DNA of 64,000 bases, taken from assembly GCA_034716155.1 (NCBI GenBank), contig JAYEFR010000079.1, positions 1,444-65,443 on the forward strand, written 5' to 3'. A program made the translations under genes and the position numbers. Of this stretch, positions 1-64,000 are shown one piece after another. Within the stretch, counting starts at the first letter, position 1, and each line of letters begins with the position of its first letter. The notes under the pieces are model-generated. The model was not told where the DNA came from and did no database searches. It saw only the letters and a program-made list of their open reading frames with translations. Origin of the DNA: Thermodesulfobacteriota bacterium. Its GTDB lineage: Bacteria; Desulfobacterota; Desulfomonilia; UBA1062.

Positions 1-79
1 CGTTCAGACACTATTTAGCAAAAATTCGTGTATTGTCCCGCCCTGTAAACAGGCCAATATCCTTTAGCAACATACAAGA

Positions 80-1618
80 TTACTTCCCCTTATATTTGTC
101 CACCAACTTAAACTTGAGCACCTTTCCAGCAAGATTCCTAGGAATATTATCAAAAAATACACTCTTTGGTGCTTTATAGTGCGCCATTCTATCCCTGCAA
201 AAGTTAATTATCTCTTCTTCTGTGCAGGTCTCATCTGGCGTTAAGGTTACAACAGCACTAACTTTCTCTCCCCATGTGTCATCCGGCAGACCTATTACCG
301 CACACTCAGCTATCTTTGGATGTTGTATTAATTCATCTTCCACATCTATAGCAAACACATTATATCCACCGGAAACTATCATATCTTTTAACCTCCCTAC
401 AACATACAAATATCCCTCCTCATCAAACTTTCCAAGATCCCCTGAGTGAAACCATCCATTTTTAATAGCTTCCCTTGTTTTCTCTTCATTTTGCCAATAC
501 CTGGCAGCACCATCAGGATATCTATATATTAATTCTCCAATCTCTCCTTTGGGTTTCTCTTTATCCTCTTCATCCACAATTTTTAACTCATGCAGAGGTG
601 TTGGTGGCCCCACTGCCTCCGGCTTTTCCCTCTTCATATCAGGCTTACTAACCGCTATAAAGCCAGTCTCTTGTAACCCTAAGTGGTCATAAACATTTGG
701 TGTTATCTTCTCCCACATCTGTCTAAGAATATTCTGCGGCAGAACAGCTCCAACGCTTGCCACAGCTCTTAAAGAACTGAGATCATATTTATCAAGGTCA
801 GGAACCATCATCATAAATGAATACGCTGCTGGAGCACCATACATAATAGTAACTTTATATTTCTCAATAGCCTTTAATACCGCTACTGGATCAAAATCCA
901 TATTAATCACAGTTCCCCTTGCTAACATTACACCAGCACCCCAGCTTATTCCTGTAAGAGGAGGGATGATATTTAAAGCTATATCCTGATACGTCATGTC
1001 AAAACTTATCGTATATAATATATGATTGAGAAAATTCGCATAAGATGACCTGCTATATGCTTTTGGAGCCCCCGTTGTCCCAGAGGTGAATCCCAGGCAA
1101 ATTGGAGTGTGGTCAAAAATTTCCACACCTGTTTCAGTTGGCTCATACTTGAGTAAATCATTATAGCTATACTCGCCACCTTCTTTCATACCGAACATAT
1201 ACCTGCCTATCTTTAAATCCACTTGGTCAACAGTTGATTTGAACGCCTCGTCAAATATGAGGGCTTTCGCATTTATATATTTTAATACATTCTCTATTTC
1301 ACTGGGTTTTAACCTGTTGGATAGAGGAACCGCTATCATCCCAGCCCTTATAATTGCGAAATAGGTCTCAAGGGGCTCTATACTACCTACCCTAGATATA
1401 ACTCCTACAAAATCTCCAGGATTACCACGAGTTAAAAGTCCATTTGCTACCCTGTTTGCTCTTTCATCTACTTCTTTGTAACTACGATGGATATCATTAT
1501 TCCCATCTATAATCTCTTTGTTAGGAAAAGAAATAGCAGCATTTTTTAATACAAGCCCAACGTTAAGATGCCCGGGTGGTCTTTCTGTTTTCCAACAATA
1601 AAATTTTTCTTCGCTCAT
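80..1618 (-). CDS. AMP-dependent synthetase/ligase (acyl-CoA ligase family)
   Basis: 512-aa ORF with the AMP-binding signature FTSGTTGAPKA. Last gene of the minus-strand flavoprotein cluster, about 150 nt downstream of the DUF336 gene. Confidence 0.85.
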   Translation of the reverse strand: MSEEKFYCWKTERPPGHLNVGLVLKNAAISFPNKEIIDGNNDIHRSYKEVDERANRVANGLLTRGNPGDFVGVISRVGSIEPLETYFAIIRAGMIAVPLSNRLKPSEIENVLKYINAKALIFDEAFKSTVDQVDLKIGRYMFGMKEGGEYSYNDLLKYEPTETGVEIFDHTPICLGFTSGTTGAPKAYSRSSYANFLNHILYTISFDMTYQDIALNIIPPLTGISWGAGVMLARGTVINMDFDPVAVLKAIEKYKVTIMYGAPAAYSFMMMVPDLDKYDLSSLRAVASVGAVLPQNILRQMWEKITPNVYDHLGLQETGFIAVSKPDMKREKPEAVGPPTPLHELKIVDEEDKEKPKGEIGELIYRYPDGAARYWQNEEKTREAIKNGWFHSGDLGKFDEEGYLYVVGRLKDMIVSGGYNVFAIDVEDELIQHPKIAECAVIGLPDDTWGEKVSAVVTLTPDETCTEEEIINFCRDRMAHYKAPKSVFFDNIPRNLAGKVLKFKLVDKYKGK

Positions 1619-1768
1619 TTTTGTTTTCCCCCTTTTATTTTTTTATACACTTACTAAAGTTACTGCTTCTCTCAACATCCTTTGAAAAACAATCAGGCTG
1701 ACATAACAACAAGTAGATCTATAACTATTGCTTGGCTAAGCTCTCTATCTATATTCCCCGGTATAGAT

Positions 1769-2173
1769 TTATAAGATAGCATCTACTGCTGTTTTACAGA
1801 CAGCTATATCCTGTTTGGGTATATTCCCGCTGACTCCAACAGCCCCGATTACTTCGTTACCATCTTTAATGGGTAAACCGCCAGCCAGAGGTGTGATGCG
1901 GTCATTCCATCCTGTTGTATTGAAACCAAAGCCTGGCATTGTGGAATCACCAAATTTATATATATCAGAACTTGGCATTTTAAAGGCCAATGCAGTCCAA
2001 GCCTTGTCACGAGCTATATCGAAAGTAGGAATCAAAGCACCATCCATTCTCTCAGCAGCAACCAACCACCCATCACCATCAACAACCGCGATAGTGCAAG
2101 GATTGCCCTTCAATAGGGCCTCTTTTATTCCAGCATGAATTAGCTTTTTTGCTATACCTAAAGTTATTTCCAT
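1769..2173 (-). CDS. GlcG/HbpS-like DUF336 protein
   Basis: 134 aa with the DUF336 (GlcG / PduO C-terminal-like) pattern: AVVDGDG..., GAVGVSG. Confidence 0.7.
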   Translation of the reverse strand: MEITLGIAKKLIHAGIKEALLKGNPCTIAVVDGDGWLVAAERMDGALIPTFDIARDKAWTALAFKMPSSDIYKFGDSTMPGFGFNTTGWNDRITPLAGGLPIKDGNEVIGAVGVSGNIPKQDIAVCKTAVDAIL

Positions 2174-2203
2174 TAATCAGCCTCCCATATTATAAAATTC
2201 GTT

Positions 2204-2719
2204 TTACTCATAAAGCGAAGTAGCCCCCGCCTGACTACATAGGTTATCATCTGTACCGCTAGGACAGCCACTAGTCCCGATCGCACCGATAACCTTCATA
2301 CCCATAGATGTGCCTGCTTGCCTGATAGGAATACCTCCGTTTACCGTGCACCACCTTAATTTGTGCCTAAACCCCAAGGATGTCCCATGACCATCTGGAC
2401 CCACACCCATAGCAGTCATAGGGCTAGTCATAATAGCCATCATCCTGGTAGGGGCTGTCATGGCAGCCGCTGTATATGCTTTATCAATAGCAATCTCAAG
2501 GGTTTCTGGCATTAGATTATCTCTATGGACAGCAATCACTGTTCCTGATGCATCAAGAACTGCAACACTGCACTCAAACCCACCATTCCTAGCCCATCTA
2601 AGTGCTGCATCTATCATCTTTTCAGCCATACCTAAAGTTATTTTCTTTATGCATCCATCTTCTTCAAAAACAGTCTCTCTGCTTAATAATTCTTTGTTTA
2701 CTTTTTTTACTTTTTTCAT
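2204..2719 (-). CDS. DUF336 (GlcG-like) protein, second paralogue
   Basis: ORF track gives 2204..2740. The ATG at 2719 (MKKVKK...) has a GAAAGGGG ribosome-binding site and avoids overlap with the upstream stop. AVLDASG, GAIGTSG motifs. Confidence 0.6.
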   Translation of the reverse strand: MKKVKKVNKELLSRETVFEEDGCIKKITLGMAEKMIDAALRWARNGGFECSVAVLDASGTVIAVHRDNLMPETLEIAIDKAYTAAAMTAPTRMMAIMTSPMTAMGVGPDGHGTSLGFRHKLRWCTVNGGIPIRQAGTSMGMKVIGAIGTSGCPSGTDDNLCSQAGATSLYE

Positions 2720-2743
2720 ACAAACACCCCTTTCTGCCATTTA

Positions 2744-3112
2744 TTAAGAGAGCAAATTACTACTAGTAACTAAATCAGCCCCAGTACCTAAAATATTAGG
2801 AATGAGTATATCTCCTGTTTTTAGCGGTGGTTTTGCCCTCACTTTGACCAGAACCTGCATGGCTTTCTTCAATTTTGTCTTTAATATCGGGCTATCAGTT
2901 CTTACCGGCAACAAAGGTTGCGAACTATCTTGAGTGAGGACAGTAGCTGTTAAAATTCGCACAGGATTCTTGTACTCTTCTATAGCATATTTGTGACCTT
3001 CCTTACATTTATTGCCGCTTACTTTTTCTACTTCTTTCTTCTCATTTATAACTAATGTTACTTCACAACCCATGGGGCAACCAACACAAATTATCTTCTC
3101 CTTTTTTGCCAT
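2744..3112 (-). CDS. DUF1667 family protein (Cys-rich small partner of GlpA-like oxidoreductases)
   Basis: 122 aa with N-terminal CVGCPMGC and further Cys/His. 1-nt gap to the upstream oxidoreductase gene. Confidence 0.7.
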   Translation of the reverse strand: MAKKEKIICVGCPMGCEVTLVINEKKEVEKVSGNKCKEGHKYAIEEYKNPVRILTATVLTQDSSQPLLPVRTDSPILKTKLKKAMQVLVKVRAKPPLKTGDILIPNILGTGADLVTSSNLLS

Positions 3113-3113
3113 T

Positions 3114-4364
3114 TTATTTCTCCTTTATCCTCACACAATCTACTGTCGCTTTTCTCTTTTTTATATTCCTTAGTATGCTGGCAGGAACATCTATCTTTAA
3201 CATTGAACTAGGCTTAACTGCCATTTCTGACTTTCTAATAACAATATCATCCATTTTAACCCTGACAAGCTCATCAGGTTCTTTAACACGCATATAAAAA
3301 GTTACATCTTTTTCTCCGCTGATAAATTGAGGTACTATATATCTTATGTTCTTACCTGGTGTTACCTCTATCTTTCTGCTTGGCATCTTTTCACCTTTTG
3401 CATATGCAGCTGCACTTGCCCCAGCTATTTCACTCTCCCAGCTCACATTGTCTACCAAATCGTGTACGTGAACCACATTCCCTCCAGCAAATATGCCGGG
3501 CACACTAGTTTGCCTTGCCTCATCAACAATAGCCCCCCCCACGAGCGGGTCCAACTCCACCCCTGCCATTAAAGAAAGCTCATTTTCAGGGATAAGACCA
3601 ACAGAAAGTAGAAGCGTATCGCAGTCTATCTCACGTTGAGTCCCTGGTATAGGATTTATATTTTCATCTACCGCAGATATTGTCACTCCCTCTATCCTGG
3701 GAAAACCATGGATGTTGCTAACCGTATGCCGCAAAAACAGTGGGATATCAAAATCGTGTACACATTGAACCTCATTCCTGATAAGGCCACCTATATAAGG
3801 GAGTATCTCAACCACCGCCCCTACCTTAGCTCCTTCTAAAGTCAAACGGCGAGCCATGATCATGCCAATGTCTCCTGAACCTAGAATGATTATCTTTTTC
3901 CCGGGAATAAAGCCCTCCATATTAACAAACCTTTGAGCTTGCCCTGCTGTATAGATTCCAGTTGGCCTACTGCCAGGAATGCCAATATTAAATCTGGTTC
4001 TCTCACGGCAACCCATAGCCAAAACAATTGACTTGGGCTTAAGGCTAAAATAGCCTTTTTTATTACTTGCCACCTTTATTTCACGTTTTTTAGATAGCTC
4101 CAAGATCATAGACTCCACTTCTGCGTCTACCTTCAAATCCATTGCCTTTTCTATAAAGCGATCTCTATACTCCGGGCCAGAGAGATCTTCTCCAAAATAG
4201 AGCAACCCAAAACCATTGTGGACACATTGATCCAGCAATCCTCCTAAGCTCTCAGCACGCTCCAGGACAACTACATTCTCTGCACCTGCTTCCTTTGCCT
4301 TTATGGCAGCAGCCAATCCAGCTGGACCTGCTCCTATAACTGCTACATCAACTTCCTGTTGCAT
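3114..4364 (-). CDS. NAD(P)/FAD-dependent pyridine nucleotide-disulfide family oxidoreductase
   Basis: 416 aa with two Rossmann dinucleotide motifs (VIGAGPAGLAAA, IILGSGDIG). Ends 2 nt after the upstream gene. Confidence 0.8.
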   Translation of the reverse strand: MQQEVDVAVIGAGPAGLAAAIKAKEAGAENVVVLERAESLGGLLDQCVHNGFGLLYFGEDLSGPEYRDRFIEKAMDLKVDAEVESMILELSKKREIKVASNKKGYFSLKPKSIVLAMGCRERTRFNIGIPGSRPTGIYTAGQAQRFVNMEGFIPGKKIIILGSGDIGMIMARRLTLEGAKVGAVVEILPYIGGLIRNEVQCVHDFDIPLFLRHTVSNIHGFPRIEGVTISAVDENINPIPGTQREIDCDTLLLSVGLIPENELSLMAGVELDPLVGGAIVDEARQTSVPGIFAGGNVVHVHDLVDNVSWESEIAGASAAAYAKGEKMPSRKIEVTPGKNIRYIVPQFISGEKDVTFYMRVKEPDELVRVKMDDIVIRKSEMAVKPSSMLKIDVPASILRNIKKRKATVDCVRIKEK

Positions 4365-4366
4365 CT

Positions 4367-5857
4367 TTATTCACCCCCTTTTAACAATTCCTTGTTTTTG
4401 TAAAGCAACTCTCGGGATCCAGGCCCTTTCATTGTTATCTCCTCTTCAGGTATCTCCAACTCTCTGGCTAAAATCTTGATCACCCGAGGACGACAAAAAC
4501 CGGATTGACATCGCCCCATACCAGCTCGAACCCTATGCTTAACGCCATCTACCGTAGTAGCCCCTCTCTTAATAGCCTCAACTATTTCTCCTTCAGTAAC
4601 TGTTTCACATCGACAGACTACATGAGCATATCTGGGGTCTTGAGCGATAAGTTGATCCTTTTCTTTATCAGAAAACTCACTAAAGTCAGGTATGGCTTTG
4701 CGCTTAGGATTGAACTTAGAATTCTCCTTTAATTTGAGACCTTCTTTGACCAATAACTCCACCACCTCCTTGGCTGCTGCAGGAGCAGCACTTATACCAG
4801 GATAACCAATAGAGACATTGATAAATCTCGGCACCCTCTTAGAGGCATCAACCACACACTCATGCCAGCCCAATTCAAAATTCTGCATCATCATAAAACC
4901 AGTAAAGTATTTGATTACATCCGATCCCTTTATATCAGGTAACAACCCTTGAACGTTCGCTAAGGCCTTATCCTGCATCTTTTTTGTGGAAGATAAATCA
5001 CCTTTTCTGGCTTCCAGAAGCGTAATGCCAAACATCAAATTGCCATCTACTGTAGGTAATACAACATTCAGTTCACCCGGCATGAGAGGAATACGATAAA
5101 TAGCATGGTTGATTAATCCACCCAATTTCTTATCACAGATAGCAAGATATCCCTTAACCGGATACAAGACAAAATCATCTGCATTTACCATTGCAGCTAT
5201 CTTATCTATATATATGCCAGCAGCATTGACAATAAACCGGGTTTTGATAGAGCCATTATTTGTTCGTACTTCAAACCCTTCTACACCATGAGATATATCC
5301 TCCACCTCTGTGCCCAGTATCATATGGACTCCATTTTCCGTAGCATTTTCTGCTAAAGCTATGGTTAACTTCATAGGGTCAACAACAGCGGCATGAGGTT
5401 CAAGTAACCCTCCAATAGTATCTCTAGTTATGTTTGGCTCCATTTTACGAAGCGTATCCTGATCGATCCACTCTTGAGGCCCAACCCAATCATATCCCAT
5501 TTTTCTCACTTTCGCCGCCTTTGAATCCATCTTGACAAACTTTGATCGCTGAGCATCATTAGAGAATATCCCTATACCTCCCGATATCTTGAATGGTACT
5601 TCTAGCTCCTGACAAAGAGGCTCCATCATGCGCATGCTATCCCAGACAAGTTTGCTCCGATGATATTCAGGCCTATACTCAAGACAATCCTCTCCTTGAT
5701 TGACCATGCCAACATTAGCCTTGCTACTCCCGCAACAAACATCAACCTCTTTCTCCACTAAGGTAACATCAACTTTATACTTGGATAACTCCCTAGCCGT
5801 TGCCGCACCAAGAACTCCTCCACCAATAATTAATACTTCCGTCTCACATATGCCCAT
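4367..5857 (-). CDS. FAD-dependent oxidoreductase with C-terminal BFD-like [2Fe-2S] domain (GlpA / L-2-hydroxyglutarate oxidase-like)
   Basis: 496 aa. N-terminal IIGGGVLG FAD motif. C-terminal CRCE...C...C BFD-like domain. Confidence 0.8.
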   Translation of the reverse strand: MGICETEVLIIGGGVLGAATARELSKYKVDVTLVEKEVDVCCGSSKANVGMVNQGEDCLEYRPEYHRSKLVWDSMRMMEPLCQELEVPFKISGGIGIFSNDAQRSKFVKMDSKAAKVRKMGYDWVGPQEWIDQDTLRKMEPNITRDTIGGLLEPHAAVVDPMKLTIALAENATENGVHMILGTEVEDISHGVEGFEVRTNNGSIKTRFIVNAAGIYIDKIAAMVNADDFVLYPVKGYLAICDKKLGGLINHAIYRIPLMPGELNVVLPTVDGNLMFGITLLEARKGDLSSTKKMQDKALANVQGLLPDIKGSDVIKYFTGFMMMQNFELGWHECVVDASKRVPRFINVSIGYPGISAAPAAAKEVVELLVKEGLKLKENSKFNPKRKAIPDFSEFSDKEKDQLIAQDPRYAHVVCRCETVTEGEIVEAIKRGATTVDGVKHRVRAGMGRCQSGFCRPRVIKILARELEIPEEEITMKGPGSRELLYKNKELLKGGE

Positions 5858-6178
5858 AAGTACTCCGCCTCCTTTTTTATGCTTCTTTTAATGCGAACGT
5901 TCGCTCTATCATATTATATACCACGAAAACTTTTGCTGTCAAGCTTTTAAGTAAATATTTTTTAACCCATTTATGTATTGATCAACGGAATTATACAACC
6001 TGGAAAAACCTAAACCAAATAGTATGAATTTTGAATTTTAGTTCATGTTCTGGAAAAAATATGTAATCAAACAGTTCCAGATACTTCACATATCTTTCTA
6101 CACATTTTTACCGCATGATTATTCCTAACAGGATAATAATATTGACACAGAGAAGTATTTCCCTTATCTATAACTTAT

Positions 6179-6808
6179 ATGAGTGGCATATCAGTTCAGA
6201 AAATTGAACATAATGCGAATCCTAGGGAAAAGCGCGACATAATCGTGAATGTAACGATTCAACTAATCCTTAACAAAGGCGTTGAGTCATTTTCCATGCG
6301 GGATTTGTCGAAAGAATCCGGTTTGAGCGTCGGCCTTATCTATCATTACTTCTCGGACAAACAAGAAATCATTCAGACTGCCTTGCAAACACATATACAT
6401 GATTGCACAAAACAAATTGTATCCGAGATCAATACAATAAAGGATACCAAGAAAAAACTTCAGAAAAAGATTACTGACATATCCTCTATATATAAGGAAT
6501 ATCCCACCCTTTTTAAAATCCTCATAAATTTTATTTCCTGGTCAATGTACAATAACAATGCACAAGTCCTACTGTCTGATATGTTTATTGAGATGAGATC
6601 CTACCTGTCATCTCTCATTGAGGCAACTTTTTCTCCTGAAAATTTGGAAAGGAAAGAAATTGAAAATCTGGCATATTTAATTTTGGGTAGTGCCATAGGG
6701 ATATCTATACAGAAGTGTGTGGACAATAACAAAATAAATACATCGAAGGATATATCGAAGCAATTGTCTAAGATGATTTTTCACTATTTGGATGATCTGG
6801 GAAGTTAA
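6179..6808 (+). CDS. TetR/AcrR family transcriptional regulator
   Basis: 209 aa with an N-terminal HTH (FSMRDLSKESGLSVGLIYHYF). Divergent from the flavoprotein operon across a 320-nt AT-rich intergenic region. Confidence 0.8.
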   Translation: MSGISVQKIEHNANPREKRDIIVNVTIQLILNKGVESFSMRDLSKESGLSVGLIYHYFSDKQEIIQTALQTHIHDCTKQIVSEINTIKDTKKKLQKKITDISSIYKEYPTLFKILINFISWSMYNNNAQVLLSDMFIEMRSYLSSLIEATFSPENLERKEIENLAYLILGSAIGISIQKCVDNNKINTSKDISKQLSKMIFHYLDDLGS

Positions 6809-7133
6809 ATTTACTCTATGAATTCTAAATAATCATGGACTGCTAATTATCGGAAAAAAGTATTACTCCTCAACAATGTAACATCTCACTATTTTAGATC
6901 ATTTCCTTAATGTATTCCAGAAAACACACTGTTAACCACCCAAACCATTGCCTTGTCTATCAAGCTCCATCTTCTGTAAAGATAAATTCTGCAAGTGATA
7001 ATATACTCTTCCTTAGGCTTTGCACCCATTTCTATGGGAGCCATTAACTTAGGCTTCACGTTTTTCAGCTTTCATACAGTTTTCACCACTGCCATAACCT
7101 GTATCCGCATAGAGGGTATCAGGTTTACGACCT

Positions 7134-7361
7134 TTGCTATTTGACCACTCTCATAGGCTCCCTCTGGGTAATACATTCCCCTTTGGCATCAGCGGGGCCA
7201 TCCAGCACACCGCTGCAATCAGTGGCGCTGACTTCATCATCGCTGTCAACAAAAATCCCAATGCCACCATGATGAAGATGGCAGATGTCGCCATTGTCGC
7301 AGACGCCAGCCAAGTCTGTACTGCCCTTATAAAAGAACTAAAAAAGAGGATAAGAAGTTAG
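7134..7361 (+). pseudogene. Remnant of electron-transfer flavoprotein alpha subunit (C-terminal ~55 codons only)
   Basis: GISGAIQH...IIAVNKNPNA...MADVAIVAD matches the EtfA C-terminal consensus. No upstream EtfA sequence in any frame and no etfB nearby. Confidence 0.5.
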
Positions 7362-7450
7362 GCCACCATTATTAAGGTATTCAGCATCCAGTTTGTCCAT
7401 AAAGGATTTATCATATAAACGCTAAGTTGCATGTCTGAGAAGAGTCCTGC

Positions 7451-8650
7451 CTAGCGCTTCGCCTGAGAAAAGGCCTTGTCAAGGTCTTCAATAATATCAT
7501 CCACGTCTTCAATCCCGACGGCAAGCCTGAAAAGGGTATCAGTGACCCCCAAGTCATAACGCTCTTGCCTTGAATAGCCATAATAGCTCACAGTTGCAGG
7601 ATGGTTGATGAGGCTCTCTACGCCCCCGAAGCTCGGGGCGATATAGATCATCTCAAGGGAGTCCATAAATCGCTTTGCACTCTCCATGTCCCCTTTCATA
7701 TCAAAGGTCACCACACCGCCTCCGCCTGTCATCTGCTCTTTTGCTATTCTATAATGCCTGTGACTCTCAAGAAAAGGATAGTAAACCTTCTCCACATCAG
7801 GATGCCCCTCAAGGAAGTGAGCCACCTTCAAAGCAGATTCGTTTTGAATCTTCAACCTCAAAGGAAAGGTTTTGAGCCCCCTGAGGAGGAGGTAGCAGCA
7901 GTGGGGATCAATCAATCCACCCATTGATTTGTGGAGATCACGTATCTTTTCGATCAGGTCTCTCTTGCCTATAACAACACCTGCCATGATATCATTATGA
8001 CCTGCAAGGTACTTTGTGGCGCTGTGTATGACAATGTCTATACCAAAATCTAAAGGCGTCTGGTTTAAAGGCGTTGCAAAGGTGCTGTCAATCATGGTCA
8101 TAACGTTATGCCTTTCTGCGATCTCCTCCAATAGAACAAGATCAAAGACGTTCAAATACGGATTAGTGGGGGACTCTGAGAATATGAAGCGTGTGTTCTT
8201 TTTTATGGATGCCTCAAGTATCTCATAATCCCCAAAAGGCACTATCGTGCATTCAATACCAAATCTCTTCAGGTAAGACCTGCAAAACTCTAAAGTTTTC
8301 TTATAGCTGTCGTCTGTCATGACAATATGGTCGCCGGTATGGACGAGAGACAAAATGGTGGTGGTTATAGCCATCATGCCAGAGGAGAACACAACACAGT
8401 CCTCTGCCCCTCCCATATCCGCCAGCCGCCTTTCCGCAATCTTCTCGGTGGGGTTGCCATACCTGCCGTATTCGAAACGCTCTTTGTTGTTTTTGGTATA
8501 GGCCTCTATCTCCTTGCTATCCTTGAAGGTGAAGGTCGATGTCTGTACTATAGGCGTTGTCAGGGAGTCTGCATACTTCTGCCTTTCCTCACCTGCATGT
8601 ACTGCCCTTGTAGCCAATGATTCTGATCCCTTGTTTTTATGTCTGCCCAT
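7451..8650 (-). CDS. Cys/Met-metabolism PLP-dependent enzyme (cystathionine gamma-synthase / gamma-lyase family)
   Basis: 399 aa. PLP-lysine context SATKYLAGHND. Typical MetB/MetC length. Confidence 0.85.
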   Translation of the reverse strand: MGRHKNKGSESLATRAVHAGEERQKYADSLTTPIVQTSTFTFKDSKEIEAYTKNNKERFEYGRYGNPTEKIAERRLADMGGAEDCVVFSSGMMAITTTILSLVHTGDHIVMTDDSYKKTLEFCRSYLKRFGIECTIVPFGDYEILEASIKKNTRFIFSESPTNPYLNVFDLVLLEEIAERHNVMTMIDSTFATPLNQTPLDFGIDIVIHSATKYLAGHNDIMAGVVIGKRDLIEKIRDLHKSMGGLIDPHCCYLLLRGLKTFPLRLKIQNESALKVAHFLEGHPDVEKVYYPFLESHRHYRIAKEQMTGGGGVVTFDMKGDMESAKRFMDSLEMIYIAPSFGGVESLINHPATVSYYGYSRQERYDLGVTDTLFRLAVGIEDVDDIIEDLDKAFSQAKR

Positions 8651-8834
8651 TCTTACACTCCTTTATCGCTTGCAATCACGATTTAAAACTTAAAAAAACA
8701 AAGCCCCTATATTCAGGCATGGTTTTTATGGCTAGTATATTGAGCCTTTTCATGTCAAGGTCAAACATACACAAAAACCAAGATGTCCTGCTCGTGGCCC
8801 AAATCTGGTGAACCCGCAAAAAGTCTAAAAAGGC

Positions 8835-11800
8835 CTATCCTTTTGTAGAGATTGACTGCCCTTGTTTGGTCTTTGCTCCCTGATATGGATTATTCATGAC
8901 CTCCCACATGGAAATGGCCTTTTTATAGAATATATTTGCCATGTTATCATCACCCTTTTTCTTCCAGAAAACTCCCCATGAGGCGAGTGTCCACGCAGTA
9001 TTTGGCAACATATTGAATTTTATGGACAGGCATAAAGCCTTTGAGAGATTATCTCTGGCTTTTTCATATAACCCTTGCTCAACACATACATTACCCATAA
9101 GCCTGTATGCCCATATAAGCTGGTCATTGTTTCCATTTTCAAGATTCCACTCTATGCCCTGACCTGCCATAATCCTGGCATAGGAAAAATCACGAGTATG
9201 AAGACATACCTCCCCAAGGGCATTCAGGGCATACGGCAGGCGATTTGCTATCCCTTTTTTTAAGACAGGGATGGCATACTCAAAAAGCTCTCTTGCCTGA
9301 TCAAGATGGCCTTCCTCTTCTAAGATCCATCCTTTATAGAGTGCAATCAAGGCCTCAACGCCTTCTATATGAAAATTCTTGGAAAGCTCTGTAAATCTAT
9401 CCAGCTCAGCCCTTGCTCCTGTTATATCTCCCATATAGCGTGAATAAAAGTATATGGCGCTTTGAATCCTTATATATGATACCCCTCCGGCCAGCGCTCC
9501 CAGCATCTGCTCTGTCTTAGAACACCTGGTAAAGATCTCTTTTGCCTGCCCAGATCTACCCATAAGGTAATAGATGTAGCCCAACCATATATCAGCAAGC
9601 AGCAAGAGGTCTATATCACTCTCGCCACCATACATATCACGAGTCTTTTTGTACCAGAAGAGGGCGCCGGAAATGTCACCTTTCCATACCATGGCAGTAA
9701 GGGTGGTTATATAATTCACACCAAGGAAAAATTTATGATCATCACTAAAAAGAGGTCTTGCTTCACCCAGATATTCAAGTGCTATGTTTGGCTTGCCCAG
9801 GTATGTGTAGGTATAGGCAACTGCAGTCGATGCAGCAGCTCTCATAAGTGGATCTTCTTTTACCAAATCGGAGATACTGTGAAATGTATCGATGGCCTTT
9901 TCAAACAGGCCTTTTTGAGAGTATGTGTTTATCAGCCTTATCCTGGAAAAGGCCTCATTATCTTTGTCTCCCCTTTCCTTATAGCACTCAGCCAATCTTT
10001 CAAGCGCATGGATTGATTTTTCAGGGTTGAATATCCTCGTGCACGCCCAGATACCCTCCCGTACACCTATAAGTTCTTCATCTCTCATAGGATAATCCGT
10101 ATATTCTTTAAGGCATGCTTCGGCTGTCATATAATGATTTGCCGCCTCAAACAGGGACCCGGATGACTGATTTTTCTTAGCTGCCATAATATTATACATA
10201 ATGGCATTGGGTTGGTCCCCGCTAAGCCCAAAGTGATAGGCAATCTTCTCACACATCTCTTCCTTTTCATCGCCAGAGACATCTTCCAGGGCATGGGCTA
10301 CCTTTTTATGGAGAGATTTTCTATCTCGCTTAAGCATGTTCTCATATGCCACATCCCGGGTCAAGGCATGCCTGAAGGCATATTCTCCGCCTCCTTGTTG
10401 GATAATCCTCAGCAGGCCTAACCCTACAAGGGTGTCTAAATGCCCGTCCATTTCCTCTGGGTTGTGTGTAATTTCTCTAAGCAGATCCTTAGAAAAGATC
10501 CTCCCAATCACCGCCCCCTCGTGCAATATCTCTTTGCACCCCTGATCAAGGCCGTCCAACCTGGATGCAATAACGCCTTTTACGGTAAGCGGGATGCCAT
10601 ATGTCTTGATATTAGCGGCAGCGCCCGCCCCTGTCTTAGAATCAATAATAACACCCTTTTCAATAAGGTAGTTGAGAACCTCTTCTAAATAAAACGGATT
10701 CCCTCCTGCTTTTTCATAGATAAAATTTATCACTTCTTTTTTTACGTTCTGTGTCTCCAGCAAGGATCTTATCATATTCCCTGCCTGACCAAGGGAAAGG
10801 TCCTTAAGCTGAATCTCATGGCCGGGAAGAGAAAACCCGGATTCGCCTCGATAGCTCAAGATATAGAGGCAGGGGTATGAACCCTGATCATCTGATAATA
10901 AAAATCTCAAGAGATCTATTGAGGATTGGTCTGCCCATTGAATATCCTCTATACAGATAACAATCGGGTGATGATGCGCAATCTTAGATATCAATAAAAA
11001 GACCGCCTCAAAAAGCCTGGCCTTTAATACCTCAGGCCCTGTATCTTCTATCCTGGTATCAAGCCCACAAAACACTGCCAGATATGGATATATTGCATCG
11101 GTACCTGTAATATCTTTAATCTTCTGTTTTACCAAAGGAAATTTCTTTTGTATTGATATTTTATCCTTTATACCCAACATCTGATTTATCACCTCAGCAA
11201 CAGGTAAGTAAGGGATATCTTTTGCATAATCAAAACACCTTGCATCATACCAGGTAACAGCTCTGCCCACTAAGGACTTTCTGAACTCTTCTATTAACCT
11301 GCTCTTCCCAACCCCTGGATCACCTCGTATACATATAACAGATCCTATACCCTGCTTTAATCCTGCGCTTTTTTCTTTTAGGATAGCAATCTCTTTTTCA
11401 CGGCCAATCATATCAGAAACAAGACCGCCTTCCCTGTGGATAGCAAGAGGGGTCACTCTTTCGGATATAACCTTGTATACATGAAGGGCATCCTTAATCC
11501 CTTTTACACGCCTCATCCCTATGTCCCCCAGATCAAAATATCTCTTTGCCTCAGGAAAAAGGCTTTCTCCTATCAGGATCTCTCCCGGAGGAGCTATCTG
11601 GGATAATCTGGAGGCTATATTGATGGGGGTCCCAAGCGCCCCCTGAGAGAAAGAACTTGAGCCTGCCTCTTCTATAAGTACTACGCCTGCATTGATACCG
11701 GTATGCATCCTTAAAGGTATATTATAAGTCCGTTCAATATCTTCACTCATGAGATCGACACCCTTATGAATTTCCAAGGCCACACGTATCGCACGGACAG

Positions 11801-12119
11801 GATTATCCTCATGCATCCTGTATACGCCAAATAAGGCAACAACCGCATCTCCGATAAATTTTTCTACTATACCTCCGTACCTAGCTATTATCTCGCTTGC
11901 CCTTCCAAAGATCTTGTACATGATATCTTTGAGTTCCTCAGGGTCTACCACCTCAGACATGGCGGTATATCCTGAAAGATCTGAGAAAAGTACGGTTATA
12001 AACTTATGTTCCCCTACTCTTTCTTGCTTTATCAGGTTATACCCGCACTGTCTGCAAAATCTGTCAGCAGGATCGGTCTTTGCAGCACATATTGGACATG
12101 TCAGTATCTTATTTGACAA
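8835..12119 (-). CDS. Zinc-ribbon / class III adenylate-guanylate cyclase / AAA(STAND) ATPase / TPR multidomain signalling protein
   Basis: 1094 aa. N-terminal CPIC...CRQCG ribbon. Cyclase homology domain (CHD) with FSDLSGYT...FIGDAV. P-loop GDPGVGKS. C-terminal TPR-like helical repeats. Confidence 0.8.
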   Translation of the reverse strand: MSNKILTCPICAAKTDPADRFCRQCGYNLIKQERVGEHKFITVLFSDLSGYTAMSEVVDPEELKDIMYKIFGRASEIIARYGGIVEKFIGDAVVALFGVYRMHEDNPVRAIRVALEIHKGVDLMSEDIERTYNIPLRMHTGINAGVVLIEEAGSSSFSQGALGTPINIASRLSQIAPPGEILIGESLFPEAKRYFDLGDIGMRRVKGIKDALHVYKVISERVTPLAIHREGGLVSDMIGREKEIAILKEKSAGLKQGIGSVICIRGDPGVGKSRLIEEFRKSLVGRAVTWYDARCFDYAKDIPYLPVAEVINQMLGIKDKISIQKKFPLVKQKIKDITGTDAIYPYLAVFCGLDTRIEDTGPEVLKARLFEAVFLLISKIAHHHPIVICIEDIQWADQSSIDLLRFLLSDDQGSYPCLYILSYRGESGFSLPGHEIQLKDLSLGQAGNMIRSLLETQNVKKEVINFIYEKAGGNPFYLEEVLNYLIEKGVIIDSKTGAGAAANIKTYGIPLTVKGVIASRLDGLDQGCKEILHEGAVIGRIFSKDLLREITHNPEEMDGHLDTLVGLGLLRIIQQGGGEYAFRHALTRDVAYENMLKRDRKSLHKKVAHALEDVSGDEKEEMCEKIAYHFGLSGDQPNAIMYNIMAAKKNQSSGSLFEAANHYMTAEACLKEYTDYPMRDEELIGVREGIWACTRIFNPEKSIHALERLAECYKERGDKDNEAFSRIRLINTYSQKGLFEKAIDTFHSISDLVKEDPLMRAAASTAVAYTYTYLGKPNIALEYLGEARPLFSDDHKFFLGVNYITTLTAMVWKGDISGALFWYKKTRDMYGGESDIDLLLLADIWLGYIYYLMGRSGQAKEIFTRCSKTEQMLGALAGGVSYIRIQSAIYFYSRYMGDITGARAELDRFTELSKNFHIEGVEALIALYKGWILEEEGHLDQARELFEYAIPVLKKGIANRLPYALNALGEVCLHTRDFSYARIMAGQGIEWNLENGNNDQLIWAYRLMGNVCVEQGLYEKARDNLSKALCLSIKFNMLPNTAWTLASWGVFWKKKGDDNMANIFYKKAISMWEVMNNPYQGAKTKQGQSISTKG

Positions 12120-12194
12120 TTAATAACCCCCGAGGAGTCTTTATCAATTAAGGATAAGAGGCAAAAGGTTGCTGTCAACTTTATTTATAGTTCT

Positions 12195-13379
12195 TTAACC
12201 GGATTTTCCTTTTCCCTGGATGCTCCCTGCTAGCGATCTGTCTACCAGCGCCTTATTATAGGCGGCAAAGATGTCCGCCCTTGAGAGTAGCCCTATTATC
12301 TTCCTTGGATCATTCCTGTCAACTACCATAAGCTGTCTTTTCCCCTTAAATCCCATCTTCTTTAAGGCGTCATCCAGATTTTCATCTTGAGTAATAGTAA
12401 TAACATCAGATACCGAAAGATCCTTTGCTACCACCAAATCTCTTAAGCTTTCCTCAAAAATGATCTCTTTAAAATCCTGGAAAGTTACAATTCCAGTAAG
12501 CGATCCTTCTCTATCAACAACAGGAAAACAAGAGTGTCTGCTTGAAAGGGTGAATTCCAGCAATCTCCTGAGAGGCATATCCCCAGGTATGGTCTCCACT
12601 TTACTTATCATGGTATCCCTTACTAAGAGGGATTTCATGATATTCACTTCTTTACCGGACTGTATGTTTACTCCCCTTCTTATAAGCTTTAATGTATAAA
12701 TGGACCCATGTTTAATATGCATGGCTATAACACTGCTTATAATGCAGGAAAGCATCAGAGGAAGAATAATCTTATAATCCCCTGTCATTTCAAATAGAAT
12801 AAGTATGGCACTAAACGGGCCATGCATGGCCCCTGCAATCGGGGCGTTAAACGTAGCTGCAATCCCGGCTGCAGCACCACAGCCGACAAGTGTCCTCATC
12901 CTTTCTGCCGAGACCCCTACAATCTGTCCGAAGGCGGATCCGATCGCGGACCCTATTTGAACGATAGGCCCCTCTCTGCCTGCCGACCCTCCTGAGCCTA
13001 TGCAGATCGCCGACGCAAGAGGTTTTATTAAAACAATCCTTTTTCTGACTATACCTCCCTTTAGTGCGACCGCTTCCATAACTTCAGGCACGCCATGACC
13101 TTTTGCTTCTCTCGCAAAAAAGTAGACAATCGGGCCGACAAGCGCTCCGCCAATAATGGGCGGGATAAGTTTCATGTACCATGGAAGGCTCAGTAGAAGC
13201 TCAAGAAAACTCCCCTTATCACTCCCGAAAAAGATTGTCTGAAAGAGCTTGATCAGCAGCCTGAACCCAACGGCCCCATACCCTCCCAGGATACCGACAA
13301 TAACTGCCATGAGAATCATCACGGCATATTCGTTTGCTTTGAATCTGGAGATCAAATCTGTTTTTGCAAAATTTCCCAT
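12195..13379 (-). CDS. ClC family chloride channel / H+-Cl- antiporter with C-terminal CBS pair
   Basis: GSGGSAGREGP and GxFxP-like selectivity motifs. Two CBS-like segments at the C-terminus. Confidence 0.85.
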   Translation of the reverse strand: MGNFAKTDLISRFKANEYAVMILMAVIVGILGGYGAVGFRLLIKLFQTIFFGSDKGSFLELLLSLPWYMKLIPPIIGGALVGPIVYFFAREAKGHGVPEVMEAVALKGGIVRKRIVLIKPLASAICIGSGGSAGREGPIVQIGSAIGSAFGQIVGVSAERMRTLVGCGAAAGIAATFNAPIAGAMHGPFSAILILFEMTGDYKIILPLMLSCIISSVIAMHIKHGSIYTLKLIRRGVNIQSGKEVNIMKSLLVRDTMISKVETIPGDMPLRRLLEFTLSSRHSCFPVVDREGSLTGIVTFQDFKEIIFEESLRDLVVAKDLSVSDVITITQDENLDDALKKMGFKGKRQLMVVDRNDPRKIIGLLSRADIFAAYNKALVDRSLAGSIQGKGKSG

Positions 13380-13490
13380 AATCTTTTTTTACCAAATGTT
13401 GTGCTAAGTAATGCAGATGTACTACATTTCGTGCCTAAATTTCCTTTTCCTCTCAATCGGTTCAGAGGATTCTTATTGCTTCTTCCTTTG

Positions 13491-14060
13491 TCAGTCCGTT
13501 GCCTCATTCAATGTATTAATCATTTCTTTAACAAAGGGGCCATCACTGCGCCATACCCAGCACGTGTCTATAAGATATCTGGCATCCGGAGCGTTTTTAA
13601 TCATCTCTCTAACAGAGGTGACGGTATTTGCCCTGTGGGTCCAATATCCCTGGATCACGGCAGGGGCCATTGCAAGGAGAAGACTATTTAAATGTGTGCA
13701 CCCCTTAGGCCCTCCGAATGTCTCCTTCACCCAGACAGTAAAACCCGGGGCTATATTATGCCCTACAAGCGGCATTAAACTCTTCCTTGTCTCCCGGCAG
13801 ACCTCTTTGGGGACATTATTCATCTCCACCTCAACATCTTCGATCCTGAAGGCTATTCCCTTTACAAGGAGCCTTATGGTTAGATTATGTATAACCCCCG
13901 GGGGTATCATTTCCCCTGAGGTCAGGGAATAAGTAGACTTAAACCTGTCATCTTTTAAGGTCCCTTCTACCATTACCGTATCCTCATCTACTGCATATGT
14001 GGCAATGGTTATATTTCTTGTATGTACGTGATTTTTCTTTAAAACCTTAAGACCTCCCAT
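13491..14060 (-). CDS. Hypothetical protein (DUF2889-like)
   Basis: 189-aa ORF with protein-like composition. It overlaps a 173-aa ORF on the opposite strand, so the strand choice is by composition only. Confidence 0.4.
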   Translation of the reverse strand: MGGLKVLKKNHVHTRNITIATYAVDEDTVMVEGTLKDDRFKSTYSLTSGEMIPPGVIHNLTIRLLVKGIAFRIEDVEVEMNNVPKEVCRETRKSLMPLVGHNIAPGFTVWVKETFGGPKGCTHLNSLLLAMAPAVIQGYWTHRANTVTSVREMIKNAPDARYLIDTCWVWRSDGPFVKEMINTLNEATD

Positions 14061-14093
14061 TTGGATATACTCCTTTATCTGATTTATAATTCA

Positions 14094-15005
14094 TTATACA
14101 GCGTGATTAGTGATTGCATCTATCACCTGCGCCCATAAAGCCGGGGGCAAGGCATGGCCCATACCTTTAATGATGAGCAATCTTGCCCCGGGGATGATAT
14201 TGGCTGTATCTATCCCGCATTCGACAGGGAGAAGCGGGTCAACATCTCCGTGAATAACCAGGGTAGGCACGGCAATAGATTTAAGCTCCTTCTTCCTGCT
14301 GCCGGATGCAATAATGGCGGCATACTGGCGAGCAATACCAGAGGGATTAATACCCCGGTTGTAAGATTGCTCAGCCCACTTCAGTGTGTAGGCATCATCA
14401 ATTGGAAATTCAGGGCCACTGAGCACCCGCCAGTCATCGACAAAGCGTTCAATAAAGCCTTGCCGGTCTGCAGGAAGTGGCATGAACAGAACAGGCATTG
14501 CCTCCTCATTCGGAGGTGGAAGCCCTGGATCACCTGTTGAGGACATTATAGACGTTAAGGTGCATACACGCTTAGGGTAGTGTATGGCCATCATCTGGCC
14601 AATCATGCCTCCCATCGAGATGCCTGCAACATGCGCGCAATCTATTCCTAAGGCATCGAGCAACCCTACTGTATCATCCGCCATATCACGCAGTGTATAT
14701 GGAACATCCGGGGCCTCCCCCTTCGCCTGCGCATCGATAAGGGAGCGGAAATTCGGAACTCCTGCTGCATCGAATTTCGTTGATAAACCTATGTCTCTAT
14801 TATCAAACCGGATCACAAAGTAACCTTTAGCAGCAAGCCTCGTACAAAATTCTTCATCCCAGACAACCATTTGAGAACTGAGACCGGTGATAAGCAGCAA
14901 AGGCGGCGCCAAAGAATCTCCAAAGGTATCATGGGCAATCTCTATGCCATTTGCCTTCACAATGGCCGACTCTGCGTGCATAGCATTTTCCATTATAGCC
15001 CTCAT
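14094..15005 (-). CDS. alpha/beta-fold hydrolase
   Basis: Nucleophile elbow GISMGG. Confidence 0.75.
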   Translation of the reverse strand: MRAIMENAMHAESAIVKANGIEIAHDTFGDSLAPPLLLITGLSSQMVVWDEEFCTRLAAKGYFVIRFDNRDIGLSTKFDAAGVPNFRSLIDAQAKGEAPDVPYTLRDMADDTVGLLDALGIDCAHVAGISMGGMIGQMMAIHYPKRVCTLTSIMSSTGDPGLPPPNEEAMPVLFMPLPADRQGFIERFVDDWRVLSGPEFPIDDAYTLKWAEQSYNRGINPSGIARQYAAIIASGSRKKELKSIAVPTLVIHGDVDPLLPVECGIDTANIIPGARLLIIKGMGHALPPALWAQVIDAITNHAV

Positions 15006-15069
15006 ATTAAAGATATAATCCTTGAATTCTTAAATCCTGATAGAAATACAGCCTGCCCATTTATTATCT

Positions 15070-15669
15070 TTAGGCCGGATTTCCTTTCAACCCTATTGCA
15101 TCTGCTACTTCCCGCATCCCCATTATTGTATCTTCAATGAGTTCTTCAAGCTCAACCCCCAGCATATCGGCGCCCTTCTGGATGATTGATCGGTTCACTC
15201 CGGCGGCAAAAGCAGGTGACTTCCACTTTTTCTTTACAGACTTGACTTTCATATCCATCACACTCTTCGAGGGGCGAACCATGGCGTTGGCAGCAACAAG
15301 GCCTGTTAATTCATCAATGGCATAAAGTGTCTTTTCCATGGTGCTCTTGGGCTCTACATCCGAGCATATTCCCCATCCATGAGAGATGGCGGCGCGGATA
15401 TATTCCTTTGGCCAGTTATGTTCATCGAGGATCTCTCTTGTCTTGGCGCAGTGCTGATCGGGAAACTTCTCATAATCAAGATCATGAATAAGGCCGACAA
15501 TCCCCCACTTTTCCTCATCTTCACCACGCTTTCTCGCAATATAGCGCATAACTCCCTCTACGGTATATGCATGTTTACGCAGGCTATCGCCCTTTGTATA
15601 TTCATGAAGAATCTCTAACGCCTCCTCGCGGCTCGGTACCTTTTCCTCCATTGCCACTCCCCTTTCCAA
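15070..15669 (-). CDS. HD-domain phosphohydrolase
   Basis: H...HDLDY metal-binding motif. Confidence 0.7.
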   Translation of the reverse strand: MERGVAMEEKVPSREEALEILHEYTKGDSLRKHAYTVEGVMRYIARKRGEDEEKWGIVGLIHDLDYEKFPDQHCAKTREILDEHNWPKEYIRAAISHGWGICSDVEPKSTMEKTLYAIDELTGLVAANAMVRPSKSVMDMKVKSVKKKWKSPAFAAGVNRSIIQKGADMLGVELEELIEDTIMGMREVADAIGLKGNPA

Positions 15670-15772
15670 ACTTTTTCTAAAAGTATCACTTTTTTAAGAA
15701 AGAAGGCAAATTTTTAATGCAACTCTCCAATCCTTGCGCATTACTGTTGATACGATCTTTTAGATGGTTTGT

Positions 15773-17896
15773 TTAATGCAGTATCTTGGTTCCCAAATAA
15801 CACAAGGACGTCCCATCCAAAGAGGCTATATCTTCCATTACAATCTGCGAGAGCCAATTTGCATATCCGATCCGTGTGTTTGCAAGGTTTATAACCGGGC
15901 CAAAGACCCTGCCGGAAAGTACCGCCTTGCCGGATATATATTCTCCTGTAATAGCATCTATTATTGTAAGCGTTGATCTGTTAGTATCTATGCCGCCACA
16001 TGGGGCCTCTTCTTCCCATGCGGTAATATAAACCTTGGAGTCCATCACAATTGCTTGCGTGCAAGGAATACTTACAGCATGAGACCAGAGCACTGAATCT
16101 TGTCTGGCCCCTATTACAAACCCATCTGTAAGGGCTACTATATACAGCTGCTTTCCTGTATGAAATGAATGCAACCCTTTAATCCCTTCTCCTGAATTTG
16201 TAGTAATCATCCTTATCAGCTCAAGATCCTGGCTAAAGATATAGATGTCGCCTGAGGCCGTTCCGACAAGGACGATGCCATAACAGGGATCATAACTAAT
16301 GGTTGTTATGGGATTCATTAAAGTAAACAACCCCTGCTCTCTACCTGTGGATATATCCAGTAAACTTATGTCTGTGCCCTTCGCTACATACACTGATGAT
16401 TCTGATGTGTCCATGCATGAGCCCTTATATGCCCATAATATGGTCGGCTCTGCATTTATTCCATAGATATCCCCTTTTGTGTTCGGGCCCACAACGATAC
16501 TATTATTCCTTGCTACAATCTTTCCGCCAGGGCCTTTTATCGCCCATTTAAGTCTTTTATCAGGCAAACTAATCGCCATAATGTAATCCTGCGATGTAGA
16601 ACAGTATAAGATATCGCCTTTTTGATACATTGAGTTTGCAATGCCCTTTATATAGTGCTTAGCGCAAAGGCAGAGCTTTAAAGACTCACAAACGTCGTAA
16701 TATATGGCATCCTCATACTCAAGCCACGTGGGATCAAATCTGGCATTTCTATTGGTTAAAAACAAAATTGAGTCATCCTGCATAACCGGCATCTGGCATA
16801 TAAATTTATCTTCAGGTAAGAATACGGATGCCCCAGGCATGTATTCTCCTCCACCTTTTTCTGCCACGTCTTTTAAAAACTCTACCTTTGTACCAGGCCC
16901 TGTCACATGAATCCTTATCCCTAAGCTGAATGCATATGCCGCTACATCATCCAGGCATTTAGATCCCATCCCCTTTATGTATCTGTCCATTGTATCATAA
17001 TCCCTGTCAAAGTCCTGAATATCCTTTGGAAGATTGCCATCACATATACTCTCTCCATCTGTAACAATGAGTATATGTTTGTCTGTAATGCATTTATCGG
17101 GAAATTCGTTTATCACAGCAAACAGAGCCTCTGCCAGCGGAGAGGAGGAATGTGTCGGATGTATATTATCGATAGTTGTATACAGTTCTTCTGTTTCTTC
17201 AGTAAAGGGCAAGATGATACCTTTAGATGTCGTAGCAATAGCTACATGTATCATGCCAAATTCATCTATCAATCCGGTGACACCTGAATATACCTTTGTC
17301 CATCTGGGCATAGTGCTGTTAAAATATTTATTAAACGGGGCGGCAAAATATGAATTTCCATAGTCGCCTTTGAAATAGGTGCCTTCTGTCCTTTCTACCA
17401 CTGTGCTCACTTCAAAATCAGTGGATACCTTGATGATCTCCCCTGCAGGACGTTTTAGATATGCACTGTTTGTGTCAAAATCTTCCCTGCATGCCCAATT
17501 CATGCTCTCTGAGTCATCTATCAGTATGATAAGGTATGGCCTGCTACAGGATAGAGATGGCTTGCTGACGGTCTGATAGGGTTGTTCCCTTAACTTTACA
17601 CGCCAGTATAAAGACCTTATACAAGGATTATCACCCATATCTTTCCGGCTTATCTGTGTGAGAAAATATTTATGATCCCATCCCTGTGGCGTATCCAGGG
17701 TCATATTCAGATATTGGGACGATTCACCTGGATACGTGGCCTCGTGGATCTCTTTTGTGATTGTGTAATATGCGCTGCTTGCCTTTGTCTTGGAGATTAT
17801 CAGCGTGGCCACAGCCATGGCAGATGCCTGTATAATAAGGATAAAGAGCATTGCATAGACAAGCACCCACCCCTTACTATTGGAGCCTGTACTCAT
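15773..17896 (-). CDS. PilY1-like type IV pilus tip-associated protein (N-terminal hydrophobic pseudopilin-like segment, vWA domain, C-terminal beta-propeller)
   Basis: 707 aa. MIDAS-like LIILIDDSESMN and ILIVTDGES. C-terminal repeated beta-strand (PQQ/WD-like) blocks. Overlaps the upstream pilin-like gene by 20 nt. Confidence 0.55.
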   Translation of the reverse strand: MSTGSNSKGWVLVYAMLFILIIQASAMAVATLIISKTKASSAYYTITKEIHEATYPGESSQYLNMTLDTPQGWDHKYFLTQISRKDMGDNPCIRSLYWRVKLREQPYQTVSKPSLSCSRPYLIILIDDSESMNWACREDFDTNSAYLKRPAGEIIKVSTDFEVSTVVERTEGTYFKGDYGNSYFAAPFNKYFNSTMPRWTKVYSGVTGLIDEFGMIHVAIATTSKGIILPFTEETEELYTTIDNIHPTHSSSPLAEALFAVINEFPDKCITDKHILIVTDGESICDGNLPKDIQDFDRDYDTMDRYIKGMGSKCLDDVAAYAFSLGIRIHVTGPGTKVEFLKDVAEKGGGEYMPGASVFLPEDKFICQMPVMQDDSILFLTNRNARFDPTWLEYEDAIYYDVCESLKLCLCAKHYIKGIANSMYQKGDILYCSTSQDYIMAISLPDKRLKWAIKGPGGKIVARNNSIVVGPNTKGDIYGINAEPTILWAYKGSCMDTSESSVYVAKGTDISLLDISTGREQGLFTLMNPITTISYDPCYGIVLVGTASGDIYIFSQDLELIRMITTNSGEGIKGLHSFHTGKQLYIVALTDGFVIGARQDSVLWSHAVSIPCTQAIVMDSKVYITAWEEEAPCGGIDTNRSTLTIIDAITGEYISGKAVLSGRVFGPVINLANTRIGYANWLSQIVMEDIASLDGTSLCYLGTKILH

Positions 17897-18563
17897 AAAA
17901 GATCTCCTTTACCGTATCATTCAAAGACGCCTTTAAATAGATCCCAAGGCCTTCTGAGTCGGATTTGGCATCAAATCCTGTTATGGCCTCTGCCAGCAGT
18001 TGCCCGTTTCTATAAAGCCCATCGGATTTAAGCTCGTAGTGTATGGCAGGTATGACCCTCTCCCCAATACCGGCGGCAACTTTAGATGTGAGTGGAAGCG
18101 TTGGATTTCCCCTCGAATACTGATGAGAAATCACATACGGACCGCTGTCTGTAATGATGCCAAGATCCGCCCAGAAATCAGGGATTGAATTATTGTCGAT
18201 ATCAATAGTGTCAAGCCCAAGATATGAACCTTCTGATTTAACTATTATCGAAAGGTAGGGGGGTGACATATCCGTGTTCAGCTTCAACCCGGAATGCCTG
18301 GATGTATAGGGGAGCCCGGCAATAAATAACCGGTTTTTCTCTATAGATATCTTCATATCCCGGGGCATAAGATAGGCACACTGCATAAGATCTGAATTTA
18401 ACTTCAGGGCGCTATTTCTTATCGAGGCCATGCAAAAAGAGCTTTCTTTTGTCTGTGCAGATGTCTTCGCAGATACCAGATTAATGCTATAAAGCCCAAG
18501 TATAAGTATCGAAGCAATAGCCATGGATATTAAGAGCTCTATTAATGTTACACCTTTGTTCAT
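17877..18563 (-). CDS. Prepilin-type N-terminal cleavage/methylation domain protein (minor pilin, PilW/PilX-like)
   Basis: MNKG|VTLIELLISMAIASILILG class III signal sequence. Confidence 0.65.
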   Translation of the reverse strand: MNKGVTLIELLISMAIASILILGLYSINLVSAKTSAQTKESSFCMASIRNSALKLNSDLMQCAYLMPRDMKISIEKNRLFIAGLPYTSRHSGLKLNTDMSPPYLSIIVKSEGSYLGLDTIDIDNNSIPDFWADLGIITDSGPYVISHQYSRGNPTLPLTSKVAAGIGERVIPAIHYELKSDGLYRNGQLLAEAITGFDAKSDSEGLGIYLKASLNDTVKEIFYEYRLQ

Positions 18564-18692
18564 TCAAAGACCAATCACCCTTTATTGTTGCAAAAAGCCC
18601 TTGATGAACTATCCTCTTACTTAAGATTAATGTGATTTTTGTTATAGTCAAGAGGGAGACGGCATTTAAATTATAAATACTCATTATTGATG

Positions 18693-18866
18693 CACTCGTA
18701 AAAAGTCGGATTTAGTTAATATGTCATTTCGAATATCAGGGAGATTGCTTGTATTTTCATCATGTTACATCGGAAAGATTTCTCACATTCGTTCGAAATG
18801 ACACATTAAGCAAGTTACTTTCCATTATGATGCCAACGTGTCGGCATAGTGGAGCTTTTTACGAGT
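18693..18866. repeat. Nested perfect inverted repeats: outer 12-nt arms ACTCGTAAAAAG/CTTTTTACGAGT, inner 12-nt arms TGTCATTTCGAA/TTCGAAATGACA
   Basis: Outer arms at 18694-18705 and 18855-18866. Inner arms at 18722-18733 and 18792-18803. Lies inside an 810-nt ORF-free region. Confidence 0.6.
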
Positions 18867-19372
18867 TTATCATTATCCACTACAGGTAAAAAAAGGATAA
18901 GTAAAATAGGGGTCGTAAAAAATAGGGGTCAAATCTTCGTTTGACTCTTGCTAAATAAATTGGGTGGGCCCGTCCACGAAATTATAAAATTCATCTTAAA
19001 CATAAGGGTAATGAAGGGGATGCCGCTGGGGGAAAGCGGGTCAAGTCTACGGTTGACCTTTGTTAGACAATCGTAAATATTCAAACGTAGACTTGATAAC
19101 CGTATAAAAGGTTTCACAAATTCATCGCAAAAGACGTTGTAGGAAACCAGGGGATGTCCGTGAAATATGGACATTTAAGCACTAAACCTTTCAGAACAGA
19201 TATGGCGCTCATATCAAAAGTCATAATTTCATGGACATCCCCTAAATGTTTTGAATCCGGGCTTTTTCAGGGCTCTGTTGCCTACCCCCTGTCTGATAGA
19301 AAACATTGGTGATAGACATATCTCTTTGATATTGGTATTATTTTTTTAAGGATAGCCGATATAGGAGAAAAT

Positions 19373-21019
19373 ATGAAAAATAGAGGCAATGCAGGCATTA
19401 CAGTCCTCTTTGTAATACTAATAGGCATAATATTTTTTCTGAGTGTCCCTATAGGCGGCCCAATAGGTCTTCTAAGGGAGGCCACTGTTTCCTTCATATT
19501 TAGAAAGCCACCAAGATTTATCTCTATTGAAATCACTATAGATGAGCACCCAAAGATATTTAAGGCAGGAGAGAGTATAAAGATAAAAGGGGATGAAACC
19601 ATAGTAATCACAAAGGTGAACGCAAATACCTTCTTTGATTCGTATATGAGTGCAGACGTAGAGGGGTTTGGCAAGCCCAATGACGTAGGTGAACTTTTGG
19701 ATGTATCAGAAATAAGGAAACAACTTATAAATGTAGGCGTGAAATCCATCCCTGTAAATATATACTACATCGACCATAAGATAGCAAAGGTACCTCTGGA
19801 GTTTGAGATAACAGAAAAAGATTTTGTTCGTAGGATAGCAAAGGCTAAGGATATAGATGAGAAGATAGCAATTGTAAGAAATGCCCACACAAATTTTCCT
19901 GAAAACACCTATTTTTTAGATGAACTTGATAAGCTTTTATCAAAAAAAGGCGATTTTGTATCCCTTGTGGGCATTTATAAAAAAGTTGTCGAATCAAACC
20001 CTGATGATGTCTCCTCACTTGCAAGGTTATCCAGATATTATATAAAGCTTGGCCTGCTTGAAGAGGCGCTTGCCGCATGCCAGGAGATAGTAGAAAAGAA
20101 AAGGGAAACTGCAAATACATATAAACGCATGGCCTATATCGCAGGCAGGCTTTCTGACATGCAAGGTCGTATAGGGTATTTGGAAAAGGCATTAACCCTT
20201 GCAAAAGGTAATGAGTCTATTATCTTAGATCTGGGCAGGACATATGAAGATACCGGGCAAAAGGCCAAGGCCTTGCGCCTCTACAGATCGATAGCCGGCA
20301 CAACCAAAAAAAAGGAAATCCTCATCACGGTTATTGAGGATGAATTAAAAAATCGTCATTACAAAAAAGCATCTGCCATCTTAAAGCATTATGTAAATCT
20401 GTTCCCACACGATAAAAATGCCTTTGCACAGCTAGGGATGTGCATGGGCAGATTAGGGGATACCAAATCACAGATACTATACTACAAAAAGGCGGTTTTG
20501 CTGGCCCCTAACGATCCTGTTCTTTTATATAATCTGGCATCATCTTATGATAAGGCCGGCAGGAAAAAAGACGCCTTAAACACATATATTAAGGTGCTGA
20601 AGGTAAAACCAAAGGATAAGGATGCGCTAGGTAGGGCAGCGTCCTTATCTCTTAAGCTAAAGCGCTACAAAGAAGCCTACAGGTTTTACAAATCACTTGT
20701 AGGTATCTCAGGTAAGCTCAGTGATATGAAAGGTCTTGTCGCCTCTGCTGCAGGCATGCGCAGTCCGGATAAGACAATCGATGCCTGTAAAAAATATCTT
20801 GGGAAGAAGAAAGACTATGACGTGGCACTTAGTATGGCGTATGCCTATGAAACAAGGGCATCCCATAAAGGTAAGAGTAAAGAGGCAAGGATTGATGACC
20901 TGAATGCTTCATTAAAGGCATATAGGCTTGCTTTGGAGCTAAACTCCAAATCAAAAGAAGCACAATTAAAGATTCCGGAATTAAAGATAGAACTACTTAA
21001 GGCAAAAAAAGGGCTGTGA
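19373..21019 (+). CDS. Membrane-anchored TPR-repeat protein
   Basis: N-terminal TM helix, then about 10 TPR-like repeats. Confidence 0.7.
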   Translation: MKNRGNAGITVLFVILIGIIFFLSVPIGGPIGLLREATVSFIFRKPPRFISIEITIDEHPKIFKAGESIKIKGDETIVITKVNANTFFDSYMSADVEGFGKPNDVGELLDVSEIRKQLINVGVKSIPVNIYYIDHKIAKVPLEFEITEKDFVRRIAKAKDIDEKIAIVRNAHTNFPENTYFLDELDKLLSKKGDFVSLVGIYKKVVESNPDDVSSLARLSRYYIKLGLLEEALAACQEIVEKKRETANTYKRMAYIAGRLSDMQGRIGYLEKALTLAKGNESIILDLGRTYEDTGQKAKALRLYRSIAGTTKKKEILITVIEDELKNRHYKKASAILKHYVNLFPHDKNAFAQLGMCMGRLGDTKSQILYYKKAVLLAPNDPVLLYNLASSYDKAGRKKDALNTYIKVLKVKPKDKDALGRAASLSLKLKRYKEAYRFYKSLVGISGKLSDMKGLVASAAGMRSPDKTIDACKKYLGKKKDYDVALSMAYAYETRASHKGKSKEARIDDLNASLKAYRLALELNSKSKEAQLKIPELKIELLKAKKGL

Positions 21020-21025
21020 GTCGGC

Positions 21026-21664
21026 ATGCGAAGATTTGCCATTGGCGATATACATGGATGCCTAGATAAACTCGAGGACCTTCTGACTAAGATTAACGCC
21101 ACTTCCGATGATATCCTTATATTTTTGGGCGATTATATTGACCGGGGAAATAAATCCAAAGAGGTTATAGATCTGCTGATAGAAGTTGCATCAGAAACAA
21201 GATGTGTGTTTTTAAGGGGTAACCATGAAGACATGCTCCTGGAGTTTATTGAGTACGGTACAAACAGTCCCATGTATCTCTCCAATGGGGGGGATATGAC
21301 TATAGAATCGTATACAAAGGGGAGGCCTGATCAGAATATTGCTGATGCCCTGCCCGAGGCACATAAAAAATTCTTTGCTGACCTTAAGTGGTCATATGAA
21401 GATGATGACTATATATATGTGCATGCAGGTATAAAACCCGGTGTCCCTCTAAACTTACAGGAACATAGTGATCTTATATGGATAAGGGATGAGTTTGTAT
21501 CTTCTCCTACAGGTTTGAATAAAAAGGTGATATTCGGGCATAGCCCATTTACTATGCCACTTGTAAAAACAGATAAGATAGGTATTGACACAGGGGCCGG
21601 ATACGGGAGGGCGCTTACAGCAGTGAAGCTGCCTGAAATTGAGTTTCTCCAGTCTTTTGTATGA
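21026..21664 (+). CDS. Metallophosphoesterase (PPP-family Ser/Thr phosphatase-like)
   Basis: GDIHGC, GDYIDRG, GNHE motifs. 6-nt gap after the TPR gene. Confidence 0.8.
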   Translation: MRRFAIGDIHGCLDKLEDLLTKINATSDDILIFLGDYIDRGNKSKEVIDLLIEVASETRCVFLRGNHEDMLLEFIEYGTNSPMYLSNGGDMTIESYTKGRPDQNIADALPEAHKKFFADLKWSYEDDDYIYVHAGIKPGVPLNLQEHSDLIWIRDEFVSSPTGLNKKVIFGHSPFTMPLVKTDKIGIDTGAGYGRALTAVKLPEIEFLQSFV

Positions 21665-21930
21665 AAATAGGGATCAGTGAATAGTAAAAGAAGTTTTGGG
21701 TTTTGAGTGTTGAGTTTTGGGTGATTAAGAATAGTCGAGAGTCAAACTTCAGTGAATAGTACCAGAAAAAAAGGCGACCATCCTATCTGTAGGTATTACA
21801 ACGGACGACAGACAACGAACTACTGACAAGTATATGTACAGAACTAAAAAATCATTTATGGCTAAACATGTTTTCACCCCTGGTTGTGTCCGCTAGGCCA
21901 TGATGGTTTTATATAAATGGGGTTAAGTGT
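21661..21930 (+). repeat. Intergenic repeat family, copy A (module 1 + truncated module 2 + module 3)
   Basis: Starts at the stop codon with TGTATGAAAATAG. Module 1 (AGTGAATAGT...GTTTTGGGTTTTGAG...GTGATTAAGAATAGTCGAGAGTCAAACTTCAGTGAATAGTA) is about 95% identical to the reverse complement of 27790-27888. Confidence 0.7.
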
Positions 21931-21949
21931 CTTGTCAGGCGATTAGCTT

Positions 21950-22633
21950 TTGGTCTATATATCTTTCATGGAAATCCAAAAGGACTATTATAGTATATTA
22001 AATGTCTCAAGAGAGGCCACTTCGGAAGAAATTAAAAGGGCGTATAGAAGACTTGCCTTGAAATTTCACCCGGACAGAAACACAGAAGACCCGGATGCAG
22101 AAGGGCACTTCAAAGAGATCACAGAAGCATACGGGGTCCTTATTGATCCTGCTAAGAGGCGCATCTATAATTTTGATAATGTCTCTAAATTTGATCAAAA
22201 AAGTGTATTCAATGACATATTCTCCAATTCCAACTATAGGGATGTATTTAGCGACCTGCCCATAAAAAGTGAATGGATCGAGAAGTTTTTTAACATAGGG
22301 AAGGTCATTATATATGAAGCTATGGTTTATGGTGGAAGACCCAGAGATATATTACGGCGTAGTATACTAAGGATGGCCATCCACGGGGCAAGTAAGATCT
22401 TTCATAATGTTATGGATATCCATCACGATATAACAATCACACCAAATATTGCTTTAAGGGGCGGAAACATTACAGTAGAATACAAACCAGGCTTTTCTCT
22501 CAAAAGGATAACGGTAGGTATCCCTCCTCACATTAAAAATGGTACGATTTTGCGGCTGTCAAACATGGGCAGAAAGAATCCTGCGGGTAGGACCGGAGAT
22601 CTTTATCTTCATGTTGAAATCATCTCGTCATAG
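21950..22633 (+). CDS. J-domain (DnaJ-like) protein
   Basis: YYSILNV...[16 protein letters not shown] with the HPD tripeptide. C-terminal half unrecognised. Confidence 0.75.
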
Positions 22634-23523
22634 ACTACAATCTGATTCTTCCCATGCGTTTTACCCCAATACATGGCTTTATCAGACAGTGCTATTAACT
22701 CCTTGTAATCTGTAGTATCTTTGGGAAGGCTTGTAAGGCCAATAGTAACGCTGACGCCAAGAGAAACCTTTACTGCCTCAAGTATCCTTTTTGTAACCAC
22801 TTCAGCCTCTTCAAGTGAGGTTTCAGGGAATATTATTACAAATTCTTCCCCACCATACCTCACTAGCACATCACAATTCCTTGTATTATGACGGAAGATA
22901 TGTGCGATGCGAACAAGTAATTCATTTCCTTTTTCATGTCCTCTTGAGTCATTGTACCCCTTGAAATCATCTATATCAACCATGGCAATAGTCAGTGGGT
23001 GAGAATATCTTAAGTGTCTTTCTACCTCCTTCTTTAAAGAAGCGGTGAGATGACGAAAATTATACAGTCCGGTAAGTCCATCCAAATGGGACAACTGCTT
23101 ATAGTAGGATGCAAGTTCCGCCTCTTCCCTCAATCTTGCATCTTCAATGATCCTGTTTATGGTCATATGAAGATGATCTAACATAATAGGTTTTGTAATA
23201 AAATCTGCAGCCCCTAACTTTATGCATTCTACAGCATCTTTTATAGTCCCAAAACCTGTGATCATTAGAATCTCTGTGTCGGGTTTTATTTGCTTGATTT
23301 CTTTGAGTAACTCAGTACCGCTCATATCCGGCATATACAGGTCTATAATTACTATATTATATATGTCCTTTTTAAAGAGCTCTAATGCGATTTCCCCTCT
23401 TATCGCAGTAGACACATTAAAACCTTTTTGGCTTAAGTAATCATATATAAGGCTTGTTATATTTTTATCATCATCAACAACAAGTACCTTTATGTTTGCG
23501 GGTATTATAGTATTAGCTGCCAT
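22609..23523 (-). CDS. Response regulator receiver - GGDEF diguanylate cyclase (PleD/WspR-like)
   Basis: REC domain with a conserved Asp. GGEEF active site, with an RxxD I-site (RNCD) just upstream. Confidence 0.85.
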
Positions 23524-23890
23524 AAGGTAATATATCCCCTCTATATGACTTTATTCGCCTCATACTTTTCGTTCTGTCTCCTAAAGATTTGCAATCATTC
23601 ACTGCGTTCATATATCACTATTAACGGTAAGAGAGAAGATTTACATAAGAATAAAAATATTTAGATATGCTACCAAGCCCCTTTACATGAAAACAGGGGT
23701 CGGGGATCAGGGGTTAGTTTTCAGGAAAGGCTATTTTCTCGGCCCGGGCATATTTTCATTCTTCGTGCCCAAAAGGCCTTGATGGTTTGTAATATTCAAA
23801 TTTAGAGAAGAATAGGCCGGAATTTTCAAAGGTTGTCTTCCATAATGAAACTCTTGATTCTTTAAGATACTTTCTGGTATTGCATTAGAT

Positions 23891-25342
23891 GTGTCCTGCT
23901 TAACAGTAAGTCGGCTGAATGAGATTGCTAAAAATGCCCTTACATTGGCGTTTGACAAAGAGATCTCGGTAGTGGGAGAGATCCATGGGCTAAAGATTCA
24001 CGCAAAATCTTCCCATACATACTTTGATTTAATAGAAAAGGCGCCTGATAGCAGGGATCAATACATCGCAAAGGTAAGCTGTGCATTTTTTAAGGGGGCA
24101 TATAATAAGTGGGAAAACTCACTTAGACGCCAGGGTATAACTGCATTTGCCCTCACTGATGGCTTGCAGGTAAAGGTAAGGGCCCGGATTGATCTGTACA
24201 CAAAGGAAGGCAGATTCCAGATCATAATACATGGGATAGACCCCGGTTATACACTGGGATACATTGCAAAAAAGAGGATTCAGACCATAGAGATATTGAA
24301 ATCCTCTGGCATTATGGATATGAACAAAGGGCTTATTCTCCCTTTTCCTGCCTTAAATATCGGCCTTATCACATCCAAGGGCTCTGCAGCATATAATGAT
24401 TTTGTGAGTATATTAAGAAAAAGCAACTACACATTCAATGTTGCATTGTTTAATGCCAATATGCAGGGAGAAAATACTGTAAATGAAGTAGTAAAGGGCA
24501 TAGAAGTCCTGGAAAATACACCCTTTATGGATGCAATTGTAATAACCCGTGGCGGAGGCGCCAAAGCAGAGCTTTTTTATTTCGATGATATAGATATATG
24601 TAAGGCAATAGCGAGGTGCAAGCTGCCTGTAATTACGGGCATAGGCCATGAGATAGACCTGAGCGTGGCTGATATGACATCATATAACTACTTTGTCACG
24701 CCTACAGATGTAGCAAAATTTCTGGTAAGTAGAGCAGATGAATTCTGGAATAAGATTGAACAGGTTGAAGGGGAGCTTATCCTGGCCTCCGACACTATCA
24801 TTAAAGATTCGAAGGCTGACTTAAGCGAGCTTGCCTCAATGCTTGCCATCACGGCTCAGAAATATACCTCACAGGCAATAAATAACCTTAAATCCCTTGC
24901 CTCTACACTGGGTTCAAACACAATAAATATGCTCTCAACTAAGCGGCAACACATAGCCCGTCTCCAAGAGGCAACTATTATTTCTTCCAGATACGTTCTT
25001 CAGACTCAAGACCGAGTGATCACCGAACTTTATCTCTATATAAAACAGGGGATATCTTCCATATTCAGTAGGGCACTGTCTTCTGTAAGCACTTCCATTC
25101 TGGACTTAAGTCGCGCAAACCTCTTTACCATCACCCAGGCCAAAACTACCTTGGAAAGGTTACATACTATGTTCAATGCTATGGATCCAAGGGCAGTCCT
25201 CGGTAGGGGCTATAGCATCACCTTGGATCTTGATGGAAGGGCATTAAAGGAGACACACGGGGTATCAAGAGGAGATCGGCTAACCACAATATTATATAAA
25301 GGTAAGATCATTTCTTTGGTCGAAGACAAGGAGCCTATATGA
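23891..25342 (+). CDS. xseA: Exodeoxyribonuclease VII large subunit
   Basis: GTG start. N-terminal OB-fold region LTVSRLNEIAKNAL. ITRGGGA motif. Confidence 0.85.
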   Translation: MSCLTVSRLNEIAKNALTLAFDKEISVVGEIHGLKIHAKSSHTYFDLIEKAPDSRDQYIAKVSCAFFKGAYNKWENSLRRQGITAFALTDGLQVKVRARIDLYTKEGRFQIIIHGIDPGYTLGYIAKKRIQTIEILKSSGIMDMNKGLILPFPALNIGLITSKGSAAYNDFVSILRKSNYTFNVALFNANMQGENTVNEVVKGIEVLENTPFMDAIVITRGGGAKAELFYFDDIDICKAIARCKLPVITGIGHEIDLSVADMTSYNYFVTPTDVAKFLVSRADEFWNKIEQVEGELILASDTIIKDSKADLSELASMLAITAQKYTSQAINNLKSLASTLGSNTINMLSTKRQHIARLQEATIISSRYVLQTQDRVITELYLYIKQGISSIFSRALSSVSTSILDLSRANLFTITQAKTTLERLHTMFNAMDPRAVLGRGYSITLDLDGRALKETHGVSRGDRLTTILYKGKIISLVEDKEPI

Positions 25343-25581
25343 AAAAAAATCAAAGCTATTCCAGCGTATTCAAACAGCTAGAGACAATTGCAGAAAAGAT
25401 GAATAAGGGAGATATCCCCATTGATGAGCTTGGGGATAAAGTAAAGAAGGCTTCCCACATGATAAAGTTTCTAAGACAGCGTCTAAAATCTGTTGAGATG
25501 GAAATAACAGATATCCTTAAGGATCTGGAGAGTGATCAAGCATCCCAAACCAGGGAAGAAGAAAGAGATGACAAAATATAG
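25339..25581 (+). CDS. xseB: Exodeoxyribonuclease VII small subunit
   Basis: 80 aa. Overlaps the xseA stop. Helical XseB-like sequence. Confidence 0.8.
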   Translation: MKKNQSYSSVFKQLETIAEKMNKGDIPIDELGDKVKKASHMIKFLRQRLKSVEMEITDILKDLESDQASQTREEERDDKI

Positions 25582-25587
25582 AAGCTG

Positions 25588-26736
25588 ATGCCTATGAATA
25601 TATCTAAAAGTGCCAAAAACATAAGACCCTTTTTGGTGATGGACATACTAGAGGCTGCAAATAAAATGGCGTCTTCCGGTTCAGATGTGATCCATTTGGA
25701 GGTGGGGGAGCCGGATTTCGATACACCTGAGTGTATTATAGACGCAGCACTTAAGGCCACCAGGGAGGGTAAGACCCATTATACCCATTCATTGGGTATA
25801 CCTGAATTGAGGGTTGCCATATCTGAACACTATAAATCTACATACAACGTAGATACAGACCCTGATCAGGTCTTGGTCACAGCCGGGTCGTCGGCCGCAC
25901 TGATGGTTGCATTTGCCATCCTTCTCGATAAAGATAGCGAGGTAATCATGTCAGATCCCCACTATGCGTGCTACCCAAACTTTGCAGAGATATTCTCTGC
26001 AAAGGTGGTGCGTATCACAACCCTAAGCGATGACCTGTTTCAATTAAACCCTGTTAAGGTAAAGAATGCCATAACCCCAAAGACAAAGGCTATATTGATA
26101 AATTCTCCAGCAAACCCCACAGGGGCTGTGTTAGATGATCCCCACATAAAGGACATCTCATCTTGTGGCCCTATAGTGATCTCGGATGAGATATACCATG
26201 GTCTTGTATATAAAGGTATCCCACATACCATACTCGAGTATACGGATAACGCTATAGTAATAAACGGCTTCTCCAAGGCGTATGCCATGACAGGGTGGCG
26301 TCTGGGTTGGGCAGTGCTGCCTAAGGAGCTTATAAGAACTGCACAAAAAATCCATCAGAACCTGATGATCTGTGCACCCTCTATCTCGCAATGGGCCGGG
26401 ATTGCTGCATTAAGGGAGGCATCTTTGGATGTTAAAGAGATGCGTAAGGTATTTGCCAGGCGAAGAAAAATTATGCTAGGGGAGATGGCAAGACAGGGAT
26501 TCAACGTTGAGGTAGAGCCTACAGGGGCTTTTTATGTATTGGTAAATATGAAACATATATCACATAATTCACATAAACTTGCCTTTGATATCTTGAAAAA
26601 TACCGGGGTTGGCGTAACCCCCGGAATAGACTTTGGCCCAAGTGCCGAGGGATACATCAGGTTCTCATATGCGAATTCCAAGGAAAAAATACTATCCGGG
26701 ATAGATAGGGTTGGCAAATATCTTAAGAGTCTATGA
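25588..26736 (+). CDS. Class I/II PLP-dependent aminotransferase (aspartate aminotransferase family)
   Basis: SKAYAMTGWRLGW PLP-lysine context. Confidence 0.85.
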   Translation: MPMNISKSAKNIRPFLVMDILEAANKMASSGSDVIHLEVGEPDFDTPECIIDAALKATREGKTHYTHSLGIPELRVAISEHYKSTYNVDTDPDQVLVTAGSSAALMVAFAILLDKDSEVIMSDPHYACYPNFAEIFSAKVVRITTLSDDLFQLNPVKVKNAITPKTKAILINSPANPTGAVLDDPHIKDISSCGPIVISDEIYHGLVYKGIPHTILEYTDNAIVINGFSKAYAMTGWRLGWAVLPKELIRTAQKIHQNLMICAPSISQWAGIAALREASLDVKEMRKVFARRRKIMLGEMARQGFNVEVEPTGAFYVLVNMKHISHNSHKLAFDILKNTGVGVTPGIDFGPSAEGYIRFSYANSKEKILSGIDRVGKYLKSL

Positions 26737-27311
26737 ATATAAAAATAAAAGATGCCAGGTATGTGGGGACTATCTATGATAACCTGAAGCCCATACCGGA
26801 AATTGCATTTATAGGCAGGTCTAATGTAGGGAAGTCCTCGCTGATAAATGCCTTGCTTCATAGAAAGTCTCTGGTAAAGACCAGTAAATCTCCGGGCAAG
26901 ACAAGAAATGTAAATTTTTTTCAGGTGGATTTCATAGGGCTGCCATCTGTCTATGTAGTGGATCTCCCGGGGTACGGCTATGCAAAGGTATCTAAGGCCA
27001 TGAAAAAAGATTGGCAATATATCGTGCAAAGGTATTTCACTACATTAAGAGACTTGAGGTTGGTAATTATACTCGTAGATATAAGAAGAGGCATAGAGAA
27101 AGAGGAGCTTTCTATCCTTAAAATGCTTGCGGATTCGCATATAAGATGTGTTGTCGCAGCAACAAAAATTGACAAAGTAGGTATATCCCAAAGACAAAAA
27201 AAGGCATTGGAAATCCAAAATGCCTTAGGCGAATTACCTGCACTGTGTTCTGCTGCATCAGGAGTCGGCATCCCCGATCTCTGGAAGGAGATAAAAACCG
27301 CCTTGTTATAA
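26733..27311 (+). CDS. engB: Ribosome biogenesis GTP-binding protein YihA/EngB
   Basis: GRSNVGKSSLINAL G1 motif. DLPGYG. Confidence 0.85.
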   Translation: MNIKIKDARYVGTIYDNLKPIPEIAFIGRSNVGKSSLINALLHRKSLVKTSKSPGKTRNVNFFQVDFIGLPSVYVVDLPGYGYAKVSKAMKKDWQYIVQRYFTTLRDLRLVIILVDIRRGIEKEELSILKMLADSHIRCVVAATKIDKVGISQRQKKALEIQNALGELPALCSAASGVGIPDLWKEIKTALL

Positions 27312-27888
27312 ACTGCCATGGCCTTTTCGGCCACAACGAAGGATGAAAATATATTTAGCCCTGAGCAGTCTTTTTGTTCTGTACTTATACCTGTCAGTAG
27401 TTTTTTTGCTCGTTGTCCGTTGTAAAACCTCCGGATAGGATAATCACCTTCCAATATACCACTGACAACTAACCACGGACAACGGACAAGTATTCTCATA
27501 TAAAGTGTATCCAGATTCCCCCTTTGAAGGGGGCCGGGGGGATGTCATTGCGAGGAGGTTTTTAGGCCGCCGTGGCAATCCCATTGGTTGCAGACACTTT
27601 GAGATTCTTCGCTTCGTGTGGATCCCCGGTTTGTCTTCGCTAAAGCTCGCAATGACAATATGGGTATTATGCAAAGGCCGATGAGGGCAAAAGGTCCCTA
27701 CATTTCCCATAAAACCATTTTTCTTCTATCTTTCGTCTTTAATCTATTGTTTTCTCGACTCTCTTTATCGTCTTGCTCTCTGTTACTATTCACTATTCAA
27801 TATTTTACTATTCACTGAAGTTTGACTCTCGACTATTCTTAATCACCCAAAACCCAAAACTCAAAACCCAAAACTTTTTTACTATTCA
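27302..27888 (-). repeat. Composite intergenic repeat array, copy B (modules 3, 2, internal hairpin element, AGTGAATAGT cluster, module 1), filling the convergent engB/oxidoreductase gap
   Basis: The reverse complement aligns module-by-module with copy A (21661-21930) and copy C (45461-45672). Both flanking stop codons lie inside repeat sequence. Confidence 0.7.
27341..27500 (-). mobile_element. MITE-like module 2 (about 160 nt) with terminal inverted repeats ATGA(A/G)AATA and internal 13-nt inverted repeat CGTTGTCCGTTGT/ACAACGGACAACG
   Basis: About 85-90% identical to 45464-45622 in reverse orientation. The termini are reverse complements of each other. Confidence 0.65.
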
Positions 27889-29184
27889 CTCTTCACTGTT
27901 TACTGTTATATGATCCGCCACCTTCATTGCAGATGAAAAGCTTATATCCCCTGAACAACCATCCCCTCTCACCGTATCACCCACAAAATAAAGCCCCTTA
28001 ATCTCTTTGCATACCACATCAGGCCTATTGGGTTTTGACTGCCTGGGTGTTAGCACGGTTCCGTTCATTATATGTGCCACCAGTTTCCTTTCCTTTTTCA
28101 GCTTAGGTAAAAATTCAGGAAACAGATTCGATATGGTAGCCTTCAGCCTTTGTTCAGCCTTGTCTGCCTCTTCAGGGTCCCCATCAAAGCCCCACGGCAA
28201 CATTATTCCCCAGGTGGATAAGTGCTTCCCGGGAGGTGTAAGGGTTGGATCGCTATTTGACTGGAACTTTGCCCATATAGGGATATCCACCCCTAATATC
28301 CCCGCCTTGATTTGAGAACCCGGAGCATCTGTTATAAAATCTATGGACAGCCCTGAGCTATGTTCTATCCCCTTACAATAAGTCACAAATGCCTTGTCAA
28401 AGACATCCTCTTTTATGACATCGAACAGCAAAGGCAGTCTTGCAGCGAAGATCACTTTATCAGATTCATATTTTTCTTTGTCTGTAACAACCCCCTTGAC
28501 TATAGAATTTTCTATTATAATATCTGTCACCTTTTCGCCTAAGTGTATCTCTCCGTTCTTTTCTATACGGGATCTCAATTTTGAAAATATCCGCCCGGAC
28601 CCGCCAACAGGCTCACCAACACCAACACCTGCAGCTAAAACCCTTTGAAGAAATTCAATCACCTCTCCTGCGCTTACCTTAGAAGGGTCAGAACACATAA
28701 CAGTCATACCCAAAAACGGCAAAAAAGCCTCTACTTCTTTATTATGAAACCACGAGTGGTAAAACTCCAAAAGGCTCTTATCATACCAATCGTAAGGATT
28801 TGCGCCCTTTATCTTTACCAACAATCTCAAGAGTGTGATCCTGCCGGAAAAACCAAGTATCTTCGTGGTGAGAAAGCCCAGGGGGCCCTCTGGCCTATTC
28901 CATAGGCTAGACTTAAAAATCAGCTTTGCACCCTTTGCTTCAGGTGTAAATTCTATCTCATCACCAAGCCTACGCATTACCTGATTGGCAATGCCCTTGT
29001 CGGCAAGTCTATGAGAGTGAGCCCCATATTCCCATGTATAGCCACCTTCATCCGTGAATGTACTCGCCCTGCCTCCTATAAGTGTAGATGCCTCGATTAC
29101 GAGCACACGTTTCTTAGAGTGTGCCAAAAGTGCTGCTACACTCATCCCCCCATAACCTGCTCCGACAACTATAGCATCAATCAT
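27886..29184 (-). CDS. NAD(P)/FAD-dependent oxidoreductase (phytoene desaturase / amine oxidase family)
   Basis: Start moved to MIDAIVVGAGYGG, which is preceded by AGGGAGG; the track start lies 22 codons upstream. GxGxxG FAD motif. Confidence 0.75.
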   Translation of the reverse strand: MIDAIVVGAGYGGMSVAALLAHSKKRVLVIEASTLIGGRASTFTDEGGYTWEYGAHSHRLADKGIANQVMRRLGDEIEFTPEAKGAKLIFKSSLWNRPEGPLGFLTTKILGFSGRITLLRLLVKIKGANPYDWYDKSLLEFYHSWFHNKEVEAFLPFLGMTVMCSDPSKVSAGEVIEFLQRVLAAGVGVGEPVGGSGRIFSKLRSRIEKNGEIHLGEKVTDIIIENSIVKGVVTDKEKYESDKVIFAARLPLLFDVIKEDVFDKAFVTYCKGIEHSSGLSIDFITDAPGSQIKAGILGVDIPIWAKFQSNSDPTLTPPGKHLSTWGIMLPWGFDGDPEEADKAEQRLKATISNLFPEFLPKLKKERKLVAHIMNGTVLTPRQSKPNRPDVVCKEIKGLYFVGDTVRGDGCSGDISFSSAMKVADHITVNSEE

Positions 29185-29600
29185 TATATCCTCCCTTTGA
29201 ATTATCCATAATAGACATACGTTTTGGCTATATAATTTCTTGTACATCAAGACTGACTTTTTGTCTATCTTATGATTTTGGAAGATTCATGCCTTAAAGA
29301 ATTTCTCTTGGGTTATGGAATCATATTGGACGGTGGTATTATTGATAAGATTAGCAGGATTCTTGGCGGAAATTATATGGTCCCAGTGACAAGTACATAC
29401 AAAAACATAAAAGGGCTGAAAGTCCTTGGATTATAGATTCCCTATTTACAACATTAAACGGCATAGGGTATGAAGGAAAAGACTTAAAACTTCCAGGTAA
29501 CATCCGGCAGGAAATTTTAAGTTATATGACAAAGAAGGTAGTACATTTATAGACATGAAGTTTTATCTATCTTAAATAAATCAAAGGAAACATCGAACTA

Positions 29601-30137
29601 ATGAGTCAAAAGAGACCCTCATGGGATGAATACTTTATGATGCTGGCAAAGCTTGCAGCCTCCAGGTCAACATGCATTTCCAGACCTACCGGAGCTGTAA
29701 TCGTCAAGGACAGGCAGGTGCTTGCCACAGGATATAATGGGTCTTTACCTTCCCAGCCGCATTGTATAGATGAAGGAAAGTGTTTTCGCAGGTCGCTTGC
29801 CTGGCCGGAGGGGATGAAATATGATATGTGCAGATCTGCGCATGCAGAGGCTAATGCCATTGCGCTGGCTGCAAAAAAAGGGGTAGCTGTAGAGGGGGCC
29901 GCTATATACTGTACCTTAGAGCCATGTATTACCTGTACTAAGTTGATAATAATGTCAGGTATTGTAAGGATCGTATATGAACATGGATATGATTCCCCGA
30001 TACCTAAAAGAGATGCATACTGGAAGGAAGTGTTAAACTCGTCCGGAGCAAGAGTGGAACAGCTTAGGCTCAACGACAGAATCACAGCGTATTCCATAGA
30101 GTTTCTAAGGCCGGACACATCAAAGAGGAGGCTATAA
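29601..30137 (+). CDS. comEB: dCMP deaminase (ComEB-type cytidine/deoxycytidylate deaminase)
   Basis: HAE...PCxxC zinc motif (HAEANAI, PCITCTKLI). Confidence 0.8.
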   Translation: MSQKRPSWDEYFMMLAKLAASRSTCISRPTGAVIVKDRQVLATGYNGSLPSQPHCIDEGKCFRRSLAWPEGMKYDMCRSAHAEANAIALAAKKGVAVEGAAIYCTLEPCITCTKLIIMSGIVRIVYEHGYDSPIPKRDAYWKEVLNSSGARVEQLRLNDRITAYSIEFLRPDTSKRRL

Positions 30138-30138
30138 T

Positions 30139-30723
30139 TTGATCATTGGGGCAGATAAGATCATACGATTGATAAAAGAAGGTGTGGATATAGAAGATCA
30201 TAAAACAGGCCGGCTTGCAAAAAGACCCCTGATTGAATATCTGGGTGAGGACCAGATAGATGGCATAGAAGGCACAACCGTAGATCTCAGGTTAGGTGCC
30301 ATATATCGGCCTTTTGGAAAGGCTTCTCTCATGAGAGAAAAAAGGATTACGCCAAATATAGAAAAGGTCATTGATATAGAATCTTCTCCTGATGGCGTAT
30401 ATCTGGTAAATCCTGGAGAATATGTGCTTTTTCAGACCATAGAACAGGTGAATCTGCCAAACTTTCTCTTTGCGTATATAAGACCACGCACTACCCTTAT
30501 ACGATCAGGCATCCCTCTGGAGACCGCATTTATATCGCCTAATTATCAGGGCAGGCTTACTGTAGGGATGAAACACCAGAGTATGAATGAGGTGAGAATA
30601 CAAATGGGTTTTCGTATCTTGTGCATAGCATTTTTCCCGATAGATGGTAAGGCCGTACCGTATCGGGGGGTTTGGCAAGGAGATAGAGTATCTACTGATG
30701 GAAAGGAGGAGAGACCATTTTGA
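30139..30723 (+). CDS. dCTP deaminase-like protein (dUTPase superfamily)
   Basis: TTG start after AGGAGG. VDLRLG and PRTTLIRSG motifs align to Dcd. Confidence 0.6.
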   Translation: MIIGADKIIRLIKEGVDIEDHKTGRLAKRPLIEYLGEDQIDGIEGTTVDLRLGAIYRPFGKASLMREKRITPNIEKVIDIESSPDGVYLVNPGEYVLFQTIEQVNLPNFLFAYIRPRTTLIRSGIPLETAFISPNYQGRLTVGMKHQSMNEVRIQMGFRILCIAFFPIDGKAVPYRGVWQGDRVSTDGKEERPF

Positions 30724-31448
30724 AATATTTTGATGAAAAACTTAACTCAATAGACAAATGGAAAGATCTAAGGCGTGATCTGTTCAGGAGTGAGGAGCCT
30801 AATGTAAAGCTCGTTGCAGTCACCACTCCTGTTGAGGAACTCTCAGACAAAGGGATAACTATTGAAACGCTTCCTGCCTTTACTGCCAGACAGAGTCATG
30901 AGTCAAAGGGCACATATGAGGACGATTTAAGACTGAACCGCAAACTCATTGAATGGGGTCACGATACCCCTATACAGGCTGTGCAGTTTGTATACCTTGT
31001 TACCGGCATATCAAAATCTCTTGCAGGGCAGTGGACCAGACACAAAATCGGTATAGGATGGACATTCAGATCCACCAGGTATGTAAAGGCATCTTCTAAT
31101 ACCTTTGTATACCCTGCAATGGAATACATAAACTCAGAAGACAAAGTAAAGAAGATATACAAGGCGTATGAAGAAGAACACAGACATGCCATGGATGTAT
31201 ATGAAAGATTGAGCAATAACGGTGTTAAAAACCAGGAGTTGAGACGGCTTATGCCTGTTGGCTGGGCTACTTCAGCATATGTATATACAAACGCGAGATC
31301 CTTGAGACATTTTTTTAAATTGAGATTGGCCAGGGGTGCGGAATGGGAGATAAGAAGACTTGCCTATATCTTATTCAATAAGGTTATGGATCTATGCCCA
31401 TCTCTCTTTGAGGACATCGCAAAGGATTACGAGAAAGTGAATTCTTAA
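30720..31448 (+). CDS. thyX: FAD-dependent thymidylate synthase
   Basis: TTG start overlapping the upstream stop. ThyX RH(R/K)x7-8S-like motif TRHKIGIGWTFRSTRY and C-terminal SLRHFFKLRL. Confidence 0.75.
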   Translation: MKYFDEKLNSIDKWKDLRRDLFRSEEPNVKLVAVTTPVEELSDKGITIETLPAFTARQSHESKGTYEDDLRLNRKLIEWGHDTPIQAVQFVYLVTGISKSLAGQWTRHKIGIGWTFRSTRYVKASSNTFVYPAMEYINSEDKVKKIYKAYEEEHRHAMDVYERLSNNGVKNQELRRLMPVGWATSAYVYTNARSLRHFFKLRLARGAEWEIRRLAYILFNKVMDLCPSLFEDIAKDYEKVNS

Positions 31449-31483
31449 TTCAAACTCATAATTAAGCTTAAGGAGGAGCTATC

Positions 31484-31945
31484 TTGGAAAAGACTCTAGT
31501 ACTTATCAAACCAGATGCCATAGAACGTGGTATGACAGGAAGAATTATCGCGCGATTTGAAGAAAAAGGACTCACGGTTACGGCGCTCAAAATGCTTAAG
31601 GCCACGGATTCTCTTTTGGATGAACATTATGCCCATCTGAAAGACGAACCCTTTTTCCCAAGGATAAAGGATTTCATGACCTCTACCCCTATAATAGCCA
31701 TGTGTGTGGCCGGGCTTGATGCAGTTAGCGTGGTCCGTTCCATCTGCGGCGTGACAAACTCCAGAGAGGCCGCGCCCGGGACTATAAGAGGTGATTGGGG
31801 TATGAGCATACAATCCAATCTGGTCCATGCATCAGACAGCATAGATACCGCCAAGCTCGAGATAAAAAGATTTTTCCTTGAGAGCGAAATATTTACCTAT
31901 ACAAGGATGTTAGATAAGATAGTATATGCACCAGACGAGAGGTGA
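31484..31945 (+). CDS. ndk: Nucleoside diphosphate kinase
   Basis: TTG start after AAGGAGG. TLVLIKPDAIERG. Confidence 0.9.
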   Translation: MEKTLVLIKPDAIERGMTGRIIARFEEKGLTVTALKMLKATDSLLDEHYAHLKDEPFFPRIKDFMTSTPIIAMCVAGLDAVSVVRSICGVTNSREAAPGTIRGDWGMSIQSNLVHASDSIDTAKLEIKRFFLESEIFTYTRMLDKIVYAPDER

Positions 31946-32684
31946 TTTTAAACCAAACCCAGACGAGACATTAGATGGCCTGGCTTGCGGGAATCTTTAT
32001 GTATTGCAGAAGAAAAAAGGATACAGGTTCTCTGTCGATGCATACCTGCTTGCAGCCTTTGTAGATGTGCCGCCAGGGACGAAGGTCCTGGAAATTGGGG
32101 CGGGTTCCGGTGTGATTTCAATCTTACTGGCAGGGATAAAGGGGCTAACTGTAACAGGGGTGGAGGTGCAAAATGAAATGGCCACTATGTCAAGGCGATC
32201 TGTAATGTTAAATGGACTTGAAGATCAGATAAAAATTATTGAAGCAGACATCAATTCCTTTAAAGAAAAAGGATTCGACGCAGTGGTTACAAACCCTCCA
32301 TACAGACCTGTATTTACCGGAAGGATCCCTCCTGATAAAAATAAAGCCATTGCTAAGCATGAGGTACTTCTAGACTTAGATGCCCTCTTAAAACAGTCAT
32401 ATAGTGCCCTTAATCCAACTGGACATTTTTATATTATATATCCTGTATGGAGGATGGGGGACCTCATCTATAGTATGCGGGCTCATAAGATAGAGCCCAA
32501 AAAGATACTAGCAGTCTACTCCAGAAACACAGAATATGCCGAGTTGTGCCTGGTAAAGGGTATAAAGGGTGGGGGGAAAGAACTCTTTTTTGGCCCACCT
32601 TTTTCTATCTATGGAAAGACAAATAAGTATACCAAAAAGATGGAACATGTGTTTAAAAAACTTAGTATATCAGAAAATCATTGA
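31926..32684 (+). CDS. SAM-dependent methyltransferase (tRNA adenine-N6 methyltransferase YfiC-like)
   Basis: VLEIGAGSG SAM motif. TNPPY N6-methyltransferase motif. Confidence 0.7.
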   Translation: MHQTRGDFKPNPDETLDGLACGNLYVLQKKKGYRFSVDAYLLAAFVDVPPGTKVLEIGAGSGVISILLAGIKGLTVTGVEVQNEMATMSRRSVMLNGLEDQIKIIEADINSFKEKGFDAVVTNPPYRPVFTGRIPPDKNKAIAKHEVLLDLDALLKQSYSALNPTGHFYIIYPVWRMGDLIYSMRAHKIEPKKILAVYSRNTEYAELCLVKGIKGGGKELFFGPPFSIYGKTNKYTKKMEHVFKKLSISENH

Positions 32685-32761
32685 CCTTTGGGGCAAATAA
32701 ATGTTGAAATTAGACAAAAGCCTGATATGAAGATCACCAGAAAAAAAAGTAGAGAGGTTTA

Positions 32762-34096
32762 TTGATGAAAGTTGCGATAGAGGATGTCAGTGCCCATACA
32801 AAAAAGATGGAAGTTTTGATCCCCAAAGAGACAGTCAAAGCCACAACAGATGGAATCTATAATGAAATACTCAAGACTGCGAATATAAAGGGGTTCAGAA
32901 AAGGCAAGGCTCCAAGGAATGTGCTCAGGATGTATTATAATGACTATATAAGAGAGGAACTTTCAAAAAAGCTTATTACTGAAAACCTTGAACAGGCGAT
33001 CAAAGAAAACGATTTATTTGTAGTATCAATGCCTGAAATCGAGAATGACCCGCCTAAGGAGGATGAAGAATTCAAATTTTTTGCCAAGTTTGATGTGAAA
33101 CCAGAGATAACTCTAAAGAAATATACAGGGTTCGAACTCAAAAAACTGAAGGCGGATGTGGGAGAGGATGTGCTGGAGGATGCCCTCAAGAGATTCCAGG
33201 ACGTGTATGCTACTAGTGAAGAGGCTAAAGATCCACAATACGAAACATTACCTGGAGATTACGTTGTAGTGGATATAACAAGCAAGGACCATCCTGATAT
33301 AAACCGCGAAAATATCACAATTGAAGCGGGTAAAAGAAGCGCTATTCCGGAAACCGACGGCGCTGTCATCGGGATGAAAGTCGGTGAAGAAAAAGAGATG
33401 GAGGTGAAGTTTCCTGAAGATCACTTTATGGAAGAAATGCGAGGAAATACCGCAACTATAAAGCTAGCTGCCAAATCAATAAAACATAGAGAGGTCCCAA
33501 AACTCGACGATGAATTTGCAAAGAAGGTGAGAACGGACGTTGAAACCATGGAAGATTTTCGGAAGGTAATAAAAGACGAGCTTATCGCAAAAGCTCAAGA
33601 TAATGCAAAGGCCAGGTTGAGAAAGGATGTTATCGATAAATTACTAGAGGCAAACCCTATTGATGTGCCTGAGTCTATGGTGAATATGCAGGCGGGAATG
33701 ATGATAAGAGACGCATCCAAACGTCTCTTGGCTCAAGGCATAAAGATGGAAGATGTGTATCCTGATGCGTCAAGCCTTAAAGATGACTACTTGCAGGCGG
33801 CAGATAAGACAGTAAAACAGTCTATATTGATAGAAGCTATCGCAAAAGAAAGGGATATCGAGGCCAGTCAAGATGATCTTGACAAAGAAATAGAGGCAAT
33901 GGCCAAAAGGTATAACCTGACTTTAGAGCAGATGAAAAAAGGGTTAGATCAGAGGGGAATGACAGAGAATATAAAATTTGATATCGTAGAAAAAAAGGTA
34001 CTTGATTATATCATAGAAAACTCTAATGTAACCCTGGTAGAGAAACTGGAGGAAAACGAGGATGACGCTAGTACCGATAGTAGTGGAACAGACTGA
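32762..34096 (+). CDS. tig: Trigger factor
   Basis: Tig N-terminal domain and 444-aa length. Directly upstream of clpP. Confidence 0.9.
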
Positions 34097-34688
34097 GAGG
34101 GGTGAAAGATCCTACGACATATATTCCAGGCTGTTAAAGGACAGGATTATAATGTTAGGCGGTGAAATAAATGATGAGATTGCAAATCTTATAGTAGCGC
34201 AACTGCTCTTTCTTGAATCTGAAGACCCTGATAAAGATATATTCTTTTACATAAATTCTATGGGGGGAGCGGTATCATCAGGTATGGCGATATATGACAC
34301 TATTCAATATGTGAAACCAAAGGTAAGCACTATCTGTATAGGGCAGGCTGCATCCATGGCAGCTATACTCCTTGCATCAGGCCGACATGGTATGCGTTAT
34401 GCGCTACCTCATTCCAGAATATTGATTCACCAGCCCCTGGGAGGGGTACAGGGGCAGGCCACGGATGTTGATATCCAGGCCAAAGAAATATTAAGGTTGA
34501 AAAGTGAACTTGCAGAGATATTATCTATGCATACAACTCAACCGATAGAAACAATCAGGCAGGATACAGAAAGGGATTTTTATATGAGTGCACAAAATGC
34601 TGTCTCTTATGGTATAATAGACTGCGTGATAACACAAAGACCTATCGGGGAAACAAAAGAAAAGGAGGACGGTAGTGTCAAAGCTTAA
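34062..34688 (+). CDS. clpP: ATP-dependent Clp protease proteolytic subunit
   Basis: [23 protein letters not shown]. Catalytic Ser in GQAASMA. Confidence 0.9.
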
Positions 34689-35934
34689 TGGCTCTAACGG
34701 ACAAGGACTGCGTTGTTCATTCTGTGGAAAATCTCAAAATGAGGTGCGAAAGCTCATTGCCGGACCTGATGTGTATATATGTGATGAATGTGTAACGCTT
34801 TGTAATGAAATTATTGCTGAAGAAGATAGCCATTATAGATATTTTAAATCCACTGCCCATGTCCCAAAGCCCTCTGAAATAAAGGCTATCTTGGACGAGT
34901 ACGTTATAGGCCAGGAACGTGCTAAAAAAATATTATCAGTAGCAGTGCATAACCACTATAAAAGGATAGAGTCAAATGCCAACCCAAAGGGTGTAGAATT
35001 GAGTAAGAGCAACATCCTTCTCATAGGACCCACAGGTTCAGGCAAGACACTTCTGGCACAGACACTGGCCAGAATACTGGATGTTCCCTTTACCATAGCA
35101 GATGCTACTACATTAACAGAGGCCGGCTATGTAGGAGAGGACGTAGAAAACATTATAGCCAATCTATTACAAAATGCAGATTACGATGTAGAAAAAACCC
35201 AACGGGGTATTGTGTATGTAGATGAGATGGATAAGCTTGCCTCTCGTGGTGATAATCCGTCTATTACAAGAGATGTCTCTGGCGAGGGCGTACAGCAGGC
35301 ATTGCTGAAACTAATAGAAGGCACTATTGCAGCCATTCCTCCTAAAGGTGGAAGAAAACATCCCCAACAAGAGTTCATTCAGGTGGACACTACAAATATC
35401 CTGTTTATATCTGGTGGGGCATTTGTGGGTCTGGATAAAATTATAGCTCAAAGGCTAAACAAGAAGACCATAGGATTCGTCGCAGACATACAGAGCAAAA
35501 AAGAAAAAAACATAGGTGAAATTTTAAAACATGTGGAACCTGAAGACCTCATTAAATTCGGGATGATCCCTGAACTTGTTGGGAGAATACCTGTTGTGTC
35601 CACGCTTACGGAATTAGATGAAGCGACCTTGATTACTATACTTAAAGAGCCCAAAAATGCACTGGTAAAGCAGTACCAAACACTCTTGGAACTTGAAGGG
35701 GTTAGCCTCAAATTTAGCCCTGAGGCCTTAACGGCCATAGCTAAATTGGCCATGAAACACGGATCAGGCGCAAGAGGGCTTCGTTCTATCATGGAGAATG
35801 TAATGCTGGATATCATGTATGATATCCCCGACATGGACGGTGTAGAAGAATGCCTTATAGGGCAAGAGGTTGTATTAAATAAACAAGCACCGGTTATCGT
35901 GTATGAGAGAAAAAGGGTCGAGCATAAGCTCTAG
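34675..35934 (+). CDS. clpX: ATP-dependent Clp protease ATP-binding subunit
   Basis: C4 zinc finger CSFCGK...CDEC. Walker A GPTGSGKT. Confidence 0.9.
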
Positions 35935-35936
35935 CC

Positions 35937-38255
35937 ATGACAGATCGGCATTCGCTAGACATTTATCCGTTACTCTATCTTAATGATATAGTGGTTCTAC
36001 CACATATGATCCTCCCGCTGTTTATAGAAAGAGAGACATCCATAGCAGCAGTAGATGCTGCATATAAGAGTGGGAATGATATTGTAGTATGTTGCCAAAC
36101 AGATCCTAAAGTAGAAGACCCGAGTATGGACGATATATCCCATGTAGGGGTGCTTGCCGGTATACTCCACTTGATACGTCTTCCAAATGAAAGCCTGAAG
36201 ATATTTATAGAGGGTAAGAGCCGCCGGCATATAAAGAGGGTTTTGCCAAATTCCGATTATGTCCTGGTAGAAGCAGAGGATATGCCTGACAGGATAGAAG
36301 ACGAAAACGAGGCCGAGGCCATTAGACGTCTGGTAGTGAAAAGCTTTAAGGATTATAATAAAGTCTTTGAGAGCCGTATAGACAAAGAAATTATGGATAA
36401 GATTATCTCAGAAGAGAATCCATCTGCCCTTTCAGATATGATTGCTTCTTACATAGGGATGAAAAGCGCCATCCAAAAGGAATTGCTTGAAGAGACCGCT
36501 GTAGAAGACAGATTGCAAAAGATATATACCTTCATATTAAATGAGATAGAGATATATAAGATAGAGGAACGGCTACGGACTCATGCCAAAGAACAGATCG
36601 GCTCAACACAAAGATATCACCTTAATGAACAGGCCAGAATGATTCAAGGAGAGTTGTCAAATAATGAAGGGGCCTTAGGCGAGTGTGCAAAGTTAGAACA
36701 GCAACTTAAAAAAAAGAATATGCCTCAAGCAGCCAGGGAAAAGGCCCTGGCTGAATTGAAAAGACTAGAAATGATGCCCCCCATGAGCGCCGAGGCAACC
36801 GTGGTGCGCAATTACGTAGACTGGTTCATGGAGCTACCCTGGAATGTGATGTCTCCCCAAAAAACCGATATTAAAGAAGCCGAACAAATCTTAAACGAAG
36901 ATCATTATGGTCTTGATAAAGTCAAAGAAAGAATCTTGGAGTATTTAGCAGTTCACCATTTGGTCGGTAAGGTAAAAGGCCCTATCCTGTGTTTTGTCGG
37001 GCCCCCCGGGGTAGGGAAGACATCCCTAGGGCGCTCTATAGCAAGGGCTACAGGGAGGAAATTCGTCAGGGTTTCTTTAGGTGGCGTAAGGGATGAGGCA
37101 GAGATTAAAGGGCATAGACGTACTTATATAGGGGCATTGCCTGGTAAGATTATCCAGGGTATTAAACGTGCGGGGACATCCAACCCGGTATTCTTATTGG
37201 ATGAAGTTGACAAAATGAGCGTTGATTTTCGAGGAGATCCATCTGCTGCATTACTCGAGGTTTTAGATCCGGAACAAAATTATTCCTTCAGCGACCATTA
37301 TATCGATATTGACTATGATATCTCCAAGGTGATGTTCATCACCATAGCCAACAATCTATATGCAATCCCTGCCCCTTTAATGGATAGGATGGAAATAATA
37401 AGGATTGAAGGCTATACAGCTTATGATAAGCTTCAAATTGCAAAAAATTTCCTTATCCCAAAGCAGATAAAAGCGCATGGCCTGTCAGGCAAGAATGTGA
37501 CCTTTACCAATAAAGCGACCAATACTATAATTCGGGAATATACTAGAGAGGCCGGGGTCAGAAATATTGAAAAAGAAATTTCTTCCATATGCAGAAAGAT
37601 TGCCAAGAATATAGTTCAGGGATCTAATGGGGGCAAGTTAAAAATCACAGAATCAAAGGTACATCAACTTTTGGGTGTGCCCAGATATAGGAAACCCTTG
37701 CGGGGAAAAAAGGATTTTGTAGGTGTATCCAATGGTCTTGCATGGACTGAAGCAGGAGGGGAATTGCTTATTGTGGAAGCCACAGTCCTGCCAGGTAAAG
37801 GCAATCTGCTGCTGACAGGAAAGCTAGGCGATGTAATGCAGGAATCTGCTCAGGCTGCGATGAGTTATGTTCGCTCAAAAGCTGATCAATTTGGGCTTGC
37901 TCTTGACTTTTATAATAAAACAGATATCCACATACACATACCGGAAGGTGCCATTCCAAAGGATGGCCCTTCCGCAGGTATTACTATGGCGACATCGATT
38001 GTTTCCGCCCTTACTAAAAGATCTGTAAAGGCCGGCGTTGCCATGACAGGCGAACTTACCTTAAGTGGGAGGGTGCTGCCTATAGGCGGACTCAAAGAAA
38101 AGTTGCTTGCAGCCAGAGAAGCTGGAATGGAAGTAATAATAATTCCTCAAGAGAATGAAAAGGATTTGAAAGAGGTTGCAAAAAAGATTGTAAAGGATTT
38201 GGATGTCCGTATGGTAGGACATATGGATGAGGTAATTAAATATGCCCTTAATTGA
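35937..38255 (+). CDS. lon: Lon protease
   Basis: GPPGVGKTS Walker A. DGPSAG catalytic Ser motif and K in the C-terminal protease domain. Confidence 0.9.
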
Positions 38256-38337
38256 GGTGTTGACAGTAAAAATAAATACTGTTAGGTACTAAATGCCTTT
38301 ATAATAGGGTATAAAATAAAATCTAAGGAGGCACGGT

Positions 38338-38613
38338 TTGACAAAGACGGAATTAATTGGAACAGTAACAAACAAGGCTGGATTACCAAAGGCTGCAGCA
38401 GAGAAAGCAGTAAAGGCCACCATTGATGCTATTACAAAAGCACTTAAAAAAGGCGACAAGGTTACATTGGTCGGCTTCGGAACATTCGAGGTGACCAAAA
38501 GGGCTGCGAGAAATGGTGTGAATCCCAGGACAAGAAAGCCGATTAAGATTAGGGCTTCCAAGGGTATTCGGTTTAGGGCAGGAAAGGCCTTAAAAGACAC
38601 AGTAAACAAGTAA
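38338..38613 (+). CDS. hup: HU family DNA-binding protein
   Basis: TTG start after AAGGAGG. MTKTELI...RNPRT. Confidence 0.85.
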   Translation: MTKTELIGTVTNKAGLPKAAAEKAVKATIDAITKALKKGDKVTLVGFGTFEVTKRAARNGVNPRTRKPIKIRASKGIRFRAGKALKDTVNK

Positions 38614-38636
38614 GTCCGCTAAATGCGGTCAAAGCT

Positions 38637-38711
38637 GGGCGGGTAGCTCAGCGGGAGAGCATCGGCCTTACAAGCCGAGGGTCACAGGTTCAAATCCTGT
38701 TCCGCCTACCA
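38637..38711 (+). tRNA. tRNA-Val (anticodon UAC)
   Basis: Cloverleaf by eye: acceptor GGGCGGG, anticodon loop CTTACAA, T-loop GGTTCAAATCC, encoded CCA. Confidence 0.8.
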
Positions 38712-38727
38712 AAGGCTATTTTAGTAA

Positions 38728-38805
38728 GGGGGCGTAGTTAAGTTTGGTTATAACGCCGGCCTGTCACGCCGGAGGTCGAGGGTTCAAGTCCCTTCGCTCC
38801 CGCCA
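38728..38805 (+). tRNA. tRNA-Asp (anticodon GUC)
   Basis: Anticodon stem-loop CCGGC-CTGTCAC-GCCGG. T-loop GGTTCAAGTCC. 3' CCA. Confidence 0.8.
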
Positions 38806-38857
38806 TGCATTAAAGCTCATATCTACTCCATTGAATTGGGGTGGATATGGGTTTTTT

Positions 38858-38935
38858 ATATGAAAATAGGGGTCAGGGATCAGGGGGCCCAATAACATCC
38901 CCCCGGCCCCCTTCAAAGGGGGAATCTATCCGTGT
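38858..38935 (+). repeat. Short member of the ATGAAAATAG repeat family (copy D)
   Basis: TATGAAAATAGGGGTCAGGGATCAGGGGG...CCCCCCGGCCCCCTTCAAAGGGGGAATC. The second half is identical to the reverse complement of 27520-27550. Confidence 0.6.
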
Positions 38936-39126
38936 AGATTAAGGGATGGAGGGGTTCTTGAGATATACCTTCTATCGCGATTTGCTAATACATCCTTTGG
39001 CGGAGCTTAAAGGGGAACCGCTCCCTTATGTTTGAGCCCAAAGGGCGAGTTAGGGAGCGCCCGTAAGCAAGCCAAAAGGATGTATCAAAGAGCGATAAAA
39101 AGCAAGCGATAGAACCCTCATCCCGA

Positions 39127-39250
39127 AAATATTTTCATCTTTCGTTGTGAGCGGTAGGCCATGACCGTTTATATGAAAAAAGATATTTATATAGTTTTGT
39201 TGGTTTCATTGGTTTAAATGAAGTGAATAGACTTGTTCCTAGATAATGCC
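39127..39250 (+). repeat. Degenerate repeat-family fragments (module 3-like GTTGTGAGCGGTAGGCCATGACCGTTTATATGAAAAAAG plus AGTGAATAGACTTGT)
   Basis: Similar to 21885-21930 and 57645-57668. Confidence 0.45.
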
Positions 39251-39264
39251 CGGGGTACACTTAT

Positions 39265-40284
39265 ATGGAAAGGAAAAACTGCATAGCATTATATTCGGGT
39301 GGCTTAGATAGTATCCTGGCTATAAAGATTATGCAAACCCAAGGGGTTTATGTAGATGCGCTCTATTTTGCCACTCCTTTTTTTGGATTTAACGCCTTAA
39401 AAAATCCTGAAGCGTTTAAGACAGCGCATCTTCACAAATATGGAATATGTCCTCATGTCATAGATTATACAGATGAGCTTATCAATATACTTATAAACCC
39501 AGCCCATGGATTCGGGAAGCATATGAATCCTTGCATAGACTGCAGGATCGGTATGCTCAAGGCTGCAAAAAAACTCTTAGCGGTATTTAATGCATCCTTT
39601 ATAGTTACAGGGGAGGTATTGGGACAGCGCCCCATGTCTCAAAGAAGAGACACTTTGGATGTAATTGTAAAGGCATCCGGGCTTGCAGATATACTGCTTA
39701 GACCTCTCTGTGCTAAACGTATGCAACCTACAAAGCCAGAACGTTTAGGTATAGTAGATAGAGAGAAGTTATTAGGTATCACAGGAAGAGGCAGAAAATC
39801 TCAAATATACCTGGCTGAGATGTTTGGTATAAAGTCACCCCATATCCCTGCATCTGGTGGTGGATGTATGTTGGCCAACAAGGAAATCGCTATAAAGGTG
39901 AAGGAAACTATAGACAACTTTTCGCCACAACCTCCTACCAGATATGATATTATGCTGGATATAGTGGGCAGAAAATTTATCTTAGACAGATCTACAGTGC
40001 TCGTAGTCGCAAGAAATGAACAGGAGAATGATGTGCTAGCTGGTATGAAATACCCGGGAAATATGTTTATAAAGATAGCAGGCGTACCTGGTCCCTTAAG
40101 TGTGCTGCGGGGAAAGGCAAACCAGACAAATCTGGAGATCGCATCAGGTATATGCCTCAGATATACCAAGGCAAAAGGGATAAAGGGCTTAAATGCCCTG
40201 TACGGGACAGATCCTCACCAGATAAGACAGACTACTAATATAAAACTGATTTCAGATGAAGATTGCAAAAGCTTAATGTATTGA
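39265..40284 (+). CDS. PP-loop ATPase, ThiI/TtuA-like tRNA sulfurtransferase family (no THUMP domain)
   Basis: SGGLDS PP-loop. ThiI-like VTGEVLGQRPMSQRRD. CIDC motif. Confidence 0.5.
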   Translation: MERKNCIALYSGGLDSILAIKIMQTQGVYVDALYFATPFFGFNALKNPEAFKTAHLHKYGICPHVIDYTDELINILINPAHGFGKHMNPCIDCRIGMLKAAKKLLAVFNASFIVTGEVLGQRPMSQRRDTLDVIVKASGLADILLRPLCAKRMQPTKPERLGIVDREKLLGITGRGRKSQIYLAEMFGIKSPHIPASGGGCMLANKEIAIKVKETIDNFSPQPPTRYDIMLDIVGRKFILDRSTVLVVARNEQENDVLAGMKYPGNMFIKIAGVPGPLSVLRGKANQTNLEIASGICLRYTKAKGIKGLNALYGTDPHQIRQTTNIKLISDEDCKSLMY

Positions 40285-40517
40285 CTTTGATATGGCAGAT
40301 TAGATATAGCCCATATATTATGGCATATTTCTTATGTGTTATAGGCATGGTTTTGATAATAGAGGGGATTCCATATATTGTCTCTCCTCAAGGAATGAGG
40401 ACACTGGTCAAACAGATAGATAGCATTTCCAATAAAACCCTTCAGATAATTGGGTTAATAGCCGCTCTTGTTGGGATTGGGATTGTATATATAAGCACTT
40501 TTATCGGCACGATGTAG
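40263..40517 (+). CDS. Small membrane protein (DUF2065-like)
   Basis: 84 aa with two predicted TM helices. Overlaps the upstream gene end. Confidence 0.4.
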   Translation: MQKLNVLTLIWQIRYSPYIMAYFLCVIGMVLIIEGIPYIVSPQGMRTLVKQIDSISNKTLQIIGLIAALVGIGIVYISTFIGTM

Positions 40518-40523
40518 GCCCAA

Positions 40524-42931
<2,408 letters not shown>

Positions 42932-42965
42932 CTAGATCTTCAATCTGCTACTAGAGGAGGTAGGT

Positions 42966-44534
42966 ATGGATAATTTTAAGATAAAGGGTTTCATTATCTT
43001 GGCACTAATGGTTGTTGTAGTTATATTTGCGCTGCCTAGTCTTGTTAAGGAATTGCCGGACCAGTGGATAGGCCCTAAGAGCAAAGTTCGTCTAGGTCTG
43101 GATCTTCAAGGGGGCATGCATCTCATCTTAAAAGTTGAAGCGAATAAGGCAGTGGAGAGCAGGCTAAATAGTATAACCTCTGATATGAAGACCCAAATGA
43201 GACATAAAAGAATACATTATGCATCTGTAAACACTACGCTGCCTGACTGTATAGATGTAGCCTTAAGAAGGCCAGAGGATAGAGAACAACTTATCGAGCT
43301 GCTAGAGGGTGATTATCCCTTCTTAAAGGAACTAAAGACAAGCACCCAGAATGGGACATTGCATATTATCCTAAAGATGGACCCTACTGAGGTGGTTCGA
43401 ATAAAGGAAGCAGCAGCCTCTCAAGCCCTTGAGACGATCAGAAACCGCATAGACCAGTTTGGAGTAACCGAGCCCGTTATTATACCCCAGGGTAAAGATA
43501 GGATACTGGTCCAGCTCCCTGGCATAACAGACCCCCAGAGGGCTATAAGCCTCATAGGAAAGACCGCAATCCTTGAGTTTAAGCTCGTTGATGAAGAACA
43601 TTCACTTGGGGAAGCATTAAAGGGAGATATCCCGCCTGGCAGTTATATTGCGTACCAAAAATCCGGTTACAAACCAATCTTGCTGAAAAAGCAGACGCTG
43701 ATGACCGGTGATCTTTTGGAAGACGCACGTGTACGTATAGCATCTACCTACAACGAGCCTTACGTGGCCATTTCATTCAATAGGGAAGGTGGGCGCATAT
43801 TTGCACGGATTACTAGCGAAAACGTGGGCAAAAGGCTGGCCATCTTGTTGGATGGTAAGGTGTATTCCGCACCTGTGATAAAAGAGCCTATTTCAGGGGG
43901 CAAGGCCATAATAGAAGGCAGGTTCAATCTGGATGAGGCAAGCGATCTTGCAATCGTACTCAGGGCAGGGGCGCTGCCTGCCCCTGTGAATATATTAGAG
44001 AATCGTACAGTTGGCCCATCATTAGGCCATGACTCAATACACAAGGGAATAGTTTCTGTAATCGTAGGTGGGATTTTGGTGATACTATTTATGTTCATAT
44101 ACTATAAATGGTCAGGTCTCTTAGCGAATCTTGCCCTGGTATGTAATTTTTTCCTTATAGTTGGGGCTTTGGCCATGTTTCATGCTGTGCTTACCCTGCC
44201 GGGTATTGCAGGTATAGTGCTTACCATCGGTATGGCAGTGGATGCAAATGTGATTGTATATGAACGGATAAGAGAGGAGATACGGTTTGGCAAGACTCCC
44301 AAGGCAGCTATAGAATCAGGATATTCGAACGCACTGTCTACAATACTTGATGCAAACATTACGACCTTGGTAGCCTCCCTTGTCTTGTTCCAGTTTGGTA
44401 CAGGTCCCATACGGGGTTTTGCCGTAACACTGTCTATTGGTATTATAGCATCTCTGTTTACTGTGCTTGTGCTGTGCAAGTGGATATTTGAATGGTTTGT
44501 TACATATAAAAAGATTGAGTATGTCAGTATCTAG
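42966..44534 (+). CDS. secD: Protein translocase subunit SecD
   Basis: LGLDLQGG motif and C-terminal six-TM domain. Confidence 0.9.
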   Translation: MDNFKIKGFIILALMVVVVIFALPSLVKELPDQWIGPKSKVRLGLDLQGGMHLILKVEANKAVESRLNSITSDMKTQMRHKRIHYASVNTTLPDCIDVALRRPEDREQLIELLEGDYPFLKELKTSTQNGTLHIILKMDPTEVVRIKEAAASQALETIRNRIDQFGVTEPVIIPQGKDRILVQLPGITDPQRAISLIGKTAILEFKLVDEEHSLGEALKGDIPPGSYIAYQKSGYKPILLKKQTLMTGDLLEDARVRIASTYNEPYVAISFNREGGRIFARITSENVGKRLAILLDGKVYSAPVIKEPISGGKAIIEGRFNLDEASDLAIVLRAGALPAPVNILENRTVGPSLGHDSIHKGIVSVIVGGILVILFMFIYYKWSGLLANLALVCNFFLIVGALAMFHAVLTLPGIAGIVLTIGMAVDANVIVYERIREEIRFGKTPKAAIESGYSNALSTILDANITTLVASLVLFQFGTGPIRGFAVTLSIGIIASLFTVLVLCKWIFEWFVTYKKIEYVSI

Positions 44535-44543
44535 GAGGTAGAG

Positions 44544-45458
44544 ATGGAGCTGGTAAAATCAGGTACACATATTAATTTTATGAGTGCAAGAAAGATTGCT
44601 TATGCCCTTTCAGGGTTATTTATTATTCTAAGTATAATATCCCTATTCCTTTATAAAGGCCTCAATTATGGCATTGACTTTGCTGGCGGTACGTTGATTC
44701 AGGTAAGGTTCCCCAATGCAATTCGTGCGCAAGATATAAGAAATGCACTAAAGCCAATCGGTCTGGAAGGGGCACTTATTCAGGGTGTAGGTACCCTTAA
44801 AAACAATGAATTTCTTATAAGGACATCCATGAGCGATGAATCAACAAAGGGCTTCTCCGCCAAGTTAGAAAACACCTTACATACTGCCTTTGGAGAGACC
44901 AATGTGGATGTCCGTAGGATTGAGATGGTAGGCTCGACGGTAAGCAAAGACCTGAAGCAGAAGGGAATCCTGTCCCTGTTTTATGCCGGCATAGGGATCT
45001 TGATTTATGTATGGTGGCGATTTGAATTGAGATTTTCCCTGGGTGCTATTGTTGCCCTGATCCATGATGTGATTATCACCGTAGGGATATTTTCCATTAC
45101 AGGCAAAGAAGTAAGTCTGCCTATAATCGCGGCCCTGCTTACCATTGTGGGTTATTCCTTAAACGACACCATAGTGGTCTTTGATCGGATACGGGAAAAC
45201 ATGAAAAAACAGGGGAAAAATGTTGGGATCATAGAGTTATTAAACAGCAGTATAAACCAGACATTGAGCCGTACGCTCCTTACATCACTTACTACATTTT
45301 TAGTGGTATTTTGCCTGTTTATCTTTGGGGGTAGTGTAATACACAACTTTGCATTTGCCATGTTGATTGGTGTGCTTGTTGGTACATATTCTTCAATATT
45401 TGTGGCAAGCCCTGTGGTCTTACTGCTGGCCGGTAATAAAGATAAGAAGCGCGGTTAG
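44544..45458 (+). CDS. secF: Protein translocase subunit SecF
   Basis: GIDFAGGT and a six-TM domain. Confidence 0.9.
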   Translation: MELVKSGTHINFMSARKIAYALSGLFIILSIISLFLYKGLNYGIDFAGGTLIQVRFPNAIRAQDIRNALKPIGLEGALIQGVGTLKNNEFLIRTSMSDESTKGFSAKLENTLHTAFGETNVDVRRIEMVGSTVSKDLKQKGILSLFYAGIGILIYVWWRFELRFSLGAIVALIHDVIITVGIFSITGKEVSLPIIAALLTIVGYSLNDTIVVFDRIRENMKKQGKNVGIIELLNSSINQTLSRTLLTSLTTFLVVFCLFIFGGSVIHNFAFAMLIGVLVGTYSSIFVASPVVLLLAGNKDKKRG

Positions 45459-45463
45459 ATTTG

Positions 45464-45622
45464 TATGAAAATAGTTGTCAGTTGTCCGTAGTCAGTTGTC
45501 AGTGGTATACTGGAGGGTGATCATCCTATTGGGAGATTTTACAACGGACAACGGGCCACGGACTACTGACAAATATAAGTACAGAACTAAAAGACCACTC
45601 CGGGCTAAATATATTTTCATCC
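45464..45622 (+). mobile_element. MITE-like module 2, copy C (159 nt, terminal inverted repeats ATGAAAATA)
   Basis: Begins 6 nt after the secF stop with TATGAAAATAGTTGTCAG and ends CTAAATATATTTTCATCC. Module 3-like tail to 45672. Confidence 0.65.
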
Positions 45623-45672
45623 TTGATTGTGCCTGCCAGGCCGTAAGGACTATTGATCAAAGGCCGTTTATA

Positions 45673-46332
45673 TTAATCCTCTAATTTAAAGGTGAATGTG
45701 ACCTCTTTTTGTGACGCGACGGCCACACCACTTTTTTTTGCTGGGATAAATTTGGCCTTGTCAAGAGCGCGCATGGCAGCACGATCAAGACGAAGATTCC
45801 CGCTTGAGCTTATAACCCCTATCCTTCCATGGGTACCGTCTTTCAAGACTTCAACAGAAAGCATAACTGAACCCTGTTCACCATGCCTCCTCGAATAAAC
45901 AGGATATCTAGGCATTGGCAGATCGGCAATTACAGCAGGAGTATTTACACCCTTTTCCTCAAGTGCACCATCAGTGCTTTCATGCTTATATGCCTGGTCT
46001 ACCTTGCAAACCCTGGTTTCTGACCTGTGATCCTCATGTTTTACTACCTGAGCTTCATTAAGCGGTATATCCTTTTTTTCTTGGACCTTCCTCTGTACTT
46101 GCCTGTCTTTCGTTTCTCTTTGTTTCTCCAGATTAGATACATTCACACTCTTTTCCGACTGGCCCTTAGAACAGACCTGAGCCTCTACCGGATGGAGAAT
46201 ACTAAGCCTTACAACAGATACACCTTTTTTGTATATCACCTTAGCATCATGATATGAAGGGGATACCAAAAACAGCCCTATATGAATGATGAGTGCGATA
46301 CAAAAGGGCAAGATAAAATCAGAAAACCTCAT
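45673..46332 (-). CDS. tonB: Energy transducer TonB
   Basis: N-terminal TM helix, K/E/Q-rich linker, C-terminal TonB domain (YPVYSRRHGEQGSV...). Confidence 0.75.
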   Translation of the reverse strand: MRFSDFILPFCIALIIHIGLFLVSPSYHDAKVIYKKGVSVVRLSILHPVEAQVCSKGQSEKSVNVSNLEKQRETKDRQVQRKVQEKKDIPLNEAQVVKHEDHRSETRVCKVDQAYKHESTDGALEEKGVNTPAVIADLPMPRYPVYSRRHGEQGSVMLSVEVLKDGTHGRIGVISSSGNLRLDRAAMRALDKAKFIPAKKSGVAVASQKEVTFTFKLED

Positions 46333-46739
46333 TTAGTAGCGTCCCTGCATTCGAATGAGATATCCTTGATCCCTGATCTTCTAAGCAGGTCAAGGACAGA
46401 GATGGCAACCCCGAGATCAGCATGAATATCACCGCTGATAGCTACCTGGATATCGTCCTTTCTACCCATACATTCACTAATCCCGTCAAGGAGTGAATTC
46501 AATGTGACTTGTTCTTTATCCAGATAGATCTCATTGTCCTTTGTTATGGTAATGCTTATATGCTCTATCTTATCTATCCGGGCGGCAGACGCCTCAGGAA
46601 GCTCTACCTTAAACCCTTTGTAAACCGTCATAGACAACATGGCATAGATAAAGAATACAAGGAGGAGGAATGCAATATCAATGAGCGGCACCATTTCTAT
46701 CCGGGCTTTCCTGTTCTCATATCCGCTAGTTAATTGCAT
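46329..46739 (-). CDS. exbD: Biopolymer transport protein ExbD/TolR
   Basis: 136 aa with one TM helix. Overlaps its neighbours by 4 and 10 nt. Confidence 0.8.
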   Translation of the reverse strand: MQLTSGYENRKARIEMVPLIDIAFLLLVFFIYAMLSMTVYKGFKVELPEASAARIDKIEHISITITKDNEIYLDKEQVTLNSLLDGISECMGRKDDIQVAISGDIHADLGVAISVLDLLRRSGIKDISFECRDATK

Positions 46740-47344
46740 CTTTTCATCCCCTTTTTATATGCCACCTCAAAACGGGCTGTGATCTTTTCAAGATGTTTGG
46801 CGGCCTTATCTACCTTTGTTATCAGGTAATTAAAGGGAATCAATGTTATGAGGGCCACGCTAAGTCCTGCAGCTGTAGTAATCAATGCCTGGGCAACACC
46901 ACCGACTACAGCCCTTGGCTCTTCTATGCCTGCCAGACCCAGCAGATTAAAAGATTCGATTATCCCTATCACAGTGCCCAGTATACCTAATAGAGGGGCC
47001 ATGGTAATAATAGTATCCAGTACACCCATGCCTCTTTTCATCTCTTCGATTTCATCCTGAGCTGCAATCTGCATATTCTCTAATGGCCCATCATCTTTAT
47101 GAACAAGGGCTGAAGTAAGAACCCTGACAACAACGTCAGATATACCACTCCCAATAGAGGTGGCACCTTCAAAATTGCCCTCTTCTGTGTGGCGTAAGAT
47201 CTCTTCAACAAGCATACTTGTTCTTCTTTTATCTTGCCTCCACCAGAAGATAGCCCTCTCGATAATTACGGTAACCGATACCAGCGAACACACAAGAAGC
47301 GGCCACATTATAGGCCCACCTTTTACAAACAGATCATATACCAT
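46730..47344 (-). CDS. exbB: MotA/TolQ/ExbB proton channel family protein
   Basis: 204 aa with three TM helices. GGGAGGTG ribosome-binding site before the ATG. Confidence 0.8.
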   Translation of the reverse strand: MVYDLFVKGGPIMWPLLVCSLVSVTVIIERAIFWWRQDKRRTSMLVEEILRHTEEGNFEGATSIGSGISDVVVRVLTSALVHKDDGPLENMQIAAQDEIEEMKRGMGVLDTIITMAPLLGILGTVIGIIESFNLLGLAGIEEPRAVVGGVAQALITTAAGLSVALITLIPFNYLITKVDKAAKHLEKITARFEVAYKKGMKRCN

Positions 47345-47453
47345 TGAATCACCTCCCTATATAACCCTACAGAGTGACCTTTATGCCAGAAAGAGCAAAG
47401 ACACCTGGCATAACCTCATGTATTTTCATAAGCCCTTTCTCGCCTTGCCAAAC

Positions 47454-47490
47454 AAAAAAATCCCCGGATCTAAATTAATAGATCCGGGGA
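47454..47490 (-). terminator. Intrinsic terminator, probable expression platform of the cobalamin riboswitch
   Basis: Minus strand UCCCCGGAUC-uauuaauuua-GAUCCGGGGA followed by UUUUUUU. About 110 nt upstream of the exbB start. Confidence 0.65.
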
Positions 47491-47549
47491 TGCCGTTTTT
47501 CATCCTCTATTAGCACTGACCCTGGTCCGCGGAGTCAGAAATTCAATAT

Positions 47550-47712
47550 CTTTATGGGCAGGTCTTCCGGCTTCCGGATCATCCTACTCACCGCGCCTTC
47601 CCACCTTTTCGGGCAGTGGCATTTAAGCGGCCTTCGTCCCCGGTTACAGCGGCGGGCCCGCGACGGACTTGCACCGTCTTCCCCTACGCCCTCACGGACT
47701 ACCCATAACCAA
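47550..47712 (-). promoter_or_regulatory. Cobalamin (B12) riboswitch aptamer
   Basis: The minus-strand RNA ...GGGGAAGACGGUGCAAGUCCGUCGCGGGCCCGCCGCUGUAACCGGGGACGAAGGCC...AAUGCCACUGCCCGAAAAGGUGGGAAGGCGCGG...CCGGAAGACCUGCCC matches the GGGAA-nCGGUG-AA-UCCG...CCCGC-GCUGUAA core, the B12 box GCCACUG/GGGAAGGC, and the 3' CCGGAAGACCUGCC pairing element. Confidence 0.8.
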
Positions 47713-47833
47713 ATCCCAAGGTATAACAAAGAGATATCAGGCGTCAACAATAAATCACCACAATTGTTTCCACAAAAATACAACCACAAAAAATTTTAAT
47801 CCCAAGAGATGAAAAAATTTTGCATATTTATAG

Positions 47834-47861
47834 TGGACAAAGTCAATCTGGTTATTATAAT
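47834..47861 (+). promoter_or_regulatory. Candidate sigma70 promoter for the 47910 gene
   Basis: TGGACA, 16-nt spacer, TATAAT. About 50 nt upstream of an AAGGAGG ribosome-binding site. Confidence 0.4.
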
Positions 47862-47909
47862 ATATACAAGGTAGCATATACCTAATTTAATAAATAAGGA
47901 GGTACTATA

Positions 47910-48641
47910 ATGAAAAGATTGTTTGCGGGGGTTTTATTTTGTGCGGTAATATTTGTTTTTCCTTTGAGCCTATTGGCCCAGGATTATCTGACACAGGCAG
48001 ATAACCTCTATGATCAGGGAGGGATAGAAAACATCCTGAAATCCATCCCACTTTATGTCAAGGCGGTTCAGGCAAGCCCAAATAGCTATGAAGCCAATTG
48101 GAAGTGTGCGAGGGCGTATAGAGAGTATGGCGATAAGGCCAAGACACAAAATATAGAGGGTTGGAAGGAGATCTGCAAAAAATATGGCAAAGAAGGCATA
48201 AATTACGGCGAAAAGGCCATAGAATTGGAGCCAAACAAGGTCGAAGGGAATTTCTGGTACGGATGTTCTGTAGGGGTTTACGCTGATGGGGTCAGCATCC
48301 TTACAGCTTTAAAGGAAGGATTGAAAGGAAAGACTCAAGAGGGCTTTGAGAAGGCATATGAAGCCGACAAGATGTATCAAGATGGCGGCCCCATGATTGC
48401 CCTTGGCCGTTTCTGGGCTGTACTCCCATGGCCCATGAAGAAGAATAAAAAGGCGCTTAAGTATCTTAGCGAAGCATTGAAATCTTTTCCGGATAACCCT
48501 GAAATTCAGGTTTATCTTGCCGAGGTTTTATTAGATACAGGGAAAAAGGATGAGGCAAAGCCCTTACTCGAGAAGGCGGCAAAGAGCGATGACAAGTATT
48601 ACAGCAACCAGGCAAAGGATATGCTGGCCGAGATGAAATAA
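47910..48641 (+). CDS. Secreted helical-repeat (TPR-like) protein of unknown function
   Basis: Signal peptide MKRLFAGVLFCAVIFVFPLSLLAQD. Ala/Lys/Glu-rich helical repeats. Confidence 0.5.
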   Translation: MKRLFAGVLFCAVIFVFPLSLLAQDYLTQADNLYDQGGIENILKSIPLYVKAVQASPNSYEANWKCARAYREYGDKAKTQNIEGWKEICKKYGKEGINYGEKAIELEPNKVEGNFWYGCSVGVYADGVSILTALKEGLKGKTQEGFEKAYEADKMYQDGGPMIALGRFWAVLPWPMKKNKKALKYLSEALKSFPDNPEIQVYLAEVLLDTGKKDEAKPLLEKAAKSDDKYYSNQAKDMLAEMK

Positions 48642-48660
48642 TAGTCTAAAATTCAGACAT

Positions 48661-48700
48661 AAAAAAAAAGGCGCCCCATTTAATGGGGCGCCTTTTTTTA
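48661..48700. terminator. Bidirectional intrinsic terminator
   Basis: A9-GGCGCCCCA-ttta-ATGGGGCGCC-T7. Confidence 0.75.
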
Positions 48701-48754
48701 AGGCTCATCTATTTGAAATCCAGACCAGGAAAATACCGGTATATCAACGATGCA

Positions 48755-49591
48755 ATGCTCCTCATGGTAACCCTTATCTGGGGGGCTACCTTTACCATGG
48801 TCAAGATTGCCCTTGAAGATATCGGCGTATTCGGATTCCTTGCCCTTAGATTTACCATTGCATCCGTTGCTATAACATTATTTATCTTCCCAAAGTTGAA
48901 GGACCTCGATATAAGAACCCTGACCTCGGGTATCATCTTAGGGATACTCCTGTTTGCATCTTACGCGCTCCAAACAATGGGGCTTTTTTACACATCAGTA
49001 TCTAACGTAGGTTTTATCACGGGATTAAATGTGGTGTGGGTCCCTATTCTATCTATGCTTGTATTATACAAAAAACCTTCCGGCTGGGCCCTTTCAGGTG
49101 TTATCTTTGCATGTGCAGGGCTATTTCTATTAGTCACAAAAGGTACGCCAATGCAGCCAAACCTTGGGGATATGTGGACACTGGGCTGTTCCTTTGCTAT
49201 AGCCTTTCATCTATTATTTACCGGTGCATATGCCCCCAAGATGGACCCGGACCTTTTAGCAGGAACCCAGATAATGACAGTAGCGCTATTAAGCTGGTTA
49301 TCATGGCTGATATGGGAAGATACCCCCCTGGTAATATCAACATGCGTCTGGGGTACTGCAATATTTACAGCGCTTTTTGCAACAGTATTTGCATTTGTAT
49401 GCCAGACACGAGTTCAACGCATAATATCTCCTACAAGGACAGCCATAATATTTACCACAGAGCCTGTATTTTGTGCATTATTTGCCTACTGGTATATAGG
49501 AGAATCTATGGGGACCATCGCATTAATAGGGGCCGGACTTATTCTCATCGGGATGTTATGTGCAGAGATCAAACCTAAGGAGTGGAGCTAG
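48755..49591 (+). CDS. EamA/DMT family transporter
   Basis: 10-TM protein. The track start (48683) lies inside the terminator hairpin, so I moved the start to ATG 48755. Confidence 0.7.
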   Translation: MLLMVTLIWGATFTMVKIALEDIGVFGFLALRFTIASVAITLFIFPKLKDLDIRTLTSGIILGILLFASYALQTMGLFYTSVSNVGFITGLNVVWVPILSMLVLYKKPSGWALSGVIFACAGLFLLVTKGTPMQPNLGDMWTLGCSFAIAFHLLFTGAYAPKMDPDLLAGTQIMTVALLSWLSWLIWEDTPLVISTCVWGTAIFTALFATVFAFVCQTRVQRIISPTRTAIIFTTEPVFCALFAYWYIGESMGTIALIGAGLILIGMLCAEIKPKEWS

Positions 49592-49654
49592 TAGTATACT
49601 TAAAAAACAAGTATACCCTTTGCCAAAATTGTCTTTAGATCATTACATATGAGA

Positions 49655-50017
49655 TTAGGCTTTCGTGACTATACGGCTTAGACTTATCATTGGGCCTTTA
49701 TTCAGTTTCTTAATCATTTCTATCAAGGTTTGTATATCTTTGTTTTCCTGGTCTGTAAACTGGATGGCCATGCCCTCTTCAGGAATCACTCTTACTACCT
49801 TTCCCTGAATATCAATAATCTTCCCCAAATCCACTGCATCAAAGCTTATAGTGAAGATGCAATCCTTATCCAGAGGGTGTTCTGTCTCTATAAACACCCC
49901 CCCCTTGCTCAGATTCTTTACCTTACATTTTATAATAGTATCGGATAGATCCTGATAACGGGCTTCTATCTTTACTGGACTCCTTACATGCTTTCTTTTC
50001 TCTTTCACAAACTGCAC
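49655..50017 (-). CDS. PilZ domain c-di-GMP-binding protein
   Basis: RKHVR (RxxxR) and NLSKGG (D/NxSxxG) motifs. Confidence 0.8.
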   Translation of the reverse strand: MQFVKEKRKHVRSPVKIEARYQDLSDTIIKCKVKNLSKGGVFIETEHPLDKDCIFTISFDAVDLGKIIDIQGKVVRVIPEEGMAIQFTDQENKDIQTLIEMIKKLNKGPMISLSRIVTKA

Positions 50018-50383
50018 CTTTCGCTGTGATATACTTATATCTCTTCTCGGCTCTTCATGGCTTTTTCTTTAGAGACTAAAGACTCTACATTGTGTATAAA
50101 ACCACCAAGCTACCTAACACTTTGAAGGGATGATTCGATCTATCCGGAGATGACTATTACCACTCATTAGTTTTATTGGTTCGATTAGTTGAATCCATAA
50201 CCTGTCAGAAGACCACCTACTAATATTTTCCCTTTGACTTTTCTTAAGAAGTAGTTATTGGGTTTCTATATAGTTGGTAGTTGCTTTGTTCCCTATTCTC
50301 AAGAAATATGTGAATTTGTGAGACTCTATCAGTTGGTAATCACCAATGGAGGGAAAACATAACCAGCACAAAGGAGTAAGCCT

Positions 50384-50947
50384 ATGAGAGGAAAAGAAAA
50401 GGATTATTTTATGGCTCTATACAATGTGGCCAGGGTTATCAATGCATCTTTACAGCCTTCAGAGGTTTTAGAAGAGATTGCCCAAAGTGTTGTCAAGGCA
50501 ATGAATGTCAAGGGATGCTCTATCCGTCTTTTGGACTCACGAAAGGAAAAACTCTTTATGGGGGCAATTTGCGGACTATCTGAGGACTATATCCGCAAGG
50601 GTCCGGTTTTGATAAAAGAAAGCGGCATAGATCAAAAGGCCCTTACGGGAGAGACAATCTGGATAAAGGATGCCCAGAAAGACAAAGACTTTCAGTACAG
50701 GGCCAAGGCCAAAGATGAGGGGATAAAATCAGTATTAGTTGTTCCCCTCAAGGTGGGCAAAAAGGTTATCGGTGTATCACGGGTCTACACCTCCAGGGCT
50801 CGTGAATTCAGCGACCAAGAAATCCAGTTCTTAGAAGCTGTTGCTAACTTGAGCGCAATAGCCCTTGATAATGCCCGACTCCACCAGGCATTGCAGACCA
50901 ACTACGACCTGTTGTTAGCTCATAAGTACCGTATAGATGATAACTAA
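50384..50947 (+). CDS. GAF domain protein
   Basis: 187-aa single GAF fold. The stop overlaps the region just before the gapA start. Confidence 0.7.
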
Positions 50948-50957
50948 AGGAGGGACT

Positions 50958-51968
50958 ATGATTCGCATCGGCATAAACGGGTTTGGCCGTATAGGACGCC
51001 AAGTACTAAAGGCCATTCTTGAAAGACACCCCCGATCACTAAACGTAGTAGCCATCAACGATCTGTCCGACATAGAGACCAGCGCTCACCTCTTCAAGTA
51101 CGATACCAACTATGGACGCTTTTCTGGAGATATAACAGTCAAGAAAGATGGTTTCCTCATCAATGATCACTTCATAAAAAACTTTGCCTTCAGGGACCCG
51201 GTTTCCATCCCCTGGGATGAGGAGAAGGTGGACATAGTAATTGAGAGTACAGGCATTTTCAGGACTGGTTCCGCAGCAATAGCCCACATTGAGGCAGGGG
51301 CCAAGAAGGTTATCATTACTGCACCAGCAAAGGATGAAGACCTCACTATTGTCATGGGGATCAACCACAAGGCATATAACCCCAAAATACACCATATTGT
51401 ATCTAACGCCTCCTGCACTACCAATTGCCTTGCCCCGCCAGTGCTGGCCATCCACAGGGCTTTTGGCATAGAAAAAGGCATGATGACGACTGTGCATTCC
51501 TATACAACCGATCAGCGGATCTTAGACTTGCCCCATAAGGATCTTCGCAGGGCCAGGGCTGCGGCTATGAATATCATTCCCACCACCACGGGTGCAGCTA
51601 AAGCACTAGCCCTGGTCATCCCGGAACTTGCCGGCCGCCTCGACGGCTATTCATTCAGGGTGCCTACCCCTACTGTATCTGTGGTGGATCTTGTGGCCCA
51701 GCTAGGTAAAAAAACCACAACCGAAGAACTACGAACTGTCTTAAAAAAGGCAGCCCGCACTACATTCAAGGACATCATGGCCTGTGTTGAAGATCCCCTG
51801 GTCTCAATGGATTTCAAAGGCGACCCTCACTCCTCTATTGTGGACATAGAATTTACCCAGGTCCTCCAGGGCAACATGGCCAAGATTGTGGCCTGGTACG
51901 ACAACGAGTGGGGCTACTCCTGCCGTGTGGCAGATCTAGCCCAATATATGGGACAAAAAGGCCTGTAG
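50958..51968 (+). CDS. gap: Type I glyceraldehyde-3-phosphate dehydrogenase
   Basis: INGFGRIGR and [12 protein letters not shown]. Start set at ATG 50958 after AGGAGG; the track start lies 7 codons upstream. Confidence 0.9.
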
Positions 51969-52014
51969 ATATAAGGACTGGTCTCCCAAACATACTCCTT
52001 TAATCCTCGGGCGG

Positions 52015-53571
52015 CTATCCTATGATATGGGCTATCTTCTTGTTCAGGGGCTTCATAACCTTATATGTTCGCTTATACACGTCATTGTACAGGTCATTGT
52101 ATATCCTTTGGCTGGATGGAACAGGCTCAAAGGTTTTACCCTTCTTTACCATGGACGACACAGCCTGCTCGAAAGAATCGAACATGCCTGTACCCACGGC
52201 TGCATCTATAGCTGCACCAAGAGCTGCTATCTCTGATGTGGCCATCCTCGAGGTGGGCAGGTTGAAGATATCAGCTGCTATCTGAACCGCCACATCACTC
52301 TTAGAACCCCCTCCCCCTACCCGTATCTCGTCTAGGGTTATTCCCGTCTTATTATGGACAACCTCTAAGAGACGGCGCAGTTCATAGCCTATTCCTTCTA
52401 ATATAGCCCTGTAGATATGTGCCCTGGTATGGACATCACCAAAGCCTATGACCGAGCCCTTGGCATATTTATCATAAATCATAGGTGACCAGTATGGCTG
52501 GAGCATCAGACCCATAGATCCTGGGGGGATGTCTTTTATCACCTCATCAAATACAGCTTCAGGGACAATCCCCCTTTTTTGAGCCTCCAAGGCCTCTCTA
52601 TGTCCAAATTCCTGCTTAAACCATGTGACCATCCAGAAACCCCTAAAGATAAACATCTCAATGTCCCAGGTATTAGGGAGTGCAGCGGGCCAGGTGAAAA
52701 ATTTCATGTTTTTCTCTGCAATATACTTCTTTGTAATCACCTCCATGCATGTAGCCGTCCCAAAGCTTATTACCCCGATGTTTGATTCTATGGCCCCTGC
52801 GCCTAAAAGCTCAGACTGCTTATCACCGGCACCTACCACCACAGGAAGCCCCTCGGGGAGCCCTGTCTGTGAAGATGCCTTTTTGGTGACATGCCCAAGC
52901 ACGGTATCAGGTGTATAGACGTCAACAAGGTGGTCCCGATCAAGGGCAAAGGCCTCATATGCCGGCTGCAAGGAATGCCATTTGAGTTTCTTATAATCAA
53001 GGGGCCACAGCCCAGTGACCATACCCACCGAGTCCTTGAACTCCCCTGTTAGCTTGTTTGCAAACCAGCCTGATATCTGCATGAATTTATAGGTGTTTTT
53101 ATATATGTCAGGCTCAAACCTCTTAATCCATAAGAACTTCGAATTCTTCCGCACATACTTAATGGCATCTGACATCCCTGCTACACCAAAGAGCACCTTG
53201 GCCACTAAACCAAGCGGGGGGGGGTCTACCACGGTACGCTGATCCAACCAGATAATAGCCGGCCGCAAAGGATTACCCTCCTTATCCACAGGGACAAACG
53301 TCCCCCGCTGCGTTGTAATCCCGATGCCTGTAATCTCCTCTGGATCAACCGCGATTTTAGACATGAGTCCATTTGTTACCTGGCAGAGCTTTGCCCAGTA
53401 GTCCTCCGGGTTTTGTTCGGCCCACCCCGGCTTCAAGGAAAAGTAGGGCTCATGAGAGGCCTGCTCTATTGCCAGTTCGTTCCCATCTCTGTCAAACAGG
53501 ACCGCCCTTACACTTTGTGTCCCGGAATCTATCGCAATTACATAATTTTTTTCTCCCATAGCCTCCTCCAT
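52015..53571 (-). CDS. FGGY family carbohydrate kinase (glycerol kinase / xylulokinase-like)
   Basis: IAIDSGTQSVRAVLFD, GWAEQNPEDYW, C-terminal GGG..S motif. Confidence 0.8.
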   Translation of the reverse strand: MEEAMGEKNYVIAIDSGTQSVRAVLFDRDGNELAIEQASHEPYFSLKPGWAEQNPEDYWAKLCQVTNGLMSKIAVDPEEITGIGITTQRGTFVPVDKEGNPLRPAIIWLDQRTVVDPPPLGLVAKVLFGVAGMSDAIKYVRKNSKFLWIKRFEPDIYKNTYKFMQISGWFANKLTGEFKDSVGMVTGLWPLDYKKLKWHSLQPAYEAFALDRDHLVDVYTPDTVLGHVTKKASSQTGLPEGLPVVVGAGDKQSELLGAGAIESNIGVISFGTATCMEVITKKYIAEKNMKFFTWPAALPNTWDIEMFIFRGFWMVTWFKQEFGHREALEAQKRGIVPEAVFDEVIKDIPPGSMGLMLQPYWSPMIYDKYAKGSVIGFGDVHTRAHIYRAILEGIGYELRRLLEVVHNKTGITLDEIRVGGGGSKSDVAVQIAADIFNLPTSRMATSEIAALGAAIDAAVGTGMFDSFEQAVSSMVKKGKTFEPVPSSQRIYNDLYNDVYKRTYKVMKPLNKKIAHIIG

Positions 53572-53605
53572 ATATAATCCAAAGATATTTTATTGTTCTC
53601 ATCAT

Positions 53606-54979
53606 CTAGCATTCAGGCTCCCATGTGCTGTCATGAGAGCGATAATAATCAAAGAATCTCTTCTTATGTTCCTCAGCCTTTTTGATCAGGGCTTCCTCAT
53701 CCAGATACCCCATCTGTATGAGAATCTCTTCGATCTTGACCAATGCCTGCTCATACGGCGGGCACCCTCCAAGAAACCGGTCTATCCCACCAAGCTGCAT
53801 CTCATTTCTTATCTCCCTTAGATCCCCTCCAGTTGAAAGGGCGCATTCCCCCAGAAAAAAGGTGTGCTCAATGTCGGTAGATAACTTCGGAGGAATCTTT
53901 GGGTCTACGCCAACGATCAGGGAAAACCTCTGAGGCACCTTTGCCAATGTGGCTTCTACAATAGCGGTCATTAGCCAGCATGTAGGGCAAGCCCCGCCGA
54001 TATAGAGATCGATATTCGGGTACACACCGGTGACAATACTCTCGATGGGCTGGGTAAAGTTGATAGGGAGTTCAAACTTCTTCCTTACCTCAGAGACGGT
54101 ATTCCCAACCACCTCAATTAAGAAGGGATTTGCAACACCAAGCCCATCATGATTTGCTATCCGTGTAGTGCCCACGACCATGGGATTATCTATACCCATG
54201 CACATGGAGGCTATGGCATCAACGGCTACAGGGTTATCACCTGCCATGATCACCCCCATCTCCACAGGATTACCACCCTCACCTGCACCCATTCCTTCCA
54301 TACCGATAAGCCCGTCAAGTATTACAAGGTCTGGTTTTCTGATCTTGTTGATATCCACCATGTGCTGATCCAGATCATCTCTGTGGGAGAAATACCTTCC
54401 CTTTTCATCCAGGAGCCCCTGTAGATTCTTGATGGAAAGCGTCACCATAGTCATAGTATGAGTCTTCATAGCCGGAATGTTTATAAAATAGTCTGCATCA
54501 AGGACAACCTTTGGGTAGTTCACTCTGTGAAGTGCCTTCCCCCCCTTGATATCAACAACCACCTTTTCCGCATCTTCTACACCAATCACTTCGCCACCAG
54601 CATCTTCTACAGCCCTTTTTACCCCGATCATCCTCATTACCTCAATAGTGCTAAACCCCCTGGCCATCCCACGGGTCGATCGTGCTGGGTTCACCCTCTT
54701 CATCAGTGTGCCCACACTCACACCCTCAATTACAGTAACTCTTGTCGCTCCAGCCCGCCTTGCAAGCCTTACCACAGAGGCAATTACCCTCCTGTCCACT
54801 GAAATTGGTGGAGGATAGGGGGCAAAGAGATTTGGCTTTATAACCACATGATCTCCCTTTCTTATCCTCTTAGATAGCCCTCCTATAAGATCTACAGAGC
54901 TTTTTACCATTGCCTCTATATCAGATGCATTAAGGGGGAATTGCCCCTTAACAATCGCTACCGCCACCTTTCCGCCCAT
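53606..54979 (-). CDS. DUF362 domain protein with Cys-containing C-terminal extension
   Basis: DUF362-like VVIKPNL..., AMKTH, LSIKNLQG, IMAGDNPVAVDAIA motifs. Extra ~150 aa with CPTC, GECA, GGCPP. Confidence 0.6.
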   Translation of the reverse strand: MGGKVAVAIVKGQFPLNASDIEAMVKSSVDLIGGLSKRIRKGDHVVIKPNLFAPYPPPISVDRRVIASVVRLARRAGATRVTVIEGVSVGTLMKRVNPARSTRGMARGFSTIEVMRMIGVKRAVEDAGGEVIGVEDAEKVVVDIKGGKALHRVNYPKVVLDADYFINIPAMKTHTMTMVTLSIKNLQGLLDEKGRYFSHRDDLDQHMVDINKIRKPDLVILDGLIGMEGMGAGEGGNPVEMGVIMAGDNPVAVDAIASMCMGIDNPMVVGTTRIANHDGLGVANPFLIEVVGNTVSEVRKKFELPINFTQPIESIVTGVYPNIDLYIGGACPTCWLMTAIVEATLAKVPQRFSLIVGVDPKIPPKLSTDIEHTFFLGECALSTGGDLREIRNEMQLGGIDRFLGGCPPYEQALVKIEEILIQMGYLDEEALIKKAEEHKKRFFDYYRSHDSTWEPEC

Positions 54980-54991
54980 ACGCTTCTCCTT

Positions 54992-56695
54992 CTAGCTGGC
55001 CTTAAAGGCCTTTCTCTTTTCGCCTGTAAAATCAAGCCCAAGCGTGCCTCCCGGATTCATGATGTTATTCGGGTCAAGGTGAGTCTTTATAGCCCTCAAC
55101 AATCCCATGCTTGTCTCGCCCATATACTCTTCGTACCAGGGTGCCATCATCCTCCCTATTCCATGGTGGTGGGATAACCCACCACCATGGTGCTTAATAG
55201 CATTGATAATTGAAGTATGGTATTCCACAAAGTCATCGATCTCATCGCCTGGCTTTATCCGAGAGATAAATATAAAGTAGAGATTTGACCCGTTTTCATA
55301 GGAATGAGATGCATGCACCATACATACGGAATTCGGTCTTGCCTTTACCACCTTTCTCACCTCAGCCCGCAATCTCGGGATGTCCTCCCAGGTACATGCA
55401 GTCTCCAAGGTATCTGTCATGACCTTCATGTCCATCAGCTCTTCCCTTAAGTATGGGTCATTGTAGCGATGCTTATGCCACGCCTTTACTGCAATGGAAC
55501 CAAGCGATAGACCCCCATGCCTCCTGGCAATAACCTTTGCCTTTTTCTTGATCAGACGTCCCGCATCCTTATCCCCCTCAGTAGATCCCAGCATGAGACA
55601 TCTCTTCCCATCTTTATAGCCCAGCATTTTAAGCCCCTTGTCTATGGGAGTAGCACTTATCCCCTCAGTAACAAAGGCGATTGATGTCTCTTCAGGGTCG
55701 GAAATGCGAAACATGTGCGGAAGGCCAAACCCACCCTGCATGATCTCACGCATGGAGGTGACACACTCTTCCCAGTCCTTAAACAAAAAAGAAAAGTATA
55801 CCCGGTTTTCCGGCTGAAACTTCCATATCTTGAGCGTAGCCTCGGTAAGGACACCCAGGGTTCCTTCACTGCCCATGACTAAGTGACGCAAATCCGGCCC
55901 TGTGGCAGCCCTGGGAAAATCCTTTGTAACAATAAGACCCTTAGGAGTGACAAATCTCAGCCCCAAAACCATATCTTCTATCTTTCCATAGCCTGTGGAA
56001 AGACCGCCTGCCCCCCGGGTAACCACCCATCCCCCAACAGTGGAATACTCAAAGGACTGGGGGAAATGCCCGTTGGTATAACCGCCAGGAGAAAGAGGTG
56101 TCTTGTAATTATTGAGGTAGTCTTCATAGGCAGGGCCAAATATCCCTGGCTCCACTGTGACGCTTAAATTTATCTCATTTACCTCCTTTATTCGATTCAT
56201 GTGTCTGGTAAGATCAAGACTTACCCCGCCTTTTACAGGCTCAAGGCCTCTGGTCACGCTCGATCTCCCACCAAATGGGATGAGGGGAATCTTTTTTTCA
56301 TTGCAGAACTTGACCACTGCTATCACATCTGCTTCATCCCTTGGATATACCACTACATCAACTAAGGGTTCTACGTCTTCCAATCTCAACTTGACTATAT
56401 CAAGGTAGGTAAACCCAACGCTGTGTCTTACCCTCTCGTAATCTGAGGCCTCCACATTCTCCTCACCCAGGATCCCCTTCAATGCTGAGATATCGCTTTC
56501 TGAAAGGGCTGACTTCCTGTCAATCCCGACCTTATCCAAACCAGGCAAATGGGGGGTTTTTAAGTCCTCTTTTGTTACCCCCATATTCTCCTTCAAATAT
56601 TTTATCATCCGCTTCTTTGGTTCCACAAAATGTTTGGGGTCTCCCCATTTCAATATGGAGCGATATGAGTCTCCATCAAATTTTTTTACTGACAT
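54992..56695 (-). CDS. FAD-linked oxidase (PCMH-type FAD-binding; alkyl-DHAP synthase / D-lactate dehydrogenase-like)
   Basis: 567 aa. VVYPRDEADVIAVVKFCNEKKIPLIPFGGRSS FAD-binding region, preceded by a ~100-aa N-terminal extension typical of the alkyl-DHAP synthase branch. Confidence 0.75.
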   Translation of the reverse strand: MSVKKFDGDSYRSILKWGDPKHFVEPKKRMIKYLKENMGVTKEDLKTPHLPGLDKVGIDRKSALSESDISALKGILGEENVEASDYERVRHSVGFTYLDIVKLRLEDVEPLVDVVVYPRDEADVIAVVKFCNEKKIPLIPFGGRSSVTRGLEPVKGGVSLDLTRHMNRIKEVNEINLSVTVEPGIFGPAYEDYLNNYKTPLSPGGYTNGHFPQSFEYSTVGGWVVTRGAGGLSTGYGKIEDMVLGLRFVTPKGLIVTKDFPRAATGPDLRHLVMGSEGTLGVLTEATLKIWKFQPENRVYFSFLFKDWEECVTSMREIMQGGFGLPHMFRISDPEETSIAFVTEGISATPIDKGLKMLGYKDGKRCLMLGSTEGDKDAGRLIKKKAKVIARRHGGLSLGSIAVKAWHKHRYNDPYLREELMDMKVMTDTLETACTWEDIPRLRAEVRKVVKARPNSVCMVHASHSYENGSNLYFIFISRIKPGDEIDDFVEYHTSIINAIKHHGGGLSHHHGIGRMMAPWYEEYMGETSMGLLRAIKTHLDPNNIMNPGGTLGLDFTGEKRKAFKAS

Positions 56696-57510
56696 ATTTT
56701 ACTCCTTTTATTAATATTTCTTCTCTTAAGAATTATACTTGCCATCTCAGCAAAACCAAGACTGCCACTACCTAATGTAATGTATTTGGGTAAAAATTCC
56801 ATCTTTGTGATAAATCTTTTTATATTAGCCACCCCCACAGATAGAGAAAAGGCTTCAAACATAGGCTCATCATTAGGTGAATCACCAATAAAGAGAAATT
56901 TTTCTTCTGCCTCTTTTTCATCCATACTTAGTCTCTCCTTTATAAAGAGTCTGGTCATAGTAAGCTTGTCATAGTCTCCGAACCACCCATTTACGTGTAT
57001 AGAACTTATCTTATATCTGGCTCCGTGCTCAGAAAAGATATTGCATATCACCTCTATCTCCCCATTAGTTAAGGGGACGACATCTTCAGAGAAATCAATG
57101 GCAAGATCAAACAGGCGATAGGGCTGATCCGTGGCCACACGCGCCCTTGGAACCTCTGTTAGTATCTCCTTCTTAATTGCTTCAATCTCTTTTTTTTTCT
57201 TTACAATCTCCTCAGGGGGGGAAAAGTATCGATGTAAAAGCCTCCCCTCTTGTTCATTATAGTAGAAATAAAAGGCCCCGTTTTCCCCGATGATACCATC
57301 CACAGGCCACATACGGGCAATATGATCACACCAGCCTGCAGGACGCCCTGTAATAGGGACGGTGAAAAGACCTGCCTTATGAAGGGCCCAGAGGGCTGAA
57401 TAGGCATCTTTTAAAATCTTTCCCTTAAAGGTAACTGTATCGTCAATATCGAAAAATACCCCTCTTACTTTCCGGCATTCTGAAATAGAGATTTCAGAGA
57501 TCAGCTTCAT
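56686..57510 (-). CDS. HAD-IIB (Cof-like) phosphatase
   Basis: DIDDTVT (DxDxT) and GDSPNDEPMF (GDxxND). Start set at MKLISE after AGGAGGG; the track start lies 23 codons upstream. Confidence 0.75.
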   Translation of the reverse strand: MKLISEISISECRKVRGVFFDIDDTVTFKGKILKDAYSALWALHKAGLFTVPITGRPAGWCDHIARMWPVDGIIGENGAFYFYYNEQEGRLLHRYFSPPEEIVKKKKEIEAIKKEILTEVPRARVATDQPYRLFDLAIDFSEDVVPLTNGEIEVICNIFSEHGARYKISSIHVNGWFGDYDKLTMTRLFIKERLSMDEKEAEEKFLFIGDSPNDEPMFEAFSLSVGVANIKRFITKMEFLPKYITLGSGSLGFAEMASIILKRRNINKRSKICQ

Positions 57511-57644
57511 CTTCCCTCCTAACTCTGCCTGTCTCTTGGAATATTTCTCATTATTATAGCTGATCACAAAAAAAGGCAAGCACCATCATTCTTTATAAAC
57601 GATCATACAACCCGTCATGCCTGCTTAAACAGGCACAACCAAAG

Positions 57645-57700
57645 ATGAAAATAGTGAATAGACTTGTCACTTCGCAGTGAATCCTGCGTAATCCCGAACC
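57645..57700 (+). repeat. Repeat-family fragment (GATGAAAATAGTGAATAGACTTGTCAC...)
   Basis: Shares the ATGAAAATAG end and the AGTGAATAGAC motif with 39225-39238. Lies in the 166-nt larE/HAD spacer. Confidence 0.5.
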
Positions 57701-57746
57701 ACAGTAATGGTAGGTTATCTGCTTTTTCGAATCTGAGAAAAAGGCT

Positions 57747-58544
57747 CTAGCGTTTGGTTTGCACCAGCCTGTTCATCTTGCCGCTTTCAAACCCCTCCAA
57801 GTCCAGGGAAACAAACAAGAATCCAATACCTCTTAACTCAGAGAGGATCTCATCTTTTTTTCTAATGGCCCCCTTTAGATCTTCAACCTCAACCAAGGCA
57901 GTATCATATGGAAAGCACCTTACCCTCACCCATTTAAAACCCAGTTCCTTCAAAAATGCCTCTGCCCTCTCCACCCTTCTAATCAGCCCTTTATTTAAGC
58001 CGAATCCATAAGGGAACCTGGAGCACAGACAGACCGTGGCCGGCTTATCCCATGCTGGCAGGTCTAGTGCCGAAGAATATTTCCTTATATCCTCCTTTGT
58101 CACCTTGAATTCTATAAACGGGTGCCAGATTCCGTCTTCATCTGAGGCCTTAAGCCCAGGCCTGTAATCATCAAAGTCAGAATAGTTCATACCATCTGCT
58201 ATTACATCAAATCCATTCCCCTTTGCCCAGCTTGTAACTGTTTTATCCCTTATTTTCCTGCAGATATAGCACCTGTCTGGCGGGTTATTTACAAACTCTT
58301 TATTCCCCAGCTCATTAATATCTATAATCTCCTGGCCAATCCCTATCTTCTCAGCCAATTGTTTGGCATCTTTTATATCAGCGCGCTGTACTATTGGAGA
58401 ATCTATCGTAACGCCAACAGCATCCTCCCCTAAGGCATCATAGGCCAACCTCGCAAGGAGCGTGCTATCAAGCCCTCCGGAAAACATCACTAATAACCTT
58501 TTTTTATCCTTGATCGCTCTTTTTATCCTGCTTAGCCTCTCCAC
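57747..58544 (-). CDS. larE: LarE, ATP-dependent sulfur transferase of nickel-pincer nucleotide (NPN) cofactor biosynthesis
   Basis: PP-loop SGGLDS, NPPDRCYICRK, DYRPG, WDKPATVCLCSR, VRVRCF motifs. Confidence 0.8.
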   Translation of the reverse strand: MERLSRIKRAIKDKKRLLVMFSGGLDSTLLARLAYDALGEDAVGVTIDSPIVQRADIKDAKQLAEKIGIGQEIIDINELGNKEFVNNPPDRCYICRKIRDKTVTSWAKGNGFDVIADGMNYSDFDDYRPGLKASDEDGIWHPFIEFKVTKEDIRKYSSALDLPAWDKPATVCLCSRFPYGFGLNKGLIRRVERAEAFLKELGFKWVRVRCFPYDTALVEVEDLKGAIRKKDEILSELRGIGFLFVSLDLEGFESGKMNRLVQTKR

Positions 58545-59295
58545 CCATACCTCTTTCTATTGCACGAAGCACTCTGACAGCCCCGGCTGCGGCTCCAACT
58601 GTATTACCTATATTCACCACCAAAACCCCGGGGACGCAGGTCTGCAGCATGGTAGTAAGCGCACCCTTGCCCTCTCCGCCAAATCCATACCCTATTGGCG
58701 TTGGCACAGCTATCACTGGCAGATCCGTCATCGATGCTATCAGGGTTGGAAGTACGCCTTCCATTCCTGCAAATACGATCAGCACATCAGAGTCTTTCAC
58801 CTTTTTCAGGCTCAGGTGAGGCCTGTGTACCCCGGATGCACCAGTATCATAAGAATTGATAACCTCTGCCCCAAGTTCCTTCAAGATCAGTGAGCACTCT
58901 TTAGCATATGGTATGTCTGATGTCCCAGCAGTGATGACCCCAACAGTGCCAAGGCCTTCTTGCATATGATCTCTTTTCTTGATTACTATGACTCTTCCAG
59001 CCTTTTCCACCTTTAAACCTGAAAATGCCTCCTCTAATTTATTCCCCCCTTCATGATCGATGTTTGAGATAAATACAATATCGTTTTTCTCCAGGACCTT
59101 CTCAGTGATCACCAGCAGGTGTTCTATTGTCTTTCCCTGGGCGAAGATCACCTCTGGAAACCCAATGCGGTTACCCCTGTGCAGGTCTAATAGAAAATCC
59201 TCGCCTTCTTCATAGAATAGTCTTAAAATTCTTTCTTCTGCCTCTTGCCCGCTCAATCTCCCCCTTTTATATAATTCAAGGGTTTCTTTAAGCAT
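58504..59295 (-). CDS. larB: LarB, nicotinate-adenine-dinucleotide carboxylase/hydrolase (pyridinium-3,5-biscarboxylic acid mononucleotide synthase; PurE-like)
   Basis: DLHRGNRIGFPEVIFAQGKT N-terminal motif. PurE-like VGVITAGTSDIPYA. Confidence 0.8.
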   Translation of the reverse strand: MLKETLELYKRGRLSGQEAEERILRLFYEEGEDFLLDLHRGNRIGFPEVIFAQGKTIEHLLVITEKVLEKNDIVFISNIDHEGGNKLEEAFSGLKVEKAGRVIVIKKRDHMQEGLGTVGVITAGTSDIPYAKECSLILKELGAEVINSYDTGASGVHRPHLSLKKVKDSDVLIVFAGMEGVLPTLIASMTDLPVIAVPTPIGYGFGGEGKGALTTMLQTCVPGVLVVNIGNTVGAAAGAVRVLRAIERGMGGEAKQDKKSDQG

Positions 59296-59314
59296 CTTCT
59301 TTCCCCCATGCCTT

Positions 59315-60487
59315 TTAATCCTTAATCCGGCCTCTTATCACCTTATCAAGGTCTGCCCTCACCTGAGCAACAGATATGTCTTCCTCGACTGAAATCCTAT
59401 ACATATCCCTGTATTCAGGCTTATACCTCTTCACCCCATCAGGAGCGATCACCTCTTTTACCTTCACGTCACCATATCTGGTATGGATTGTGTACTCTTT
59501 TCTTGGAAGAACTCTTCTCTCAACCAGATAATATCTGGCCCCAATAGAGGTTGAATGTGTCAAGAGGATAGTCAATATATCCTGGAGATCTTTTGATGAT
59601 GAGATGGCCTTTATCCCAACCCCTGGCCTTCCCCTCTTCATAATCCTTGAAGTAAGACTCACATCTAAGGCCCCTACCTCAAAGAGTCTTTGTGTCACAG
59701 CCTCCCATTCTTCAGGTGACATATCATCAACATCTGCCTCCGTCACATATACCTGATCTTTGCCCTCATCCGGCACCTCGCACAGGATCGATCTAAACAG
59801 ATTAGGCCATCCCTGATATTGTCTGTCACCGCATCCATACCCCACGCCTGTAATGACCATATCTGAAGGCGGGTCTTTTACCTCTGAAATGGCCTTCAGC
59901 ACAGCAGCCCCTGTTGGGGTTACAAGCTCTGCTTCTATGCCGGTAACCCTAATCTTTATCCCAGCCAATAACTTGACAGTTGCTGGTGCAGGCACAGGAA
60001 TAATCCCATGCATGGAGTCTGTAGTCCCATACCCTACAGGAACAGGCCTGGTGTAGGCTTCATCCACATCAAGCCACTCAAGAGCGGCGGATATCCCTAC
60101 GATATCAAGGATCGAGTCCACTGCACCTACCTCATGAAAATGCACATCATCTGGGTCTATCCCATGAACATCGGACTCTGCCAAAGCTATAAGATCAAAT
60201 ATTCTCAAGGCCTTTTGCTTTATACCTTGAGGGATTGTAGATTGAGAAATAATCTCTTTTATCTGAGAATATCTCCTGACTTCATCTGTCCTTTCCACAT
60301 CAAATTTCAGATCCAGAGATTCTATTCCATTTACCTTCTTAAGAGATGTCTTTATATTGTACCCTCCAAGGTCAAGGCCATCAAGAATACCTTGCAGATA
60401 CTCGATAGGACATCCAAGGTGGATAAGACTTCCTAATATCATGTCGCCACTTGCCCCGCCAATAGGGTCAAATATCAAAACCTTCAT
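59315..60487 (-). CDS. larC: LarC, CTP-dependent nickel insertase (DUF111)
   Basis: MKVLIFDPIGGASGDMILGSL DUF111 N-terminus. 390 aa. Confidence 0.8.
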   Translation of the reverse strand: MKVLIFDPIGGASGDMILGSLIHLGCPIEYLQGILDGLDLGGYNIKTSLKKVNGIESLDLKFDVERTDEVRRYSQIKEIISQSTIPQGIKQKALRIFDLIALAESDVHGIDPDDVHFHEVGAVDSILDIVGISAALEWLDVDEAYTRPVPVGYGTTDSMHGIIPVPAPATVKLLAGIKIRVTGIEAELVTPTGAAVLKAISEVKDPPSDMVITGVGYGCGDRQYQGWPNLFRSILCEVPDEGKDQVYVTEADVDDMSPEEWEAVTQRLFEVGALDVSLTSRIMKRGRPGVGIKAISSSKDLQDILTILLTHSTSIGARYYLVERRVLPRKEYTIHTRYGDVKVKEVIAPDGVKRYKPEYRDMYRISVEEDISVAQVRADLDKVIRGRIKD

Positions 60488-60616
60488 CCCTACCTCCCTG
60501 AATTATGCAATCTTACATAGATCTATTTAAATATCAAAACCAATCTGACAATAGTCATGTCTATTACAGGAAAAGGGGTTGCATATAAACCCGCATGTCC
60601 TTTTGAACGCAACCAA

Positions 60617-60692
60617 GGATGAAAACATGCCCGTGATGAAAAAATAGCCATCCCTGAAAACCGGCCCCCAGTCCCTGACAACTATTTTCATA
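60617..60692 (-). repeat. Short MITE-like copy F (terminal inverted repeats ATGAAAATAG / CATGTTTTCATCC)
   Basis: The reverse complement reads TATGAAAATAGTTGTCAGGGACTGGGGGCCGG...CATGTTTTCATCC. In the larC/livH divergent spacer. Confidence 0.55.
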
Positions 60693-60913
60693 TAATCCTG
60701 CATGGCCGCGGGGCAAAAAGGTGTACCTTCTTTTAAATTTGACTTATCGCTTGCTAAAAATAACTATTGCCTTAAGCCAAAAACCCTGTTATAAATTGCA
60801 GATACTGGAATGAAATGGATTTATTATAATAATCTTTTTATAGCTTGGTATTTGGCTAAATCTTAAAGAAGTATCTTTAGAAAAAGGCTCGCTGTGCTGA
60901 ATAGGATGGTCTA

Positions 60914-61789
60914 ATGTGGAGTTACATTCAACTCATCCTTATCTATACCTTTATCCTGGGATCCATTTATCTACTGGTCTCTTTGGGTTTCTCCATCATC
61001 TGCGGGGTGTTGAGAATCTTTCATCTGGGCTATGCCTATATCTTCCCCCTAACGATTTACGGGACATGGATGTTCATGCAGGAGTTAGGATGGGGTTTGA
61101 TCCCTGCTATTTTAGGCATGGTAGTAATCCAGTTTATCATCTCCTATCTCATCTATAAGGGGATGATCAAGAGGTACTTAGAAAAAGAGGAGATCCTGCT
61201 TACAGCCCTGCTACTGGTATCTCTCATCGTGGAGCAGGCCGCCAACTACCGGTATCCGATCCAGGCAGGTGTATACCTTAAAACCTCCCTGATTGAAGGA
61301 ACCACACAGATAGGTGTAGTTGTTATCCCCACCCAACTTGTGATTGGGGCATTTATTGCCCTTATCCTCACTGCTCTCTTTGTCCTTTTCTTCATTAAAA
61401 CAAAGACCGGACTGGCGGTAAGGGCTCTCTCTCAGGACATCTACAGCTCCAAGATCATTGGAATAAATGTTGAGACCCTCTATATCTTTACTATGATGAT
61501 TGTCCTGGTACCGGTTATCATCTCTATGCTCGTTGTGGCCCCTGTCTGGGCAGTGGAGCCAGGCATGGGCTGGCTTTATATGACCATCGCCATTCTGGTC
61601 TCGGTTCTCGGCGGGTTAGGCAACATTAAGGGCACCATCATTGCCAGCTTTCTCATTGGATTAACACATGCCATCATGTGCTTTGTTGTAGGAGAACCGC
61701 GTTTCATGAATCTATCGGCCCTGGTTTTGGTTATGATCATCCTGATAATAAGGCCGCAGGGGATAGCAAGGAGTGAGGCATTATGGTAG
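60914..61789 (+). CDS. livH: Branched-chain amino acid ABC transporter permease (LivH-like)
   Basis: 8-TM protein, N-terminal LILIYTFILGSIYLLVSLGFSI. Confidence 0.8.
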   Translation: MWSYIQLILIYTFILGSIYLLVSLGFSIICGVLRIFHLGYAYIFPLTIYGTWMFMQELGWGLIPAILGMVVIQFIISYLIYKGMIKRYLEKEEILLTALLLVSLIVEQAANYRYPIQAGVYLKTSLIEGTTQIGVVVIPTQLVIGAFIALILTALFVLFFIKTKTGLAVRALSQDIYSSKIIGINVETLYIFTMMIVLVPVIISMLVVAPVWAVEPGMGWLYMTIAILVSVLGGLGNIKGTIIASFLIGLTHAIMCFVVGEPRFMNLSALVLVMIILIIRPQGIARSEALW

Positions 61790-62823
61790 ACATTGAATTC
61801 AAAAGAGATCGCATCGTTATCAGATACAAGGAGAAGAAATGGGACTGGATGCTTGAGCCCAGATACTGGCGGAATTCTATTATCTGGACAAGCATGTTGC
61901 TCATCTTTCCTGTGTTTGCTTTCTTTGTAAGCCCCGGACTTATCAACACCATGATCACTGCAAATATTTACGCGGCCATTGCCATCCCTTTAGCCCTAAT
62001 GACCATAGGGACCGGGCGAATGAACTTCGGCCCGAATTTTTTCATCGGCATTGGAGGTTATACAGCAGCGCTACTCAGCATTGCCTACGGGTGGGGGCCG
62101 CTTGCGACCTTGCCTTTTGCGATCATTCTCACGATACTGGCTGCCCTTATCTTCAGCCCACTTGTTGTTGTAGCCCGTGGGCTTTACTACGTGCTTCTCA
62201 CCCTGCTTTTACCTCTGGTTTTTCTTGAAGTGACCTTTATCTACTCGAATATTTTTAAGGGGGACGTAGGCCTTTTCGGCATTAAGCTGCTGGTCGACAT
62301 GGGAAATGCCAAACTCAATTTTCTGACAGTGGCCTATATCTCAACAGGAATAATGCTTTTATACCTTTTGGTGGTAAACAAAATCTTAAAATCGCGTTAC
62401 GGTCTGATTATGGCTACCATCAATGATGATGAGGAAGTAGCCCATGGGATCGGAATCAATATAAACAAGGTCAAGATCCTTGCCTTTGTCTTTCCCGCTG
62501 GCATGATTGGAGTTATGGGGTGGTTTCTTGCCCACTACTTTGGGACCTTTGCCGGAATTACCTACCTTCCGCTCACCTTCATGTTAAAGATACTCTTGGT
62601 CCTTATTATCGGGGGGAGGGCCCAGGTATTTGGATGTGTAATAGGCGGTTATTTTGTAGCCTTCTTAGAGATGATCCTCATCAGGACCATGGGGCCTATC
62701 CAGCCAGTGGTCTTTCCTATTATCCTCCTTATCCTCCTCTTTGTGCTCCCTGAAGGCCTCTTCGGGATCTACCGCAAACGCCGCTACAGGGAATATTTGC
62801 CAACCCTACATGTGCGGAGGTAG
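61783..62823 (+). CDS. livM: Branched-chain amino acid ABC transporter permease (LivM-like)
   Basis: 346 aa, multi-TM. Overlaps livH by 7 nt. Confidence 0.8.
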   Translation: MVDIEFKRDRIVIRYKEKKWDWMLEPRYWRNSIIWTSMLLIFPVFAFFVSPGLINTMITANIYAAIAIPLALMTIGTGRMNFGPNFFIGIGGYTAALLSIAYGWGPLATLPFAIILTILAALIFSPLVVVARGLYYVLLTLLLPLVFLEVTFIYSNIFKGDVGLFGIKLLVDMGNAKLNFLTVAYISTGIMLLYLLVVNKILKSRYGLIMATINDDEEVAHGIGININKVKILAFVFPAGMIGVMGWFLAHYFGTFAGITYLPLTFMLKILLVLIIGGRAQVFGCVIGGYFVAFLEMILIRTMGPIQPVVFPIILLILLFVLPEGLFGIYRKRRYREYLPTLHVRR

Positions 62824-62828
62824 ATAAG

Positions 62829-63575
62829 ATGACAGAATTACTTAAAGTCCGCAACATCACCAAGAGCTTTGGAGGCCTTACTGCACTTAATAATGTGAGC
62901 TTCGACGTTCATAAAGGAGAGACAGTGGGTTTTATCGGACCGAATGGCGCTGGAAAGACAACCATGGTCAATGTACTCTCCGGCTATATGTATGCGGATT
63001 CCGGTGAAATAGTAATGGACGGGGTAGTAATTACCAAGATGAAGCCCTATCAGCGGGCCAATCTGGGCCTAAGCCGTACTTATCAGATTCCTCGACCCTT
63101 TCCCGAGTTGACCGCCTTAAACAGTGTTGTAACAAGCGCCATGTGCGGGAAAAAGCGTAAAAACCAGAGCCTGGAGGATGCCGGGTATGAGGCTACACAT
63201 TACCTGGAGTTTGTAGGGCTTTTCAGCAGACGGAATATTCTGGCCAGCGACCTGACCTTTTACGAACTGAGGATGCTGGAGCTTGCAAGGGCACTGGCCA
63301 CCACGCCAAAACTTCTTTTTATTGACGAGGTTATGGCCGGTCTTAACCCGGGGGAGGCCAATAAGGCGGTCCACCTAATTACCCGGGCCAAGGAAGAGTT
63401 CGGAATCTCCATCTTCTGGATCGAGCATGTAATGGCAGTCCTTATGGATGCAGCCGACCGAATTGTTGCCATCGATCATGGCGAAAAGCTTGCTGAGGGA
63501 ACGCCTGAGGAGGTTACCAGCAACGAAAAGGTGATTGAGGCCTATCTGGGTTCTGGCTGGAGGACATATGCTTGA
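62829..63575 (+). CDS. livG: ABC transporter ATP-binding protein (LivG-like)
   Basis: GPNGAGKTT Walker A. LSGG-type signature region. Confidence 0.85.
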   Translation: MTELLKVRNITKSFGGLTALNNVSFDVHKGETVGFIGPNGAGKTTMVNVLSGYMYADSGEIVMDGVVITKMKPYQRANLGLSRTYQIPRPFPELTALNSVVTSAMCGKKRKNQSLEDAGYEATHYLEFVGLFSRRNILASDLTFYELRMLELARALATTPKLLFIDEVMAGLNPGEANKAVHLITRAKEEFGISIFWIEHVMAVLMDAADRIVAIDHGEKLAEGTPEEVTSNEKVIEAYLGSGWRTYA

Positions 63576-64000
63576 GGTAAGAAATCTTTGTGTATCCTAC
63601 GGGGTTATCCCGGTACTTCATGATGTGAGCTTTACAATCAAAGAAGGTGAGATCGTCACATTGCTTGGCTCCAACGGGGCAGGCAAGAGTACCATCTTAA
63701 ATACAATCCAGGGCATTATGAAACCGACCTCAGGTAGTATCGTCTTTAAGGGTAAGCCAATCAACGATTTTCCTCCCCACAAGGTCGTAGCCGAGGGCAT
63801 TGTCCATGTCCCTGAAGGTCATCGGAACTTCCCCTATATGACTGTTAAGGAAAACCTCCTTCTGGGGGCCTACCCGAAAGGGGCATGGGAAGGCAGAAAG
63901 GAATCTTTGGAACATGTAATAAACCTCTTCCCGATCCTCAAAGAACGGGCCAATATGGAAGCCCGTCTGCTAAGTGGTGGTGAACAGCAGATGCTTACCA
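63568..64000 (+). CDS. livF: ABC transporter ATP-binding protein (LivF-like), 3' end truncated by the window
   Basis: ATG 63568 overlaps the livG stop (ATGCTTGA). GSNGAGKST Walker A. LSGGEQQML signature at the window edge. Confidence 0.8.
   Translation, partial: MLEVRNLCVSYGVIPVLHDVSFTIKEGEIVTLLGSNGAGKSTILNTIQGIMKPTSGSIVFKGKPINDFPPHKVVAEGIVHVPEGHRNFPYMTVKENLLLGAYPKGAWEGRKESLEHVINLFPILKERANMEARLLSGGEQQMLT

Follow-up and report, generated by a model that had tools for sequence, protein, structure and literature searches.

The window analysed here is a 64-kb stretch of DNA from a sediment bacterium of an uncultured Thermodesulfobacteriota lineage, with repeats located after its genes. Comparing the window with itself gave matches of 97–217 nt among 21665–21924, 27291–27901, and 45460–45673, with shorter matches at 23683–23791, 60584–60695, 38890–38927, and 39126–39173. 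The 19-mer ATTTTCATCCTTCGTTGTG occurred five times at three or fewer mismatches and never in 100 shuffles, and a profile search with the end segments identified six significant copies and one marginal copy. An earlier note on this DNA had reported a repeat family with at least eight copies or fragments. The family is real and multi-copy, far beyond chance (seven intergenic copies in the 64-kb window, zero expected), although the count comes to seven copies plus one pair of end-like fragments (18902–18931). In the following list, strands are named for the reading direction ATGAAAATAG...TATTTTCAT, which runs opposite to the parental transposase sense.

18902..18931, + strand: two AAAATAGGGGTC fragments, resembling the right-end repeat and the start of heptamer cargo
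21656..21913, + strand: copy 1, complete MITE, ~258 nt
23682..23790, + strand: copy 2, short MITE, 109 nt, in the divergent spacer between a GGDEF regulator and xseA
27308..27504, − strand: copy 3, MITE, ~197 nt (profile E = 1.4e-11)
27505..27888, − strand: composite of other small repeats adjoining copy 3, without recognisable IS ends
38860..39172, + strand: copy 4, complete MITE, 313 nt (profile E = 5e-10)
45460..45671, + strand: copy 5, complete MITE, 212 nt, directly 3′ of the secF stop
57596..57654, − strand: copy 6, left end only (profile E = 1.9e-7)
60586..60695, − strand: copy 7, complete MITE, 110 nt

The earlier note had divided the family into a mosaic of three modules. This scheme gives way to a different anatomy, in which two ends of an insertion sequence (IS) of the IS110 family, IS1111-like in form, enclose variable cargo. 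The supposed termini, ATGAAAATAG, turn out with TATTTTCAT to be sub-terminal inverted repeats. Likewise, the inverted repeat assigned to module 2, ATGAAAATA/TATTTTCAT, is real but sub-terminal, not terminal; beyond it, one end continues for ~45 nt (GTTGTG, hairpin, CATG-NNN-GTTTAT) and the other for ~5 nt (TTTAT). Module 3 is not a module of its own and makes up, with TATTTTCAT, the ~60-nt IS left end read on the reverse strand. The IS right end is ATGAAAATAG plus TTTAT in front, and modules 1 and 2 are the variable cargo between the inverted repeats. Cargo comes in several types: heptamer-like tandem repeats, hairpins, and other small repeats. The hairpin described for module 2 is significant in the copy at 45.5 kb (z = −4.1) but reaches only z = −0.5 in the copy at 27.4 kb, and the copy at 21.8 kb retains one of its arms only.

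By our reading of the ORF table, five of the seven copies lie directly after the stop codon of a gene in the same direction. Several copies had been said to supply or overlap such a stop; this is so for the ORFs ending at 21664, 27311, and 27886, but the secF stop (45456–45458) adjoins its element and lies outside it. The right-end repeat of copy 1 (ATGAAAATAG, 21661–21670) includes the TGA stop of a phosphoesterase ORF. Its cargo combines AGTGAAT and GTTTTGG/GTTTTGA heptamer-like runs with half of the module-2 hairpin, and its left end, on this strand, is CATGTTTTCACCCCTGGTTGTG-TCCGCTAGGCC-ATGATGGTTTTATA (21868–21913; profile match 21871–21917, E = 2e-4). Copy 2 reads CTTTAC^ATGAAAACAG (carets mark junctions), GGGGTCG/GGGATCA heptamers, and ATATTTTCATTCTTCGTG-CCCAAAAGGCC-TTGATGGTTTGT. 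Its left end is degenerate (profile E = 0.18), it matches 60584–60695 at 73 per cent, and its right boundary, ...GGTTTGT^AATATTC, was set by the start of homology with a relative (L116). Copy 3 has a degenerate right-end repeat, TATATGAGAATAC, then module-2 cargo and TATTTTCATCCTTCGTTGTG-GCCGAAAAGGC-CATGGCAGTTTAT, and its GTTTATAA end provides the TAA stop of a GTPase ORF (26733–27311). The adjoining composite has module-1 heptamer runs, which begin at the stop codon of ORF 27886–29250. Besides these it contains an inverted repeat, GTCATTGCGAG...CTCGCAATGAC, and a repeat of 38 nt, CCCCCGGCCCCCTTCAAAGGGGGAAT; in L116 the composite is shorter and in part different.

Copy 4 lies downstream of tRNA-Asp, just past a terminator-like hairpin with its T-run. 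A 12-nt direct repeat, TTTATATGAAAA (38855–38866 and 39168–39179), borders the copy on either side and lets its boundaries slide, and 39005–39217 in its cargo region is 82.5 per cent identical to locus L024. Two sites listed separately before, 38858–38935 and 39127–39250, are the two ends of this single 313-nt copy (38860–39172). Copy 5 starts TTTGT^ATGAAAATAG, continues with 138 nt of cargo (a long imperfect hairpin of TTGTCAG/TTGTCCG heptamers), and ends with ATTTTCATCCTTGATTGTG, an extended hairpin, and GCCGTTTAT. On the + strand, copy 6 reads TAAAC-GATCATACAACCCGTCATG-CCTGCTTAAACAGG-CACAACCAAAGATGAAAATAG followed by AGTGAAT-type cargo, with no clear right end but possibly a degenerate one near 57721–57739, and copy 7 reads TAAAC-CCGCATG-TCCTTTTGAA-CGCAACCAAGGATGAAAAC, cargo, and CTATTTTCATATAA. 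The sites previously given as 23696–23726, 57645–57700, and 60617–60692 do belong to the family, but as inner parts of larger copies (23682–23790, ~57596–57654 and beyond, and 60586–60695, respectively). The fragments at 18902–18931 have no left end nearby and no profile match in the region, and their membership in the family is uncertain. Hairpin sequences vary among the seven copies. By eye, the cargo reading frames of copies 3 and 5 differ; the reverse strand of copy 3 could encode a small hydrophobic peptide (MKIYLAL...), but this reading was rejected, the frame not being kept in copy 5.

As the earlier note had assumed, the copies inserted independently and do not stem from a single duplicated region: they have different flanks, and in a relative of ~96 per cent nucleotide identity one of the sites is empty and others are differently filled. 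The empty site, TTTTTATATGAAAAAG, was found in relatives L117 and L119 exactly at the position of copy 4, and could equally represent precise deletion between the 12-nt repeats. At three orthologous places, ~96 per cent identity relatives lack canonical left ends, and where sites are occupied the cargo is wholly different between strains. The site of copy 5 is filled in L120, L122, and L117, but with differing cargo; copy 7 is also present at the orthologous place in L114. A metagenome scan with XseA yielded a single relative. The window elements are thus dispersed (seven in the window, with presence and absence among relatives), 109–313 nt long, below the ~500 bp limit for MITEs, and without coding capacity of their own. 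A consensus drawn by eye from twenty-four left junctions of the window's subfamily gives a strong site preference, (T)TTTCATA^TAAA(C), and head-to-tail arrays in other genomes share the precise junction GTTTAT^NNGAAAAT.

A 20-mer from the window repeat led to more than 114 loci, six of which hold an ORF of 417–446 aa between repeat ends. This cross-phylum set was gathered with the exact 20-mer, and the apparent conservation of the 20-mer is partly a selection effect. Outside the search pattern, the right-end TATTTTCATATAAA, the hairpin, CATG, and TAAC recur in the ORF-bearing loci, with TATTTTCATATAAA 213–218 nt past the transposase stop codon. The ORFs of L004 and L081 match PF01548 (DEDD_Tnp_IS110; E = 6e-20 and 4e-32) and PF02371 (the Transposase_20 C-terminal domain; E = 6e-16 and 6e-19), and both domains are precomputed for all 120 homologues listed. 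Full-length elements with the same ends, 1.59–1.62 kb long, were found in Syntrophus, other Thermodesulfobacteriota, a Victivallaceae MAG, and a cyanobacterium. The search for an IS with inverted repeats matching ATGAAAATAG, as the earlier note had proposed, therefore succeeded, and the elements found belong to the IS110 family.

Read in the transposase direction, the left end of these parents consists of TAA(A)C, NNN-CATG, a GC-rich hairpin, CACAACSAAGG, and the sub-terminal repeat ATGAAAATA. It is followed by the 417–446-aa DEDD transposase gene, a ~215-nt non-coding region, TATTTTCAT, and then ATAAA. The MITEs have in common with the 1.6-kb transposase-encoding elements a left end of ~60 nt and a right end of ~14 nt. 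Copies of the same IS at four to five genomic sites are 99.7–100 per cent identical from TAAC to CATATAAA (1,589–1,615 bp) and diverge immediately outside these boundaries (three IS lineages). Since copy identity runs through the ends and stops just outside them, the ends belong to the mobile unit.

Members of the IS1111 group have a short left end, a long non-coding right end, and sub-terminal repeats (PMC11208160, PMC11187229). The full-length elements have the same arrangement, with ~100–125 nt from the left end to the ATG (93–103 nt from the left-end core) and ~215–230 nt of non-coding right end, of which 214–218 nt separate the stop codon from the right-end repeat. Their sub-terminal inverted repeat, ATGAAAATA/TATTTTCAT, is 9 bp long and up to 11 bp in L004, within the 7–17 bp of the group, and the same pair is present in the window copies. 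The left-end extension of ~7 bp, which is a habit of the IS1111 group and not part of its formal definition, is absent; the extension here is ~45 nt with a hairpin. A variant in L116, TTTCCATCTTTCG^TTTATAA, is without the 24-nt hairpin segment and would have an extension of ~7–8 nt.

We consider it highly probable that the window's repeats derive from an IS110-family insertion sequence with IS1111-group architecture, as its miniature, non-autonomous forms (MITEs). The non-autonomous, MITE-like character claimed before is borne out: the copies have no transposase of their own and carry the ends of a transposase-bearing IS. Using tblastn we found no IS110-family ORF in the window, as previously stated for transposases, or in ~100 kb of the relatives' contigs. 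One full-length element (L148) is present in the same sequencing run (SRR26901925), but it is probably not the partner of the window MITEs because its guide segment, CAAC^TAAC, differs from their sites, ATA^TAAAC. A search of plasmids returned only distant matches to ‘IS110 family transposase’ (identity of 42 per cent or less) and no named IS, and a viral scan returned only three matches, two of them in giant-virus bins. The repeats thus form a genuine MITE family of an IS110-derived kind that is already known, with both MITE-like derivatives and mini-IS of the IS110 family described (PMC12288879, PMC11187229). With such relatives on record and the parent family identified, neither ‘undescribed’ nor ‘REP-type’ holds as a label. 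Our literature search found no paper containing the repeat's 18-mers.

The left-end hairpin is maintained by covariation (93.9 per cent of cells paired, eight double changes, none of 500 shuffles as high), and its G-U wobble pairs (columns 17/33, 19/31, and 22/28) are all on one strand. Together with the position of most copies directly after a stop codon, and of copy 4 in the T-run of the terminator-like hairpin after tRNA-Asp, this could mean that the conserved segment acts as a signal at the RNA or DNA level, for instance as a terminator, as a small RNA, or by stabilising the 3′ part of an mRNA, and that selection favoured it where it stands, behind genes, the repeats not being primarily mobile DNA. 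We find this explanation improbable: the segment forms one end of an element with a transposase gene, its presence varies among close strains, no U-run follows the hairpin, and neither the window nor the minimal copies matched Rfam even at E = 10. At the gathering score, Rfam 15 gave no match over the window repeats; at E values up to 10, the minimal copies and the full-length element (including its non-coding region) gave chance-level matches or none. The segment may nonetheless have a secondary, exapted role. Two other candidates were discarded, namely a hammerhead or other ribozyme in the core (neither a motif by eye nor any model match) and integron attC sites (GTTRRRY) in the GTTAG/GTTAT ends, which were inconsistent and lay in a housekeeping-gene context.

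The shared ‘ends’ might instead belong to the target, if an independent REP-like palindromic repeat were a preferred landing site of IS110 elements and the IS had inserted in its loop. Repeated palindromes are documented targets of IS110-family elements (PMC11208160, PMC12288879), a role that REPs play for IS621 and ISPpu9/10, and the IS non-coding region has GGGCACAACGAA, equal to the left-end 12-mer, as expected of a target-matching guide. The copy-identity comparison nonetheless largely refutes this account, which we judge very unlikely. Between copies of one IS at several sites the 41-nt left end does not vary, rare variants included (CACAAAGAAGCATG, L134 lineage), and the identity of the copies stops exactly at TAAC and ATATAAA, whereas independent targets in one genome would differ, as do the hairpins of the seven copies in the window. 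By eye, minimal MITEs also have an 18-nt loop resembling the IS sequence beside the right-end repeat, which fits internal deletion. Finally, an IS200/IS605-type origin (palindrome-associated or REP/RAYT), with single-stranded DNA inserting 3′ of the fixed pentanucleotide TTTAT via sub-terminal hairpins, is hardly credible: it would suit the constant TTTAT flank on one side and the closing GTTTAT on the other, the hairpin-bearing ends, the tandem head-to-tail arrays, and the lack of a conventional variable target duplication, but the only protein recurring between the ends is an IS110-family DEDD transposase, clustering of the ORFs within 3 kb upstream of 190 cores indicated no Y1 transposase or TnpB, and IS110-type site preference with a shared core explains the fixed flank.

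If the repeats are IS110-derived MITEs, what is known of the family suggests how they may arise and move. In the MITEs, 0–400 nt of variable cargo stand in place of the transposase gene and non-coding region, and these elements would be moved in trans by the recombinase of a full-length element, guided by a bridge or seek RNA from that element's non-coding right end. Mini-IS of the IS1111 type, consisting of ends only, are mobilised in trans by transposase and seekRNA (PMC11187229). Movement would involve a circular intermediate, in which the two ends are joined and then recombine with the target; the circle junction would read TATTTTCATATAAAC-NNN-CATG..., with TTTTCATATAAA as the candidate target. 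Because an element's right end looks like the preferred target, a resident copy may recreate the target beside itself, which would explain both the head-to-tail arrays elsewhere and the same spacer holding different members in sister strains.

The non-coding right end of full-length elements contains a conserved block of ~125 nt with two stem-loops and four compensated pairs. In the segment GCGCGT-NNNN-TAAC-ATGACC, the 4 nt before TAAC follow the element's left flank; Syntrophus elements read GAAC-TAAC here. By-eye tallies found agreement with the guide at position −1 in all of about two dozen distinct left flanks, including the three elements with a non-C guide at that position. GAC-type guides went with GAC flanks, and for AAC-type guides the flank was mostly AAC. 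This flank-matching segment suggests RNA-guided targeting by a predicted guide RNA. Right flanks gave no convincing match to the guide and no consistent pattern, whether they were compared with the first guide loop on its 5′ side or with the AATATAAAAAT segment. Two further segments of the non-coding region, GCACAACGAA and AATATAAA, match left-end and right-end sequences.

It is possible, if rather doubtful, that this clade gained a covarying hairpin of ~22–25 nt inside the normally 7-bp left-end extension and kept it in every MITE, and that the predicted guide RNA reads both sides of it (AATATAAA for the right end, GCACAACGAA beyond the hairpin), donor recognition then needing the hairpin to be extruded or looped out. 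Were this true, the need for an extruded or looped hairpin would be new among the structural requirements described for bridge or seek-RNA recombinases, the family would offer a natural, phylum-spanning set of minimal trans-mobilised donors, and its repeat-rich cargo might include the long-known heptamer arrays of heterocystous cyanobacteria.

The IS110 family includes the ‘bridge RNA’ recombinases, and IS110/IS1111 enzymes are under active study for programmable genome editing. The MITEs would serve as natural, abundant minimal donors (any cargo between a ~60-nt left end and a ~14-nt right end), which suggest what these enzymes need in cis and highlight the conserved left-end hairpin. Their identity accounts for the dense intergenic repeats of an uncultured Thermodesulfobacteriota lineage, where strains of ~96 per cent identity show rapid turnover at fixed spacer sites, and assigns comparable repeats of cyanobacteria, Acidobacteria, Omnitrophota, and Syntrophales to one type of transposon. 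For annotation, it matters that the copies overlap stop codons and generate spurious small ORFs.

Among known repeats, REP/BIME elements, REPINs with RAYT, and MITEs of the Correia, ERIC, and RUP types are similarly short, intergenic, hairpin-forming, and multi-copy, but they have another class of parent transposase than the IS110-family enzyme found here. The window family lacks the GTAG-type head of REPs, has no RAYT associated with it, and does not end in terminal inverted repeats with a TA duplication. Mazel in 1990 and Elhai in 2008 reportedly described short tandemly repeated repetitive (STRR) heptamers and small dispersed repeats in minitransposons of cyanobacteria. Between IS ends in Calothrix, Nostoc, and Scytonema we found cargo that is likewise heptameric (tandem GCAACAG, GGAGTTC, GGAGTGA, and TTGTTAG), and all twenty-three of the ninety-three distinct cargos that are strongly 7-periodic are cyanobacterial. 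The window cargo is imperfectly 7-periodic (0.76–0.81) and, unlike the STRR heptamers, its heptamers are degenerate. The literature search found no paper linking STRR, MITE, and IS110.

The closest architecture is that of the IS1111 group (ISEc11, IS1111, IS4321/IS5075, ISPa11), which shares the DEDD transposase with PF01548 and PF02371, the short left and long non-coding right ends, and sub-terminal inverted repeats of 7–17 bp; orientation-specific insertion at a preferred sequence without conventional duplication, and a structured non-coding region 3′ of the gene with putative target-matching segments, are probably shared as well. It differs in that the closest plasmid-borne transposase relatives are at most 42 per cent identical, and in the left extension, ~7 bp in ISEc11 (PMC11187229) and ~45 nt with a covarying hairpin here. 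Judged from sequence, the hairpin-bearing left end and the wide phylogenetic spread make the MITE family distinctive. IS110-family ends around cargo are also found in MITEPpu9, a non-autonomous element of ISPpu9 in Pseudomonas putida (PMC12288879), and in a laboratory mini-IS of ISEc11 (PMC11187229), whose movement depends, or presumably depends, on a transposase provided in trans (PMC12288879, PMC11187229). MITEPpu9 carries a defined small-RNA gene and has eight copies in one species (PMC12288879), whereas the window family has variable, mostly repetitive cargo, seven copies in 64 kb, and relatives in many phyla.

Self-comparison of the window by gap-free repeat finding and sensitive self-BLAST shows that 21665-21924, 27291-27901 (reverse strand), and 45460-45673 have stretches of 97-217 nt in common at 75-93% identity, with shorter family members at 23683-23791, 60584-60695, 38890-38927, and 39126-39173. 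The best-conserved 19-mer, ATTTTCATCCTTCGTTGTG, is present at five places in the window at up to three mismatches (none in 100 shuffles), and a longer gapped pattern is present at four (again none by shuffling). A profile built from other genomes' copies has six significant matches in the window and one marginal match. These results confirm the repeats proposed in the earlier note, but its list of sites was over-counted: two are both ends of one copy and three are inner pieces. Corrected, the window holds seven copies and, in addition, one pair of end-like fragments. Every copy is intergenic, amid ordinary housekeeping-gene ORFs (neighbors are phosphoesterase, DnaJ-like, GGDEF regulator, xseA, GTPase, amine oxidase, tRNA-Val/Asp, thiI-like, and secDF genes):

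21656-21913, forward strand, copy 1
23682-23790, forward strand, copy 2
27308-27504, reverse strand, copy 3
38860-39172, forward strand, copy 4
45460-45671, forward strand, copy 5
57596-57654, reverse strand, copy 6
60586-60695, reverse strand, copy 7

We derived the architecture of the small element from a side-by-side layout of copies from the window and from loci elsewhere. On the strand used in the earlier note, TTTAT|ATGAAAATAG is followed by a variable insert, then cTATTTTCAT-CYTTSGTTGTG, a short GC-rich hairpin, and CATG-NNN-GTTTAT; the variable part is bounded by the inner inverted repeat ATGAAAATA/TATTTTCAT. What had been described as modules 1 and 2 of the family is in fact this variable part, and the supposedly separate module 3 forms one conserved end together with TATTTTCAT. 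The hairpin varies in sequence among copies with its pairing kept: across twenty-one sequences, 93.9% of cells are paired and eight are double-change cells, values reached in 0 of 500 shuffles.

Scanning the 20-mer TATTTTCATCYTTSGTTGTG against one genome per species gave at least 114 loci. Hosts among the matches listed include cyanobacteria (Calothrix, Nostoc, Scytonema, and Chlorogloeopsis) as well as Syntrophus, Smithella, Desulfobacterales, an Acidobacteria gp2 MAG, an Omnitrophota MAG, Victivallaceae, Spirochaetota, Syntrophomonas, and others. Conservation of the 20-mer itself is a selection effect, because the loci were collected with it; features outside the search pattern (the partner repeat GAAAAT, the hairpin, CATG, and a terminal TTTAT-like sequence) recur throughout. 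In several genomes the copies form head-to-tail arrays that join precisely; the 95-nt units of locus L040, for example, meet at GGTTTAT|CCGAAAAT. At cyanobacterial loci the insert consists of tandem heptamers, which we take to be reminiscent of cyanobacterial STRR sequences. Strong 7-periodicity was found in 23 of 93 distinct inserts among the matches listed, all of them cyanobacterial, and in 0 of 93 shuffled controls; in the window's inserts it is imperfect.

ORFs up to 3 kb from the conserved end were clustered to look for a parent gene. A single protein family was recurrent across taxa (417-446 aa, PF01548 [DEDD_Tnp_IS110] and PF02371), with its ORF between the two repeat ends on the strand opposite to that used in the earlier note. 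In the transposase direction, the full element starts with TAAC-CCCCATG, the hairpin, CACAACGAAGG, ATGAAAATA, and about 100 nt, followed by the transposase gene, about 215 nt of non-coding DNA, and TATTTTCAT-ATAAA, for a total of 1,589-1,701 bp. Public assemblies hold over 7,900 homologues, typically on contigs of about 1.6-2 kb. Two 2024 papers characterize the IS1111 group within the IS110 family by a short left end, a long non-coding right end, and sub-terminal repeats (PMC11208160, PMC11187229), and the parent element has the same layout, its sub-terminal repeats being 9-11 bp. All Syntrophus-type full elements also share a conserved GAGTGAGTCACGGTAA motif, located about 25 nt inward of the left sub-terminal repeat (e.g. 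L045 1811-1790, reverse strand, and L072 about 1640-1660); it is a possible promoter or operator of the transposase gene.

Palindromic repeats are frequent landing sites of IS110-family elements (PMC11208160, PMC12288879), so it was necessary to exclude that the shared ends belong to a palindromic target where the IS lands. Against this, three IS lineages each have copies at four or five different sites that are 99.7-100% identical over the stretch from TAAC through CATATAAA and bear no resemblance just beyond it, and in the lineage of locus L134 rare left-end variants (CACAAAGAAGCATG) are present at every site. It follows that the IS carries both the hairpin-bearing left end and the short right end along when it moves. 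Since the window's repeats retain both IS ends and have lost the gene, they are a genuine MITE family, with its parent now identified.

The window is part of a Thermodesulfobacteriota MAG. Contigs of relatives were compared with it, L116 at 96-97% nucleotide identity and the others sharing 90-94% SecF identity. The tRNA-Asp/thiI spacer is a clean empty site in L117 and L119 (...GGGTTTTTGTTTTTATATGAAAAAGATAC...) and a filled site in the window (TTTTTATATGAAAATAG, about 290 nt, ...CCGTTTATATGAAAAAAGATAT), with a 12-nt flanking repeat, TTTATATGAAAA. The secF/tonB spacer holds an element in all relatives, with identical outer sequences and entirely different cargo. No canonical left end was found at three orthologous places in the relative lineage L116-L119. 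At L116 3640-3665, orthologous to window 27308-27350 (copy 3), a left-end variant, TTTCCATCTTTCG|TTTATAA, is without the 24-nt TTGTG-hairpin-CATGGCAG segment. It is the sole hairpin-less left end among all sequences compared, and either arose by secondary deletion or preserves an ancestral form of the end that had no hairpin.

Window copy 4, the secF-tonB copy of the relative L120, and many copies in MAG AUK176 have in common, at about 82% identity, a cargo module of about 130 nt (cccgtaagcaagcc...gagcgat...cccgaaaa; window 39005-39125 and loci L010, L024, L050, L073, L085, and L097). Entire blocks of cargo thus move from genome to genome together with the ends. The window has a 38-nt repeat, CAATGACATCCCCCCGGCCCCCTTCAAAGGGGGAATCT, at 27513-27550 and 38890-38927, the two sites matching at 97%. 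Several more copies are in a relative's secF-tonB spacer (L117 11300-11470), and the repeat acts like a very small independent unit lodged within MITE cargo.

Two other inverted-repeat elements of about 90-115 nt (window 27545-27660 and 18724-18812) lie in the same spacers as MITEs, with ends alike in style (GTCATTGCGAGC...CTCGCAATGAC and GTCATTTCGAA...TTCGAAATGAC). A 171-nt hairpin element of CTTGTCC-type heptamers, present at L116 5452-5621 with ATT on both sides and absent at window 29342, represents a second small element in this lineage, unrelated to the MITEs and either mobile or prone to slippage. Also unrelated to the MITEs is a 37-nt near-perfect palindrome (97%) at window 48663-48699, between a TPR gene and an EamA gene. 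A cobalamin riboswitch (window 47540-47721, reverse strand, 107 bits) lies directly upstream of exbB-exbD-tonB, as it does in L120, judged by gene spacing. In L117/L118/L119, a gene for a 678-aa TonB-dependent receptor lies between the riboswitch region and exbB (L117 13178-15214) and, being missing from the window, is present or absent among close strains.

At twenty-four left junctions of the window's subfamily, read by eye, the sequence preceding TAAAC is mostly (T)TTT(C)ATA, similar to the right end of the element itself. Each resident copy thus regenerates a target beside itself, which would explain the tandem arrays and why different members come to occupy one and the same spacer. The non-coding region of full-length elements contains a conserved block of about 125 nt whose fold consists of two stem-loops; these have large internal loops and four compensated pairs. 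One loop contains GCGCGT-NNNN-TAAC-ATGACC, where NNNN agrees with the left-flank bases before TAAC. In a by-eye tally of about two dozen distinct left flanks, all match the guide at position -1, including three elements with guide A or T there; GAC-ending guides are at GAC flanks and AAC-ending guides mostly at AAC flanks. Two end-like sequences lie in the other loop: GCACAACGAA exactly matches the left-end motif that follows the hairpin on its outer side, and AATATAAA resembles the right-end terminus. Judged from sequence, this correspondence is the pattern expected of a predicted bridge or seek RNA.

No IS110-type gene was found in the window or the relatives' contigs. The guide of the sole full-length element found in the same sequencing run does not fit the window's junctions (CAAC|TAAC versus ATA|TAAAC). 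In ISEc11, ends of just 50 and 46 bp are enough for mini-IS to be moved by transposase and RNA in trans (PMC11187229). The window's copies would most likely have moved in this way too, by a transposase and RNA supplied in trans.

The left end of the IS1111 group reaches about 7 bp beyond the sub-terminal repeat (PMC11187229), whereas in this family it reaches about 45 nt. In essence, the covarying hairpin makes up this extra DNA, and the hairpin-less L116 variant would give a 7-8-nt extension, which suggests that the hairpin was inserted and then became part of the donor. The predicted guide RNA may read sequence on both sides of it. A non-autonomous IS110-family element, MITEPpu9, is already on record (PMC12288879), so while the family is new, its kind is not; it stands out for its abundance, its presence in many phyla, and its unusual left end.

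Follow-up and report, generated by a model that had tools for sequence, protein, structure and literature searches.

Bacteria such as Vibrio, Pseudomonas, Xanthomonas, and Anabaena carry multiple TonB/ExbBD sets dedicated to particular substrates. Cobalamin riboswitches of the RF00174 family precede btuB in E. coli and Salmonella as well as many other B12 transport and biosynthesis operons, and in the E. coli btuB leader control is exerted mainly at translation (PMC11162775). In the B12 uptake system predicted for Caldithrix abyssi (PMC5317091) and in the alr4027-btuB2-btuFCD locus of Anabaena (PMC10878165), the riboswitch lies before genes for receptors and binding proteins, while the Ton genes (TonB3 in Anabaena) are unlinked and outside riboswitch control. 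Within the full-text literature (older subscription papers, e.g., the 2003 comparative studies of the B12 regulon, fall outside this scope), no cobalamin riboswitch with exbBD-tonB as its only cargo was found.

The locus described here lies in a 64,000-nucleotide stretch of DNA from a Thermodesulfobacteriota bacterium, the whole of which was analysed and is referred to as the window. An earlier note on this DNA had recognized a B12 aptamer on the minus strand, a strong hairpin with U7 behind it, and exbB, exbD, and tonB as the regulated cargo. These elements were all borne out, at positions accurate to ~10 nt (Table 1). An Rfam scan of the whole window returned a single RF00174 match, which covered the full model (positions 1-189 of 189) and scored 107.3 bits (E 7e-26), compared to a gathering score of 31.5 bits. 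The GGGAA..CGGUG core and the B12 box GCCACUG were both present in the aptamer alignment and invariant in nine orthologues. Across these nine orthologous aptamers, pairing was kept through double changes in 20 of the 44 consensus pairs, and P1, P2, and the B12-box stem covaried between the window and the relative L083 (loci of relatives are given L numbers). The promoter-like element adjoining the aptamer on its upstream side is the putative promoter of the leader; it was not reported by a strict consensus promoter scan, and the pattern TTGAC(G/A)...TATA(C/T)C was kept in L081, L083, and L090.

Table 1. Features of the exbB-exbD-tonB locus and its leader, in window coordinates.
Feature	Position	Strand	Basis
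MITE-like repeat copy between tonB and convergent secF, 37-nt inverted repeat	45460..45631		self-comparison of window
tonB, 219 aa	45673..46332	-	PF03544 TonB_C, 65.7 bits; TIGR01352, 61.4 bits
exbD, 136 aa	46329..46739	-	PF02472 ExbD, 86.7 bits
exbB, 204 aa	46730..47344	-	PF01618 MotA_ExbB, 94.7 bits
exbB ribosome-binding site, GGGAGGTG	47350..47357	-	read from sequence
Remnant of deleted btuB-like receptor gene, 20-codon mini-ORF ending ...GIKVTL*	47367..47429	-	BLAST vs L090, stub alignment
Intrinsic terminator (expression platform), 13-bp stem, 6-nt loop, T7	47454..47491	-	terminator search and fold
Conserved hairpin CUGAC-N13-GUCAG between aptamer and terminator	47516..47538	-	single-sequence and consensus folds
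Cobalamin riboswitch aptamer (RF00174), P6 extension, B12 box GCCACTG	47540..47721	-	Rfam match
Promoter-like element: TTGACG 47747-47742, 16-nt spacer, TATACC 47725-47720	47720..47747	-	read from sequence

The terminator lies between the aptamer and exbB. Its hairpin, ATCCCCGGATCTA / TAGATCCGGGGAT at 47491-47460, includes seven G-C pairs, is followed by a T-run ending at 47454, and was also present in the minimum-free-energy fold. The stem was identical in L090, carried one G-U wobble in L081, and two mismatches in L083. The loop of the conserved hairpin that precedes it (CCGCGGA) is complementary to CCCGC(C) of the L5 region, and CGCGGA was invariant in all four clade members. This hairpin is therefore a candidate for the P13/L13 regulatory hairpin in the model folds, and by analogy with known cobalamin riboswitch architecture it may form a kissing loop. 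Folding offered two kinds of antiterminator candidate, a local hairpin that uses the 5' arm of the terminator and a long-range helix with the 5' flank. Since all of their pairs were invariant among the four clade members, covariation speaks neither for nor against any specific antiterminator, and these structures are putative assignments from the folding models.

With its full-length aptamer, core, and B12 box, the element thus resembles other RF00174 riboswitches, and like the E. coli and Salmonella btuB leaders it forms the 5' leader of B12-uptake genes and is predicted to be an OFF switch. However, unlike E. coli btuB, the window has an intrinsic terminator as its platform, and the first gene downstream is exbB rather than btuB. 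The locus shares with Caldithrix abyssi and Anabaena a cobalamin riboswitch over B12 transport, with uptake that needs TonB/ExbBD, but reverses their arrangement by placing the Ton genes under the riboswitch. As with the substrate-dedicated TonB sets, a Ton energizer is tied to, and co-regulated with, one nutrient-uptake pathway, whereas control in those sets is by Fur or another protein regulator and here by a metabolite-sensing RNA.

The three genes are tightly packed, with a 10-nt overlap between exbB and exbD and an ATGA overlap between exbD and tonB. TonB has an N-terminal membrane anchor, a charged linker, and a TonB_C domain, and the scores against PF01618, PF02472, and PF03544 all exceeded their cutoffs. 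Curated equivalogs were missed (TIGR02797 exbB, 55 bits vs. a cutoff of 206; TIGR02803/4 exbD, 38-48 bits vs. 123-153), and TolQ/TolR models scored slightly above the ExbB/ExbD models, yet far below their own cutoffs. The genes are assigned to the Ton rather than the Tol system because of the TonB_C gene and because the relatives' operons have a btu context. A Tol-Pal system was rejected given the low TolQ/TolR scores and the lack of tolA, tolB, and pal. The repeat noted earlier 3' of tonB is real and matches two further copies in the window, at 27332-27504 (85% identity over 173 nt) and 21773-21899 (78% over 127 nt); its central part is missing at the matching site in L081.

As had been noted before, the operon holds no gene for a TonB-dependent receptor, and among all ORFs of at least 600 aa none in the entire window encodes one, the only ORFs of that size being a cyclase/AAA/TPR protein, a 707-aa protein with a weak VWA match only, and Lon. 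The earlier note had called the operon stand-alone and taken the missing receptor gene to imply a dedicated, B12-repressed TonB paralogue for a corrinoid receptor encoded elsewhere. Comparison with the closest relatives, L090 and L091, does not sustain a purpose-built stand-alone design. These loci have the same synteny and are 95.6-95.9% identical to the window in nucleotide sequence over EamA, TPR, exbB, secF, and secD. L090 has an RF00174 aptamer of 109.2 bits and the same terminator. Exactly between riboswitch/terminator and exbB, both loci encode a 678-aa BtuB-like receptor with Plug and barrel (best NCBIfam match TIGR01779 TonB-B12, 363 bits), and exbB starts 22 nt after it. The ribosome-binding site of exbB is identical in L090, where it lies inside this 22-nt gap. 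When the window leader was aligned to L090 by BLAST, the alignment stopped at 47456 and restarted at 47388, which aligns with L090:9957, a position 22 nt ahead of the stop of the receptor gene. Over its final 22 nt (47388-47367, stop codon at 47369-47367) the stub has nearly the same sequence as the L090 receptor gene at its 3' end, and it is diverged further upstream. The stub segment includes a conserved hairpin (ATGCCAG-N13-CTGGCAT) and recurs in L081 and L083, while the 115-nt spacer as a whole has no BLAST homology to the leaders of distant relatives, nor to anything beyond the clade. Considering the intact receptor in L090/L091 and the 3' stub in the window, sequence comparison indicates that the stand-alone operon is a btuB deletion derivative and not a purpose-built unit.

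To place the module in a wider context, we surveyed 80 species-representative loci encoding the closest relatives of its ExbB. In 57 of these, btuB or btuFCD lay on the same strand, and a cobalamin aptamer was located upstream in 35 (nhmmer, E<1e-6), 14 of them in tandem. Aptamers were confirmed with Rfam in L003-L011, L014, L015, L021, L035, L047, L048, L050, L053, L064, L078, L080, L087, L088, and L090. The typical arrangement across phyla is riboswitch(es)-btuB-exbB-exbD-tonB(-btuFDC); Pfam gave, for example, the order TBDR-ExbB-ExbD-TonB-BtuF-BtuD-BtuC in L004. Hosts of such operons include Thermodesulfobacteriota, Brocadiaceae/Planctomycetota (anammox), Acidobacteria, Lentisphaerota, Kiritimatiellota, and others. 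The window's ExbB is 48-61% identical to ExbB from riboswitch-btuB operons, and its clade is nested among riboswitch-btuB-exbB lineages in a neighbour-joining tree. Compared to these operons (L003-L011, L014, L035, L074, L087, L088, and L090/L091), the window has orthologous ExbB, ExbD, and TonB (48-96% identity) and an orthologous aptamer and terminator, and shares flanking genes with L090/L091 as well. However, it lacks the receptor gene, apart from the 3' stub, and the downstream btuFDC, and it has one aptamer where many of these relatives have two in tandem. The comparative context thus supports membership of the window's Ton module in a paralogue family dedicated to corrinoid uptake, so that the "dedicated TonB paralogue" of the earlier note stands as far as the family is concerned and falls as regards a stand-alone design. 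The accompanying statement that B12 riboswitches normally precede btuB or btuFCD understates how frequently exbBD-tonB belongs to such operons. On operon context, the module would be specific for a corrinoid receptor.

We consider it likely that the leader is an OFF-type riboswitch of a former btuB-exbB-exbD-tonB operon which, through deletion of the receptor gene, now stands directly before exbB-exbD-tonB. In the ancestral state, aptamer and intrinsic terminator would have governed both a corrinoid receptor of the outer membrane and the Ton energizer dedicated to it. In the lineage of the window, a deletion of ~2 kb removed the btuB-like gene. It spared the putative promoter, the aptamer, the terminator, and the ribosome-binding site that exbB had originally, and all that is left of the receptor gene is a short, diverged stub ending in its last codons. 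When a corrinoid (adenosylcobalamin or other) is abundant, it would bind the nascent leader, the terminator would form, and transcription would end short of exbB. Under corrinoid scarcity, read-through would yield ExbB/ExbD/TonB, which would couple the proton-motive force to TonB-dependent import across the outer membrane. The ligand response and the OFF polarity are predicted from sequence, and the energizer may now serve a receptor encoded elsewhere.

An alternative origin, in which a stand-alone, B12-repressed TonB paralogue operon was purpose-built to energize an unlinked corrinoid receptor and never held a receptor gene, seems to us unlikely. It would account for a cargo of exbB-exbD-tonB only in the window, L081, and L083 and for purifying selection on all three genes. 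It would also fit L047, which has a second, independent riboswitch-exbB junction (RF00174, 116.8 bits) with a similar terminator (ATCCCCGG...CCGGGGAT) 3' of the aptamer; two further candidate junctions, L077 and L068, were partial nhmmer matches without an Rfam match even at E<=0.1 and were not counted. Moreover, btuFCD is absent in cis from both the window and the btuB+ locus L090, which indicates that the B12 regulon was already dispersed in the clade. However, the 3' stub, the presence in the closest relative of an intact receptor gene at this very position, and the order riboswitch-btuB-exbB in all deeper relatives speak against such an origin, and the claim that the operon never contained a receptor is largely refuted.

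Alternatively, the aptamer and terminator could have been irrelevant since the deletion, with the 115-nt spacer supplying a promoter for constitutive expression of exbB-exbD-tonB. A weak sigma-70-like match (TTGGCA-18-GAAAAT, 47451-47422) does lie downstream of the terminator, where it could give riboswitch-independent expression, and the terminator of L083 is weakened by its two mismatches. However, the match agrees at 9 of 12 positions, and chance alone would produce 6.2 +/- 2.2 matches of this kind in the region. It is also not conserved, since the -35 hexamer reads TTTTCA in L081 and the hexamers are parted by a 190-nt insertion in L083, and it was therefore discarded as the principal source of transcripts. 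In addition, compensatory changes hold the aptamer stems together in L083, which itself carries the deletion, indicating continued selection on the RNA. We therefore regard a relic riboswitch as improbable.

That the Ton genes lost their function with btuB and are becoming pseudogenes appears very unlikely. The receptor is absent from the window, and a set of 5.8 billion proteins, which includes the ExbB of the window's own MAG, contained no relative of the L090 BtuB above 63% identity, so that nothing close to the lost receptor is represented there. That the gene moved elsewhere is accordingly not supported, and the sequence data favour its loss, which is compatible with a more distant BtuB paralogue in the MAG. 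However, three lineages with the deletion, which differ at up to 17% of nucleotides, all have intact exbB, exbD, and tonB of equal length, the ribosome-binding site and the overlapping start and stop codons are retained, and dN/dS between these lineages is 0.10-0.36 (exbB, 0.13-0.26; exbD, ~0.10; tonB, 0.28-0.36), i.e., purifying selection. Finally, although every sequence comes from a metagenome assembly, it is barely credible that the receptor gene was dropped by mis-assembly, since different samples, assembled independently, gave the identical junction (the window's NCBI MAG; Logan SRR26901925 and SRR7066492; ENA ERZ23499165 and ERZ23499525; GCA_021162585.1; L081, L082, L083, and L084 among the loci) and the stub has diverged between assemblies, which mis-assembly would not yield.

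Under a deletion origin of the operon, the compensatory stem changes and the purifying selection in the deletion lineages suggest that the energizer is probably still used and still B12-repressed. Since this selection argues for some partner receptor, one encoded elsewhere is plausible from the sequence evidence. We hold more tentatively, as somewhat short of an even chance, that a corrinoid-dedicated, B12-repressed module was kept by selection in several lineages after receptor loss because it energizes one or more unlinked corrinoid receptors. A difficulty for the deletion reading is that the deletion allele is common to the more distant L081 and L083, whereas the closest relatives, L090/L091, retain btuB, a distribution that requires an old polymorphism or recombination; tonB similarities were discordant as well.

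The mechanism envisaged is ordinary and leaves the understanding of riboswitches and Ton systems unchanged, and the locus shows how an odd riboswitch cargo can mislead, as a seemingly special design may be the deletion scar of a canonical operon. The survey identifies dedicated ExbB-ExbD-TonB modules as a common, multi-phylum part of riboswitch-controlled corrinoid-uptake operons, a statement not found in the searchable literature, and helps to annotate genes labelled "MotA/TolQ/ExbB family" in those phyla. Of modest interest is that btuB+ and btuB- alleles coexist in close relatives with the energizer kept in both, providing a natural system in which to study TonB-receptor specificity and how sediment anaerobes gain or lose B12 scavenging. 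If the module is indeed retained for unlinked receptors, this natural polymorphism could serve to probe the specificity of a TonB paralogue for its receptor and to test whether B12 uptake is also controlled, under separate regulation, through energizer dosage.

Scanning the entire 64-kb window with Rfam at gathering threshold, we found a single riboswitch, RF00174 (Cobalamin; 47540-47721, minus strand; E 7e-26); the remaining two matches were tRNAs (38637-38802). The cobalamin aptamer claimed in the earlier note was thus borne out, at 107.3 bits vs. a gathering score of 31.5 bits and over the full length of the model (positions 1-189 of 189), and its alignment contained the GGGAA/GGUG core and the GCCACUG B12 box. 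The strong hairpin and T-run that the note placed between aptamer and exbB were likewise found (see table), and the hairpin was also predicted when the leader was folded for minimum free energy. Across the region, terminator-like sites were not above chance (3 observed vs. 2.1 +/- 1.7 in shuffles); among them, this hairpin is exceptional in strength, position, and conservation. The RNA is an ordinary RF00174 member and its predicted mechanism that of a textbook OFF switch. A promoter-like match 3' of the terminator is weak and not kept in relatives. The cargo is exbB-exbD-tonB, as the note had it: Pfam matches fell on three overlapping minus-strand ORFs 3' of the riboswitch, bounded by a TPR protein gene on one side and convergent secF-secD on the other. 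Also as claimed, the operon holds no TonB-dependent receptor gene, and none was found among the ORFs of the 64-kb window. The MITE-like repeat reported 3' of tonB was confirmed as well, with 45460-45631 matching copies at 27332-27504 and 21773-21899. This repeat contains an internal 37-nt inverted repeat, and the copy at 45460-45631 lies between convergent tonB and secF, its central part missing at the equivalent site of L081, a relative whose syntenic annotation also served to name Lon in the window.

Features of the window and of related ExbB-encoding loci
Feature	Position	Strand	Remarks
Terminator hairpin	window 47491-47460, T-run to 47454	-	13 bp, 7 G-C pairs, 6-nt loop
exbB	window 46730-47344	-	PF01618 MotA_ExbB, 94.7 bits
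exbD	window 46329-46739	-	PF02472 ExbD, 86.7 bits
tonB	window 45673-46332	-	PF03544 TonB_C, 65.7 bits
TPR protein gene	window 47910-48641		divergent from riboswitch-exbB unit
Riboswitch	L090:7649-7830		RF00174, 109.2 bits; then terminator same as window's
Receptor gene	L090:7942-9978		678 aa, Plug+barrel; between riboswitch/terminator and exbB
exbB	L090, starts 10001		
Tandem aptamers	L004:5499-5982; L005:1804-2307; L006:3718-4275; L010:2368-2859; L011:5430-5916; L015:1332-1844; L035:5421-5919; L087:467-985		
Sub-threshold RF01482 AdoCbl	L012:5755-5907; L012:5340-5493; L018:5672-5817	+; -; +	directly upstream of transport genes

An NCBI Thermodesulfobacteriota MAG encodes a protein with 100% identity to the window ExbB; 34 relatives of this ExbB were aligned. 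Eighty species-representative loci encoding its closest homologues (47-61% identity) were surveyed with Rfam scans, an nhmmer profile built from Rfam-confirmed aptamers, and phmmer-based gene maps, all of which agreed that this ExbB family sits within corrinoid-uptake operons. The main arrangements were riboswitch(es)-btuB-exbB-exbD-tonB-btuF-btuD-btuC, riboswitch(es)-btuB-btuFCD-exbB-exbD-tonB, and riboswitch-btuFCD-exbB-exbD-tonB; in L004, for example, the Pfam matches behind two tandem cobalamin aptamers ran, in sequence, Plug+TonB_dep_Rec, MotA_ExbB, ExbD, TonB_C, Peripla_BP_2, ABC_tran, FecCD. This context lends good support to the B12-dedicated Ton paralogue proposed in the note: same-strand btu genes occurred at 57/80 loci and an upstream cobalamin aptamer at 35/80 (48 and 31, respectively, among the 57 loci whose upstream sequence spanned 3 kb or more), and the operon receptors best matched TIGR01779 (TonB-dependent vitamin B12 receptor), by a wide margin, albeit below the equivalog cutoff; JGI labels their homologues 'vitamin B12 transporter'. 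Aptamers were tandem at 14 of the 35 loci (14/80 by nhmmer), ~100-150 nt apart ahead of btuB; the clade of the window and L090 has one only. Kiritimatiellae loci (btuB-exbBD-tonB-btuFDC) without an RF00174 match carried RF01482 matches at the equivalent place (39-43 bits vs. a gathering score of 50), which may represent a divergent cobalamin aptamer lineage overlooked at gathering thresholds. On the 8.5-kb contig of L085, a 64%-identity relative, no cobalamin aptamer was found; there, DUF2162, MotA_ExbB, DUF2149, and a 1326-aa CobN-like chelatase subunit precede exbB-exbD-tonB on the same strand (156-7712). A TPP riboswitch (L064:11360-11473, plus strand, 66.1 bits) lies ~1.5 kb 3' of a riboswitch-btuFCD-exbBD-tonB operon in a Desulfobacterales MAG.

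The origin of the receptor-less layout was indicated by the nearest relatives. L081/L082 (94% ExbB identity) and L083/L084 (78%) share the window's synteny, PilZ-EamA-TPR, riboswitch-exbB-exbD-tonB, secF-secD, and likewise lack a receptor, while L090/L091 (95%), contigs from two JGI metagenomes, combine this synteny with a receptor gene. Judged by nucleotide identity, L090/L091 are the window's closest relatives (95.6-95.9% over EamA, TPR, exbB, secF, and secD, vs. 85-93% for L081 and 82-88% for L083). The window-L090 BLAST alignment reaches the terminator T-tract (window 47456), breaks, and picks up again at window 47388 (L090:9957), 22 nt ahead of the receptor stop codon. The window stub ...GGCATAAAGGTCACTCTGTAG (..G I K V T L *) is exactly the L090 receptor C-terminus; 3' of it, intergenic sequence and ribosome-binding site are the same, and farther upstream it resembles the receptor 3' end recognisably but weakly. 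Deeper relatives (L087, L088, L001, L003, L005, and others) are all riboswitch-btuB-exbB, and a neighbour-joining ExbB tree placed the window clade among them. Since the receptor occupies the same site in L090/L091, the window retains its 3' stub, and the deeper relatives all have btuB, we conclude that the window operon is a btuB-deletion derivative of a canonical riboswitch-btuB-exbB-exbD-tonB operon, in which ~2.0 kb was exchanged for ~67 nt of unalignable sequence and the stub. Mis-assembly was ruled out by identical junctions in independent assemblies from several samples. The deletion allele is common to the window and more distant relatives, whereas the nearest keep btuB; such a distribution implies either that presence and absence of the gene are an old polymorphism or that recombination has occurred across the locus. 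Similarities of tonB are at odds with the flanking genes (window-L083, 88.0%; window-L081, 85.9%; L083-L090, 91.5%), suggesting recombination inside the operon. Small mobile repeats also seem to insert preferentially at this locus: in the leader region, L083:2664-2850 is a ~190-nt insertion between terminator and btuB stub that matches window 27676-27702 and 27332-27350 over short stretches, and L081 has a ~155-nt insertion upstream of the promoter (about 9400-9555). Just 3' of tonB, L083 carries an RF00029 group II intron domain (4924-5026, minus strand, 53.8 bits) with no window equivalent. In the window stub (47367-47429), ATGCCAG-N13-CTGGCAT forms a conserved hairpin and there is a mini-ORF of 20 codons; the corresponding L083 frame continues into exbB.

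Despite the deletion, exbB, exbD, and tonB have identical lengths across the deletion-carrying lineages, with dN/dS of 0.13, 0.11, and 0.28 for window vs. L081 and 0.26, 0.10, and 0.36 for window vs. L083 (dS up to 0.62). Between the window and L083 aptamers, both sides of P1, P2, and the B12-box stem changed with pairing kept; among nine orthologous aptamers, 20/44 consensus pairs showed compensatory changes. The terminator is identical in L090 and differs by one wobble in L081 and two mismatches in L083. Most likely, then, the riboswitch still represses exbB-exbD-tonB and the energiser is still needed; plentiful corrinoid would cause premature termination and so repress the three genes. The L090 receptor had no relative above 63% identity in a 5.8-billion protein set, which holds the window MAG's ExbB and presumably its other predicted proteins, so that the btuB gene appears lost rather than moved. 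Because btuFCD is absent at the locus even in L090/L091, the clade's B12-uptake regulon is dispersed, and it is plausible that another, more distant receptor is encoded elsewhere.

Between aptamer and terminator lies a conserved hairpin (47538-47516) whose loop has CGCGGA, complementary to CCCGC in the L5 region; coupling of ligand binding to the expression platform by a kissing loop between L5 and L13 is known from cobalamin riboswitches. When the transcript was folded as ending before the terminator 3' arm, the 5' arm paired with the adjacent upstream UAAUAGAGGAUG, a segment that in the consensus fold pairs instead with the 5' flank of P1. As a hypothesis, these folds suggest a three-way competition of antiterminator, anti-antiterminator, and terminator; all pairs in the alternative folds are invariant across the four available sequences.

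Riboswitch control of btuB and btuFCD operons is well known, and the frequent inclusion of their own exbBD-tonB is evident from the public genomes surveyed. We found no explicit treatment of this inclusion in the full-text literature searched, and no description there of a cobalamin riboswitch with exbBD-tonB as sole cargo (the classic 2003 comparative papers were outside this scope). One further, independent riboswitch-terminator-exbB case is L047 (aptamer 116.8 bits, terminator 3791-3821, exbB start 3874), whose ExbB falls in another part of the tree than the window clade. At the window locus, a standard cobalamin riboswitch controls a B12-uptake operon reduced by deletion of btuB. The finding is of modest interest, chiefly for the natural btuB+/- polymorphism and for how broad the corrinoid-dedicated Ton family is.

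Follow-up and report, generated by a model that had tools for sequence, protein, structure and literature searches.

A DUF362 protein encoded next to larC, larB and larE as a candidate LarA-like user of the nickel-pincer cofactor

Within the window (the entire 64,000-nt stretch of DNA that was analyzed), genes for making nickel-pincer nucleotide (NPN), a cofactor, are followed on the same strand by genes for a HAD-IIB hydrolase, an FAD-linked oxidase, a DUF362 protein and an FGGY kinase (Table 1). The interpretation that we favor on computational evidence, with a probability of about 0.6, is that the DUF362 protein is an NPN-dependent, LarA-like enzyme that carries a Cys4 site and works together with the kinase on a sugar, a polyol or a phosphate of either. 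Separate promoters probably drive the lar genes and the downstream module. On this reading, the DUF362 enzymes probably constitute an unrecognized class of users of this rare cofactor. The first-pass annotation supposed the gene combination to be undescribed, and no description of a link between DUF362 and the nickel cofactor was found in the searchable literature.

Table 1. Features of the lar-DUF362 locus in the window
Feature	Coordinates	Strand	Basis
larC, 390 aa, a single-chain LarC1-LarC2 fusion	59315..60487	-	PF01969 (Ni_insertion), E 2.9e-120
larB, NaAD carboxylase/hydrolase	58504..59295	-	LarB equivalog, 221 bits (cutoff 175); AIRC domain
larE, ATP-dependent sulfur insertase, [4Fe-4S] (catalytic) type	57747..58544	-	TIGR00268, 271 bits (cutoff 150)
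larE-HAD spacer, 236 nt	57511..57746	-	sequence and promoter scan
HAD-IIB phosphatase or phosphomutase-type hydrolase, 274 aa, motif I DIDDT	56686..57510	-	TIGR01484, 62.6 bits (cutoff 41.8); Hydrolase_3
FAD-linked oxidase, VAO/PCMH type	54992..56695	-	PF01565 (FAD_binding_4) and PF02913 (FAD-oxidase_C)
DUF362 protein, 457 aa, two-domain distant LarA homolog, predicted NPN-holding enzyme	53606..54979	-	DUF362, 161.5 bits (cutoff 24)
H174...K184...H199 codons (HTMTMVTLSIKNLQGLLDEKGRYFSH): predicted catalytic His, NPN thioamide-tether Lys and Ni-ligand His	54383..54460	-	translation
C331-x2-C334 ... C379 ... C406, four-Cys site of the C-terminal domain	53762..53989	-	translation
FGGY-family sugar/polyol kinase	52015..53571	-	FGGY_N and FGGY_C

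The content and order of these seven minus-strand genes, larC, larB, larE, HAD-IIB, FAD-linked oxidase, DUF362 and FGGY kinase, were confirmed by the ORF coordinates and by Pfam and NCBIfam searches. The products of all three lar genes (LarB, LarC1, LarC2 and LarE) exceed the respective NCBIfam equivalog cutoffs, with LarC1 scoring 197.6 bits (cutoff 90) and LarC2 123 bits (cutoff 50); judging by its sequence, the larC product is a CTP-dependent nickel insertase. LarE contains the SGGLDS PP-loop along with CYIC...VCLC, the CxxC-C motif that has been reported in T. maritima LarE (PMC9283937). Jointly, LarB, the [4Fe-4S]-type LarE and LarC would produce NPN. As originally noticed, the window lacks larA: among its 113 six-frame ORFs, the best match to the LarA HMM has E=0.11, and Lar_N is absent from the twenty other window ORFs that were scanned against Pfam. 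Indeed, LarA was found neither in the window nor in any of the DUF362 loci, and there is no aldo-keto reductase (AKR) protein of the NphT type among the 27 window ORFs compared with Pfam. The accompanying view of LarA-family enzymes as the sole established users of the cofactor has, however, been superseded: the AKR-fold NphT and an ornithine cyclodeaminase are also users of NPN-type cofactors (PMC13524815).

The DUF362 protein matches PF04015 over residues 45-257, above the gathering score, but neither Lar_N (PF09861) nor LarA_C (PF21113) even at E<=10, whereas a LarA control sequence matched both in the same scan. The family is large, with 6693 proteins matching PF04015 at E<=1e-3 in a library of representatives at 50% identity. 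The affinity with LarA is apparent at several levels: LarA_Lp matches the Pfam DUF362 HMM with E=5e-5; the two families belong to one Pfam clan, CL0471 (PMC11770544); and the 19 best Foldseek matches of the DUF362 structural model are all to the LarA family, with alignments that cover both domains. Thus, the protein as modeled adopts the two-domain alpha/beta fold of LarA. When DUF362 is compared profile to profile with a shallow LarA alignment of three sequences, the scores do not reach significance by themselves. The original proposal of a non-LarA acceptor of NPN, accordingly, holds in part: a role of the DUF362 protein as the acceptor, with NPN binding predicted, is well supported by fold, residues and context, but DUF362 is a sister family within the same clan, rather than unrelated to LarA.

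The similarity extends to the putative active site. The features that had been pointed out in the DUF362 protein, namely, its KTH and KNLQG motifs and its cysteines, are indeed present, and are invariant in its relatives. In both hmmsearch and hhalign alignments, H174, K184 and H199 correspond to H174, K184 and H200 of LarA, that is, to the residues given in PMC12611868 as the conserved NPN-binding core. Among 132 diverse DUF362 proteins, K184 and H199 are each conserved in 131, and H174 in 117; a regular expression for the motif matches 120/120 orthologs and 119/119 DUF362-Fer4 proteins compared with 0/120 LarC controls. K184 thus occupies the position of the lysine that tethers NPN (Lys184 in LarA_Lp), and H199, that of the histidine that completes the nickel coordination (His200); the three residues presumably cluster in space. 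By analogy, NPN would be tethered to Lys184, the nickel would be completed by His199, and His174 would serve as the acid/base. The other catalytic histidine of LarA, His108, has no counterpart, the aligned position (Ser88 in one alignment, Ala106 in the other) being variable across DUF362, so that a one-histidine active site is predicted. Likewise, LarA D72 (ribose contact) and R75 (phosphate contact) are not conserved but align, in a region of low alignment confidence, with N50 (Asn in 130 of the 132 proteins) and A53; the nearby invariant K48 might be a stand-in. The C-terminal domain would additionally hold a metal at the Cys4 site: the four cysteines are invariant in 27 orthologs, and a sister DUF362 subfamily possesses ferredoxin domains with two CxxCxxCxxxC motifs. 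The predicted ligand is Fe-S or Zn, probably, an Fe-S cluster.

Comparison of 105 related loci shows that the constant core of the module consists of DUF362 and FGGY: in 63/69 loci, an FGGY homolog immediately follows DUF362. In 48/67 loci, a HAD homolog lies upstream of DUF362 at a distance of up to 4 kb, frequently overlapping by 4 nt, whereas the FAD oxidase was found in 10/67 only. Hence the four-gene catabolic module that was proposed initially stands as a DUF362-FGGY core, usually with HAD, to which the oxidase is an accessory. Described at first as resembling both alkyl-DHAP synthase and D-lactate dehydrogenase, the oxidase is far closer to the former (closest solved relative 2uuu, E 1.6e-75, 258 bits) than to the latter (E 2e-27) and, with both Pfam domains present, can be assigned at the sequence level to the alkyl-DHAP synthase/VAO type. 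The kinase reaches none of the NCBIfam equivalog cutoffs (XylB, the best, 274 bits against a cutoff of 380; LsrK, 232 against 528; GlpK, 184 against 590), and among PDB entries it is most similar to LsrK and glycerol kinases. In Dehalococcoidia, the module is accompanied by a GH1 glycosidase, a fucose-isomerase-like protein and an MFS_2 transporter. Under the favored scenario, the DUF362 enzyme would catalyze hydride transfer, that is, transient oxidation of a secondary alcohol, resulting in epimerization or in aldose/ketose-type isomerization of a sugar, a polyol or a phosphate of either, a compound that the FGGY kinase would make or consume, with the HAD-IIB phosphatase as a frequent, and the alkyl-DHAP-synthase-like flavoenzyme as an occasional, accessory.

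The association of DUF362 with lar genes recurs in other genomes. In ten loci besides that of the window, namely, L007, L010, L011, L022/L065, L057, L084, L104, L124, L125 and L134, the module is immediately preceded by either larCBE or larCB. These comprise 6 of the 55 loci whose upstream sequence extends to 5 kb or more, 3 shorter loci, and L134, found later. By our estimate, which assumes one lar cluster per 3-5 Mb genome, about 0.1 lar-linked loci are expected by chance. At least four distinct architectures are represented among the lar-linked loci, only DUF362-FGGY being common to all, and in L124, L125 and L134, the genes either overlap or are separated by at most 50 nt. In Spirochaetota, a ferredoxin-fused DUF362 subfamily is encoded in a compact DUF362-larB-larC-larE operon in which DUF362 takes the place of larA.

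In the window itself, by contrast with the fused operon originally envisaged, the seven genes probably belong to two transcription units. The spacers between the genes as called, from larC to FGGY, are +19, -41 (the larB/larE overlap), +167, -10, +12 and +34 nt (the kinase gene beginning 34 nt downstream of DUF362), so that the earlier range of -41 to +34 nt, the gap after larE aside, is retained. The HAD ORF was originally called at 56686-57579; its start is most likely the ATG at 57510, behind the ribosome-binding site AGGAGG at 57520-57515, given that the corrected length of 274 aa equals the median of the HAD homologs, and this shift extends the larE-HAD spacer to 236 nt. The spacer contains a sigma-70-like element detected in a promoter scan (TTGCCT, 57579-57574; TATAAT, 57558-53) and yielded no Rfam match and no terminator-like site. 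Its proximal ~140 nt are also kept in L084, a 93%-identical relative in which a histidine kinase gene on the opposite strand is inserted between larE and HAD. The element is probably the own promoter of the downstream module, and larCBE and HAD-FADox-DUF362-FGGY in this genome are, probably, neighbors with separate promoters.

This arrangement bears on an alternative explanation, namely, that the adjacency is coincidental or loosely regulatory. The larCBE genes would then serve some other user, a canonical LarA or one of the AKR type, from elsewhere in the genome, DUF362 would use only its Fe-S/Zn site or another cofactor, and its conserved Lys and His would be inherited features of the fold with another role. 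The separate promoter-like region and the insertion in L084 fit such a scenario, as does the finding that 49 of the 55 orthologous loci for which 5 kb or more of upstream sequence is available lack lar genes within 10 kb; in addition, related LarC genes lie beside a true Lar_N protein in L126 and L127 and have no acceptor nearby in L128-L130. Nevertheless, the multiple lar-DUF362 architectures, several with overlapping genes, the compact larBCE operon of a second DUF362 subfamily in another phylum, and the coincidence of the conserved DUF362 residues with exactly the NPN tether and nickel ligand of LarA make this explanation unlikely. The first-pass annotation also raised the possibility that the adjacent flavoenzyme, taken as D-lactate-dehydrogenase-like, oxidizes a D-hydroxyacid supplied by a distant LarA, which would link lar to the oxidase rather than to DUF362. 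Broadly defined, the GlcD/D-LDH superfamily does include the oxidase, but given its much greater proximity to alkyl-DHAP synthase, its rarity across the related loci, and its presence, among the lar-linked loci, only in the window and L084, we find this pathway extremely improbable.

Two further alternatives accept that DUF362 binds NPN but assign it a different function. Instead of a redox-neutral epimerase or isomerase, it could be an enzyme that carries out net, ferredoxin-linked oxidation or reduction of a sugar or polyol (phosphate), with electrons passing to or from the cofactor via the Cys4 site or, in other subfamilies, ferredoxin domains. The retention of the four cysteines in 125-127 of the 132 diverse members, the 2x[4Fe-4S] ferredoxin domains on many DUF362 proteins and the strictly anaerobic lifestyle of the hosts are all compatible with this function; yet, no conserved redox-partner gene adjoins the module, and the NPN reactions known so far are two-electron hydride transfers (PMC12611868, PMC13524815), which makes net redox catalysis in the window module quite unlikely. 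Alternatively, DUF362 could be a carrier, storage, or tailoring/activation factor for NPN and not the catalytic end user, as might be suggested by the Spirochaetota operon, which, besides DUF362-Fer4, LarB, LarC and LarE, encodes only a small DUF2784 protein and no metabolic enzymes. However, the DUF362 proteins of the window family are tied to the FGGY kinase and HAD phosphatase even where no lar genes are nearby, the catalytic-type His174 is conserved, and the same position in the lar operon of L. plantarum is held by LarA itself; such a cofactor-handling role therefore appears very unlikely. A LarA-like enzyme, deeply diverged within the LarA superfamily, remains the preferred identity of the DUF362 protein.

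A tentative extension, which we deem possible but would not bet on, is that the entire DUF362 superfamily is a second large nickel-pincer branch, perhaps, with net ferredoxin-linked redox through Fe-S coupling. If so, this branch would explain part of the ~15% of genomes that have larBCE but no larA, and NPN redox coupled to Fe-S would be without precedent among the known NPN enzymes.

Compared with the LarA superfamily (DUF2088; PF09861 and PF21113), which consists of 2-hydroxyacid racemases and epimerases, DUF362 lacks a match to either Pfam domain as well as equivalents of His108, Asp72 and Arg75, and its C-terminal domain has the conserved Cys4 site or, in the sister subfamily, ferredoxin domains. 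Its partners are a kinase and a phosphatase, not hydroxyacid enzymes, which makes a simple 2-hydroxyacid an improbable substrate. Another non-DUF2088 nickel-pincer user, the NPAD-dependent ornithine cyclodeaminase, was reportedly found via lar gene neighborhoods (Desguin 2025, cited in PMC13524815); it differs from DUF362 in fold, in the non-covalent binding of a dinucleotide cofactor and in acting on an amino acid. The DUF362 module also resembles operons of the ara, xyl, fuc and rha types, where the gene for a sugar-rearranging enzyme adjoins that of an FGGY kinase, but DUF362 would hold a nickel cofactor covalently, and the module has no conserved aldolase. The single-histidine LarA subfamily (LarA_Sp, LarA_Bw; PDB 9q3j, 9q2u) likewise has one catalytic histidine of the two, in a similar genomic context that suggests carbohydrate or sugar-phosphate metabolism (PMC12611868); those enzymes, however, keep His108 and have His174 replaced by Asn, the reverse of DUF362, and are bona fide DUF2088 proteins without the Cys4 site. 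NphT, an NPN-dependent AKR-fold hydride transferase, is similar to DUF362 in that it was found adjoining larBCE in clusters devoid of larA, has a His/Lys pair that predicts cofactor binding, and acts on sugars (PMC13524815). Its TIM-barrel is unrelated to LarA, whereas DUF362 is a LarA homolog and, for that reason, falls outside the stated search of the NphT study for proteins without LarA homology (PMC13524815).

The seven minus-strand genes named in the first-pass annotation are present as open reading frames (ORFs) at the positions given there, and Pfam and NCBIfam searches identify their products as LarC, LarB, LarE, a HAD-IIB hydrolase, an FAD-linked oxidase, a DUF362 protein and an FGGY kinase. 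LarB, LarC and LarE each exceed the curated NCBIfam equivalog cutoffs, and LarE combines an SGGLDS PP-loop with CxxC...C, the motif of the catalytic [4Fe-4S] type (PMC9283937). The true start of larE may lie downstream of the called GTG. The genes are flanked on one side by a convergent GAPDH gene and a GAF protein gene and on the other by a divergent Liv-type ABC transporter. The proposed lack of larA, the gene for the established user of nickel-pincer nucleotide (NPN) as cofactor, was borne out: a LarA HMM found no match among 113 six-frame ORFs of the window (best E-value, 0.11), and a Pfam scan of 20 further window ORFs detected no Lar_N and no AKR domain. The flavoenzyme, introduced as similar to both alkyl-DHAP synthase and D-lactate dehydrogenase, is far nearer to the former (E = 1.6e-75) than to the latter (E = 2e-27). 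The FGGY kinase reaches no NCBIfam equivalog cutoff; it is unlikely to be a glycerol kinase, judging from a loose comparison of TTQRGT, at the apparently equivalent place, with the glycerol kinase substrate motif, which we take to read NQRET.

Positions of features in the window and in relatives' loci (L-numbers, from genome and metagenome collections), with the gene orders of lar-linked forms
Locus	Position	Feature
Window	53606-54979	DUF362 protein, 457 aa
Window	57510	ATG, most likely the HAD gene start, with AGGAGG in front
Window	58504-58544	41-nt larB/larE overlap as called; larE start codon GTG
Window	60914-63575	Liv-type ABC transporter, upstream of larC
Window, L084		larCBE-spacer-HAD-FADox-DUF362-FGGY
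		larCBE-HAD-DUF362-FGGY (further lar-linked architecture)
L007		larCBE-DUF362-FGGY
L124, L125		larC-larB-HAD-DUF362-FGGY, 4-nt overlaps
L134		Compact larC-larB-larE-HAD-DUF362-FGGY
L084	4528-7245	905-aa hybrid histidine kinase (PAS-HisKA-HATPase-REC), opposite strand, between larE and HAD
L027	3557-5569	670-aa conserved protein, no Pfam match
L126, L127	5009-11182	Cluster with LarC 57% identical to that of the window
L132	3711-8172	DUF362-larB-larC-larE and small DUF2784 protein, 4-nt overlaps (Spirochaetota MAG)
L135	8001-12404	As L132; likewise in L136-L140 (Spirochaetota MAGs)

With the HAD start moved to the ATG listed in the table, the larE-HAD spacer, previously put at 166 nt, becomes 236 nt. 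It contains a TTGCCT...TATAAT element and a strong ribosome-binding site, and its proximal ~140 nt are kept in L084, a 93%-identical relative, despite the histidine kinase gene inserted there; hence the lar genes and the module in the window are most likely adjacent units, each with its own promoter, read-through from larCBE into the module being possible. In the other lar-linked group, the corresponding spacers have a TGTTCA-17-TAGAAT element in common. Promoter and terminator scans performed overall no better than background, and an Rfam search of the 50-64 kb region of the window revealed no riboswitch or other RNA element. The fusion of larCBE to a four-gene module, as first described, thus most likely does not apply to the window itself, but in other genomes the lar genes and the DUF362 module clearly form a single operon.

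Orthologous loci, 105 of them unique and with at most 10 kb of flank, were gathered from genome and metagenome collections, and their genes were identified with tblastn. The very strongly conserved DUF362 orthologues (58-91% identity) come from MAGs assigned to Thermodesulfobacteriota, Dehalococcoidia, Spirochaetes and other groups. Directly downstream of DUF362 there is an FGGY kinase in 63 of the 69 loci with enough sequence; a HAD homologue occurs upstream, at no more than 4 kb, in 48/67, and the FAD oxidase in 10/67; no LarA was detected among the annotated loci. An association of DUF362 with lar genes recurs outside the window: these are directly upstream at no fewer than ten further loci (L084, L007, L010, L011, L022/L065, L057, L104, L124, L125 and L134), and DUF362-FGGY is the sole element common to all lar-linked forms. 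L124, L125 and L134 came from pairing DUF362 hits with LarC hits on contigs of equal length. No lar genes were found within 10 kb of 49 of 55 DUF362-FGGY modules, nor at the loci of six 35-41%-identical DUF362 paralogues (L105-L110) or at L123.

Related LarC genes also occur in other settings: in L126 and L127 the neighbour is a true Lar_N protein, and in L128-L130 nothing recognisable lies beside them. Besides this Lar_N homologue of LarA, the L126/L127 cluster encodes an altronate/galactarate-dehydratase-like protein, a ferredoxin and an aldehyde:ferredoxin oxidoreductase; dsrAB-like, dsrC and dsrMKJOP-like genes follow directly downstream. In the clade of L007, L022, L124, L125 and L128-L130, larC is immediately preceded by a conserved divergent gene of the nitroreductase family, which an enoyl-CoA hydratase gene often accompanies, regardless of the presence of the DUF362 module; the window has the Liv-type transporter instead. 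Identity between the DUF362 and FGGY proteins of the window, which comes from a Thermodesulfobacteriota MAG, and those of Dehalococcoidia/Chloroflexota MAGs (L001, L019, L020 and others) is 72-76%, an unusual level for phyla so far apart that points to horizontal transfer of the module or to a very strong constraint.

The strongest single result of the cross-genome evidence comes from a separate DUF362 subfamily, ~387 aa in length, that carries two ferredoxin motifs (CxxCxxCxxxC). Its Spirochaetota members head a compact operon in which DUF362 is followed, after a 55-nt gap, by larB, larC overlapping larB, and larE overlapping larC. No metabolic partner genes were found in this operon (L132, L135-L140), where the ferredoxin-fused DUF362 holds what we take to be the position of larA in the classical Lactiplantibacillus plantarum lar operon.

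In one of the two readings originally proposed, the DUF362 protein is a non-LarA acceptor of the cofactor. The acceptor role is favoured, but the scaffold appears to be LarA-related. L. plantarum LarA (query identical to 5huq_A) matches the Pfam DUF362 model with E = 5e-5, and DUF362 and DUF2088 belong to the same Pfam clan, CL0471, which is why DUF362 served Desguin's group as an outgroup (PMC11770544). Together, the match and the common clan argue for a distant LarA homologue rather than an unrelated scaffold. Sequence searches of the PDB, whether started from the protein or from its profile, returned nothing useful, and hhalign of shallow DUF362 and LarA profiles gave a probability of 0.1%.

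An HMM built from 132 diverse DUF362 proteins (50%-identity representative search) aligns His174, Lys184 and His199 with LarA His174, Lys184 and His200, that is, the catalytic histidine, the thioamide tether of NPN and the fourth Ni ligand, respectively. With a deeper DUF362 profile, hhalign recovered the same pairing with non-significant statistics. Among the 132 proteins, K184, H199, K48 and D222 are each conserved in 131, N50 in 130 and H174 in 117. The pattern H-x9-K-x3/4-G-x10-H, also present in LarA, occurs in 120/120 orthologues, 102/131 diverse representatives and 119/119 ferredoxin-fused proteins, and in none of 120 LarC controls. LarA homologues share a conserved NPN core made up of the Lys, the Ni-binding His, one of the catalytic His residues, an Asp and an Arg or Lys (PMC12611868). 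DUF362 keeps the first three and has Asn50 and Ala53 at the positions of LarA Asp72 and Arg75; since His174 is kept and no histidine occupies the LarA His108 position, a one-histidine active site is predicted. Cys331, 334, 379 and 406 are invariant in the family of the window protein and present in 125-127 of the 132 diverse proteins. A family-specific Arg-rich insertion (R95, R107) is modelled with low confidence.

From this computational evidence, we put the probability that DUF362 is an NPN acceptor at roughly 0.6-0.7. LarB, LarE and LarC would make the cofactor, and DUF362 would take it up on Lys184 and His199; His174 would act as acid/base while, as in LarA, a C-H/OH of the substrate exchanges a hydride with the pyridinium C4 or with Ni. 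A sugar, a polyol or a phosphate of either would probably be epimerised or isomerised, in a step tied to the FGGY kinase; our confidence in this specific chemistry is low. The Cys4 site could be structural or an electron relay, and in the latter case DUF362 could be a net oxidoreductase.

Besides the Arg-rich insertion, hints to the reaction come from the module neighbours, which in various lineages include GlpD-like, Fe-ADH_2, GntR, MFS_2, GH1 and fucose-isomerase-like genes, and GAPDH adjoins the module in two arrangements. An ether-lipid or glycerol-phosphate role would fit the ADPS-like oxidase and the GlpD-like, Fe-ADH_2 and GAPDH genes, but these occur in a minority of loci, so we keep it as a lead only. 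Nine loci (L006, L026, L040, L045, L053, L069, L078, L096 and L102) carry a second FGGY paralogue (40-46% identical) and an FAD-linked oxidase (32-47%) upstream of DUF362, and in some of them a GlpD-like dehydrogenase (DAO/DAO_C) also precedes HAD-DUF362-FGGY. The 670-aa protein of L027 has homologues in L001, L019, L020, L026, L028, L044 and L047, recurring near the module in Dehalococcoidia/Chloroflexota alongside the MFS_2, GH1 and fucose-isomerase-like genes.

Residues 148-282 of the window DUF362 protein give a sub-threshold NCBIfam match (E = 2.6e-20; 73 bits against a cutoff of 500) to the Npun_F2552 family, presumably named from a Nostoc punctiforme locus tag. Cyanobacteria are noted for larBCE without larA (PMC11796402), and the match may point towards the NPN user that they lack so far. 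A standing question of the field is which proteins employ the cofactor in the numerous genomes that produce it but have no LarA (PMC11796402, PMC13524815), and this locus and its relatives nominate DUF362, a large uncharacterised family, as one. By offering residues to mutate (K184, H199, H174, Cys331/334/379/406) and a defined partner kinase as a pointer to the substrate, they make the question directly testable with the published Escherichia coli larBCE co-expression system.

The initial premise that LarA-family enzymes are the only established NPN users is dated: three nickel-pincer scaffolds, and no more, are known, namely LarA, an AKR (NphT) and an ornithine cyclodeaminase (PMC13524815). 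The study of NphT searched explicitly for proteins without LarA homology. In the searchable literature, we found no description of a DUF362-NPN link, the single mention being that of DUF362 as an outgroup (PMC11770544), and no functional study of DUF362 (PF04015, COG2006, IPR007160, Npun_F2552). By fold and key residues, DUF362 is predicted to work like LarA, yet by family definition it lies outside DUF2088, several defining features of which it fails. The LarA_Sp/LarA_Bw subfamily likewise has one catalytic histidine, but its site is the mirror image of that predicted for DUF362. Unlike LarA, which is devoid of a Cys4 site, DUF362 would represent a deeply diverged, Cys4/Fe-S-bearing LarA-like branch, and a nickel-pincer site and an Fe-S site in one protein would be new bioinorganic chemistry.
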